A DNA stretch of 61,967 nt, the filler included, from Sphacelaria rigidula (Eukaryota): NCBI GenBank assembly GCA_964200075.2. It is 10 parts of 10 records of this genome, joined end to end, with 100 filler letters (N's around TTAATTAATTAA, not from the genome) between each part and the next. Parts side by side here need not be neighbours in the genome. Positions count along the whole stretch, not along the records: positions 1 to 6,107 come from CAXNAA020022178.1; 9 more parts are not named here. One strand, 5' to 3'. A program made the position numbers and the translations under genes. Shown here in pieces: positions 1 to 61,967 of the stretch. Every line of letters starts with the position of its first letter. Position 1 is the stretch's first letter. Below the pieces are notes generated by a model. That model was given only the letters and a program-made list of their open reading frames with translations, was not told where the DNA came from and did not search any database.

Positions 1-1969
1 GGGATTGATTCGTACGATTCGAATCAATTACAGTAAAACCAAGTATTTCCCAGACGAATCATTGATTTGTCCGAACCTTGTAACAGTTGATGTTTTGTAC
101 TCGCCTTCGTGATGGCACGGCAGTGCTTCGCTCGGATGGTGTCCCGCCGTCATTTTTTTAGCCCGGTCCATCGTGGTATATGGGAGAATCTTGCTGTTCC
201 GCGCAAAATTCCAAAATCCGCTACCCCGGCTGTACCGCAAAGTCGCAACGATTGTACACACTGCTTCCATGATGTGCCCTGCCGTGCGAATTCCGTGATA
301 CGCCCGTACCGTACCGTACCGTACCGTGCCGTACGGTAGGGATGACGGAAACGCCATGGACAAGTGGGTAAGAGTGTAAAACTTGTACGTCGTGGATGAT
401 GACACTAAATCACGTTGTCAAAAAGTGTATTGCGTGCAGTATCGACTGTTGCGTGTATTGCAACAGACAATAGGTTCTATTCTGTACGTGGTACACTTTT
501 TTGACAACGTGATCTATTGTCACTGTCCAAGGCGTAATAACGTGCGACTCACAGCTTGTATCATCACCACGGGAAGTTACTTTTATGGACTTGGAGTTCG
601 GATTCTGAGCAATGTCTTTCTGGTGCGCTTGTCTCCATTATTTGTTTTTATTCGTCTTTCCGTCTGCCGTTTTGTTCTTGAGTTCCCTCCGTGCCTGCGC
701 GATATATGTATATATGTATAGGATCTATCTCGAGACCGCGTTTGATTTGTCGAGAGAGAACGTGCGTACGACTTACATACGTATTTCGCTGTATGTATAT
801 ACAGTTGTACGTCGGGTATGCTGAAATCCGAGAGTTATCGCGGTAAGGTACTGATGTGTCCAATCATTGCGATGAAAAGTTGATGGTTTGATTTTTCCGC
901 GTAGGTACAGCAGTCGTCCGCACCCCTACCACGGTTTTGGAAAATGACATGCCGTGGTGCCGAGCGACACCAAGATGGCGCGATGCCACCCGTACCGCAC
1001 TTTACAGGTGCCGCACACCGTGTACCGCAGTGATGACCCTGAAATCACGTACCATGCCGTGAGGTCAATTCTCGAATACCGCTCCGGAGCAAAACCCTGT
1101 AATGGAGAGTGTACTTGTTTGGGTTAGGGTCGTGTTAATACTTGTTTGGTGTCCTCTTCGTAGGGTTGCGTTGTATCGGAGACATGGGGTGCTTAACGGG
1201 TGTGGGATCTAGAACCTTCCGGTTCGACTTTGCGCAGATCGGACGAGTTTGGCCAAGTTGGTTGCAGTGGAACACGGTCTAATGTACCAGCCGTGGGTGT
1301 CAAGGTTGTGTGGCCCGATAAGCCTTCATCTGGAGGTGATATTAAGGGACGGGGTGGCGGACAACGTAACCGATTACAGTGCTGTAGTTGAGGTACACGC
1401 TGGGGTGATGCCAAGGATAGCTCATTGCGTGCTACACGCGGGTGTATTTGAGGGGCTGATATTCAGCTTACCGGCGATACCTTGTTTTACAGCACCTCTT
1501 CCGTGCGATTGTGGAACACGTGTCTGGGCGCGGGCGTTGTTGGATACCCTGGTACGAGCTGCTCGTCTCCGTCTGTTGTCACCTACAGGGACGATGCGTG
1601 CTGGTGTGTCACATCTGCGTCTGTTCGCATCTTGTTATTGGTAGATAGCATTTGTCCGTCCGTTTTATGTGTCTGGTGAGACGGCAGTGCGTTTTTGGGT
1701 GGCCGGGTGGCCGGCGTGTCGCACATGATGAGCGAATCGGGCAGGGCTAAGGCTCCGAAGGAGGGTCCATCATTCGTCGCTGTTGTTTTGGATGATGACA
1801 CGCGTATACCCGTGTAGTTAGTGATGGGTGGTCGTATCATCCGTCGTTGCTAGAGACGGAAAGAAGAAGAAAATGAGGAAAAATACGATTATTCATTTGT
1901 TTCCGTGACTTGAGTATGATCCACACTGCTATGTTATATGACTGGTGTGTCTGCATGGATAATGATCAG

Positions 1970-2099
1970 GATGACCGCGTTAAGTACCAAGCCGAGACGG
2001 GCAGGGGTAAGATGGAGAAGGAGGCCCTGCTAAACGACTCGGACAGCTTGTGGGCGGAGTTCAGACACGCGCACATCGCCAAGGTTCTGAACGATCTCG
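1970..2099 (+). CDS. Sec1/Munc18 (SM) family protein, internal exon A
   Basis: CAG acceptor at 1967-1969 and GTGAG donor at 2100. Peptide DDRVKYQAETGRGKMEKEALLNDSDSLWAEFRHAHIAKVLNDL fits the SM-family L-x(4-5)-LW-x2-(L/F)RH-x-HIA-x-V motif. Ends in phase 1. Confidence 0.9.
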
Positions 2100-2287
2100 G
2101 TGAGCGAAGCGATCCTGTTTGTTGAGGTTCCAGTGCAAATCATGCCGTAAGATGAGGGTTAAGCGAAAGCATACGGCAGCCGAGTTATAATGTTCGACTC
2201 GAGTGAGTGTTGGGCATCAACCTCCTACAAAGTCCGTTGATTTTTCCCGTTTACTCAGGTTTCTTGATGGTTGCGACATGAGGCACG

Positions 2288-2998
2288 CAAGAGTTTTCTG
2301 GGTAGGGTAAATACCCAAGTATTTTCTCTACCGTATTTTGTGTTGCAATGGTTCGATCTCTGAAGTATTTCCAAATATTGGTGAAAGTCAGGTACGGCCG
2401 CATTACTCGACCCAATATCTGGGTATTGTTGATCACGTCCTCAACACTCTACCCGAATTTTGGGCGCTTAGGCCGGATGTTATGGCCCACGGATTGTTCA
2501 CTTTGGGGGCGTTTGAGCCACTTTTTGACCCCCAAACAGGGAAAACCGCCAACACACGTCTCGGACACTTTGCATCATCCCACAGAGGGGAGCCTAGCCC
2601 GCTTTTCAGATTCGCTTGACTCCAAGGTTTCGACAGTGGCCGCTGAACAATAATCCGTGTGCAATAAAATCTACGGCGGTCTCCACAGATTATTGGGCAA
2701 ACTGGCGGGGGTCGGCAACCACAGATTTTTGCACACAATTTTTTGTCCAGCGGCCGAACTCGAAACCTCGGAGCCAAGCGAACCTCGAAAGCAGACTAGG
2801 CTCCTCTCTGTAGGGTGATGCAAGGTGTCCGAGACGTGGGTTGGCGATTTTCCCTGTTTGGGGGTCAAAAAGTGGCTCAAACGCCCCAAAAGTGAACAAT
2901 CCGTGAGCCAAAAATTTGTTTGCCATAACATCCGGCCTTGAGAGTAGGATTTTTCAGTAATCCCATTTGTAGGATATCACCCACTCAACACAGCCTTG
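2288..2998. mobile_element. hAT-type MITE (CAAG...CTTG) interrupted by a second MITE; same family at 8753-9007 and ~26351-27207
   Basis: Shared body GGTAGGGTAAATACCC...AATATCTGGGTATTGTT. Degenerate 8-bp flanks GAGGCACG / AAGGCGTG. Confidence 0.65.
2471..2937. mobile_element. Long-TIR palindromic MITE, PIF/Harbinger (Tourist)-like
   Basis: ~170-bp inverted arms from GGCCGGATGTTATGGC to GCCATAACATCCGGCC. Flanks TTA / TTG. Confidence 0.72.
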
Positions 2999-3407
2999 AA
3001 GGCGTGAATGTTGTAGTACTGTCGGTGCGCACATATGTCTTTCTCGTGTTGCTATTGTCGAGGGCAGTTGCGTTTTGCACAGACTGTACTTGGTGTACAT
3101 TCTTGTAGTACGTGCGGTTTCTGGAACAAGGCGAGCCAGGAATTCTCACCCGATGCCCTCTTGTCTACTGTGAGTCCTTTACATGCCGGACAAAACTGAA
3201 CCTCTACTTGTTCGCACACGAGGTGACGGCGTGTTTGATCTGTGGTGGACGGAGCATTGTCTGCAGTACATGTACAATCACGTTCATATATGTGCTCCTT
3301 CGTGAATGATGACATTTTTGTCCTGCGCAATATGTTCGAAATCGTTGGATACAATTTTATGTCGTGAACCATATCGGGTCTCCTTCATGTCTATGTTTAA
3401 TGGCCAG

Positions 3408-3478
3408 GCAATCGATTTCGTGAGTTGGTGGCGAGTAATGCCGGGGCGGCAGCGCTGGTGAAGGGCAACGGTCGAAAT
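3408..3478 (+). CDS. Sec1/Munc18 family protein, internal exon B
   Basis: CAG acceptor and GTGAG donor. A phase-1 join to exon A gives G-NRFRELVASNAGAAALVKGNGRN. Ends in phase 0. Confidence 0.8.
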
Positions 3479-3545
3479 GTGAGTTTTTCTTTTTCTTGTC
3501 TTTTTACATCCGTTTCACGTTTGTTCATGTCATCAATGGAGACAA

Positions 3546-3570
3546 GGGTTAGGGTTAGGGTTAGGGTTAG
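3546..3570 (+). repeat. Interstitial (TTAGGG)~4 tract; a (TTAGGG)3 tract also occurs at ~11982-12000
   Basis: Directly visible AGGGTTAGGGTTAGGGTTAGGGTTAGG. Confidence 0.85.
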
Positions 3571-3877
3571 GAGACAAGCAGCCCCCCCCCTCCCTGTTTG
3601 GGATAACGCGTCGCCTTGCTTTTTTTATTGTTGGTGCTTTGTATGTACTTGTGGTATTCTGACGTTTTGAAGTGTGAGGTTTTCAATGAGATTTTTTTGC
3701 ATCAGTCGTCTTTTTCTCAATGTTTGGATACATATACACGGTGGTATCGACGAAGGGCATTAGAATTACCCCCGCCCCGCCCCAGAAGTTATATAGTGGC
3801 AGAATGTGAACTGAACTATACAAGGAGGAACGGGACGCGTTAGAGGGGGAGGTGCGGGACGTGAACGAAGGTGGCAT

Positions 3878-4099
3878 AAAACGATGGCTATACTAGGAGA
3901 TAGCTGGTGGCCACAGACGGCGAAACGAGACGGGGATAATATATGTGAACGGTTTTTGTGCAATGTATGGAAGAAGCGTAATGAGCGCAGGAATGTTGGA
4001 GGTGTCTCTATTAGGAGTAGGGACGGTGCTCCGTCCCGAAAGGGATACGTGGTGAATGGTCAAACGACTAAGGCAAGCAACAAATCAGCACGCCCCCCC
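3878..4099 (+). mobile_element. 5'-truncated LINE-like fragment (ORF2 C-terminus plus C-tail), copy 1
   Basis: Encodes MAILGDSWWPQTAK...FLCNVWKKRNERRNVGGVSIRSRDGAPSRKGYVVNGQTTKASNK followed by a C-run. Seven copies in the window share this 3' end. Confidence 0.7.
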
Positions 4100-4256
4100 G
4101 GTACACGCCTTGCATTGGATCTCTCGCGGTGTTTCGAGTATATGCAGAATGTGACGAAGTGCTGTCCGTATAACTGTTATTGTCCGTATAACTGTTATTG
4201 TCGGTGTCGCTGTCGTCGTCATCGTCGTCGTCATCGTCGTCGTTGTTGTTGTGTAG

Positions 4257-4364
4257 ATGAGCGTGGAGGAAATGGCAAAGGCAACAAGGGATCTGCCAGA
4301 ATTTCAGGAGCTGAGCAAGAAAATGTCTCAGCATGTCCGTCTTTCGCAGGATTGCATGTCGAAG
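4257..4364 (+). CDS. Sec1/Munc18 family protein, internal exon C
   Basis: TAG acceptor, GTACG donor, 36 codons. MSVEEMAKATRDLPEFQELSKKMSQHVRLSQDCMSK resembles the Munc18 domain-3a segment ([27 protein letters not shown]). Confidence 0.88.
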
Positions 4365-5288
4365 GTACGCCTACACTAACCATGCGTCGATGTCCCTGAC
4401 GTTGGCGTTGATGTTGATGTTGATGTGTATGTCCTTTTCTCACGATCTGTCGGTAACATGAATCGGAATGATCTTCCCAAAATGTCGACAACGTGCGATA
4501 CACATGGGTACACCCACCCATGAACATGGGTATACCCACTCATGCGGAGGAAATGTACTGTGACGGCGTAGCCTGGAGCGAATCGGATCGTTCGAAAAGT
4601 GGTTTGGGTGGTTCATCGTTTGGGGGTTGTCATTGTACCCACTCTCCAGATTTACGGGGTATTATTTGCAGTAACCAAAACTCTCACCCACAAGTGTCAT
4701 CGACGGCTCATAGCACAGGTTCTTCCAGGGTTCGTACGGTATAGGGGGGTGGAAGTAGTGAGTATTGCAAATTGCCTGAGCTATCGCCTGTCGAGAGTAC
4801 GTTGAGTGTAGGAGTTCGAGAGGGTGGTGAGACAGACAGTACGCACCTCTTTGACCCGCTATCCTCTTACTATGTCGCCCTGGGTATGCACGGGGTTTAC
4901 CGTGGATGTACTACTACCACCAGTCCCCCTCTCTCTAACGCTCACTTATCGTAAATCGTATCTATTCAACCGGATTGATCGATTGATTGTCGCACTTTAA
5001 CTGACCCCCAGGGGTCCAGCCGTGGTCTCTTGATGGACGTACACAAGAAAAACTGAAACTGAAACACGCTCTGAGGAAAATATGGAAAAAAAAAAAAAAA
5101 GAAGGGTCGAACAGAACGACATAGCAGACTTAAGTCGTAACAAAAAAAAAGGTAATCAAAAGTCAACACAAGCAACGCATAGAAAGAAATGGCCGACCTG
5201 AAGCAAGAAAAAAAAGAAATGAAGAGGAAAATTCAGAGCAAATAAAATAAAATACAACATCCGTTGTTCCGAGTAATTGAGGTCGCCT

Positions 5289-5538
5289 GAGTGATGCCGC
5301 GATACCCCCCCTCCCCCAAGCCAGCCCCGAGATTGTCGCGGAGAAACTCGTCAAAAAGAGCACGATAACTAGTTTCAGACTGCCTCAAGCGCCTCGTATG
5401 GGTGACAGTGGTGAAAACAATCCCAAGCATGCGAGTTTCCGGCCTCGTAAAGTGCTGAGCTTTCATCAATTTGATTGGCACGTGGATTTCGCCTGCTCAA
5501 ACTAGCCACTCCTGTAGGGGGGTATCGCGGTATCACTC
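5289..5538. mobile_element. MITE with GAGTGATGCCGCGATA-C(n) termini; relatives at 9727-9997, 15886-16660 and 23566-23811
   Basis: Inverted termini GAGTGATGCCGCGATACCCCCC / GGGGGTATCGCGGTATCACTC. The three relatives share a colinear interior with one another. Confidence 0.65.
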
Positions 5539-5940
5539 ACCTAGAGTAATCGCTGTGGATTGCACCGATTTTTTCAGTGTGTACCTGACTTATCGTTTGC
5601 CTCACCTACCGATTTATTCCGAGGCAGGTGGGGTGGATAAAAATTTCGGGAATTATCCAGTATTTCAGAGTTGGGGTACGAAGCGCAGAAGACACCGAGT
5701 ATGTTACGGTACATCGGGTGTCGAGGTTTGAAAATGCCGTAACCGCGTGAAGAGGCTCAAAGGTGTGTCAGACGACTTGGCTACTCGCGGCGCGTTCGTA
5801 TTGGGGTGAAAACGGTGTCATGTGGTATGAACGGGTGTCTACTTGGTACCAAGCGCGTTCGAACAAACGTTGCTGCTGTTAACGACGATTCCAGGTGGAA
5901 CCTCGTGGAAGAAATGGCATGAATTACCCCCCCCCTACAT

Positions 5941-6035
5941 CGGTGCTACGTCTTGAAAGGGATGCGTGGTCAATGGTCAAAAGACGAAGGCAAGGATCAA
6001 ATGAGTACGCCCCCCCCCCCCCCCCCCCCCCCCCC
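5941..6035 (+). mobile_element. Poly(C)-tailed LINE-like fragment, copy 2 (short)
   Basis: CGGTGCTACGTCTTGAAAGGGATGCGTGGTCAATGGTCAAA...AAATGAGTACG followed by ~26 C. Confidence 0.7.
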
Positions 6036-6107
6036 AAACCTCACTCCCAAGTCACGAGCAGAAGGGGGACCCCAGAGGGGGGGGGACAGTAGACATTGGG
6101 AGGTGGC

Positions 6108-6207
6108 NNNNNNNNNNNNNNNNNNNNNNNNNNNNNNNNNNNNNNNNNNNNTTAATTAATTAANNNNNNNNNNNNNNNNNNNNNNNNNNNNNNNNNNNNN
6201 NNNNNNN
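6108..6207. other. Artificial contig linker (N44-TTAATTAATTAA-N44). The same linker recurs at about 12315-12414, 18522-18621, 24729-24828, 30936-31035, 37143-37242, 43350-43449, 49556-49655 and 55762-55861
   Basis: The same 100-nt spacer, with stops in all six frames, recurs every ~6207 nt. Contigs are 6107 or 6106 nt long, so they are size-sorted. Confidence 0.98.
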
Positions 6208-6476
6208 AAACGACGTAAAAGCTCCAAAAAGATATTTTTCCGGGTTTTAATTTTTGTCTATTATAGGAAGCGGCCTTAGGGGTGGATTATTTACTCTTTG
6301 GAAAAAAGGAACACAATAGGATATACTATCATAGTAAATCAATCAATTAAATAAAGATTGTCTGAGGATGGATGGTTCGCTTTTATTTTTCGGACAAGGA
6401 AAAGACAACATAAAAAAAAGGGGCCAAATGAGCTAGTCCATGATCCGTATCAGTACACTAATGAGAAGTAATATTC

Positions 6477-6739
6477 CACGGTTAGGACGAATCATCACGA
6501 CTACGAAACACCAAAATCCGCGATTTCTCCGGCCTAAATACCCAAGAGGGAGAAAAAAGTTGACCCCTGGTCCAAGGGGTATGTATCCACGCAACTTTTG
6601 CGCCATTCCACGTGTCTGGGATGCGTGTACCTGGGTTGCAACACTGAAAACAAAGCCTGGGGATTGATTCGTACGATTCGAATCAACTATACTAAAATCA
6701 AGTAATTTGCAGACGAATCATTGATTTATCCGACCCTTG
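6477..6739. mobile_element. hAT-type MITE with perfect 8-bp TSD; a related right end lies at 1-80
   Basis: Imperfect TIRs CACGGTTAGGACGAATCA / TGATTTATCCGACCCTTG. TSD TAATATTC at 6469-6476 and 6740-6747. Confidence 0.8.
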
Positions 6740-6851
6740 TAATATTCAGATGGCTAATGAGCTGTCCGATCCGTGTACTAACGTGACAGTATCGTGCATC
6801 GAAGTCCAAGTGACGTTTCCCGGTGACGAAAGCTCGCAGGTGGGAGTTTGT

Positions 6852-6990
6852 CACACCCTGGACGATAGATTACATTGTCAAAAAATGTACTGCGTACAGT
6901 ATGGGATCTATTGTCTATTGCAATAGACAATAGATCCCATACTGTAGGTAGTACATTTTTTTGGCAATGTAATCTACTGTCCAGGGTGTG
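6852..6990. mobile_element. Near-perfect palindromic MITE (CACACCCTGGAC termini)
   Basis: The whole element is self-complementary around CTATTG|CAATAG. Flanks GAGTTTGT / AAGTTTGT give a 7/8 TSD. Relatives lie at ~352-537 and 44315-44508. Confidence 0.8.
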
Positions 6991-7053
6991 AAGTTTGTAC
7001 TGTATTTTCGCGAGTTCCCACAGGGTCAATTCCCATAATGTTGAAAAACTCAC

Positions 7054-7226
7054 GAGTAAGCTGCTGCCGGACTCCACATGCGCCAGAGTGATGACGTAAA
7101 TACCCGGAGCTTCCGCACTACCGTAGGAGTAGAGCGGGATCAGCACCACCAGTCCCCAGAACGACGCGAAAAGACAGATTCGAAGGCACAGATAGTTGAA
7201 CCGTACGAGGCAGTATGCATCCATGC
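7054..7226 (-). CDS. OSCA/CSC1/TMEM63 (ERD4-like, RSN1_TM) channel, downstream exon
   Basis: CAG acceptor at 7227-7229 and GTGAG donor. G-MDAYCLVRFNYLCLRICLFASFWGLVVLIPLYSYG...ITLAHVESGSSLL matches the family G(L/M)DAY-x-(F/L)(L/V)R and LIP(L/V) motifs. Phase matches the upstream exon. Confidence 0.9.
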
Positions 7227-8293
7227 CTGTTGGGGAAAACACATTATCGGCGAACAAGCGAGCACGTAACGTACATGATAAAAAATATATTTTACGAAGA
7301 GATTGATTGCCGATGAAAGTTCAAGAAAAGCAAGTAGGAAGGGGAAACAATAACACGGAACTAACCCCCCCCGAAACTTTCCAAACAACAGAAAAAAAAG
7401 AAACAGAGATTGTTTGCTGAGTCGTGCCTTCGGCATGGCGGAGATATGCATATATGCATTTCATGGTAAGTAGAGAGTGCGTGTTTGCACATAAGAAATG
7501 AATGAATAATGACTCTTTGACTGCGAGGCAGCTTGTGCCTTTTTTTTTTTCAATGCGAAATGCATCGCTACATGTTTTGATTTTCGTATTCGGTTGCTGC
7601 CCCCTAAAGCAACGATCGCAAAAAAGATCTTCAGGTCGACAGGTTGCAACAGACCTTTTGGCCTCCAGGGTGGGTAGGTCGGGTAATTTGCTTAGTCTGC
7701 ATCATTTTCAACTCTCCCAACGTGGGTGTCATGAAGACCGAAGGACCCACCTGGAGGTCAAAGGGTGAAGAGTATATGAGAAAACACATATTGTTATTCC
7801 TCTGATTTCTCGCGCACTACTCTTTTTTTTTCCTCCATTTTTTCATTTTTTCAAGACTGGCAGAGTACCTCATGATTCTCGAACGCTCGCAAGCACCATG
7901 GCGTACACGCAGCGTACCGCTCCGGAGTGCTGCGTTGTACATAATTTTTTTCGGACTTTTCCAGGAATGAGTCTTCGAGAAAAAAATCAAGTCGCTTCGT
8001 TTTCGGACAAAAGTCTAGACGTCTTGTCGAAAGAGTCCGAAAATTTACGAGACACTAATCTCCTCATACAACATAAACACAGAAATTGACAACGAAGGTG
8101 TGTTTGAGCAAGCACTTGATCCAAAAAATAACAAATATGTATACATGAAATTTAAATTTGCCGCATATACAACAGTGTTCTCTCGCCCGTCGTGCCGGAT
8201 ACCAGTTTAAAGTATAACCAGTACATGGTGATCATGTTTACTTTTGTCGTGATACTGTTCAACCGATCCACTATTTTTAGGACCAGTCCCTAG

Positions 8294-8626
8294 GCCGGTC
8301 GCCCTGGTGGCTCAGTAGGTAACCTCGAAGAATTCTGGCGGTTGGGTCGTGCGTTCAATTCTCGGAGCGATCTGGGATCAGCTTGTGCCTTTTTTTTTTT
8401 CAACAGTGGAGAGCGACTATGTCGTGGGCACACAAAATTCGACTCCACGGTTGACGAGGGAAAGGGACCACTGAACTCCTCTCGCGATAAAAAATAAGGC
8501 AAGCACCGCAGAAGGAACGTGGAGTATTAAAAAAGAACAGAAAAACCCGTTGTGTTGGCCTTCCTCCTGAATGTGACCCTGGCGTCCAGAATAGATGGGA
8601 TGGCAACACACACACAACACAACACA
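8294..8626 (+). mobile_element. tRNA-derived SINE family 1, full length with 10-bp TSD
   Basis: A-box TGGCTCAGTAGG, B-box-like GTTCAATTC and a (CA)n tail. TSD CAGTCCCTAG at 8284-8293 and 8627-8636. Confidence 0.85.
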
Positions 8627-8752
8627 CAGTCCCTAGTCGTCTTGAGGGATAAATCTACACATCTCCCCGTACACACGCACGTTCCACATCTCGGTATAGC
8701 GGGGTGGATAAGCACTCCCACAACGCGTCGACCTTTCGACGAATATATTCTC

Positions 8753-9007
8753 CAAGGGTGTGTGCTGGGTAGGGTAAATACCCGGGTATGTACTCTCCCG
8801 ATTTTTCTTCATGTTGCGATGGCCCGATCTCCAAACTCTACCCAGATATATTGGGTAAAGTTAGCTTCCGATTACATTACTTCGCCGAATATCTGGGTAT
8901 TGTTGGGTACAATCCTAATACTCCACTCTGACTCTGGGGTGCTTTCGAGCACGGTATATTTTTCAAAATACCCAAATGTAGGAAATACCCTACCCAGCAT
9001 ACTCTTG
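8753..9007. mobile_element. hAT-type MITE
   Basis: TIRs CAAGGGTGTGTGCTGGGTAGGG / CCCTACCCAGCATACTCTTG. Flanks ATATTCTC / AAATTTTC (6/8). Confidence 0.7.
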
Positions 9008-9439
9008 AAATTTTCCTTGCTAGCCATGCTCTCACGCTTTCGATGACGGGAATCAGGTACTTCTGATGGGAGTCGAAGCCTCCTGCTCTGCCGAAAACGC
9101 TTTCAAGATTGATCACGCACACCACCTAGGCGCGACATTTCCCAAGAAGTACATTACGAGTTTGGCTACCGGCCGGGGCCCTACAGCGGACTTGTATAAA
9201 CTACCATTCAATATCAACATTAGATGGAGATAAAATCATACCTGTATTGGTTCAACATTCGACCGCGAAGGTATGCTATCTATTCACGCAGCCATTTTTC
9301 AAACGAAATCAATTTCAATCAAACAGGTCACCAATGCTCACGGTCAAAGGGTTAAAGTAAACTCTCGGCTCGCGAAGGGTCGCACGTAAATTTCTTAGTA
9401 CCCTGCCGTCGGCCCATTTATTCAAGTCTCCACTTTTTT

Positions 9440-9728
9440 TTTCCAGTCTTCCTCGGGACGGTTCCGTGGTCTCAAGGGATCAACCCATCTCTCCCCAGTA
9501 CACGCCTTGCATGTTGGTCTCGCAAATTGATTGAGTTCGGCTACTCCGCAACCGCGTCAACTTTCGCCAAACAAACTCAGGCAACTGCTTTTTGTTTCCT
9601 CACGTACTCCCGCTTTTGACGGCGAAAATCAGATACCTCGAAATAAAAACCCCAACGCAAAGGGACTCGAAGCCACGTTTTCTTTACATTAACGGTTTCA
9701 GTCGGACCAGTACGCCACCAGGGCGGAC
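9440..9728 (-). mobile_element. Second tRNA-headed SINE-like family (related fragments near 4100-4130, 8630-8680, 52127-52160 and 52370-52520)
   Basis: Minus-strand head GCCCTGGTGGCGTACTGG (A-box) ... GGCTTCGAGTCCC (B-box-like). The body differs from family 1 and is repeated elsewhere in the window. Confidence 0.55.
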
Positions 9729-10113
9729 ACTTTCTACGATAGCCCCCCCCCCCCCAAAAAAAAAAAAACAGCCCAAAAGTGTCACGAAAAAAAAGTGGCC
9801 ATACAGCGCCTGATGTTTGGGTTCAGGCTGCACGAAGCGCCTCATATTGGCAACATTAGCGAGAACGAACCCAAGCGTGGGAATTCCCAGCTGTTCGTTG
9901 TGCTCGGCTTTCTTCACTTCGATTTACGTCAAGATTTTGCCTCCCAAAACCATACACTTCTTTTTTTTTGGGGGGGGGGGCTATCGTAGAAAGTGTCGGC
10001 GCAGTTCATACCTTTTGCCAGCGGCTTTTGGCAGAGAGTAACTTAAACAATCACCAGGCTTTTACATAGATATACTGTGTACCCGAACGGGACCTGGGAG
10101 CGACGTTACTCAC

Positions 10114-10315
10114 CGGCGAAGCGTAACGTCTCTGGACCCGGCATTCTCGCCACGGGCCATATCCATCGTAAAGGGCCGTAGGGAAGCTGTGGTGGAGTGC
10201 GGTGTGGGAGATGCTTCAGTCTCGGCGCGTACACGCTGCGCTTGTTGCGCTTGATCTCGAACAGTGCCCACAAGACCAACCCGATGGCTGCGTTCAGAAT
10301 GAGTGTTGTGACGAC
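10114..10315 (-). CDS. OSCA/CSC1/TMEM63 channel, upstream exon (first TM helix, YAPR motif)
   Basis: CAG acceptor and GTGAG donor, 67 codons + 1 nt: VVTTLILNAAIGLVLWALFEIKRNKRSVYAPRLKH...GPLRWIWPVARMPGPETLRFA. Confidence 0.9.
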
Positions 10316-11685
10316 CTGCGCACGTCGGTACACAGCAGCGCACATGCACACATGGACACACGCACATCACGCACACACACACACAGAAGGACGGGTACAG
10401 TAGCGGATAGCGAGGGGAGCAAGCATAGCGGTGTAAAACGAGAAAAAAAAACGTGACTATTTCTTCATTTCTTCATTCCCTTGTTTTTGTATTATATGAT
10501 AGTAAATAATACTCCGGGACAATAACAATAATAATAATAATATCTGCACATTAGCCCGATCTCTCGAACCTGTGGTCACAGACATGGCTCGCATTTCCAT
10601 GAATACAGGACAACACACACTGAACAGATAACGCCTGACTGGCGCGCAGGACTACTGTATTATCATTAGCCTTCAACAAAGCTCGGTTCTCGCGAGATGG
10701 CACGGCCTTTGTATTTTCAGCGGTTTTTGTAAGTATTCCAAAGGTGGTTGGCTAGGGGGTGCTGTACTGTGCCCTGGGTGGTACACTACTCTGACTTTCG
10801 TACCGAGTACCCCACGATGCGTAGGATACCTAGAATATCGGCTGGAGAACATTCCGACTGGTAAAGGCTACCCGGCAGGACGGATGACCCAATATACCCG
10901 CAGCCGCCATCTGTGGTAAACACTATAAGAGCTCCAATGTTCTTCGTGAAGAGCAAGAGATCCGCCTATGAGGTCGGGAACATGCGTCAGACTTGGCAAA
11001 AGACCGCCTCTACGCATCGTGGAATACGACATCCAATCGTGCCACCCAACACATTATCATCATCGCCGGGTGTCTTGGTAACTTTTCGGTTATACTTTTA
11101 GCATCCATGTCAGTGTCTATTTTACCCACACCACGGTACGTAGTATACCAACCCCAAACCATCGTATGGTGGGAAGCACTCGCGTCTGGAACAATATATT
11201 CGGGAGGTTATGTACACCCCATTTTCACGGTACCCAACTATGCTACTATCGTAGCCGCTCCAACGACAAGTCGACTTCGAGCTCTTCTGGCGCTAACTGT
11301 GGGTTCTGCCAAGGACCGCTGCAAAGTTCCTCAGGGAGGAGTAACGTACCCTTACAGACAGTAGCAGAACTTGAGCTGCGGGCACGATGACAACCTGACT
11401 GACAGTCACGGAGGTGGTCGGTATATTTTCCTTCTCTCATTATCAGGTTGGCGTAAGCCGCATGTAAGTTTGAACGTGAATATTTCGGTGTCCAGGGACT
11501 TCCACTTCGCCGAGCTCATGCGAAGTAGTTTCATCATTCAATAAAGTGACGCATTTTGCAAGTCTAGCTCCACGCCAGGGACAGTCAACAGGACAGTACT
11601 CGTGCGCACAGAGTGGCGCTCGCAGCTCTGAGAACATAGTGCTCCCTTCGTCCGCAAATAAAAGATCGGCGAGGACAAAATGCGG

Positions 11686-12314
11686 TCTGACTCGGGCCCA
11701 TCTTATCTTTTCCCGAACCGTATTTTTGCTCGGTTCTGCCGCGCTGACGCGGAACGCAATAAACCGGTCTCTTTTTCAAACCCTACGAAAAAAGCTTGTA
11801 CCACTTCAGCAAATTTCGCTCGAAATCACCACCCCAACTTTGAACCTCCGGTCAAAAGCTTGACCATCTCCTGGTGAGGCATGATCGCTGCTGGGAGTGC
11901 CTCCCAGGTGTCGAAACGCAAGAATCTAGGCGATCTGGAAAGAGCTGCGGTGATTCGGCAGGTCCTCGCTGGTAGCAAGAAGGTTAGGGTTAGGGTTAGG
12001 ATTAAAACCCTAATCCGAAGCCACCTTCCCTCCCTATTGAGCGTTTTTTTTTTTCTTGTCACCCAACCTGATATTCGATCATACATCAACCTTATCCGAC
12101 CTCCCGCAATGGCTAAATGGCCTACTTTGAAGGATATAGTAGACACCGGGCTTATATTGCAAGGGAGTATTAACCCTTTTGGGACTGGGTCTGACTCGGG
12201 CCCATCTTATCTTTTCCCGAACCGTATTTTTGCTCGGTTCTGCCGCGCTGACGCGGAACGCAATAAACCGGTCTCTTTTTCAAACCCTACGAAAAAAGCT
12301 TGTACCACTTCAGC
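11686..12314 (+). repeat. Near-identical ~125-bp direct repeat (11686-11810 and 12190-12314); the second copy is preceded by TTAACCCTTT and cut by the contig end
   Basis: TCTGACTCGGGCCCATCTTATC...TGTACCACTTCAGC appears twice. Confidence 0.85.
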
Positions 12315-13847
12315 NNNNNNNNNNNNNNNNNNNNNNNNNNNNNNNNNNNNNNNNNNNNTTAATTAATTAANNNNNNNNNNNNNNNNNNNNNNNNNNNNNN
12401 NNNNNNNNNNNNNNGAGTGGGGGGTGGGGGGGGAGGGGTGGGGGGGGAAGGAGTGGGGGGGGGGGGGGGGGGGGATGGTTGTGAATTATTAAAATGAAAA
12501 TACTGGGAAAATGGATGACCATTTTTGCGTGCTATCCCTACTGTTTGTTATAGGTCGGAATGGGGGGGGCTGACGACAAAAAAATGTACCCTGAAATAAA
12601 TAATGAAAATCACGGACGTATAATGAGCACGTCATCAAATGGTCGCACCTCTGCCGAACAGAACACGAACAAAACACGCGCTTCACCTCTTATCCACTCG
12701 GTTTAGTATAGGACAGCTGTAGCACTTTTCATGGCGAGTTTCTCGACACAGGAAGCAAGCCGGCCCGCGGCACTTCAAAGTCCGCCGCATACACACAACA
12801 GCGAGGTCATGCCGTTACCCCCTTTGCTCAACTTGCCACAGCGGACCCGAAAAGTCCCAAAAGCTGAAATATACTATTATTTTTTCTTCTTCTAAATTTT
12901 GGTTACGGCCTAGTATCACGCGCGAAGGCGGTCGCGTAACGACGCGACCCAGATTGAGTGTGTGGGAAGGAAGCGCACGCAAGAAACCGCAGTCCAATCC
13001 TCCGCTTCGTTGTCGAGATGACCGCGTTGAAAGATCGGCACAACAACAAGAGCAGCAGCTTCTTATCTTCCTGTTGTTGTCACCCTGTGTGCAGATTTTT
13101 AGCAACGTCAGTCACAGGTTGTGTTGTAGAACGTAACACAATAATATTTAGTACATTTTGTATGAGCGTAGGCGTTGTTTCGAGGTGACACGTGCACTTG
13201 TGACTGATATGATTGGCCCGATTACGGTCCATTTTTTACGCATACAGTGGTCGGTGCAAACTTTTCCGAAATATAGTACCCAAAATCGGCCCCCATTCCG
13301 ACCCACAACCGTGAAGCGATATGTATCTTTAGGGTTCGGATAATCTACGACTTCCAGCTGATACAACTACCACAACACTACTGCTTCAAAATCGAGTACA
13401 ATGAATAATTTTGAGTGACTTGAACCGCTTCATGTTGGTCCATGAACCATTTTACCAACAACTACAGAAAATCTTTCTGTCCGGTCAGCCACCATAAGGT
13501 CTATGCGAGCGCTCTTTTTTGTTACCTTCTCTTTTTGTTCTCAACTCTACGAGTGCTCCTCCACTGGAGATCCACAAAGCTCAACAGTCGAAGGGTTGAC
13601 CTTTGAACATCTAAACCATGGCAATCGTGCGTTTTATCGCACAAGCCCTTGACAGTTTATACATGCACGTTACAATAGTTCATGCAGATCTCCTGCCCCG
13701 TAAGACTCCGGTCATATTCTGCAGGAGGTAGGACGGGGATGATCATCCAAATCCGCGAAGCGCTTGGTAAACAAGCCCCCTGTGGCGCGTCGAATATTCC
13801 ACAATAAAAAAATACAAACCAACAAAAACACTCGAGATGGAACTTTG

Positions 13848-13979
13848 CTATTTCGTTCGTGTGCTGTGATAAGCATGTCTTTCTTGCCATTCACGTTCAA
13901 CCTCTCTACTCAGACTGGGGATCGAAAGCCGATCACTTGACACGAGCAGCCGAACAGCATCACTTGGGCATTTGACTAC
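13848..13979 (-). CDS. Probable terminal exon of the TPR protein
   Basis: In phase after a weak GAG acceptor: VVKCPSDAVRLLVSSDRLSIPSLSREVEREWQERHAYHSTRTK*. No family motif supports it. Confidence 0.45.
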   Translation of the reverse strand, partial: VVKCPSDAVRLLVSSDRLSIPSLSREVEREWQERHAYHSTRTK

Positions 13980-14109
13980 CTCTCCGTGAACCAAGAACAG
14001 AATCGAGCACGACATAACAAAAACACAACACAAAAGAGTATGATCAACACAAAATATTGTAGAGTATGTGTGTGTTGCCATTCCACCTATTCTGCATGCC
14101 ATCCTACAC

Positions 14110-14338
14110 GGGGTTTTACTCATTTATTGCTTGCCTTAGTCGTTTGGCCATTCAGCACTCATCCCTTTCCAGACGGAGCACCATTCCTACTCCTAATAGA
14201 GAAACCTCCAACATCTCGGTGCTCATTACGTTTCTTCCATATGTTACACAAAAACCGTTTACTGTACATACCTTACCCTCGTCCTGTTTCGCCGTCTGTG
14301 TCCACCACTTACCTCCTAGTATAGCCATCGTATTTTTT
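14110..14338 (-). mobile_element. Poly(C)-tailed LINE-like fragment, copy 3
   Basis: The reverse complement aligns to 3878-4099 over its full length, with a short C tail. Confidence 0.7.
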
Positions 14339-14400
14339 CCTCACTGTACTGTGCCACGGAGGCAACCGATTAAATAATATGACCCACTAAATATACACAC

Positions 14401-14484
14401 CTCTTTGCGCACAGATACGGGAAGCACAGGCTTGGTGTTCTTGCTGCTCTCCTGAAGAGCCTTTCTGAACCCAACTTCTCGAAC
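14401..14484 (-). CDS. TPR protein exon (continuation of capping helix)
   Basis: TAG acceptor, GTGTGT donor, 28 codons: VREVGFRKALQESSKNTKPVLPVSVRKE. The joined ECEQKVREVGFRKAL parallels PP5 ECNKIVKQKAFERAI. Confidence 0.72.
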
Positions 14485-15316
14485 CTACCCGTTGAGGAAA
14501 ACACACACATGAACGACAAAGGTAACGTACGCATGGAGGGCAGGATGACGGACGGGCGATGTGGGGGGGTGACTGGGTTCAAACCAAAAACAATCAGCCG
14601 TAAACACAAAACGTTCAATTACATGTGACGTATTACAGTAATCGCGGTATGGACGCTCAGGGACGAACACACTTTTAACTTTTCTCTTAGCCTTGACTCG
14701 CAAAAAATAAAAAAACGTCATGTACTCGAAAGATCAAGAGGGGGGGGGAGGGAGCTGGCTGGAGGTGTAACACTGCTCCACAAGGGCGTTAACCGAATAA
14801 ACATGTACAGTATCATGAACTTCGACCGCTCTAATTTGCGGTGGACGACCACCGGCGTACCGCGGGGGAGAGATGGCCCTTCGATACACAGAGTACGAGT
14901 ACTTCGACATGCTTGACAAGATAGGGATAATGACATGAGAGAGGCGTGAGACAAAATATGCACTGGGATAATCCGGTCCGGTTCGGTTCGGTCGACAGCG
15001 ATATGTGTGGATTATAAACAGGATTTTGATAAATGCACAAAATTGTTTTCCAACAAAACAACTTATACGTGATTGCACGTTTTATATAGTACTTAGTATA
15101 GTAGTACACATGCCCCTGGTTAGTATAATGGTATAAGGAATGGCTTTTTTTCCATCAAAATACAACATACCTCACAAATTTATTTGGATCAAAATTGATA
15201 TGACACCCCATCATCTTCACATGTTGGTCAGCGAAGTACTTTTCATATACAACTAAATTAAACATTTCTCCAATTTGATCAATAAAGACTAAACACGTTT
15301 TGGCCTCATTATTCAC

Positions 15317-15448
15317 CTTCTGTTCACACTCTCTGGCCATCTTCTGCACAGCCAAAATGTCATCGCTCACGGCCGCTCCTTTCACAGGGGGTGGTTCCAG
15401 TCTCAGCATGTACCGCAGGTCCGACAATGCCTCGCGGTAGCGTTCTGC
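15317..15448 (-). CDS. TPR protein exon (end of TPR3 and capping helix)
   Basis: CAG acceptor and GTGAAT donor, 44 codons: AERYREALSDLRYMLRLEPP...QKMARECEQK. Confidence 0.82.
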
Positions 15449-16099
15449 CTGCTTAGGTATGTACATGTATATCAAGTGAGGTATGACGACGACGACGACG
15501 ACGACAACAACAACAACAACAACAACAAGGGGAAAAGGGGAGAAAAAGAAAACTATAATAATGATTGGGGAGATTTCCAGAACCAAAAATCAATAACAAG
15601 CATGTGTACGTCATTGGCGCTTTGTGTGTACAGTAGGGAATGCATGTGTGTGTGCGCGTGCGCGCGCGCGTGCATAGCAGCATCGTTTTCTGCTCTTGAC
15701 GCCTTCTTATTCCAATAATCACCCTCTCTCGGCAAGAGGCCGTGTTTTCAAGGGACCAACCCATATATGTTCGGGTACCACCTGCCTTGCATTTCGTTAT
15801 CAAGCTCTTAATTATGACTACAGATGCAACTCTCACTGCCCGCGGACGAGTTTCAACGATCCGTTTTCTGCCCCGGATTTTACGTGGAGTGACGCCGCGA
15901 TAGCACCCCCCCCCAAGCGCGCGAACAAGCCCCAAATCTGTCACGAGTAAAATTACTATCGACCGCATGAAATTAATAGCTGGGTTTCAAAATGAATGAC
16001 GGCTCATATGGGCGACATTGGCGAAAATGATCCTAAGCGTCGGAGTTTCCAGCTGCTCGGTGTGCTCGCCTTTTGTCACTTTATTTCACATGAAGATTT

Positions 16100-16609
16100 C
16101 ACGGTTGTGCTCTGCAGGGTACGGGTTTCTGTATACCCGGGGTATTTTCGCGGGTATTGACCATACCCGACAATTTCATACCGGCACTCGACAGTTCTTT
16201 CAAGGCTGTAAGGCTTTCATACCTTGACCCGATAGTTCTGTGAGTTATGTTAGCCCCCTGTACCGTTACCGGGGGCACGAGTATGCTTTTGATACGATAC
16301 CCGGTTGCGGGTATGGTTTACTGTGCAGCCTTCATACCCTGTCCGACAGAATCTGTGAGTTTTGTACGCCTCCCATACATACCCTTGCCTTGCCCGACAG
16401 TTGTGTGAGTTCTGTAGATAATGTATGGCCGTGCCCGGAGCGCGGGGATGCCCTTAAAGAAGAACCCAACTGCCGGTACGGTTCTCTGTAAGCCTCCCAT
16501 ACCCTACCCGACGAGTTCTGTAAATTCTGTAAGACTTTCATGTCAAACTGGTACCCGACATTTCTTCAAGTTGTGTAAGGAATCGCACACCCTACAGAAC
16601 ACAGCCTTG
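16100..16609. mobile_element. hAT-type MITE rich in TACCCG/TTCTGT subrepeats, perfect 8-bp TSD, nested in another MITE
   Basis: TIRs CACGGTTGTGCTCTG / CAGAACACAGCCTTG. TSD GAAGATTT at 16092-16099 and 16610-16617. Confidence 0.85.
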
Positions 16610-16667
16610 GAAGATTTTGCCTCATCAAACCAGCCATTTTTCTGGGGAGGTGGAGCTATCTACCCAC

Positions 16668-16770
16668 CTGTTTGTGAGCTGCAGCTCTCCGGAAGTAAGC
16701 TTTTATATGGTGTGGGTCCAAGTCCATGGCGTGCTGCGCGTCCTCCTTTGCACTGCCCAGGTTCCCCCAC
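16668..16770 (-). CDS. TPR protein exon (TPR2-TPR3), not shown in the ORF track
   Basis: CAG acceptor and GTGGG donor. The phase-2 join gives K-WGNLGSAKEDAQHAMDLDPHHIKAYFRRAAAHKQ, a canonical D-A-x2-A-x2-LDP-x3-KAY-x-RR TPR motif. Confidence 0.9.
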
Positions 16771-17106
16771 CTGAAGACAAAGGCAAAGCCCCCCCCCCCC
16801 CCCGAAATATATTCAAACGCTAGGGGAAAAAATGAGGATGAGCTTCAGCGCAAAAAGAACGCATAGCACACACCGTATCTATGTCAGCAGAGTAATTAAA
16901 TGATATGAACGCTATAATTACGTGATCCATGCTTTAGCGTCATCATAGTGTGGTGGTCCGCATTTTGATTTGGGTGCATCAGAAACAGCATACGCTTTTG
17001 TTCCGTTTAGCAAACAGAACAGACTGATGTTGAAATTGATTTGTGCCATGAAACACATTCTGCACTTCGACGCGATATGCTTAAAAACTCGGGCTGAGTA
17101 TCGTAC

Positions 17107-17333
17107 TTGAGATGCGCCAAGGAACGGTTGCACAAGAGGATCAGCATCAGCTCTCTCGCCGCCACCTTTTGTTCATCCTCCACAACGTCCTCCTCGTCCG
17201 CATCGCCCCCGCTCCCTGCCTTCGCCTCCTCCTTCCCCTCGTCCCCAGCCTTCTCGCGACCGCTCTTGCTTCCATCGTCCTCGCTGGCGTTGATGAGTGC
17301 GCTAGGGGCTGGGCTCACGTGAGGCTCCAAGAC
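17107..17333 (-). CDS. TPR protein exon (acidic insert and start of TPR2)
   Basis: CAG acceptor and GTACG donor. Ends ...ELMLILLCNRSLAHL in phase 2. Confidence 0.85.
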
Positions 17334-17489
17334 CTGCCGGTCGAAAAATCCCCAGAAAAAGACAGGACACGACAAAGAGTCGAAAGAGAGGCATGGCAGG
17401 CAAAACAGGATAAAAGTGTTACTTGTTCCACATCCGCCACGTTTTCGGATCTCAACTTGACCGCACCCCCACTCTCGCCCCCCTCCTCA

Positions 17490-17589
17490 GACGGTGCTCC
17501 GTCTCAAAAGGGATGCGTGGTCAACGGTCAAATGACTAATATGACCAAGGCAAGCAACAAATGAGCCCCCCCCCCCCCCCCCCCCCCCC
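17490..17589 (+). mobile_element. Poly(C)-tailed LINE-like fragment, copy 4 (in a TPR-gene intron)
   Basis: DGAPSQKGCVVNGQMTNMTKASNK* followed by ~25 C. Confidence 0.7.
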
Positions 17590-17799
17590 GCTTCCCTCTC
17601 CCCGAGACAAATTTGAAGAAAAAAAAAAACTGGCCCCAAAAACTCGTTTCCTCTAAATCTTCCTCATGGCACCCCGATAATACACCGAATCGAGGAATCG
17701 TCCTCTCAATCCCGTCATTTTCACTCTTCGAGGGTTGCCGTTAGAAACCCAACGGGTGCACATGAATGACAAACTGGAACGTCCCTCCCTCCCCCGCAC

Positions 17800-18141
17800 C
17801 TTAATGCCGAGGGTGTACTGCTCCACAGCCTCCGGGTAGCGGGTGTCCGTGAGCACCATGTTAGCCCTCTTCTTCAAAGCCTCCGCACGATCTAGGGCCT
17901 CATCCACCGACATCAATGCCCTCGGCGCCCCCCCCCCCCCCCCGTCGCCTTCCGCGCTTACTCCCGCGACGGACGCCATGGCTGCCGCCGCCGCCGCCTC
18001 GGCCGCCCCTGCCGCCTTCATCGCGGCCGCGGTTCGTTCCTCGGCCTTCGCGATCGCCTTGCGTTGTTGCTGGCGCTGCTTCTCGCTTTCGCGTTTCTCT
18101 CTCCGGAGTACTCTCGCCAGGGCTTCCAGGGAGGCGTGCAG
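17800..18141 (-). CDS. TPR-repeat protein (PP5-like TPR), exon with coiled-coil/Ala-rich region and TPR1
   Basis: CAG acceptor, GTGCG donor, 114 codons. AEALKKRANMVLTDTRYPEAVEQYTLGIK fits the TPR1 consensus (AE-LK-GN-F-Y-EA+-YT-AI). Confidence 0.85.
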
Positions 18142-19238
18142 CTGAGTTTTGGGGGGTTTAGTGGGGTGTAGGGAAATGGAGAGGGGGGAGGAAGGGGGAG
18201 GAGGGAGAGGAGGCATGCTTTCAATGCTTTGACTAACCCTGTTGGGACTGGAGTGGACTAACCGGGTGTGACGACATCATCTTCACTTGAAAGCGACTGG
18301 AAATGATCCCGAGTCACACATGGCACCTGCGTTTAAACCAGTGGTTTGTTCACCCCTGGGCGGTAGGAGTCTCAGGGCGTGATTAGCACTTTTTTTTTCG
18401 ATCGAAAAATTGCGATCGAAGTTATTTTTTGCCTACCTGATAGGTCCACCGCATTTATGTTCCTCGAAGGCTTCAACTCAAAATTGTAATTAGCGGCGCG
18501 CGGAGAATAATGCAACGAGTGNNNNNNNNNNNNNNNNNNNNNNNNNNNNNNNNNNNNNNNNNNNNTTAATTAATTAANNNNNNNNNNNNNNNNNNNNNNN
18601 NNNNNNNNNNNNNNNNNNNNNCTGTGGTATCGCCACTTGCCATAGTCATGTGACCATTGACCTTGTATCCCTACAAAACGGGGACGGAGCACGCCGGGCT
18701 TTCGCCGGACCAGGCTCGCAATCAATTACCAAGCGCGAAGCGCCATGATGTGGCCGGCAAATCGCATGAAGGGCGAGCTGCATCCTGCTAAGACTGTTCG
18801 GCCCGAAGCGTACTGAGCATCTTGCATGGATGACAGCCTACAATGACTTGCTTCATTTTCTGGTATCGCCACTTTCAGAGACAGCCACGGGTTACACTGC
18901 CTCATGGGAATCTCACAAAGTTCAATGCCACGTGATACGATCATCCCCTTTGCGCGGAGTCCAGGTGCTCCACCGTACACAACATGATATAATTCAACCA
19001 CCGCCATAGTAACCGTAAAAATATCGCAAGCAAGAAAAAAACGGTAACCTGATTGCCCTGCTTACGCAGTAAATGGCGTGTTTTACAGCGCCGTTGCTAA
19101 CCAACGCCAAACCCTTTAAGAGAAAAGAGTGCTAGGGGGGGGGGGGGAAGTGATGCGAATACCATCATGTACAAAAGAAATATTGCCGTGCCTTTGGAGG
19201 TGTCATCACCTTTACACATACGGCGCCAAGACACTCAC

Positions 19239-19342
19239 CGCTTTCGCCGCCTGGGGGTCCCAGAAGAAATTCCACTCCGCACTCTCATCGGATTCCGGCA
19301 CGTCTCGCGCGAAAACATTTCCAGGAACATCAAGTGCCCCGC
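19239..19342 (-). CDS. Nucleoside hydrolase, downstream exon, not shown in this frame in the ORF track
   Basis: CAG acceptor and GTGAG donor. The phase-1 join gives G-GALDVPGNVFARDVPESDESAEWNFFWDPQAAKA (GN...AE-x-N-x3-DP-x-AA motif). Confidence 0.92.
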
Positions 19343-19369
19343 CTGAATCACCACGAAGTTGCACGGTGG

Positions 19370-21430
19370 ATCACTATTCCTGCCTCGCGACCCCAACAAA
19401 CCAGCTGTCTCGGGGTGGACAGCGTCACGCGATTGGAGCACCACAGCAAACACAACCACAAACTGGATAGTCGAAAAACGACCAAAGATTCATGTCTTAA
19501 CGAGAAGTGAGCGTGTTGCTGGCGGGTGCTGTCCCATCGAAACATTATAATGCACGCAATACTTGAGGCACGGTCATTCTGAGGGTATGTACGATACGTA
19601 CGGAAAGGCTAGGACATGATGAGAACACAAAAACACGCGACGTGCTCGACGGGGCTCGATGTCGCGAGATCAAAGTACGACAGCACACTCGAAACCAAAG
19701 TGAGTCGGCCACAAAAAAATGGCGAAACCTTATTTGTTCGCGAGATATAGGCATGTCGCTGGAGATTACCGTTCCATCGCAACCTGGTATTCGGCGTGAT
19801 ACTGAACGCACGGCCGTGTTGAAGGTATGAACGGAGAGGCTAGGACACGGTGAGGACACAGCTATACGTATCGCGCTCGAATCGGCTTTGTGTCGCGAGG
19901 ACGCCGCGCAACTGTCAAGCTGACGGGTGGAACATTCGGCGGGTGGTGTGCACTCTAAAAGCAAGTGACTGGGCATTTCCATAAACTCAAAAGGCGTGTG
20001 GGGTGCCTTCGTTACACCGCACCCTGATCGCGGCGGGTAATATCTCGCGTCGTAGTTGATCGATTGGCGTGCTTAAAGCGACGACAGGAAGGCACAGAGA
20101 TAAGTCTGTGCACCACAATAAACACTGTCTCTCCGACTGCACGGCGTCACGACGTTGAAGCACCACGGTAAACTCAAACCGGAATTGGACGGTCGAAACG
20201 TGACTTAGTTCGCTGGCGGGTGGTGTTCTATTGCACGCGATATTGCAGGTGATCGGGGGGTTCATCGCCTTGTTGAAGGACACAGGTAAAAAGCCAGGGA
20301 CATGGCGAGCACGCAGATATACTGTACGCATTATTCCCCTTGGTGTCACGAGATCCAAGACACTCGAAACCAACCCGGGCCTGCTGAAAAATGGCGACAT
20401 CGTATGTGTTAGTGAGAAATGGACGTGTTGCTGGCGGGCGCTGTTCCATCGCAGCGTAATATTGCGCGCGATACTGAACGCACAGTTGAGTTCAAGATAT
20501 GTACAGAGATTTCAGGGCACGGTGAGCACATGGGTACACTTATCGTGCTCTAAGCAGCTACGATTCGGAGGCTACCGCACCACCGTCAATCTCACGCGAG
20601 AAACCTTGTGCGGACGGTGTGCACTTCAAAAGCAAGAATTGAGGTATTTTCTCTTATTTCCACAGGATCTTCATGTGCTAAAACGGTGTGCGGGGGGCCT
20701 TCGATCCATGGCACTCCAGCCACGACCGGCAGTATCTCCATGGCACGTCGTAATTGATCGATTGGCGTGCGTTCAACGCCAACGGCAAGCCCAAAAAACA
20801 ATCTGCATCCCGCAACAGACCATATCTCTCAGGATTTTCCAAGTCATGAGACTCGAGCGTCACGGGCAAAGGTGCAGGCAACTCGGTCCACACCCCTCTT
20901 CTGTATCACTCGATTTAATAATACGAGCACGGCACGCCGTTTCAGGCCGAAATTTCAAGCGTAAGGTTGGCGATATTGCTCTAATCTCGCGACGCGCCAT
21001 CGCATCCTTTTCACATATCTGTGCTCACCGTGTCCTGACTCCTCTGTACGTATCTTTAGCACCCGCCAGCAATACACCCACTTCTCGCTAACACATGGGA
21101 TTTTGTCATTATGTGGCTGACCCGGGTTAGTTTCGAGTGTGGTATCATACTTTAATCTCACGACATCGAGCCCTGTCGAGCATAATGCGTATATTCATGT
21201 GCCCATCATGTCCTGACCTTCCCGTACACATCATCAGAATTACCATGCCTCAAGTGTTGCGTGCATGATCACGTCGCGATGGAGCAACACCCGCCAGCGA
21301 CACGCTCATGTCTCGCTAACGCGAAGATATTTGGCCGTCTTCCGACTGTTCAGTTTGTGTCCGGGTTTGCTGTAGTGCGTTAATCTCACGACGCCGTGCA
21401 TCTCGAGAGCGACTGACTGTTGCGGCGGTG
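19370..21430. mobile_element. Degenerate foldback-like element filling a nucleoside-hydrolase intron
   Basis: The motif TGTTGCTGGCGGG(T/C)GC and its flanks recur in direct orientation (~19515, 20212, 20426) and inverted (~21061, 21288). Confidence 0.6.
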
Positions 21431-22798
21431 AGACAGAGAGATTGCAAACACAAGAAAATGGAGAATGCTGCGATCGCGTTGCGGTCGGGGTAAAATGTGG
21501 CTTATTTTATAGTCGACATCAGCGGCTGCGGCCAGGGTCAAGGACGCTCAAGTCGAAAGTGATCTATGGGAGCTACATTTCAGTGTGGGCTGTGGAGCTA
21601 CTCTTCAATAACTTCAACTCTCCAAGCGCTCCACATCAATGGATCACATGCTGGTATTGGTGTTGGTGTTTTGACAACAGCTCCGCGATTTGCCAGCGGA
21701 GGAGGGGTTCAAATCCTCGATAATGGAAAATAAACCATAGCGTATGCGCAGATGGACGTCACTTGGACAGAAGCGCCTGCAAGATTTTCTCAAGAAGTAC
21801 CAATTTTCGCCGCAAGGCAAACAAGTTCTGGGTTTGTGGCGGATAGTCGCAAGAAGCTTTTCTTCTTGACTGCAAGTACCACCTATTCGATCACCGCTCA
21901 CGGCGGTCTCGCCGCGTCATGGCCAAATTGCGCCGGGTCGTGGTCCGTGCACGCATAACTGTGACACAACGTACGAATGCGGCAACTCCCTGCTCATACG
22001 TCCACATTATCTCTTGACAACAGAGAAAATTCTTCCAAGCTCCCTCGAACATCCAACTCAACTTCACCTCAGGATCCGGGCACTACACATGCTGGACACT
22101 AGCCCTGTGGATAATTGAATATGGTGTATGGCGCGAGTAGAAGCAAAGCAGAACATGGCCCGTCACAACGACCGTCCAAGGGCGTCAAACTTCGTGCATG
22201 TAGAGACATGAGAGCCGCAAGTGATGAAACAGCCGATGCCCGTAAGCAGATTCTAGATGCCGTATCCCCAATTAAACGGCGTTCTTCACCCGAACGGCGT
22301 TTTCCCCCCGCCAACGGTAAACAACACAGCCATGAGCCAGCACATGATAAAATCCGAGTAGTATCATGAGAAAATAGGGGAACACTGCCGGCTGTAACGG
22401 CCAAACATTTGCTGGACTTCAAAAACGCCAATACAAGCGAACACCGCAACGGTCGACGCATCGAACGCTACGCTTGATTCACCTTGAGAGGGGGTGCAAG
22501 CTGTGCACCAGGGGTAACATCCTGCAGCACCATTGCAAAACAAATCTGAAGCATAAGGCTACGGGATTCACTGCTGTGCCATGCCACCTCTACAACCTGC
22601 CCCACCCGGCGCACTCAATTTAGCACGTGTTTGGAGGGGTGCACGTCAAGAACCTTGTCGGGAACAACCGTGCTTCCAAACCTGACAAGACGTGTACAAC
22701 AAAAATAATAACGGAAGCTTGAGGAATTCTCTCATGATGGGATATACCTACTCATTCATGAGGCAAGACGGTACCTACTTATGGTAGGCTGAACTCAC

Positions 22799-22939
22799 CC
22801 ATGATCAGAACTTTCTCGATTTTTGGTGCCACCTCGGGATGGTTGGCTAAAACCCACGCGATGTTTGTGAGGGGTCCCGTCGCGATAACTGTCACTCGGC
22901 CATCCGCAGCCAGCAAAGTCTCAGCGAGCAGCTGCTGGC
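22799..22939 (-). CDS. Nucleoside hydrolase, middle exon
   Basis: CAG acceptor and GTGAG donor. GQQLLAETLLAADGRVTVIATGPLTNIAWVLANHPEVAPKIEKVLIMG contains the family TGPLTN(I/L)A...MGG motif. Confidence 0.92.
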
Positions 22940-24174
22940 CTGGCATCCCCCACGACGGAAAGTGGCAAGAGGAGGCGCCATCCGCCAGAAGAAGTTGCAA
23001 AGGGGGGCCGTGGCGGGGGAGATCATGTTCGTTTTCCTTCTATGTCGTCATACGCTCAGCACCTTCCCTTTTCTCGGGACAAGTCTGTGGTCTTCAGCGA
23101 TCAACTCATCTCTGCCCCGCTATATGCACAACATTTTTGTACCATACCGCATGGGATTGGATCATGACCATCAGCACTCCCGTACGACATCGGCTGTTGA
23201 TACACCCACGCCCTCACGTTTTCAAGAAACCAAAACAGGTTCTTCTCCAAAGAAGTAAAGTGTCTTACACCTCTTGAATATACCTTTGAGAAAATTGACC
23301 ACGAGTGAGCTCGAGAGGGACGAAACATTGCTTTAAATCAAAGGAAAGCCAACATCGAATTCGTCCCTCCCTCCTTGTCGAAAAATGACTCCAAACGGTT
23401 GTGTTCATGCGATGGTGCTAGCTTATGTGGAACTTGATGCACGACCCATGTACCCACCCGGTACGGGGAACGGGTAGGGCAGGGGTTGACAAGTCCTTCA
23501 AACCCTTGACCCCTTCCCTCCTACCACACTACAAAATGATGTCTTTCAGCGACTCTATCTGAACGTCATGCCGCGATAGCCCCCCCCCAAACACCAGCCC
23601 CTAACGTGTCACGAAGGAAATGGCCATACAGCGCATGATAACGGTTCCATATTTCGTGAAGCCCCTCATATGGGCAACATTGGCGATAACGATCCCAAGC
23701 ACGGGAGTTCCCAGCTGCTCGGTGTGCTCGGCTTTTGTCATTTTGATTCGCATGCCGATTTGGCCTCCTCAAGCCAGCCATTTTTGTGGGGGGAGCTATC
23801 GGGCCATCACTCCTGAATGCAGTCGGTACTACAAGTATTGTGAGGGAGTCCTGACAGCGGGTCCGGTAAAACCACGCTAGAGCACAAACACACGCGCACG
23901 CACGCTCAACGACACACGACACACGACACACGACACACGACACACGACACATGCACATTGATAATCCGTCGAGCTGGCTTGGCTTCTGCTACTCGAAGGT
24001 TTCAACCGCTCTTTACTACGTGGTAACAGGTGAGGTTTAAGAGAAATATTTGATATAATGAATGGGCCTAGACACTCGAGAGCACACGTGCACTTTTGAT
24101 ACAAAAATATCAGTACCCTGTTCAGGCGTGTTCGGCAGCGTTGTGCGAGAAGCATGCACTTGCCGTAGCTGCAC

Positions 24175-24321
24175 CTGATACGCGTTGATCCTCCTCCACC
24201 TCAACCCCCCGTTCTCCCACTTTTCGCTGTTGCGCTCCGGGGCGCTCATCACTCTCTCCGGCAACTTGGGGGCAGTTTAGCTGTGGTAGCAAGTCAACTT
24301 TGCAAGAACTTAATCGCCAGA
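24175..24321 (-). CDS. Inosine-uridine-preferring nucleoside hydrolase family (IAG/purine-specific type), upstream exon
   Basis: CAG acceptor and GTGCAG donor. WRLSSCKVDLLPQLN resembles the FP-x2-WR-x5-VD-x-LP-x-LN segment of IAG-type hydrolases. Phase-1 join to the next exon. Confidence 0.78.
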
Positions 24322-25748
24322 CTGGGGGAAGCGTCATAACATGGGACGTGAAATGGAGGAGCGCACGTATTACGGGAGAGTAAGTCATAGGGAAAGGAGT
24401 GAGCTATTTCCAGGCTTTCGTGCACGTACCCGCGGTAGGACCTAACTAAAGTTTCCGTTTGCACACAATATTGCTCCGAGCGAACATACACGACCCTCCC
24501 CCGCATTCATGGCAAGCGTCGCAGCTGAAAGCTCCTCCGGTTTCGTCTGACCTTTCAGCCACACCCCAACCGTTCGCGGAAGGGGGTGGAGTAGCAAATC
24601 CACTCGAGAAATAGATCACTCGATACGGAGAAACATATCGCTTACAACGGGCCTACCGCTAGGAGTAGAGAAATGTCTCAAGCAACCTGAGTATCAATCT
24701 ACTCTTCTCATATTGGAGTCATCCTACGNNNNNNNNNNNNNNNNNNNNNNNNNNNNNNNNNNNNNNNNNNNNTTAATTAATTAANNNNNNNNNNNNNNNN
24801 NNNNNNNNNNNNNNNNNNNNNNNNNNNNCCACATGAGAGGCGTGTAGCAGTACGAAATCAGCGATAACGCCCAAATGAGTCGCGTCGTGCAGCACGAAAC
24901 CAGCTTTAACGGTATTTATGATCATCGCCTGCGTGCACGTTTTTGGCCGGTTCGTGGGGGGGCTATCTCGGTAGCAGCCTTCAGTAGTGAATTACAATAC
25001 CTTCAACAGTGTATTTCAATACCGCTTAGATGCCAAGCGACAGGAGCAGTTCATACTCTAACGTGGACCCGATGATCCTTTGACCAACGCGCTCACCAGA
25101 AACATTAACTTCCCGCTTCACCGCGTTTAGTCACTACGTACTACCTCTGTGTTTGGACAACGGTTGAGTGGCACCGTACATGGTTGGGAACCGGCACGAT
25201 CACCCTCTCGGCGGGCCCGTTTCTTGTTGGCGAAGACTTAGCATCTTCTGTGGTCGGGGCGGGCGACCGAATTGCGCTCATCGACAGTACAGATAGTTCA
25301 ATTCAAAACTGCACGTTGTTCAAGTGCTTTCCGCATCCTGCCGTACACAGATAGTGCAGACATTACATTCTTTCCGTAAGGCAAGCTGTCAAATATTTTC
25401 CACATCCTGCTGTATGCAGACGGTACTATATAGTCTGTACTGCACGTTGCCCGCTTTGCGAAATTTGGTTTCAAGTGATCAAGTGCCGCTTCGCCAATTT
25501 CTCCTCCACTTTTGTGCGTTCATTTTCCCCCGCGAGACTCATTATAGTTCTGATCTCGCCTTCAATGTACACGCAACAAAACGGAATGTCCGCACCGAAT
25601 TTCGGACTTTCCCTAAGCATCACTTTCAGTCAACGAGCCCACAGGGCAGTAGTAGTATATATCATGAGCATAGAAAACGAGGATGCGTAAAAGTTTCACA
25701 CATCGCTGATGATCTATCTGAATATTGTTTCTTATGTGTACTGATTTT

Positions 25749-26097
25749 GCCGGTCTCGCCGGTGGCTCAGTTGGTAACCTCGAAACCCTCTGACGGGTGG
25801 GTCGTGGGCTCGAATCTGGGAGCGATCTGAGATTTTTTCTCACACAGTGCCAAACAGTGGAAAACGATTATGTCGAGGGTACGCAAAATCCGACGTGGCG
25901 GTCGACGAGGGAAAGGGACTGCTGAACCCCTCTCAGGTTGGAAGAAAAAAAGGCAAGCATCGCAGAAGGAAGGTAGAGAACTAAATCTCACAGAAGGAAA
26001 AAAAACTCCTGTGTTGACCATACTCCTGTGTGACCCCGGCCGGTGCGCCGACATATACCAAAAGGTGTAGACCGGCGTCCGGAATGGATGGGACGAC

Positions 26098-26136
<39 letters not shown>
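25749..26136 (+). mobile_element. tRNA-derived SINE family 1, full length
   Basis: A-box TGGCTCAGTTGG, B-box-like GCTCGAATC, the same body as 8294-8626 and a (CA)~20 tail. Possible TSD ACTGAT. Confidence 0.85.
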
Positions 26137-26138
<2 letters not shown>

Positions 26139-26583
26139 ATCCGGATCATAAGCTAGCTCATTTGACCCCTTTTTTCATGTTTGCTACCTACAGCGCTGGA
26201 CGCCGCGCACGCGGAGTAACGCATAGGTAGCACTTTGGCTTCTCTTACCCAGTCGTAATGTACTTCGTGTCCTTGGACACCGCATCGGAGAATCCTCTTC
26301 GATTAGTTATTTGGGGTAGCTCATGAGCTGTCCGACCTGCAGGAAAAAATTAAGGGTAGGTTGGTCAGAGTATGTACTCTTGAGCACCCGGGTGTCATAC
26401 CCGGAGGTTTTCTCTTCCCACGTTTCGGGTAGATTGGATACGACTGCAATTACTTCACCCCAACGTTTGGGTAGACTTGGGTATGACGTAAGTACGCTAC
26501 CCAAACATGGACAGAGTACTCGCAGCATTCCCAGGGTATGGAGTATCAGTTGGGTGTGATATCAACCCTTCACCCAAAAAATG

Positions 26584-27095
26584 CAAGGTTGTATTCTGTA
26601 CGATACGGTTTTCTGTATACCCGGGGTGTTTTCGGTTTCTACCGTACCAGACACTTTCATGCCGGTACCCGACAGTTCTGTAAACTCTGTAAGACGTTCC
26701 TACCCTTCCCTGATCGTTCTGTGAATTATGTAGCCCCCCGCAGCGTTACCGGGGGCACGGGTATGCTTTTGATGAGATACCCGGTTGCGGGTACGGTTTT
26801 CTGTGCAGCCTCCATACCCTGCCCGACAGTTTTTGTGAGTTTTGTGCGCCTCCCGTACCCTTCCCGGACAGTTCTGTTAGTTCTGTACAAATTGTATGCC
26901 CGTACCCGGAGCGCCGCTTTGCCCGTGAAGAAATATACGATTGCCTGTACGGTTTTCTGTAAGCCTCCCATACTGTACCCGACAAGTTCTGTAAATTCTG
27001 TAAGACTTTCGTACCGGTACCCGATATTCCTGTAAGTTCTGAAAGGAATCCCATACCCTACAGAACATACCCGTACCCTACAGAACATAACCTTG
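26584..27095. mobile_element. Second copy of the 16100-16609 MITE family, nested in a different host MITE
   Basis: TIRs CAAGGTTGTATTCTGTA / TACAGAACATAACCTTG. Colinear with 16100-16609. TSD degenerate. Confidence 0.78.
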
Positions 27096-30000
27096 GAATA
27101 TTGGGTAGAGTTGGGTATGACCTCAGTCCCCTACCCAAATATGGGGTAATTAATCTCAGTAACCCCGACCGTTAGTGACCTCGTGACATTACTTCACAAC
27201 TGCCTTGAAAGTGCGGGCGAACAGTGATAATCAGTAGAGAGTATTGATTTTTTAGGGTATTTTTCAGGACCAGGACACAAAAAGTACACTACACTACAGT
27301 GTAGTGCATTATGCCGAACGGCACAGTGGGACATGCAGCACAGTACTTACAACCAAAGAACAGACACGGCCGCATGCCAACGGTTTTGCACCATGCCACC
27401 GACAACGGTGATGGAAGACGACATGGATTCTAACGAGAACGGCTGTGCAGCACTGCTGCTACGCGAAAGACTGCGAGCCGTTCACACCGTCTCCTTCCAG
27501 CTAAACATACACGAGGCTAGCAATAGTGAGGAGCTGCACCCAAGGCAACGCCTCGTGTGCACCGACCATTTCAATATGACGCGACACAACCAAGCGAATG
27601 CTGACGCCATGTCGGCGGCGGGGAGGTCGCCTGTCTGCGATGTCAAGTGTTGCTGATTCGTGACTGGTCCATTGTGACGAGGATGAAAGTTGTGAGGGAT
27701 GTCCCACGATGCTGGGTATGTTGATTGTTCATTACAAGGATGTGTCGGGTAGTATGAGCACCTTTGCTTGTTTTTCACTGTGGGCAATTTTTCCACTACA
27801 AGCTCGTCCGCAGAGCAGCCGGGCACCTCGCCAAGTCGACCATGTGTGTTCGGAAGTTTCCTGCGGAAGATTCTAAGCCAGGAACGAAGCCCGAGAGGCG
27901 CGGAATGACCATTCCGACTACTCACGGCCGTCAAAATGAGCACGTGGTTTCCTTGCAGGTGGACTACTTCGCTGTCTCGTTGTATTTCTCGTTTTGGTCA
28001 CGGTATTTCAACCGTAGACAACATGGGTGCAAATGCCGTGTTTTGTACTCTGCTCGTGGTCTGTGCCGCCTGTCCGACGCATCATGTGTTGCCAGCATCG
28101 CTTCACACTGTCTGTAGTAGTGTTGTGGAACATCAAGCAGAGGCATCAGCAGCATGCAGTAAGTTATGTTAGTGGCGAGTGATGGCACGCTGACTGTTTC
28201 TTGTCAGTGTATCCAGCGGAGACACGCCGCGCACATACTGACTCTGCGCGATAGCCTGCATGGTCAAAACCGGCCAGGGGGTTCTCCAGAACTAGTCATT
28301 AGATCCCAGCGTCCACATGATGATGAAAATGGTTGTTTTGTGCAGCGAGAAAGAGCTGTTCTGAACTCCAAATGTGGCACAGTCCATCCCAGTCCACCTG
28401 CGGGCGTTGCTGCCTAAGGGTTGAGTGTAAACACCGAGGTTCGCATCTTGAGTGGACCTGCCGGTCCCAAGTGCTCCTCGCGTAGACAGAACGCGTTTTT
28501 GCCCAAATCAGCCGCACTCGCCGATTGGAGGTCTGCCCACGCACACTTTGCCTAGGGAACGCTTTGCACCCCCCCCTTGCCCGAGAGTTCTCGGTACGCC
28601 TTTGGTTGGGGCGAGGGTTTGGGTCAGCGTTAACTAAAAAACGGTCCAACCATGAGGAGATTGTAGCCGAACTAAGACACACACCCAACTCGAACACTGC
28701 ATCATCAAGCACTTTGTGATGGAGTTCAACTTGGTTGGTCTTTATGAGAAAATGTGTGTTGTGCTATCATCCACCTATTACTGGACGCCAGTCTGCACCT
28801 TTCGGTATATGTGGGCGCATCAGCCGGGGTCACACAAAAACGCCAATTCATGACTTTTTTTTTATTTTGTACATTTGTTTTTAGTGCTCCACCTTCCTTC
28901 TGTTATGGAAAACTATTCATGATCTTGAGATTATGCGCGTTGTTCTGGGGATGTTGGGAGCCACGTATTACGAGGGTAACGGTCTCCCGCAAGTACCATG
29001 GGGCTGGTACACTCGCCTCGAGGGGGGGGGGGGGGGGTCTGGAAACACCATAGCACCGACAAAGTCCGCGTTCCCTTTTCCCAGGCTACCTCATTTTTGC
29101 TGCAAAACGTTGATTACGCTTGCTCCTCGTACACGAGATACAGTCCAAACGTTTTCACCTGGTCATACACGCTGCATGCTGTAGCTTGCCCTGTAGAAAT
29201 ATGGGTCAAGTCTGCGGCGTCCAGCCGCAAACTCGCGATATATGCCGTACGTACTAACCGGCATGAAGGTATATAAAGATGGCAGGACTGCCCTGACGAG
29301 ATTCACTCGCCGAGGGCGGTATAAACCTGTGTGTGCTCCACAACACGTTTAAGAACCCAGACTCTGCAACTAGAGCACCCACACAGCGCCCACGGTCGCC
29401 GGCCTTCCGTGGGAGCGTAGCGCTTTCGATATGTCGCGAGACAAGTTGGTTTTTCGAGGTGTCTACTAATCTGCCCCAGCTGATGAGCGAGGCGCAGTAC
29501 GGGTACCGTTGTCAATCCTGTGCTGTCAGCTTCGTAGTACTTACTCCCCGCGCTCTCTATGATACCATGTTGCACTTACTACTCGTACAGACTTGGAGAA
29601 TTCAATTGACGTTGGTCGTCCCCTCTTGCAAACATACGCTCGTTTTCACAAGCTTTATCGTAGGAGGGAGGGGGGAGGGGGGGTGGCATTCATAGTGATT
29701 TTTCTCGACTTCAGCTACTGTAGACAATTATTCAGCCGCCGCGTCCCGTTGGTGTAACTGGTATATGTCCGAACAGGTTGGGACCGAGTGGATGGTTCGA
29801 ATCTCGGCGGATGGTTTGTTTTTTCGGGTGAAGGAGTATCCGAATCCTGTTTTGAAAAGCTTGAGGACATAGAGTAGCATATCAAGTTGACCAAAAGTGG
29901 ACGCGTTGCGGGAGTGTTGATCTACTTCATCATACTAAAATGTCAAGCGTGTACCGGGGTAGAGATGAGTCGTTCTCTTGAGGCTACGAGCTTGTGCCGA

Positions 30001-30833
30001 GGAGGGGGAGTTGAAATTACGACCAGAAAACCCCCGCTAGTTACCCAGAAGCCACGCGAAAACTGATGGCCAAACCGTTTACGATCCCACAACGACAGTC
30101 GAGTCATAACTCGATGGTTGAATTTCATCCGTGACTCACCATCTGACCTGCCTATCCAAGCCGAAGTTATATATTTGTCCCTTATGGGCCAGTGTCTGAC
30201 AGAGTCGGCACCTAAAATCCCCCCCCATCCTCCTCCCTATTTTGGGGGCCGACAGCAGAGAGATCATACGAAGTATTGGCCAAACAGCAAGTTGACCCAT
30301 TGTGCATCGGTATGCCACAGATCAACCGTGGACCATCCACTGGCGATACAGTTCAGAGACGGCAGCTGATTTGGCTTCGATGCATTCACGTGAGAGTGTG
30401 GTGACCACGCAGTACACGATATGCTGTCGTTTGGGGTCGCGTTTGCAAATCGATAGAGTTCATCCAACCCCCCCGTCGAATCCCGTAATAAAAACGCTCT
30501 GTGCTTCAGTGAAGACTCATCACATTCGGATCTGGGGGGCAGCTGGCAATCCCAGGCACTCGCCAGTGTACGACGCAGCACACGTGTTCGCCCAGATTGG
30601 CGTCTCCGGCGCCGATTTGAGCTCTCCCGGTGCTTGCCGCCGCACCCTTTTGATTTAATGGTACAGCTGACATCATTTGATCGGAAAATATGAAAATATA
30701 GGTGTCCGTGTTCGAAAGCGGGAGGACGCGTGTATTAATAGCGTGAAGAGTCGTTCGACACATCGTATTTGACGAAGGTCGACGTGGTGGGGGAATGCTT
30801 GACCCAATCCGCGATACTAGAATGTAACGAGTG

Positions 30834-30866
<33 letters not shown>

Positions 30867-33769
30867 AGGGTAGGTCTTGGTCGGATGTGCGGCGTGTAAG
30901 GACAAAGCGCACTTCGCCGTGGAGGGCGGATCATTNNNNNNNNNNNNNNNNNNNNNNNNNNNNNNNNNNNNNNNNNNNNTTAATTAATTAANNNNNNNNN
31001 NNNNNNNNNNNNNNNNNNNNNNNNNNNNNNNNNNNCGAGACTACCAAGGAGGAAATCGTGAGGCTCATGACCATCCCTCTCGTGCAGGGCCTTCTCAGGT
31101 AACTCGCTGGCTTCGACTTGGGCTCGTATCCATCATTTCCCGACTAAAGGCGTACGACGTGCTACGTATGGTCGTATCGCGGTAAGGTCGGGGCAAGGCT
31201 GCGATTGACCTCGAGCGCTCTCGTTTGTAGTATGCTTTGCAGTAGCACGAAGCGGTACGTGTTGGCCATCCTGAAAGCGAATTTAGTACCACAGGGAATT
31301 ATGGAGCTTAATTATGCAAGCATTGTATTGTAATCTGGTATGGACGATCGCAGGAGCATGTAGTGGTTGACCCTATTTCATGCCAAGAATTATTCGCCAG
31401 TTCAAGGCCATACTGGCTTTCTTCGGGGTACACAAAAATACTTTTTTATGCAGGTGTTCCTTGGGCTTCAGCACAGGGCAAATAATCTGGTCTCATGCCG
31501 AACGGGCATACAATCTGGTCTTGAGCCGAACCGGCATGAAGCGTGGTGCCCGACTCTGTGCAGACTTGGCGTGAAATCGAAGAATGTAGCGAGTGCAGCA
31601 AGTCTAGGTGGCGAGTCAGTGACATGGCAGCAATTTTGAGCGGGAAAGCCATGCCGTGTGCGGCAGGGGAATGCTGCAAGTTGCCGAGCCATACGCCAGG
31701 CCCGTCTACCGACACAGTACATCGGTACCGCAAGATATTCGCACTTTGTTTCACCCATGATACTGTAGTAAATATGCGTGTAGGTTCCGTGCGCTGGAGA
31801 GCGTATGAGGGTGAATCGTTCGAGGTGGAATGACCAGCAGTAGGCTATAAAATGTTCATGGTTGATATTTTTGTCAGAAATCACTACCCCTGAAACCCTC
31901 ACCCTAACCAAAGGGATACCGAAAACCGTCGAGCGAGGGATGCACGCAGGGTTTTCTAGGCAGCGTGCGGCCTTGGTAGACTCCAAATCGTCGCCTGTAT
32001 CGCTGATTTGAACTACAACGCGCTCCGTCAGCCCCACTCAAGATCCGATTCTCATTGTTACACTCAAATGAAGTAGTATCAGCCATGGGCATATTATAGC
32101 CCAACGCCGGTTGACTCCTCTGAACCGTTCAGCGAGAGCGCGGTAACTCGCAACCTCAACGCTGAGAGGAACAATAGGTGTCTCTTGTGACTAGGTCGCG
32201 AGGCGCTATCGTAAGACAAACTGCACATCAACAACGGGTAGATGGAGCAGACCAGACTGCCATATTGTATACTACAAAGAGGTAAATTGCTTGAGCTACG
32301 CAAATGCTTCCTATATTTTTTTCTGCATACCAACAACTATGCAGACAGTGGTCATCCATCCGTGCTTCAATATGCACCCAACGTCTCCCAGAACCATTCG
32401 CTTTCACATTCGCCGGATGTTCGGTGAAGCACAATCGTGCTTGGCAAATTTGTCTGATTTTGTGCCGAATCGATATAAAAGCGGACTCCGTTTTTATACC
32501 CAGTTAGCATTAATTGATCATATGCGAGTTCAGTATTATTCCGATATCTTTCGGGGTACACTACCAGGTCAAGAATCGGCTCTGCCTCTGTAATGGGAAG
32601 AAATGCGGGAAGACATTGAGTTGTGTTCTTGGTGTAAGGACTCGAGACGAGGTTCATTTTCTGAAATATCTACGACGAGCTGGGCTAGCCGAGAAGCGAA
32701 TTTGTAGTTTGCAGGCCCATTCACCGGCCAATATTTAGAGTTGGATCCTGAAACTGGCATAATAAAAATAAATACCAGGATACACAGGTGTTGTTTTCCA
32801 TGAGTTTAGGGCATCGCCCTCAACTCATGAAGAAGAAATCTTGTGTGCACTGGTCAGTATAATGCGCTTACCTCACAAATAGAAAACCCTTGTAGGCACT
32901 GGGTTATATTTTTATTATGCCCTATTCATTGCCCATACCGAATTCCAGGATCCAACTCTGAATATCGATTGGTGAATGAGGCGTTTGGGGACGGGGTCAG
33001 AAGAAATTCGGAACAGTATTCTGCAGGCCACTTACCGGCCGACGTTTGGTGTTTGTGTATTGAAATTTTGTGTGGGCCGTGGCTAGGTCATAATCGACGA
33101 AACAAAGTGGGTCAGGTTGATTCGTTTTTCACTGGTTTAGGGCGTTTTAGTATGGAAACGACCATTTTTTACGAAAGCGCCGGAGAACCTTCCCCCTCCC
33201 CGAAACATTTATGGCCCACTTTTTTTTATTCAGCATACCTCTGTGGTTCTTCATGCTGAGTTTCAAATTACAATCCTATAAATTGAGCTAACAAATTGAG
33301 ATAAGGCCGAAGAGCAGTGTTCATTTCTCCTCAAACTGACTCAAAAACCTTTGAAAAAATGAAGGAGGAACGAAAAACATGAAGAGCTGTTTTTTCCAAG
33401 CTTTATTATGCAGTAGCGGTTCCCCATACGAAATTTCATGCCAAAACTCTCAAGAACTGAACCGCGATATCCAGGTTTGGTTCATCTAGCGCCTCTGCTC
33501 GTAATATGCTGGTTTTAGTATAGAAAGTTATGTGCGCCATATCTGGAGATAGATTACGTATCTATCGTCCTCCCCTGCTCCAGGGAATGTCCACACCAAA
33601 ATTCGTCTTCCGCTGAGTGTATCGATCGGCAGTTTCATAGAGACTTTAGTATAGATGCTATTTCCATTAGGTATGGAAACGACTAGACATGGGGTTTAAT
33701 CAACGAGATAAATATTGGCCCAGAATTTTGAGCAGATGGGTACCTTCCCCTTCGTTGAACCATTAATAC

Positions 33770-34193
33770 CAGGGAGGGATATGTGACACACGTGACACAT
33801 TTGAAAAAAATCCGGGAAAAACGTAACTTCGGGCCATTTAACGCTACGTGAGATTTGATTTTTTGGACGGGACAGATGCCACGGAACGTGATGTAACACG
33901 TGGGCCTTGAAGCAGTGTCTCTCGGTGTTTTTCAGATGTAAAAAAAAGGCTGTTTGTGAATTTTTAACGTGACACATGACACGTGACATATTCACGAGAA
34001 CAAGCAGAGTTTTCGTCACATTTGGAAAATAAAACGCAATGTTGGGGTTCATGCGAAGGACCACACGTTACGTCACGTTACGTTACATATGTCTCATCCA
34101 AAAAATCAAATCATACGTAGAGTAGAACAACCCGAAGTCACGTGTTTTCGAATGTGTCACGTTCTAACGTCACGTGTCACGTATCCCTCCCTG
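33770..34193. mobile_element. hAT-type MITE with CAGGG termini and perfect 8-bp TSD
   Basis: TIRs CAGGGAGGGATATGTGACAC / GTGTCACGTATCCCTCCCTG. TSD ATTAATAC at 33762-33769 and 34194-34201. Many internal GTGAC/GTCAC motifs. Confidence 0.88.
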
Positions 34194-37100
34194 ATTAATA
34201 CAACATGCGGATCATGGCCCAACTTGTCCGTGTCGACGAGATATTGCTTTGAGAGCTCAATCCGTGTCTAGGCTGGCCCAGCTCGTAACTTTTACACAGA
34301 AACATGAAGATCTCACACAGGTGTACACTTTGCTGTCGCGGCAGGGTACATCACGCTGACCTTCGCAACCGTGCACATTGTCAAAGGTGTCAGACCTTCG
34401 CAAGGTCAAAAGTCGTGACCTTGCGAAGGTCGTACCTCATCTTGAACATTCGAAACCCTGCAGAGGGTTTTTAATGATATCGCGTCCTCTGGGGATCAGT
34501 TCCCCCCTCTAGAGGCATTCTGTCAACATCTAATTCTTCTGTATTGTGTTTAGAAGCACACGTGCTATGGAAATCAGGAATCAAGGATTTATTTCGAACA
34601 GGAGGGGCTGTACAAATCACACATACACTGGCAGATGGGATTTGTATACAGCAGAAGCTGTTCGAAATAAATCCTCATTTTGCCCGCCACTTCGTTCTGC
34701 AGTCGGGTCAGCTTATTTCGAGCGGCCTCGGCTGTTCACGTCCCACATACTGCACCGTATTCAGCGGATGGCACTCGAGAGGGAGCAGGAATTGTTGGAA
34801 ATTCATCTTCTTTCCCCCCACTTCATATATCAATCGGGCAAAGGAATATAACTCTTTGATAGCCTTCACTGTATACAAATGCCATACACTGACGATACGA
34901 GCGTGTGGCAACGCGGCAACACTGTACCGGGGTACAGCGTTTACAGTTGGTAATGATTTGTGAATACAAAATAATCATTGCAGTTTGATACGCTGGCAAC
35001 AGCATAGTATGTCGGATTTGGACAGCAAAGGCTGCTTGCGAATCCTCTTTCTGCCCATATTCGGATGAAACTGGTGGCCGCAACGAGGACTTCCGAGAAT
35101 CCTTTGCTGTGCATCTCCCACATTCTAGTGTTCGGAATTTTACAGCAGGGCACAGTGGATTATCTAAAATGGAGTTGAAAAAAAAAAGAGGTTCAACTCA
35201 AAAGCCGTGCTTTCCCTCACCTGAATTAATGATGAATGACTTTCATATGGACGACCCCATCCCTCCTGACCTGCCTAAAATTATTTCGGGAGATTGCTAG
35301 CCTTCCGTCCCCCCAAAATTTGTCGATAGCCATTGCCATACTTGGTGAATTTGGTGGGACATCAATCGATTGTTATTTCCATCAAGATGATTGTTTAGCC
35401 ATCTATCGATAGCAACTGCCGTGATGAAAAGATTTGACGAGCCGTCTATCGGTAGCCTTTGGTGTCATCAATGGAGTTGGTGAACAATCTCTCAATAGGC
35501 TCTGCCGCCAACAAAGGGTTTTGGGGTATGGGTTTTGATGTATGTTCCAATTACAATTGCCGTCAACAATTAATTGATGTTCTAGGAAGCACCTATCGAT
35601 AGCCAGTGACGCCGACGGTGGGGTTTCATGAACATATGGCTCACTACAGTGGTCGTACGGCATCAACGACAGTATTCCTCACACATGAACACGCATCTAC
35701 CTGAGGTGATCGTTCGCCACAACTTTTGTGGGAAAAGGTGTAAACACTCACCGACAATGTGCATACGAAGTACACACCTAGTGATGGCCGCCATTCATCT
35801 CCCGTTGTGGTCAGCGACAGATATTGGTGGCCGCGGTTCAGATGCATTGTGACCAGCGATGGGCATTGGTGGCCACGATTCGGATGATATTGTGACCAGC
35901 AATATATATTGGTGGGCGCCGTCTAGATCCTACTGTGACCAACAACATCTATTGATGGCTGGGTTGCAGATCCTACTGCGATTAGCAATAGACATTGGTG
36001 GCCGCAGTTCAGAGCCTTTTGCAAAAGAATGACGTGTATTGATGGCAAACCTGGCAACTCCATTGCCACGGCTATGATACATTCTGTCCCTTGTCCCGAA
36101 GCTATTGGTAGACAGTAATGCCAGTCGATTATGACTGACAAAAACGTTGACAGTCAAGTTTTCGAGACTAAAGCAGCCGTAATGTTCTATTACGTGGCCT
36201 TTTGCCCAGGGTAAAAACACATTTCACCCAATGCGAAAAAGTTCCATCAGCGCTAATGTCCATCAGAGGGACAAACCCTGAGGACCAACATCACACTAAC
36301 AACATAACTCGTAAGCCTGTCCATACATCCTGCGGATTCCTGTATCATACAACCGTTCCAAAGTTGCAAAATTGTGACGTCGTATTTTCACGAGTAGTGT
36401 TACCCACTGCATGTTCATCTGCGACTTCTCTACGGTGCGTAGGTGTAATATGCTCGGCGGCAATAGTTTTTAGGGGTGGATATACTGAAGTCCTCATCGC
36501 CACTTCCACTTGAACTCCAGCTACAATGTGATCGCCAGTACAAACTGATCCAGTTCACAGCCCTACGTTTTTCCCTCTTCGGAATTTAACCAAAAAATGG
36601 GAGTCCGAATGGGGGAAAACGAAGATTTACCCCGAATGGCCCCCGCGCCCTAATTTCCACGTATGCTGTAGCAAGAATGGGGTATGAGAAACATGGTATC
36701 CCGAGGATTTCAATGTTGGCAGAATATATCAGACCCCGTCATGATGTTCACTCGCACAACAATGTGCGGTCAAACAGCCCTCCACAACCTCGCACATCGT
36801 GTACGCGTATATCTCAGACCTTCTCAGGGTGTTTACCCTCGCACGGTTGCTGTGTCAAAGAACCCCGTACAACCGTGCACATTGTCGAAGGTATACTAAT
36901 ATAGGGTCAATTTGATGCTTTGGACCGTCCGGAGATGTTCACGAAGTCATCCACAAGGTCTCCACCTTCGCAAGGTGTTCAGAAGGTGTAGCAACGTGTT
37001 CACCTGTGCAAATGTCTTCGGATACTCGTCTTGTGATGCCTTTGCTATTTCCCGTACCAAATATCAGAGCACATCCCTCGAAACCGAGCTGCACAGTCCA

Positions 37101-38399
37101 AGTCGTATGCATCTACTAGTTCTAAGGTTCCCCCCCCCCCCCNNNNNNNNNNNNNNNNNNNNNNNNNNNNNNNNNNNNNNNNNNNNTTAATTAATTAANN
37201 NNNNNNNNNNNNNNNNNNNNNNNNNNNNNNNNNNNNNNNNNNAGGTTCGAAATTGGCCGCGGAACAATTTTTTGCGCGTAAAAATCTGTGCCTGCCGACC
37301 CCCGCTAGTTTGGCATCGTCATCTGAGGTCGCACATCCATATCGGACGTTCGGCATTTTGCTTTAGGTCGGCCATCTCTTTCTGTGCTTTGCTTTTGTTG
37401 ATTTTTTTCGATTTTTTTCCCCACGTCTTCTATGTCGTTCTGTCCGACTTTTTCTGCTCCTTCTTCGTTTTCTTGAACGAATGTTTCAGTTTTGCTTGTC
37501 TCGGGTACGTCCATCATACGACCACGGCTGGACCCATGGTTGGTCAGCTAAAGTGCGATAGTCAATCAATCAATCAATCAATCATTCAAATTAATCAGTA
37601 GGCCAGATAAACGTCCATGTGAGATATGAATATCCAGCTGGAATGTCAACCTTGGATCCGCCATGCCTCGGGAAGGAGGGCCTCCATCTACGGTATGCAT
37701 CGGGGATACGGATATCCATCTGGAAGGTAGGTCTCCGTTTGGGATATGGACATCCATGTGCGAGTTTCATCTGAGATGAGGATATGGAGATCTTAGTATA
37801 AGCTCTCAGATCCTCCGGGACGTGAACATCCGCCTGGGATATCCATCTCGACCTAGGATGTCCCAAATGCACATCCACTTTCGACGTGAACATCCACCAG
37901 ACACCTCTCACGTCCTGAGGTCGTGTCTCAACCCCAAGTTTCGGAGACTTTTTCCGAATGACAAATGATAACGGTAAGATCCTAGCAGACCGTTCAGTGG
38001 TGGACCCGGCATCTATTGTGAATTTCCCATCACTATTCCTCCTGAGGCTGCAAACTTGTAGGAATACGAAGGCCCATCCTTACACGTCCAAATTTGTCAC
38101 TAGATCGGTGAACGGGTACACACGCGGTGCTACGGCGGTTTTGTAGCGACCATATGGTACGGCTAGAGACATGAAGGCAGAATGTATACAGCACTACATC
38201 TACGCTGTACGAGTATCCACCGCTCGCAACGTAATATCACGCTCACCAAAATGTAGATTTCTTGGTTGACTGAGCACGGTGCACTCCGCTTAGATCGGAT
38301 GCAGTGAGAAGTGAACGGAAATCGGCGTGTTCGGTAGACGTGACACAACTATAAAGACAAAGACGATGCACGGGTCCGCCCGTTTCCATTTGAAATACC

Positions 38400-40200
38400 G
38401 CGCGTCTGGGTATTGCTTGGCCCCTACTGAACCGACTTTCGATTAACTAGGGCCTCCTCTATGTAGCCGAGGAAAGGGCTATCGTTACATCAAGTGCGCT
38501 GATGCCTGGGTGGTCCACGTGTACTGGCAAGCGCGGCCGTACAGCGAAGGATATCGATATTAACGTGGGCCTGTAGGACTTCGAATATCCAATCCCTGTT
38601 CAGCATGAGCTATAGATAGATCTTGTAATACCTTGATCGGCAAAGTCACCGCCCGTTCCTTCGCTCATATTCCTGCGTGGAGCCAGTCCAGTCCGGAACA
38701 AGAGACTAACCCAGACCTGCTCTGAAGAGCGAAACGAATTGGCTTGACTCTGGAATCATTCCACCGAAAAATAGCTCAAGGCACGACCTCAAACCAATTC
38801 GCCTCCTCTACGACGTTTTCTGAATGCGGGTATCTCCTAACAACCGAAATCCCAACCGTGGCCTATATCCTTTCTCAAACACGATGACAAGGTGTGCGCT
38901 GGTGACCATATCTCTGTGATAGCGCGCCCTGGTGAAGAACATTGCAGATCGCGTTGGTACAGCATATTTTTGTGCTAGTTTGAGCTGATAAAAGCGTCGT
39001 GAAGGGTATGCTAGTAGGACAAACACCTCGGTTTGCGCGCGGATATTTAGCTTCGCTCTGTACACGCCGGGATGGACGGTCCAGATGGATACCCCCAAGT
39101 AGGTGCAAGGTCTCAAAGGAGGATACCAATTCCCAGCTGCACATCCTAGACGAAAGGTCCAGATGACCATCCGTATCTCAGATGGAGCTACAGTAGCACG
39201 ATAGTGTGAGTCCATAAACCGTGAAGCAGACGATGATATATTCGGGCATATAACGCGATGCTACAAGCCTTGTGGTACTTTGATTCCTGTAGGTTGGGTG
39301 ATTTAAGATACAGAAACCACCCGACTGTTCTTTCCAAGGCCAACCGCAGCATGGCTGAATAATAAACAAAGGTCGGTGAATGCCCTGAACACGACTTGCG
39401 GCTTGTCGCCCAGAAAGGGAGGAGGTGTGTAAGACCAGATCGTCCTTGTAAAAAGCCGCTCATTTTTTGCACTTGCTGTAGACCGAGAGGCTCCTATTGT
39501 AAGTGTAATAAATGAGAATAATGTAATACGTAGTCATCACTGACCTGGAACGGCCACCCGCTTACCCCGACAACGCACCCGGAGCACGTGAAATTCAATC
39601 ATTCTAGCTTGACTGGTTCGAGTACTTGTGCATGAGGTAGCTAGGGATGCTCATTTGACTCGTGCGGCAACGAGAGAGTTTTGGGAAACATGCTCAACGA
39701 TAGAGGTAATTTGGAGAAGATCGGAAGAGGCAACGCCAGGGCTGAGACTTGGTTGGGATCCATCGTTTTTCGTATCGTCGTTGCTCGCCATTTGCGATGA
39801 AAAATGCGCCGACGGTGCATCAGTAGTGTACTCCTCCCGTCCATATACACCACGTTTGACGGCGTGGTCGAGGCAGCTTATGGGAAATGGATGTTGTGAA
39901 GCTCACCGATGTCCACTTTTTGCTTGGGAGGCCACACTGCTCGACCTCGTCTGCGAAGAGACAACCCTACCGACCCGACACATGTCTGTTGTAGCTCTCC
40001 GGTAGTATTACGTGGTGTTTCGAGAGGAACTTGTACATAATTCCCGACAACGTATTCCGCGAATGTCACTTGGTATGTATGACAACATCCATAGGTTGAT
40101 GCCACCCGGTGAACGTCATCACAATGAAAATATCATACTCCATTAGTCGCAGTATTTCCAGGTACTCTCTCGGGGTATTCAAGGTGCTCATTTTACTCGT
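38400..40200 (-). pseudogene. Possible highly degenerate DIRS/Ngaro-like reverse transcriptase remnant
   Basis: Ordered weak motifs across shifted frames: LLPFW, then RLG...NW..P...CTYLGVSI, then EEANWF...RWN. No YxDD visible. Confidence 0.25.
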
Positions 40201-43200
40201 CATGCTGTGCATGCGTGGACGATGGTTGCCCGCGGCTCAGGTTACTACTGAGAAAGCGGAGGCTCTCACGGGAACATGCCTCGTGCAATGAAACACCTAA
40301 AAACAAGAAATGCCCTTCGTGTCAGTTCGATTTTCATGGCGCATGCCAAGTACCGTACGTAGTCAACGCAAGTTGGAGATGGCACGTATTTCGAAAACGA
40401 GTATCCATGTGCGAATGGATACGGTAGTCGTATATCACGAGCTCTCTCACGAAATTTGCAGCCGCACCATGCTGAAGGGCTTAAACCCCGATGCAGCGTG
40501 TTCTCACCCCAGCACCCAATCTGCTGGCATGCACTCACACAAGCTATATGTTGGAAATTGGCGTGGGTGTGGTTTAGCCCCTTCATAGACTCACTGAGGA
40601 CTGACAGTGGTGATTCAGCCCACTTGTTTTCTTCAGCCAACGATGGAGAGCAAACAGTATACGCGACGCTCATGTGCATGTTCTGAGAGTCTCAGAGAAA
40701 GAAGAGTATGGAGAGTGGAATAGATAGAGGGGTGTGGTGTATTATCAATAATTTCCGAGTTCAAGCTAAAGCTATTGTTAGTTGATTCAAAATCATGTGT
40801 GGCTTGCAGGTATGTACGCTTGTTTGCGCATTGAGTTGAATATGATAACCCAGCCTATTCCGTAGAACTGGACTCCATACTCCCCCCTACTCTGATGACT
40901 CAATGACGAGTCATGCTATAAGGGAGGGGGGGGGGGGGGGGGGTTCTACCAAGAAAAGAGCTCATAGGTGTGTCAGATGACCTCACACACTCTCGGCGCG
41001 CTGGTTTTGGGTAAAACGGTGTCCAGCGGTACGAATGAGCGTGATTCATCGGTAACGAGGGCGTTTGAACTACCGTTGCTGCTTCAACGACGATTTGAAG
41101 TGGAATTTCGTGCAAGAAATGGCCAAACACGCACCCCCCCTGTCGTATCATGACCCTGACCTGTTCGGTACAAGTGCAGTCTGAGTGAATAATGCGCATA
41201 CAACACGATACATATATAACGGGAGACACTGCCGCCAGGTGTGATCACTGTACTGGTACCGCAACTAGCTGAAGAGGCGTGGTACAGGTTCTCCGGAAGC
41301 GCGTGAGCGTGCCTATTACAATATAGACGGACAGAGCTTGAGGTATCGCATGGGTATGTCGTCGGGCTGCGCAGGCCTCGAAAAAATTGAATTGCCCCGC
41401 TCGGTCGAACAAATTTGCGGGGGAATATAACGGCATCCATTCCACACGACTTGTGCTATACAGTATAGTCAACTATAATCACCTCATACGTTGCTCACAC
41501 AGCTCTCCCGAGAAGTTCGTCCCCCCACGAAGGTGAAGCAGGGGGGGTACTGCTGTCTTCGTATTAACGCCATATTTCTATGTATCGTGGGATCTTGTAT
41601 CTGCGGTAGAATATGGTTCGCCATTTGGCCGGAATTTGATGGGCGGGCTGAGATGGGAGATTATCCCCACGTACGTTATCTGTCGATTCGGAATCGCCGT
41701 GGCCTTGGACCCGCCCGCAGACTCGCAATCTAAATGAAAATCCAACTCGGTAATCAGATGGTTTTCTCGTATCGCTACTATCAAGAAGAGTATCAATTTG
41801 TTGTTATGTATCATTAGGTGGGACATTTAGATTTCATGGCATCTAAAAAAATTGTAGTATAATTCGCTACATACCAGCTTAGAATTTTACGTTTTTCTAG
41901 TATGACAGCCAAGACTGTACTAATATAGCGGGTAAAAATGGATGATGGCAAAAGGTACAGATTGGTTTATTGTAAGTTGCCGGCTGTCGTAGCCGACACA
42001 TCCGCACGCAAAATACTCGAGCAGGTGGCCCTCGACCCTTGCAGGAGGCAATAGCTATATCCGGTACTCTCTAATCCACATATTTTATCTCCAGAGTGCT
42101 TGCTTCGCTGCTTGGTCGTGTACCTGGACAACACCATTTTGAAACAACAGCCACGAGCCGAAGCTGCGGAGGGAATACAAACCGGTGGGAACAAAGGTCG
42201 GCTGTACTCCATTGTATGATGTGCTGCTTGCTCTAACAACGCTGGTTTGAATATCCTTGAAAGTGCTTGCGGATACTGCCTTTGAGCCTACCCATCTGCT
42301 GGTTTTGCGTTAGCCACGTGCAAATCGGGTGCTACTTCGTTGTTGTGATACATCGTGCAGAGGTCACCCTGAAGCTGCCCGCCACTATGGTACATGAAAC
42401 TCCAGCAGTGCCCCATGGTGCCGTACTGCTGTTGCAGCGCATAGGTCAGCTGCGCAGTCTAGGGAAGTTCTGGAATGTATTATTTGCCGAGTTGCAGACT
42501 GGCGCAGGGTGCGACACAGCAATACAGCAAAATAAGTAAATTTGTCCAAGAGACATGGTGACACAGTTTACCCGTACTTGTCATTGGCTCCCTGAGTGCT
42601 CGTGGTTTCTATTCCGAGATTCTTCCGCTAACTGTCCTTCAAGTTTTGAACGATGACTGTCAGGCGGTGTTATGACGAAACAAGGAAAATGATTATCATT
42701 TCGTGATAGAGATCGTGAAGTGACGGTTCACAACTTGACTATCACGAGGAATCATGCGCCGTTCCAATCTAGGGTGGGAAGGAAGTGATACAGTGACGGT
42801 AACAGCACGCGAACAGACCAGCGACTTCAAGCCGGGCGGCAATCACGCGCAAGGGGGGGTATGGGTATTGTCGCAAGTCGAAACGCGGACCGCCTTCCGC
42901 ACGAGAAGGGGAAGAAGCAACAGCAGCAGTATCGGCAGCATCTTTACTGCCAGTAGATGCACGCGGCTGGGGATGGGTCTAAATCAGCCGGCGCCGATAC
43001 TGCTGCTGCTGCCGTTCCTCCTTGTGGGAGAGACCGTCCGCGTTTCGATCGTGTTTCAACGCCCACACATCATGCACGTGATGGCCACCGTGCTGGAAAG
43101 CGCTGGTCCGTACTACCCGCCGATGGGTCTATGCTCCCTCACTAGGCGAAGTGCTGGGAGATGTAGCTGCGCGCATCTCTCTGTGCGAGCTGTGCACGTC

Positions 43201-44314
43201 GGGTGTGTCTCGCACGCGTGGCTACTGCTGGTGATGGGAATAAAGCCAGCGTCCAATACAGGGGAAAATAAGTGATATGTGCTCATGCTGAAAATGCTAT
43301 GGGGGTGTACTCATGATCATGCATGCCATAGTCATTAGACCATTGATCTNNNNNNNNNNNNNNNNNNNNNNNNNNNNNNNNNNNNNNNNNNNNTTAATTA
43401 ATTAANNNNNNNNNNNNNNNNNNNNNNNNNNNNNNNNNNNNNNNNNNNNGTTAGTTTGCCAGTAGTACAATGGCTGTACTGATGATGATGTGGGCAACGA
43501 GCAGTACAGACATAACTAAGCAGTACAATACTGCCTGTTCTGCCTGCTGCATACGGCAGTATACATGCGCACATGTCAGGTTGGAGACGGTAATATACAA
43601 CGGCTGCACTAGAATTGATGTGGAGGAGTGCAGTATAGACAGTACACTACTTTTGTCTGTACTGCCGCGTACATGATATGGCAGTGTAGACTGAAGATGG
43701 CAGGTTGCACACAGTGCGAGCTGGGCCATCAGCGATCGGGGGAGGTGTACGTTTCAGGTCTTTTTACATGAACACAGAGAGCTTGGCATGGCAAAGTCTT
43801 TGAGTCTTTGTACCTCGCCGTGGCCTGCACATCCCTTCGGTTTCCGCCGACCGTTCTTTTGGTATCCCCCCACCCTTTGGTACCCACCCCCCTCAAAATA
43901 TATATCTACAACCGTAAGCTAGGGTCAACATCTCTCATAGTATTTTCCTAGCGGTATTTTTTCCTCATAATATGTTGCGAAATACGAGGGGAAATAACCA
44001 ACCGGAAGAAACGGCCTACAAGGGCATGCCGTGGCAGATTATTGTTCGATCGAAAAAGTGCGGTGAACAAATCCGACATGATAGGTTGTCATCTCGACAT
44101 GAATGACGTGAACATGAATGGCTGCCCGTCCTGACCAACCAGATTGGTTTTTTTTTCGCCGCCACACCTTTTCGGTCGAAGTACGGTGGAAAGCAAAAAT
44201 TCCGGTCTGATAGATCGTGATTTTAATATGAAATGCGATAGTTGAAATCATGGCTCATTAGATCAGAATGTCAGAATTTCCCTTTTCCACCGCACATTTC
44301 CATTCGAAAAAGTG

Positions 44315-44508
44315 CACACCCTGGACAATATATGGTCAATAGATGCAATAGACGAGAAGTGTGTTGCATGAAGTATAGGCCTATTGCAACTATTGCCGGC
44401 TGACAACAGTCGCAATAGGCCTGCTGACAACAGTCGCAATAGGCCTATACTTGATGCAGTACGTTTCGTGTCTGTTGCAACTATTGACCATATATTGTCC
44501 AAGGTGTG
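44315..44508. mobile_element. Palindromic MITE (CACACCCTGGAC termini) with perfect 8-bp TSD
   Basis: TSD AAAAAGTG at 44307-44314 and 44509-44516. Long inverted arms. Confidence 0.82.
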
Positions 44509-44514
44509 AAAAAG

Positions 44515-47267
44515 TGCTGCGGAGAAGAAAATTTTCGATCTGATGGGCCCACCGCATTTCTGTTCCTAATTGCCTTCAACTATTTTTATGATTAGTCGCG
44601 CGCGGAGAAGGGGTTAAAAGCAATAAGCGAAGCTTTTCGGTCGAAAATATGTGCTCGAAAGGTACGAAGGGGCACTTGACTTCTTTCTCACAGACTACCA
44701 CGTCAGATACCACCCGTTCACAGAACCATTCAAACTCCATGCAACTAATTCTCAGCTACCACCGCAACCCTGCAGCATAGAGCATACCAGTTGAGCACAA
44801 GGATAGATACACTGCAGTAGTTGGGCAAGCTTTGTTTATTTCATGTTGGCGAAAACTTGAGCATCTCTTGTCATGGTAGGGATCATCAACGGAACTCGGT
44901 GGTGGGGCGAGCAACCGAGTTGCGTACACGCCCATGGACAGTGCAGGCAGTTCAAGGCTGCACGTTGTCCAAGTCCTCTTCACGTCGCATTGTGAGCAGA
45001 GAGGACAGATAATCTAGTGTGCTGTCTGCACGACACGTTGCCCGCTTCTCTTTCACATCCTACCGTACGAAACACGCACACACGCACTCAAGACACACTG
45101 CGTGCAAACAGTGAAGACAGTACAGACTGTCTGTACTACACACAAGCGACCATGTACCGTTTCACGAATTTCACTGTCTTTTTTTCGATCGAAAGACTGA
45201 ATGTTCGCTTGGACCCAATTCGACAAAAATGAGCGAATTTCGCTCAAATCGATTCCACCGCCTCTTTCTCCGATCGAAAAAAATGTGCTAAGACACGCCC
45301 TCGGGTACATTTTTTTTCGATCGAGAAAAAGTGCGGTGGAATTGATTTCAGCGATTTCGTTCATTCTTCGCGAGTTGGGTCCTATAATGGTGAATTGGCA
45401 AGCTGTCGATCGAGAAAAGGGTGAAATTCGTGAAGCGGTACTTGTTCGCTTGGCTGGAGCAAACAGTGCTGTGTGTGTGCGTTTATGTATATTAGGATGT
45501 GAGAGATAAGCGGGCATGCAACGTGCAATACAGACAGCTCAGGGCCATCTGTACTCTGCTTAAAATGCGACGTGAGAAGGACTTGAACAACGTTTAGCTT
45601 CGTAGTGCCTGCACTGTTCATGAGCGTCTACGCAAGTTGGTCGTTCACCCTACCGCGCAGTTCTGTCGCCGATCCCTAACATAAAAGATGCTCAAGTTTT
45701 CGCGAACAAGAATTAAACATATCATACCGAAGTACTTCGGCGTATCTATCCATGTTCAACTCGCGCTCCACGCTGCAGGGTTGCGATGGTAGCTGAGAAT
45801 GACTTGTGTCTTTGATTGGTCCTGTGGACGGGTGGTATCTGGCGTGGGGGTCTGCAAGATAGAAGTCAAGTGCCTCGTCGTACCTTCCTACGCATGTTTT
45901 CGATCGGAAAGGTTACCTTGGGGATGTTTTCCCTCCTGCCCGCACGTCGCTAATTATAAAATATAGTTGAAGCCAGCTAGGAACAGAGATGCCGTGCAAC
46001 CTATCAGATCGATTTTTTTCTTTCCCGCCGCACTTTTCCGATGAAAAAAAATGTTCGAAGACACCCCCCACGCCCTGAGACACGCCCTTTGTCGAAACCA
46101 AGGAAAGAAGCGGGAAAGGGAACAAGCGTCCGAGAGCATTTGGATTAGTCGCCGCAACGATTACCCGCCCGGGGTTCACTCAACACGCTGTCACTCGACG
46201 CTTTTCCCCTTTCCCGCGTTTTTTTTGTGATCTCGACAAGGGTCGTGTCTTGGCACACTTTTTTTCGATCGCAGAAAAGTGCGATGGAATTGATGTGAGC
46301 GAAGTCGTTCATTTTTCGCGAGTTGTGTCCAAGCGAATATTGCGAGCTCTCGATAAAAATAAAAATAAAAAAGCGTGAAATTCGTGGAGCGGTACGTGTT
46401 CGCTTGTCTACAGTGCGGCACTGTACTGTCCGTAGTTTCTGCGTACAGTGTGTCTGACTGTGTGTGCGTATTTCGTGCTGTAGAATGTGAAGAAGAAGCT
46501 GGCAACATGCATTGCAAACAACACGGGACTATCTGTACTCTCTGCATACAACGCGACGTGAGAAGGACTTGAACAACGTGCAGTTTTGTCCTGCCTGCAC
46601 TATCCATGAGCGTGTACGCAAGTCGGTCGTCCACTTAACCACGCAATTCCGTGGCCGATCCTTACCATGAAAGAAAATGCTCAAGTTTTGATTCACAAAA
46701 AATGAACGCATCATGCCCAACTACTGCAGTATATCCCTGTGCTCAACTCATGCTCTCTGCCGCGGGGTTGCGGGGGTAGCTAAGAGTGAATTGTGGGGGG
46801 GTTGGATGCCTCTGTAAACGGATAGTATCTGACGTGGTGATCTGCAAGATAGGAATCAAGTGCTCCCCCGTGCTTTTTCTCCGCACGTTTTCGATCGAAA
46901 AGCTGAGCTTTATTGTTGTTTTTTTCTTTCCACCTGCACCGTGCAGACGCCCCGGTGGCTCAGTTGGTGGCCTCGCTGCCCTCTGACAGGTGGGTCGTGG
47001 GTTCGAATGTCGGAGCGACAATACACAAAGCCCAACAGTGGACAACGACTGCGTCGTGGGTACACGATATTTGACTCAACTGTCGACAAGGGAAAAGGAC
47101 TGCTAAACCCCTCTCGCGATAAAGAATAAAGGCAAGCATCGCAGAAGGAAGGTGGAGAACTAGAAAAAATACTGCTGCGGTGTCCTTCCTGTGTGACGCC
47201 GGCTGGTGCGCCCACATACACCGAAAGGTGTACACCGACGTCCAGAATAAATGGATGACAACACACA

Positions 47268-47298
<31 letters not shown>

Positions 47299-47830
47299 GC
47301 ACGTACCACTATTATGATTATAAAACATAGTGGAAGCCATCTAGTAACGGAGATGCCGAGGACCTATCAAATCGAAATTTCTTTTCTCCACCGCACGTTG
47401 TTGATCGAATAAAAATATTCCAAGGCAAACCGTAGATTTTTCGATCGAAAATATGCGGTTGAAAGATACGAAGGGGCACTTGACTCCTATCTTGCGGACC
47501 ACCACGCCAGATACTACCCGTGTACATAAACATGCAAATCCCCCACAATTCATTCTCAGCTACCCCCGCAACCCTGCGGCAGAGAGCAGGAGTTGAGCAC
47601 AGGTATAGATGAACTGCAGAAGTTGGGCATGATGTGTTCGTGTTTTGTTCGCGACAGCGTGAGCACCTTTTATGGTGGGGGTCGGCGACGCAAATTGCGT
47701 GGTGAAGTGGACGACCGACTTGCGAACACGCTCATGAACAAGACAGGCAATACAAACTACTTGCTGTTCAAACCCTTCTCACGTCGCGTTGTATGCAGAG
47801 AGTACAGATAGCCCTGTGCTCTCTGTACTG
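44515..47830. repeat. Array of four ~500-800-bp copies in alternating orientation, rich in TCGATCGAAA (+44515-45330, -45330-46050, -46230-46910, +47335-47830)
   Basis: Blocks such as CTCAGCTACC-CCGCAACCCTGC and CTTCTCACGTCGC occur twice on each strand. A fragment also lies at ~18375-18510. Confidence 0.75.
46949..47284 (+). mobile_element. tRNA-derived SINE family 1, full length
   Basis: A-box TGGCTCAGTTGG, B-box GGTTCGAATG, 3' hairpin TACACC-GAAA-GGTGTA and a (CA)n tail. Confidence 0.85.
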
Positions 47831-48024
47831 CATGTTCGCAGCTTCTCCTCCTGCTATTGCACGAAGCTCGCTTTGACCCATCACACCGACACGCTCTCGT
47901 GTGTCCGAGACGAATTCTTTTATGGAAACAAATCCCGAATTTGCGGAGACCCAAATCTGTGCAAAATCGGGGGGCCCAAAATTGCCAGGTTCGCAGGGGC
48001 CCTATTTTGGTTCAACAGATTCGT

Positions 48025-48135
48025 TTCAACATTCAGACGGCGATGCGGGTAGTCCATCTGGATCACACATACTTCTTCCGAGTGAATGTTGATGCCGATC
48101 TAGCAGGTGAACTACCCTCGCGGTCAAAGGGTTAA
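48025..48135. mobile_element. Short piggyBac-like palindromic element; second copy at 9251-9355
   Basis: Right end CGGTCAAAGGG-TTAA in both copies, left end TTCAACATTC. Inner arms are complementary. Confidence 0.5.
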
Positions 48136-49834
48136 CCAGTTCTGGACACGGAGAGTCATTTTCTGCAGCGGGGTGTGGTATCGATTGCCGTTGAAGCCGA
48201 AGAGCAGGCAGGCAATGGAGCATCCTTCAAGTTCAGCGTCGTACTGTGGTACCCTAAGGTATAATACAGTGCAGTACACTCCACCACAGTACACGATGAT
48301 GTCGTGCAGTAATACATCATGATACAGTCAGTGTTACGAGAACAGTGCAGTACGAGTGCAGTGCCGGAACATCACCCTGCAAGTACAGCACCGTTCGCCA
48401 CGGTGATTCACACGGCAGTGTGCTGCAGTACATTTTTCATACCATCGCCGCAGGGTACGGCGTCAACACTTCTTATCCGCTTGTCACATCCCGTGCGCGC
48501 TACGTGTGCTACGAAGCTGCTCCAGCAGCTGGCGCGGGCGTGCACGGGCTGTCCGCTGCTGCGGTTTTAAAGGGGTGAAACGCATATGGCCCCGTCACTA
48601 TACGTCACTGTACGCATGTCACCGTCCTGAAGAGTGGAGTGACCTCAACTTTCCCCGATCTGCAGCGCAGATTGGGGAAATTCGTGCAAAAGTTGTAAAA
48701 TCCCAATCTGATCTCCCCCTTCTGGACCATATTGGAGCCGATGAAAGGCAAACCCCGAATCTGAGCTACCCCGATCTACGTACAGATCGAAGTTCTGTGT
48801 CGCCACAATAATTCTTCTCACGCTTCAAAATCGTCTCTCTTGTTTACGTTCACGAGTACACAACGAGCACCTGATTTCAGTACCGATTACAAGGGACGAT
48901 TGAACGCGTTTTCCCCTAGAGTCATGAGTAGGAAATATATGATCGTCTTCATCCGTGTGGAATTTTTTTTGTCCAGCTCCAGCGCATGAAATTTCCAGGA
49001 AGTGACTCGTGCAGGGCAAGCTCTCACATGATGACCTCTCTGAACCGGACGGCAAAAACACAAATCTTGCAAGACCATCTTGGAACACGTTCAGGAACAC
49101 GAGCACGCGAAAATAAACGCGTTAAATCCGGACTCGTGAAATACCAGTCTTACGCAAAAACAAACAAACAAAATCGGAACAGAATCCGACATCTTTTCGC
49201 CTCAATACGCACGCACACACTGCGCAACCCTAGATTCAGCAAGATGAGATTGTTGTCTGTTGTCTACACGACATGCGATCGAAGTTTCAGCGCGTAAAAG
49301 CACTGACAGCGCATGCACGGTTGTGCCTCCTGAAGCGAGCACCTCTACAGGCGATACCAAGATGGGTCCCGCGTAGAATGACATCATCCAGAGTGTGCCC
49401 AATACAGGTCGATGTTCGGTTGCCGGGGCAGGAGCCACCCAGCAGGTCATAATGTGGAAGTGAGCGCATCTGCGTGTCAACATATGCATCCACTGACGTC
49501 TCACGCAGTCTGGGCCGAGGGGACTCCGTTTCGAGGGCGTATCGATGGCATTGCCNNNNNNNNNNNNNNNNNNNNNNNNNNNNNNNNNNNNNNNNNNNNT
49601 TAATTAATTAANNNNNNNNNNNNNNNNNNNNNNNNNNNNNNNNNNNNNNNNNNNNGATCCCAGGGCCGGCGTGGGTTGCAGCGGTAGGCATGGGTTTGGC
49701 AGTGGATACGGGGCTGTTTTTTTTTTTCAACCATGAGGGGATCGGTTGAAGTACGACAATTAGTAAGCAAAATCAAAAATGTTTTTTTAGGCTGAAATGC
49801 CACTCCCTTCATTGTACAGGGGGCGGGGGGCGGG

Positions 49835-49990
49835 ATGGGGGGGGGGGGCATACTCATCTGTTGCTTGCCTTTTTCGTTTGACCATCGACCACGCGTTTCT
49901 TTCAAGACGGAGCACCATTCCTACTCCTAAAAGAGATACCTCCAACATTCCAGCACTCACCACGTTTCTTACGTACACTACACAAAAAGC
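49835..49990 (-). mobile_element. Poly(C)-tailed LINE-like fragment, copy 5
   Basis: G-run then CATACTCATCTGTTGCTTGCC...TTTCAAGACGGAGCACCATTCCTACTCCTAA on the + strand. Confidence 0.68.
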
Positions 49991-50374
49991 ATATGGAACT
50001 CCTGTGTTGGCCTTCCTCCTGTGTGACCCCGGCTGATGCGCCCACAAATGCCGAAAGGTGTAGACTGAGCTGTGCGTGTTGTGTTGTCATCTCATCTATG
50101 CATGACGCCGGTCTACACTTTTCGATACATGTGGGCGCACCAGCCGGGGTCACACAGGAGGAAGGCCAACACAGAAGTTTTTTTTTGTTGTAGACTGGCG
50201 TCCAGAAAAGATGGGATGACAACACACAACACACATACTCACACACAACACAACAAAAAAAATTGACATATCTCATCCTCTTCCTAACTCGCCCTCTGTG
50301 GCCACCGTCTATCATCTCCAAGTATAGCGATTGGTTTTCTCGCTTCTGTCTAGTGCATCAAACTAGATCAAATG

Positions 50375-50499
50375 GATGAAAGAAACGTAATGAACGCCCA
50401 AATGCTAGGGGCGTGTATGTGAGGAGTAGGAACTGTGTCCCGAAAGGGATGCATGGTCAAATGACAAATGACAAATGCAAACATGAGCATGCCCCCCCC
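50375..50499 (+). mobile_element. Poly(C)-tailed LINE-like fragment, copy 6 (diverged)
   Basis: AAGAAACGTAATGAACGCCCAAATG...TCCCGAAAGGGATGC...ATGAGCATG then C8. Confidence 0.62.
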
Positions 50500-50733
50500 T
50501 GTCGCTTTCGCCGTCCCAGTGCTTGTTTCCACACACCATGCCTGTTTATTGATAGGTGATGTGCCTTGAATCGCATCATAATCATGGTTCCGCAGTACAA
50601 GCTGGTGCCAGAAAAATAGGGAGACCAAAATGAGACTCGGGTGATTTATCGGCTGATTTCTGCGGGAAGTAAAAAACTAGAAAAAATCGAAAAGAGGGAT
50701 GCATCGCATCAACCATTCAAGGCCATTAATTAC

Positions 50734-50965
50734 CGGGGGGGGGGGGGGGGGGGCGTACTCATTTGTTGCTTGCCTTGGTCATTTGACCATTGACCACGTA
50801 TCCCTCTCGAGACGGAGCACCGCTTCTAGTCCAAACAGACATCTCGAGTATTGGGCGCTCGTTGCGTTTCTTCCATACATGGCACAAAAAATATTTCACA
50901 GTACAGTCCTTGCAGTATCCGTTTCCTGTTTGGCCATCTGTGGCGACCATCTATCACTCCCAGTA
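50734..50965 (-). mobile_element. Poly(C)-tailed LINE-like fragment, copy 7
   Basis: ORF 50759..50950 ends FLCHVWKKRNERP...NGQMTKASNK*, then GTACG and ~21 C on the element strand. Confidence 0.7.
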
Positions 50966-51308
50966 TACCGATTATTTTTCTCGCTTCTGTCTAATGTACC
51001 AAACGATTTTCATGTCACATTCGTTTAGTTGTCCTACTTTCTCTCTAACACGTCCCGTTCCTCCTTGGATAGTTTACGTTCTGCCACTACATAGAATTCT
51101 ACTCTATATTACTTTGCCACAGGCACAAATTCTGTGCATCTACTTCCTCCTCCACCCGACTACTGGTATACCTCTTTTTTTTCTGGCAAGTCCAGTTCTG
51201 CTCTCGACTTTTTTCAGTATACCTGCTCCCCCCCCCCGCGCACGCCCATTCGTTCATTCATCTTTTCCTCGCCCCGTCATCCCGCTTCTGATTTTTCTCG
51301 CTCGGCAG

Positions 51309-52031
51309 GTGGAGTCAGCCGTCATGACATTGCCCGGGGTTCTCTCTTGCAGCCTTACCCGAGACCTGGTGATGTCCAACGACATTATGCCGTCACCATC
51401 TCCATCACCGTCCAGCTCGGCCGCCGCAGCAGCGGGCGCCGCTGGTGAAACATATCTCTCGTCGAAGTACCACCTGGTGGCGAAGCTGTCGCCGCAAACA
51501 CCCTTGCTGCCATTGGGCGGCGGTGGCAGCAGTAGTAGCAGCAGTGTCGGTCCCGGTTACGGCCGAAACAATGACGGCGGGCAATTAGCAGCAGCAGCAG
51601 CAGCAGCGGAACGAGATCAGCCAGCGTCGTATATCTTCGGGAGCGAAGTTGGAACGGGTGGCAGTCATGGTAATGGCGATGATTGCTACGGCGACGAGGA
51701 GAGCGGACGCCGTAGCCTGTCCCCCCGAGCTGGCGCGGGTGAGATTGGTGGTCGCCGTGCGGCTGCTGGGGAGTCTCCGCGGCAACGTCAACGGGAGCCC
51801 GCAGGACGAGCGCAGGAGCGAGACGGGGACCGGGAAGGTGAGGTACAGGTCGGTCCTGGTGATGAAACACGCGTGCTGTGGGCGGCCTTGGGAGATGCAT
51901 ACGGGCGAGATGGGAAACGCAAGGCTGCGGTGGGGGTTCGAGATGTGGTGGAGGCCGTGGAGAGGCTGGGGTACGGGGCATGGTTGGTTGACGAGGATGC
52001 GGTTGATGCTAGTGCGATGGAGAAGTCACAG
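51309..52031 (+). CDS. Internal exon of a probable P1B-type (Cu) heavy-metal ATPase: last HMA domain with a long low-complexity insertion
   Basis: CAG acceptor after a pyrimidine tract, GTGTGT donor, 241 codons. Starts VESAVMTLPGVLSCSL and ends VGVRDVVEAVERLGYGAWL...MEKSQ, resembling the ATP7/HMA5 HMA C-terminal half (GPRDII-x2-IE-x2-GF-x-A). Confidence 0.72.
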
Positions 52032-53049
52032 GTGTGTATGTGTCATACGTCATTCCCCAGGATTGTTCTTGAGGTTTGTTGCTTTAGTTGTTGTTTTTTC
52101 CGTCACACTTTTGAAGAGCCCTCCCTTTTCGGGACCAGTCCGTGGTATCAAGGTATCAATCATCATAGTGGAGTATGATCTATCAACCACTCGGCCGCAA
52201 GGGTGGTCCATCTGGGTCATGTATACTTTTTTCGAGTGGATTCGAAGCAGATTCAACTGATGATCTGTGCTCGCCGTCAAAGGGTCAAGACATAAATCAT
52301 CCTGTCATCTTCTCTGCTGTTGTATTAATAAACTCATCATCTCGTAGGGCGTCAATCAACCCGTCATTTCTTGGGGCATCAATCAACCCATCTCTCCTCC
52401 GGCAAACCCGCCTTTGCTTTCGATATCGCGAATTGGATCGGCACTCCCTCACAGCGTCGACTCTCGTCGAAAAAACTTGTCAGAAAAAAGTCATCCGCTC
52501 TACTGCACCCTATCTCGATACAGTTGTTCCATTTCGATTCAGACCACCGGGACGCGGCCGCCAGGCACGATATAGTCAACTCTTTTGGAACTCACAATTG
52601 AAGATTGATCGTTTGCGATTGACGGTTTTTGAGCAAGATATGGCTGATGGTTTACAGCTCAGACGCAACAACATTCACCCAATGTGTATTTTCCAGACCC
52701 GTGCGGGTAACGATGGAACAAAAGAAGATTTCCTATTTACCAGTGTGCCGTACTAGACCCTGGAACTCATTGCTGTTTTTTTAATGGAATGTTTCATAGT
52801 ATTTTTGCTAATTATTGTCGATGGATACAATTGGACACCGTTCATCCGTTGCGTGGTATGATTGGACAAACCTCATCCGACCTCTCCAGGGAGGACATTT
52901 TTCCCGCACCTGCCGCGTGTGCTACTGGATTCTTCTCCGGTCTTCCATTATAAAGTGGTTGCCGTCGGGCTTTTCTGCTTCCATCTTTTCCTCTTTTCAG
53001 TGCTTCTCACAATGAGGCGTTTGGTACGAGGACAGGAGGAGAGGGTTCC

Positions 53050-53306
53050 AAAAGGGTTGACCGGAGTTTGGCTACAAAGTTGTATTACTGAATTTGAGTG
53101 TGAACCACGAGAGTCGGATCTTGGGTGGGACTTGACAGTCCTGTGTGCTCCTAGCTTGCTCAGAAAGCGTTTTCGTCCAAATCGGGGCCTACGCGATTTG
53201 AGGTCTCCCAATGCCACACAGTCTGCCTAGGGAACCCTATGCACCTCTCATGTCCGAGGGTTCTCGGTATGCCTCGGGATGGGGTTGGGGTTTGGGTTAG
53301 GGTTGG
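53050..53306 (+). repeat. Dispersed repeat ending in telomere-like GGGTTA units; other copies at 28418-28633 (+) and 31888-32130 (-)
   Basis: Shared blocks TTGAGTGT..., CGGATCTTG, CCAAATC, GCCTAGGGAAC and TTCTCGGTA, followed by GGGTTTGGGTTAGGG-like sequence. Confidence 0.7.
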
Positions 53307-54002
53307 CGATATTTGCAAAATTCGTCACCCATGGATAGAAAATAGCCCAACACCGGTTACCCCACCTCACCAGATTAGTGTGCTGACTCGCCGCGCCAGT
53401 CGTCGACTCTCCCTGATATTTCTTGTGTTTAGCTGCTCACACGTCCCCACCCACCCACGCCTTTTCGACGGTAAGCTAGATATCGCTCCACAGGATCGCA
53501 TCTTGTTCGTCTATATTATAATAGTTGAGGTGATATTTTTCACACACTTGTTTTGTTTGCCCCGGCCGGGTGCTCTCTCGCCCTCTCCCTTTTAGGCAAG
53601 GGAGGCTGCAGAGTGGGGGCGATTACTGAAGATTGCCTTGGGATTCACGCTGCCCGTTATGTTTCTTCACGCCATGGAGGATACCAGGCGAGTCTCACCG
53701 GTCCCGTGCCCATGTTGGTATTCGGGGATGTACATCGCTAACGGAGATATATACGGAGTATATAATATAATGTATATATTAGTTAATTGATTATTTGGTT
53801 GGGATTGAATGGATTGGTGAAAGACAATATGGATTGAAAAAATATTTAATAACTCGGCAATTTTTACATTCAGACCAGCGGCCGGCGCAAATATTTCGCA
53901 AGAAAAGGAATGAGCAGACCAGCAATCCCTCGCAGAAGAGGAGCGTACGTATATATTTTTTGTCGACCCCAGTGATATCCGTTATCCTTCGCGATCGAGC
54001 CA

Positions 54003-54336
54003 CCTGTGTATTTGAAAGGGACCTCAAGGCACAAGGTTATAGACACCTCCAAGAAGAGATCGACGGGATCATACTTCCGTCTTCCTGAGTGCTGCCAGCC
54101 TGCGGCGCTGAGGACGCCAAGGAGGTCGCATTCGGTCTCAGTAGCTTCATCCGGACTCGCATCCGATCTCAAGCTTTCAGCTTGGACCGTCATGATGAAG
54201 CATCTCAAGACTGGATGCGACCTCCTTGGCGTCCTCAGTATCGCAAGCTGACAGCACTCAGGAAGACGGAAGTATGACCCCAACCCCTTGTTGGAGGTAC
54301 CTATAACCTTGTGCCTTGAGATCCCCTCTGACAGGA
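54003..54336. repeat. Long inverted repeat (~145-bp arms)
   Basis: CTCAAGGCACAAGGTTATAG...ATACTTCCGTCTTCCTGAGTGCTG...GAGGACGCCAAGGAGGTCGCAT is mirrored downstream. Confidence 0.85.
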
Positions 54337-54639
54337 ACACCGTTCTCAATCAGTACTCTGTACTCGGGACGTTGATGGAAATCAGTGGGGCCGACATACT
54401 GTGTGAAGCATAGTTGATGCTGTGTTGTGGGCGCCATAAATGTGATGGCGAAGGGGTTGCGTGGTGGCGAGACAGTTTGACATATCGGTACGTCCGCCGA
54501 TATTGATGAGAGATTGCGGGGCACTTATCAGGATATTTAGATGACATGCCGCCGAAACGACAACGTGTGCTGATGTATTTTGAGGGAGGTTGCTGACGCA
54601 TTTTGCCGAACTTAGCCGATGAGATTGTGCGGAAGTAAT

Positions 54640-55402
54640 ATAATATTGATAACGTACCGGCAGTGGTAGTCGGGTAAATGTACGAATACGCCGTCGAGGA
54701 TGTCGGGTGTTCGTGAAATTCAGCGTTTTGAAAACTGCACCAGAAAAGAGGTATATCGTACGTTTTTGACGTATCAAATTATGACTTTTACAATTTCGCC
54801 AATTCGCCAATCACACCGAACGTACAGCGGCAGAGGTAGTCGGGTAAAATCTGCACCATAAATTACGTAAATTTCACGTTTTTAACGTATGAAATTATGT
54901 CTTTGGCATATTCGCCGTTGACAGCGGCAGCGGAAGTCGGGTGGAATGTGCCCGAAAAAAGAGGGAAATGACGCCATGATTACCCATTAGCCGTTGCTTT
55001 TCTAGGCAAATTGAACGTATAAAACTCCGCACCATGAAATATGTAAATCTCACGTTTTTAACGTATGAAATTATGTCTTTCACAAATTGGCCGATTCGCC
55101 GATGACAGCGTCGCGGAAGTCGGGTGGAATGTGCCAGGAAAAAAGGGGGAAAACGACGCCATGATCACCCATTAGCCGTCGCTTTTCTAGGCAAATTGAA
55201 CGTATCAAAATCTGCACCATAAAATATGTAAATCTCACGTTTTTAACGTATGAATTCATGAATTTTACAAATTGGCCGATTCGCCTACGACCGCGGCAGT
55301 GGTTTCGGGTTATATGTGCCCGAAATAAGAGGGATAATGACGCCATAATTTCCAAATACCCGTCGCGGGTCATGGTCAAATTGGACGTATCAAAATCTAC
55401 AC
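54640..55402 (+). repeat. Degenerate tandem array, ~180-190-bp unit, about 4-5 copies
   Basis: Recurrent CGGCAG..GTAGTCGGGT, AAATCTGCACCAT and TCACGTTTTTAACGTATGAAATTATG. Confidence 0.8.
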
Positions 55403-55404
55403 CA

Positions 55405-55620
55405 TGTGTGTGTTGTCGTCCCATTGATTCTGGGCGCCGGTCTACACCTTCCGGTATCTGTGGGCGCACTAGCCGAGGTCACACAGGAGGAAGGTCAAAA
55501 CAGGAGTTTTTTTTTGTGTGTTTTTTTTTAGTACCCCTTCCTTCTGCGGTGCTTGCCTTTATTTTTTATCGCGATAGGGGTTTGGCAGTTCCTTTCCCTC
55601 GTCGAACGTTGAGTCGAATT
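55405..55620 (-). mobile_element. SINE family 1, 5'-truncated copy (further 3' fragments at 28753-28900 and 49997-50255)
   Basis: Reverse complement of the SINE body and tail (TGTGTGTGTTGTCGTCCCA...GGTGCTTGCCTTATTTTTTATCGCGA...). Confidence 0.78.
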
Positions 55621-55861
55621 TTCATCATGAAATATGTAGGGTTGGGGCTGGACCAGTATCTTCTGACAGTATTCCTGTACTGGCAGTTTTCCTGTACTGC
55701 GTCAGAGGCTGCCAGTACAGCCAGTACATACCTATCTTACGTACGTCCTATATTATGCCCCNNNNNNNNNNNNNNNNNNNNNNNNNNNNNNNNNNNNNNN
55801 NNNNNTTAATTAATTAANNNNNNNNNNNNNNNNNNNNNNNNNNNNNNNNNNNNNNNNNNNN

Positions 55862-58376
55862 TGGTGTTTCACCCTTATTGGCCAACAGAGGGGGCGAATC
55901 GTCATTGTGCAAAGCGGGATCAATTACATTATCCAGCTTGGTCGGAACAGGGGACGATTCATCGGGGCGCGGTGTTGAGTTTGATACGCCAATCAACTCA
56001 ATGCCATCAGTAGTTAGGACCAACATGGGAGGTTTTGGAGACGATTCGTCAGGACGCGGGGTTGGAAAAGCTGGACTGTTCAATTCGGCGTCTATTAAAG
56101 GCGCCAACGTGGGCGAGTTAGGAGACGAGTTGTCTTGCGTAACACTTGGTCTGCCTGGTGACGAACACACGATTGAAGTGCCTTCATGACTAGGATGCGA
56201 ACGTCCATGAGTCGGCGAAGTTTCTGTCCCTACAGACGGCAACGCTTCATCGGAAAGGGGTTCTGACGTAGTGCACGCGGTGTGGTCAAGGAGCAGTAAC
56301 GATCTGTTCGAAATTTGGGGAGTACCGGCCTGTTCCACTCTAAGGTTTTCATCTGTCTGAGCCCACACGCAATGTCCTCCGTGGAGTTCACGTGCGCTTG
56401 CTAGATCAGGGTTACCTACATAATCATTAGGAGTGGCCCGCCTATGGTGACGCGTGTAGCGCACGAAAGGGTCGGCGGCTCCAGGAGCTATTGAAATGAG
56501 TTCTTGGACAGTCGAACCTAGGTCAGGCTATTGGCGCACCACCTCAGTCGCTGTCACTTGGGGTTCCATTCCAACCCGCTGAGCGACGGGAAGCATGGGT
56601 TCTTTGCGGTTGCGACCCTTCAAGAAATAATTACACTCATCAAATAAAAGGGAACCGGGTACCGTAGTTTTTGCGGAACTCGGTAGGGTGGTTAGCCGGG
56701 CACTTGAGCAGTTGGGGGGTGCTTGAGTGTGAGGCTGCGAATTTTGTGTTCTCCGATGAACGGTCGGAGCAGCAGTGTCTATCGTACCAAAAGATATTTC
56801 GGCTCCTGATGGGTAAGAAACTGCACTACATGACTTCCTCTCCTTTAAAGGGAGGGGATTCGATTGAATATGATTAGTACCTGATGAATGTAAAACTGGG
56901 TGATCAAATCCAGGGTTAAAACGTTGGGTTTGGTCACTGCTCAATCGATGGCCATGCAACGGTGCACGGGCTTCGACTGTCTTGGAACCCTTCAAGTCAG
57001 TGTCAGCATATCCAGGGAACCCACACCACATGGTTGAATCCGCGGTGACCACTGCTGATTCGTGCGTGTGATATGTGTGACCTGGCCGAGCGAAAACAAA
57101 TGTAGACATCAAAGCGTTGGATACTTCTGCGGTGAATTACCGCTCATTGTTTATTTCTAATTGTGGGATTGTACCAACTAATGAGAAATGAACAACAGCA
57201 GTAGAAAATAAACAGGCAGGTGGCGGCGCTTAGGTTTTGGGCTAAGCAACGCGTCCTGGGTTACCCCACTGTATGCTATTTGGAACCTCCGGAACTTGTA
57301 GAACGTTCCCAAAAGGTTGTCAAGTTGTGAGGTGGGCATCAGTGCTGTATGGGTACCTCCCTGGCGTGGTTTAGCCGCGGCACTAGGTCCATTGATATGT
57401 GAACGTCTGCCGTTTTGTGAATGGACTGGTGCATGCGGTTGAAAATATGCCAGGTCAGGTGGGTCAGGCGGTGAATCAGTTGTCGCCTTGGGAGCGGAGC
57501 AGGCGACCGTACAATCGCAGTTGTGATTGCCAGACATACCAACATAGTCCCAAATGACGCGAAGCTTCCAAGTGTGTTTTTGTCAACAGATTTTACTCTT
57601 GCTCCGCAATTTCTAGAGCCTTCGTGGATTTGCGTATCGCGCGTTCTAGTTCATTCTGTTCTGTTGGCTTGTGTTTGGAGTGGAAATTTATCTCACGGGA
57701 GATCTGCGCGGGCTCTTGCACCCCTAAAAAACCCTCGTGTTCACCCGCCTGGAGGCGGGCAAGTTCCAACTCTCTCAACGCACGTTCAAGCTGTGCCAGA
57801 TTGCTGTTATCAATCTGGTCCCAGCACTTTTTTTGTTCCGTGACCGAAAAATTGTACCAATGACGCGGGGGAATCAAGGCTGGGCGGTTTTTCCGAAGCC
57901 AGTCGTGTGTTTCGTCACGCGTGGGCAGGGATTGTTCCGATTTGGGTGGCGTATCAAAAGCCAGAGTGGGGCGATGAGAGGGTTCAGCACCAGTTCGGGT
58001 GCGGAGGTCATCGTCAGGAAAGGTTTTCGTAGCATCAGGGCTCACTTGGCGGGATGCTATCTGAGAATAAAAAGTGAGAACACCATCAGCGTTTTGGGTG
58101 GCTGGGTGGTGTAGAGGTATGGGTATGTTCACTGAGGGAAGGGGGGTGAGCATGGGGAGGAGAACTACGGTCCCCATCGAAATCTTCAGCCACATCCCGG
58201 AAAATGTGCCCCGCAAGAATGCTATCATCAACATCGAAACGTTCCGGATTGTTGTTGGCAACAGTCTTATTACGCATCGGTGATCGTACAGTTGTTCTAC
58301 CACTGTCTGTAGGGAGCGCACCGTCCTTCGTGACATCTTTCCCCGATGAAGTCGAAGGGCGGTTGATATCAGACAT
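55862..58376 (-). pseudogene. Frameshifted long ORF remnant, possibly a retroelement ORF1/gag-like or other TE protein
   Basis: Successive minus-strand ORFs (58086-58376, 57593-58100, 57178-57537, 56528-57112, 55862-56464) have protein-like Pro/Ser/Thr-rich and coiled-coil content (LAQLERALRELELARLQ; NELERAIRKSTKALEIAEQE) and no clear splice structure. No family motif recognised. Confidence 0.4.
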
Positions 58377-61300
58377 GGTTGAAAAGTGAACGTTTCGTCG
58401 TGGGAGACAGCATAGTTGTTGAGGACTGAAACGGAGTGAACAAAAATAAAAAGGAGCAGTGTGGCAGGGTACTGTCGACAGTCGATCGACATGTAGTTCC
58501 GCGCACTCCGCACGTGCATGAGGTCTACCACCTTGTCAATCAGGTGCAGACAAAAGGAAAAAAAAACGTCGAAGGCACAAAACAAACCGTAGGTGTGTGT
58601 GTGTGTTGGAACAAATTGTAACACAAGGAAACGAAGGTTGTCACAATCAACATACAGTGACTGTCAACAGCGGAATAGCGCATTGGACAAACCTGCATGC
58701 CATGAAGGGATGTACGTATGGAACGCAGCGACCAGCAACCTCAAACCACTCAGTTCTGTGTTGAGAACATGTTGAGGTTGAGAAAAAAAACAATTGTTGG
58801 ATGCCGTATGTCCAGAGGCAATAGCAGCGCGGCTGGCGATACTTACTACAGTACCGCATAGTTCGCTGGAAACAGCCGAGCCGGGGGATCGGTCACGTAT
58901 CATCGTGCAGGTACACAGTGAAAAAATGTACAAACGAAACCGTAATACAAATATATAGTGCAGTACAAACACAGCGTATAAAGCACTAGACAGCAAAATT
59001 CTGTGTGGCACGGTAGAGTACGGTGTCGATTTCTTCGCATCCCATGAAGAAAACCCGACCCAACGCTACACCCGCGCCGTGTGCGATCATATCGAGGTTG
59101 CAATATAGATAGCTTTGTTCAAGTAGGAGAGCAGTACCACGCATGATGCAGCACGGCACCTCACCGTCCGCAAATAATGGCTCGCCGAGACCACTTGCAA
59201 TTCAAACGGCACTGTACTCTGGACAGTACGTCAATTCGGAACAACATTTAAGCGCAGGAGGTACGCGGCAATCTGAGCGGTTGGTACGCACTGTAGTGGT
59301 TGTGTCAGTGGGGAGACAATCAAACTGTAGTGTACACTGGTGCCGTGTAAAAGTAACAAGAGTACAGAGTCGAGCGCTTGTGTACAAGTAACATGAGCCT
59401 CGCGCCTCGCCGCGTTCCATCATGCTCGTGTACAGACAACAGTCTCATCCTGGTTCATCATGCCGCATCGACAATATTCGGTGCGCATGGTGGCTCAACG
59501 GTCCGTGCTTGGAAGAAAAATCGTCTGCGCAGCGGGCGGCGATTGAAATAGCCCGCAAAGTCCCTACCTGCAAGCTTGAATCGGCGTGTGTTGGGACACA
59601 TGTCGGTCGACTCGGTTGATACAGAATCGACGGACTGTGAGCAGGGGCGCTTGCGGGGGCAGGTGGTCGGGGGGGCGTTGAAAAAGCTACGGGCCCGCGA
59701 GGGGCGTATATAAACAAGGAACGTGTGAGCGCCTTCATCATCCGAGAACCGCCCGTGGGTGAAAAAAGACACAGTACATCAGATCGAGTGTGCATAGAAA
59801 CGCTATGCGTTCGCTGTGAAGTGTATAACGTCACCAGAGAGATCGCATCCGCCACAGTGAATTGGCTTGTACCGTCGATATGACCTGCAGGTTGCGGGGG
59901 ATATGTTTGTGCAGCGAAACAGGGCTTGCGTGTGCATTCATACCTGAAGCGCCTCATGGTGCGGTCGCCCTTGCCTAAAACCAACGTGGGGACTGTATGA
60001 CACATCGAACACCTGCAGCTAAGTCGAGTCGGGATGTCTGTTAAACTCCGAGTAAAAGAGAGAACAGCTGTCTAAGAAGCTAATTACCTTGGTGTATTAC
60101 ACCGCTAAATCATGCACACAAATATCAAGTGAAAACGAGGACCGAAAAATACAAGGTTTTCGAGAGAAAACCGTGAGCTGGTGTTTGGCTGTGTGTAAGC
60201 AGCGGCCGATCGAGAAAGAAAAACCGTACAGCTTGAATGAAACAAGCTACCTCTGAAGCCCCATGTGTGGTAGTATCGGCAATAACCGCAAGCAGTAATG
60301 CAGTATATGCCGAACGCAAGCAAGCCACACCCTTGTGGGGTGTGGGCAAGCGGTCTTGTCAACATTTCAGCAATCGGGTTCATGTCAATATTGAATCTTC
60401 CAGATGTCGTCATTCCAAATATTTTCCGGAAGTAATCAGAAACATTAGAAACCGAATCAAATCATTACCATTCAGACTCCTTAAGAGAATATTCCATCAA
60501 ATCTCACTTCATCTCAGTAAGTTGTTAATCCACGCCGAGCACACGGACAGATAGCACCGTGTAGGACACCTCCACCGGGTCGAGCAACCCCGTACAGCAT
60601 TTGCAAATCCTAGTACCTCTATCAGCATTACAATTCTCAAAATGGTTGTCATCTCAGGCCATTTCAGATTCGGCATTGGATTTCGGTTCCTTTGAAGCCA
60701 CTAGGGCTGGAAAGACTTCTACTGGACCTAAATAAAAAAAAGTGTCCTATCCTATCCGTCCGGGCCTCACTATGAAGCTCCGAACCACGCACTTTTGTTA
60801 CAAATAGAATAATGTTGGTCGTAGTTGTCGTTGACATTGTGTACCTCTACTGTGCAAGCCGATGTACTAGAGCGAAGCAACAATGGCATGTCGGTCATGC
60901 GAGTTACGATGCCTCGCTAGCTCATGCGATTACGACTCAAGCTTACTAAATGAATACACATTTCACCATTCCATTTGGCACACAGTTCGTTTTTACTATT
61001 TTGTCAACCTTCATGCAATCTGCTCACTGCTTGAATCAAACATCTTACAGTCTCACCGTTATTCCTGAAACAATCGTAAGCTCACAGCACGTGGGAAAGT
61101 CCAACGCAGAATGATACACGACCAACGTCACGATATCTCGATCACATGACCAGAGCGAGTCTTGACTGAACTCATCAGACTTGACTGTCGCAACTTCAAA
61201 CGAGGCACGTTTGGAGGGTGGAGGCATCACACGCAGCAACCGGCTCTCCGAATCACTTTAAACACCCTCAAGACGGTCCAGCTTCATTGCTGATTTCTTC

Positions 61301-61967
61301 GTTGGCTTCGCTGGTACTTACCGACGCCGTCCGTAGCTGAAGTGGAGGGGGTGTTAAAGTACGTGATCAACGTTCACCCCCCTACACCGACCCGATCATT
61401 CTGAGGGCATCTCATCAACGAGCTATCGGCCATCAGACACGCGATTGATCTGAACTAATCTCGGTTTACATGTCGACAAGCGGCGAGCGTGCCGGTTCCC
61501 CTCATCGAATAGTACAAGGGCAATAGAGACGTTCACTCTTCGCTACCTACCCTACTACGAGCGAACTCAAATCGGGTTGTCACGCCGTAGCGTTTTGCCC
61601 GGAGAGCGGATAGATTGGGTAACAAGTATGAAGGGACCAGAAAACCGGCAAGAAGTTGAGCCTGGCTGTAGTCGAAATCCGCAAGGAGTTTACATCTACT
61701 ATGGTCATCGCTGTCTGTGTTGGTCTCTCTCCTGTCTCCACACGTGGACAAATAGCACCCTGTGGGGCACGTCTACAGGGTTCAGGGTAACTGTGCAGTG
61801 TTTCTCGCGGGGATCTGGCTATAGTTGTTATTTTTGCGCCCCACAAGACGATTCACAGGGTTCAGGGAAACTGTGTAGGGTTCCTGGCGGGGTTTTGACT
61901 GTACGAGCTGGGCAAGCCTAAAAACGGATTTAAGCTCTAAAAGCAATATCTCATCGACACAGACGAG

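Follow-up and report, generated by a model that had tools for sequence, protein, structure and literature searches.

The short repeat at 3783-4099 (+) of the DNA analysed here raises the question of what kind of element ends in a run of cytosines, and of whether that run belongs to the element or to the sites into which it inserts. A sequence-only reading had taken it for one of seven LINE-like copies on the same stretch, all with one 3' end, a C-run and variable 5' starts, the signature of target-primed reverse transcription. The window, as we call the whole stretch of 61,967 bases, is made up of ten pieces of ~6.1 kb with spacers of the form N44-TTAATTAATTAA-N44 between them. Exon-like Pfam matches (Sec1, two RSN1_TM pieces 3 kb apart, MBT and IU_nuc_hydro) are dispersed through it, as are many repeats detected by self-blast, and together these show a eukaryote with introns.

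Here we describe the copies in the window, the full-length element to which they belong, and the relation of its C-run to the target. The explanation that we consider best overall, with a probability of roughly 80%, is an autonomous LINE of the APE type, most probably RTE-X, whose templated C tail would pair with G-runs.

Copies of the repeat in the window

All seven copies are present at or near the positions first proposed for them, in pieces 1, 3 and 9, as judged by blastn and self-blast. With 3601-4150 as the blastn query against the window, all seven were recovered at 72-86% identity (E 5e-62 to 3e-15), and the 15-mer AAGGCAAGCAACAAA, with at most three mismatches, occurs 13 times where 2.22 occurrences are expected, a count reached in 0 of 100 shuffles of the window. 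This recovery, the excess of the 15-mer and the tails show that the seven-copy observation is real and well above chance. In the alignment the copies share the 3' end ...AAGGCAAGCAACAAATGAGTACG, after which come the Cs, and each one closes with ATGAG, TACG or a variant of it, and a C-run. The common end is therefore found in every copy, and the runs, first estimated at ~5-26 C, measure 4-26.

Copy c1 (3783-4099, +) consists of 310 nt and C7, and corresponds to 4662-5004 of the reference L004rc (blastn, 78%) and to residues 1260-1360 of the protein P0020 (tblastn), both introduced below. Its stop codon is mutated to TCA and the frame continues; because of this loss and of a (GTC)n/(GTT)n microsatellite ~100 nt downstream (4190-4250), a spurious frame of 194 aa is found at 3815-4399. 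Two copies on the same strand are short forms, c2 (5941-6035) with the last 69 nt and C26 (L004rc 4929-5007, 91%) and c4 (17491-17589) with 75 nt that include a 9-nt internal duplication, C24 and a C-rich 5' flank. Those on the minus strand are c3 (14110-14355), a 3' fragment with its tail shrunk to AAA and C4 (L004rc 4772-4995, 84%; tblastn from residue 1285), c5 (49837-49988), a 3' fragment of 140 nt with C12 (L004rc 4858-5007, 85%), and c7 (50735-51198), the longest, of 445 nt with C19 (L002rc 3343-3792, 78.5%; tblastn from residue ~1218). The remaining copy, c6, has a direct 3' part at 50371-50499 (+) that ends in C8. Beyond the seven there are an inverted segment (50266-50363, -) and two small fragments: c8 (43301-43346, -), a 3' fragment with C5 whose 5' side is lost at the end of piece 7 (L002rc 3737-3781, 83%), and c9 (18636-18672, -), a weak match of 37 nt close to the edge of piece 4 (L002rc 3725-3761, 86%, E 1e-5).

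The 5' ends vary. On L004rc they fall at 4564 (c7), 4662 (c1), 4772 (c3), 4858 (c5), 4928 (c4) and 4929 (c2), with c6 split, so that measurement against full-length references gives seven distinct end points. The variable starts claimed for the family are borne out to this extent, with the qualification that c2 and c4 begin alike (GGTGCT, 69-75 nt from the end) and represent a recurrent short form. A fixed start at 3878, as for a SINE-like unit, was considered and rejected, since c1 and c7 reach further against the full-length references; the apparent common start of c1, c3 and c7 at that point is due to a divergent or indel patch and is no true end. For these same three copies the 5' ends first given were too short, whereas the positions themselves were right. 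The window copies span only the last 69-445 nt of the element (at most 150 final codons by tblastn and blastn against full-length references) at 71-91% identity to those references and, judged by such comparison, are dead, old, 5'-truncated LINE 3' ends.

The two parts of c6 bear on how such copies arise. Read on the + strand, the segment at 50266-50363 runs backwards through the element, as its reverse complement, from position 4851 to 4758 (blastn L004rc 4758-4851, 81.6%, E 9e-20), and the direct copy (4867-5005 and C8) lies 7 bases further on, with 15 element bases missing at the joint. As read from the order and orientation of its parts, this layout is a classic twin-priming inversion, and it fits target-primed reverse transcription, the signature of which, already proposed from the fixed 3' end and variable 5' ends, is strengthened by it.

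The full-length element and its classification

The 90-aa translation of c1 (3815-4084) matched 48 longer proteins of public collections at E<=0.01, among which P0020 (1360 aa) and P0042 (1328 aa) are full-length and have C-termini of the form ...GAPSRKG.VVNGQMTKASNK. The shared peptide noticed earlier thus proves to be the C-terminal end of an ORF of 1360 aa. The reverse transcriptase domain RVT_1 matches residues 740-989 of P0020 (E 9.8e-31) and also P0042 (E 1.7e-32); N-terminal to it, the APE endonuclease domain Exo_endo_phos matches residues 170-392 of P0020 (E 3.4e-12), as Exo_endo_phos_2 does too, and a CPCG...H....EC motif is found C-terminal to RVT_1 in both proteins. The domain order is an RRM-like N-terminal domain, APE endonuclease, reverse transcriptase and C-terminal Cys/His motif, within a full element of ~5-6 kb that has one ORF of 1360-1412 aa. 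With both enzymatic domains found by profile search in P0020 and P0042, the suspected LINE identity is confirmed through full-length relatives that carry them in a single ORF.

Metagenome contigs scanned with a 19-mer of the 3' end yielded eight loci, three of which (L002, L004 and L007) are the element; L001, L003, L005, L006 and L008 proved to be chance matches of the 19-mer within unrelated DNA. In the contig L004 the single ORF, 1412 aa long (4357..119, minus strand), is intact and is followed by the stop, GTACG and C10, which agrees with the 3' UTR of ~5 nt proposed earlier, and a second ORF of at least 80 aa is absent from the same strand over the 750 nt upstream. The element shows one 3' end with unrelated 3' flanks and no terminal repeats, and the L004 contig stops short of its 5' end. 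A scan of genome contigs added one further copy, L009 (CBRFFM010000043.1), with a C13 tail, and a scan of viral contigs gave 0 matches. The L009 contig is filed as a MAG of an 'uncultured bacterium' despite its eukaryotic LINE 3' end, a label that is probably a binning error.

Within the window, Pfam detected no reverse transcriptase or endonuclease in the 34 ORFs of at least 150 aa from its whole length, or in 256 of its 355 ORFs of at least 70 aa (pieces 1-4 and 8-10); the other 99, from pieces 5-7, were reached by tblastn alone. Run against the entire window with P0020, tblastn recovered the 3' fragments and nothing else of the LINE, and the ESM Atlas returned generic EN-RT clusters only. 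Residues 1-104 of P0020 (L004:3920-4210, -) have a predicted beta-alpha-beta-beta-alpha-beta fold, with a mean pLDDT of 76 and a pTM of 0.67. The best structural matches are RRM domains (Z 6-7.2, rmsd 2-3 A over 62-71 residues), at values under the level that proves kinship, and Foldseek gave no match to this domain at E<=0.001. The modelled domain is likely a fused RNA-binding module in place of ORF1.

The RT region has its nearest named relatives in Ectocarpus sp. CCAP 1310/34, in the 'unnamed protein products' P0049 (66% identity) and P0090 (78%, over part of the region), and P0090 has the C-terminus of the family, ...NGAPSRKGRVANGQMTTASNK. As deposited, P0090 is a gene model of 1927 aa in which a Gypsy-type polyprotein is joined to the last ~430 LINE residues; it is a transposon chimera and no host gene. 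A study of Ectocarpus transposable elements (Genome Biology 2025, PMC12477816) tabulates the LINE superfamilies CRE, RTE, RTE-X and Unknown, the last with three unclassified families. In supplement file 1 of that study, RTEX-1_Ec32 is described as 'single EN-RT ORF; (C)n 3'' with a 'C-rich' TSD and RTEX-2_Ec32 as having '(C)n termini/TSD', and the non-autonomous RTEX-N1 and RTEX-N2 are credited with C-rich TSDs, common 3' ends and copies that 'can be present in tandem'; among the Ectocarpus LINE entries examined there, (C)n is noted for RTE-X only. The main text leaves C tails undiscussed (PMC12477816). RTEX-1 is recorded in Saccharina too (PMC4421812), and RTEX is given as a standing Repbase clade (PMC5753468).

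Because the Ectocarpus proteins are nearest and the (C)n-tailed Ectocarpus families are classed as RTE-X, we consider the element to be most probably a LINE of the RTE-X type, in a host that is probably a brown alga, an assignment drawn from named neighbours and shared features and not from an RT tree. The host is indicated only indirectly, and the one host exon compared with the longer proteins (6781-7320) has no match among them at E<=1e-5. The RTE-X features present are the single EN-RT ORF (in L004), the 3' C-run (12 of 12 copies) and, partly seen, the C-rich TSD. Likened through their curators' descriptions and not through consensus sequences, RTEX-1_Ec32 and RTEX-2_Ec32 share with the element the single EN-RT ORF, a length of 5.5-5.9 kb, the (C)n 3' end, short non-autonomous partners, tandem copies and, as far as they are seen here, C-rich TSDs. 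They differ in that Ectocarpus P0049 reaches no more than 66% identity across the RT region, and the window copies are old (71-91% to references), whereas most of the transposable-element content of Ectocarpus is <5% diverged. RTE-1_Ec32, of the RTE clade and with a (CAA)n tail, is also alike in its one EN-RT ORF, very short 3' UTR and simple-repeat tail that is not poly(A), but here the tail is a C homopolymer, and a longer ORF has an RRM-like domain at its N-terminus and a Cys/His motif at its C-terminus.

A W-x-x-RN motif had suggested instead that the element belongs to the L1/Tx1 group. Some distant matches carry PF13966, and the C-terminal Cys/His motif followed by FLCN.WKKRNE resembles what we take to be the zf-RVT region. 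However, zf-RVT (PF13966) matches neither P0020 nor P0042 at E<=0.1, there is one ORF and not two, the tail is of C, and the RT is as near to an R2 protein (8.8e-20) as to L1 ORF2p (6.6e-21). The nearest named relatives, moreover, come from Ectocarpus, whose (C)n families are RTE-X and whose LINE table includes no L1 or Tx1 family (PMC12477816), and we regard membership of L1/Tx1 as very improbable.

As for its novelty, which had been left unchecked, the C tail is not new in kind, because the curators of a related genome recorded the same feature, a (C)n 3' end with C-rich TSDs, in their curation table (PMC12477816). A search of literature main texts found nothing relevant on poly(C)-tailed LINEs, and the consulted portion of the Phaeoexplorer preprint contains nothing on LINEs. 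Poly(C)-ended LINEs are rare, and in the literature searched the curation notes on the Ectocarpus RTE-X families are their sole mention.

The C-run and its target

Wherever the 3' end of a DNA copy was readable (12 of 12), a C-run of at least four stands 0-7 nt past ATGAG. L007 has CC, T and then C7, and L004 and three independent loci all have TGAGTACG with C8-C13. Homology does not continue past the run, and 0 of 66 pairs of 3' flanks beyond it are alike at E<0.4. Among the 48 matching ORFs the stop is read through in 20, every one of which has a proline (CCN) at most five residues past the end of homology, and half of these (10 of 20) have PPP or longer, as in ...KASNKRVRPPPP and ...MSTPPPPPPPS.

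Logan contigs of four public runs were aligned to L004 at 80% likeness, which gave 28,859 contigs in X1, 130,775 in X2, 6,389 in X8 and 9,016 in X9. X8 and X9 are RNA by guess only, and none of the sequencing runs containing the element is recorded as RNA. The alignments end at places 103-107, the end of L004's run, where a G-run (C on the element strand) comes next and then unlike sequence with an agreement of ~0.4; such contigs number 243 in X1, 1571 in X2, 244 in X8 (32+117+45+50) and 219 in X9 (35+137+47). In each of the four runs the depth, a sum over contigs and no measure of copy number, peaks across the final 342 nt, as fits 5' truncation; in X1 the two end bins reach 414,887 and 343,565, and the other bins range from 130 to 159,000. 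Also in X1, 3,095 of the 28,859 aligned contigs are at least 99% like L004, so that close relatives of the intact copy are present in this run.

At the 5' junction, Cs stand directly before c1 (CCCCCGCCCCGCCC), c2 (C9 and TACAT) and c4 (C-rich over 30 nt), the latter two as noticed in the first reading; c3 has CCTCC, and c5, c6 and c7 lack a C-run there, which leaves 3 of 7 copies with one. A search for TSDs in these old window copies gave no readable duplication: c1, c2 and c4 have only C-rich stretches on either side, and nothing could be made out at c5-c7. Both c1 and c2 sit behind a C-run that terminates another repeat, here called repeat X. Its copy at 5745-5935 (+) is ~190 nt long, not LINE-coding, and ends in C9 with c2 5 nt on; it is 75.6% identical over 172 nt to 40956-41123, within a second copy at 40944-41134 (+) that ends in C7 and has G18 (40926-40943) before it. 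The trace before c1 (3740-3782), ~40 nt resembling the 3' end of repeat X, gives a local alignment score of 39, where shuffles have a mean of 23.4, an sd of 3.9 and a maximum of 38. Repeat X was considered as a part of the LINE and rejected, as it has no similarity to L002 or L004. By analogy with RTEX-N2_Ec32 (188 bp), repeat X is possibly a non-autonomous partner of this element.

Copies of the element are also found behind C-runs of their own kind. In P0011, P0024 and P0009 the 3' end of one copy is followed by Cs and then by a new truncated copy, tail to head, and in hundreds of run contigs the short form, the last 66-69 nt, has a C-run in front too. Loose ends with a G-run behind places 177-179 number 365 in X2, 96 in X8 and 97 in X9, and tandem joints that go back 74-79 occur, among those listed, in 59 contigs of X2, 7 of X8, 5 of X9 and 3 of X1. 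A telomere-like stretch lies between the two sides of a joint in X2. In the window this short form is represented by c2 and c4. The recurrent start (L004rc 4928/4929 for c4/c2, and the loose ends at 177-179), the tandem joints in four runs, and the Ectocarpus non-autonomous RTEX-N families, described by their curators as having 60-100 bp of 3' end in common and as units that 'can be present in tandem', could all be cited for an independent SINE-like or satellite repeat that carries the LINE's 3' end. Such a unit has no head of its own, however, being merely the last 66-69 nt of the ORF, and the same pattern would arise if a hairpin or a pause site lay there, or if the tail were primed repeatedly. 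We consider an independent repeat quite unlikely, and it adds to the LINE reading without replacing it.

A C tail and targeting of C/G homopolymers had been offered as alternatives, and each is partly supported, the former by the 3' run in 12 of 12 copies and the latter by 5' Cs in 3-4 of 7. If target specificity were the whole explanation, a tail-less element would insert into pre-existing C/G homopolymers, and the 3' C-run would be the right half of the target. This would account for the C-runs at the 5' junctions of c1, c2 and c4, for the hundreds of contigs in which the short form lies between two C-runs, and for the C-rich TSDs and '(C)n termini' in the entries of the Ectocarpus curators. 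Since a run closes every 3' end and is common, though not constant, at the 5' junction (3 of 7, or 4 with CCTCC), an element-borne tail at C/G-rich targets nevertheless fits better than pre-existing runs alone, and the finding of TGAGTACG with C8-C13 in the intact L004 and three independent loci likewise argues against a tail-less element, which we judge unlikely. The tail might also be put on the RNA after transcription, as poly(A) is on L1 RNA, a possibility suggested by analogy with poly(A)-tailed LINEs and by the variation in length from C4 to C26. We know of no poly(C) addition in the nucleus or cytoplasm. Polycytidylation is reported for Chlamydomonas mitochondrial mRNAs, but DNA-templated tails lengthened by slippage account for the same data, and addition to the RNA seems to us scarcely credible.

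The family had further been proposed as a source of the many poly(C)/(G) tracts in this genome. The window has 28 C or G runs of at least 8, of which 5 are LINE tails, 1 is a tail of repeat X and 4 belong to a repeat with CGATAG and Cn. The LINE family adds to the C/G tracts, then, and the majority of those in the window are not accounted for. The CGATAG repeat, a family of its own with C9-C13 near one end, is found at 9723-9767/9958-10000, 15894-16099, 23565-23812 and 5291-5538; two of its copies have an A-run after the Cs, and at 9.7-10.0 kb two ends form an inverted pair (91%), turned towards each other. An interstitial telomere-like stretch of GGGTTA, of about four units, lies at 3546-3571, with a C9 run 10 nt on (3582-3590). 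A repeat block at 44621-47865, unrelated to the LINE, contains direct and inverted units of ~400-690 nt that are 70-80% alike.

A proposed insertion mechanism and its meaning

For a LINE with a templated C tail, the reading that we prefer, insertion might proceed as follows. The DNA of source copies would carry the C-run, which would be transcribed into the RNA; the endonuclease would nick at or near G/C homopolymers, and the freed G-rich 3' end would pair with the C-run of the RNA and prime reverse transcription. Every 3' end would thereby receive a C-run, whose length slippage and merging with Cs of the target would vary. Pairing of this kind would also leave target-site duplications rich in C, and new insertions would often fall within the C tails of older copies or of other repeats that end in C. 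If reverse transcription stopped early or switched templates, 5' ends would vary and the mini-form of 66-69 nt would keep recurring. The last ~70 nt, possibly with a stem that includes the stop codon, probably serve as the recognition signal for the RT.

From ten copies RNAalifold predicted a candidate for such a structure, in which CGUCUC-GAAA-GGGAUG forms a hairpin and CGUGGUCA/UGAGUACG a long-range stem that includes the stop codon. Paired cells amount to 91.1%, against 88.5% in shuffles, a level reached by 2 of 500 shuffles, and when the predicted structure is slid by 1-3 columns only 28-57% are paired. Double changes occur at three pairs, among them the change of TGA to TCA in c1, which is matched by one of GTCA to GTGA; three such pairs are reached in 24 of 500 shuffles. 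This support is suggestive only, because the structure was derived from the same ten related sequences on which it was tested.

L1 has a poly(A) tail and a TTTT/A target. The element resembles it in 5' truncation and twin-priming inversion and probably also in its logic, by which a homopolymer tail pairs with the nicked strand and TSDs start with the letter of the tail; it differs in having C and not A, a tail that does not originate by ordinary polyadenylation, one ORF and another clade. Microsatellite-specific LINEs (Waldo, Mino, Kibi, Koshi and Dong) lie inside their target repeat and have it on either side. In the present family, too, insertions are tied to a simple repeat that also forms the 3' end, but Cs are seen at the 5' junction of no more than 3-4 of the 7 copies, and it is the short form that is flanked on both sides in many contigs. 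In the eel, UnaL2, a LINE of the stringent type, has a conserved 3' stem and a repeat tail for recognition by its RT, and short partners with the same 3' end, whereas the candidate stem in the present element lies within coding sequence, includes the stop codon and is a prediction only.

For annotation, these findings mean that short C-tailed repeats and their peptide-like ORFs are LINE debris and not genes. A homopolymer tail that does not come from polyadenylation offers a clean test of tail-target pairing versus endonuclease specificity in the choice of landing site, and it raises the question of whether C-tailed elements make the C/G tracts of these genomes. More tentatively, and with the odds in our estimate somewhat against it, a working primer-binding C-run and the stop-codon stem may together form a minimal mobilisation signal of ~70 nt that steers insertions into G/C homopolymers and into the element's own tails, and that would seed or lengthen poly(C)/(G) tracts and build arrays of 66-69-nt units in brown algae. 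If this is true, the signal would be a testable C:G counterpart of the poly(A) system of L1.
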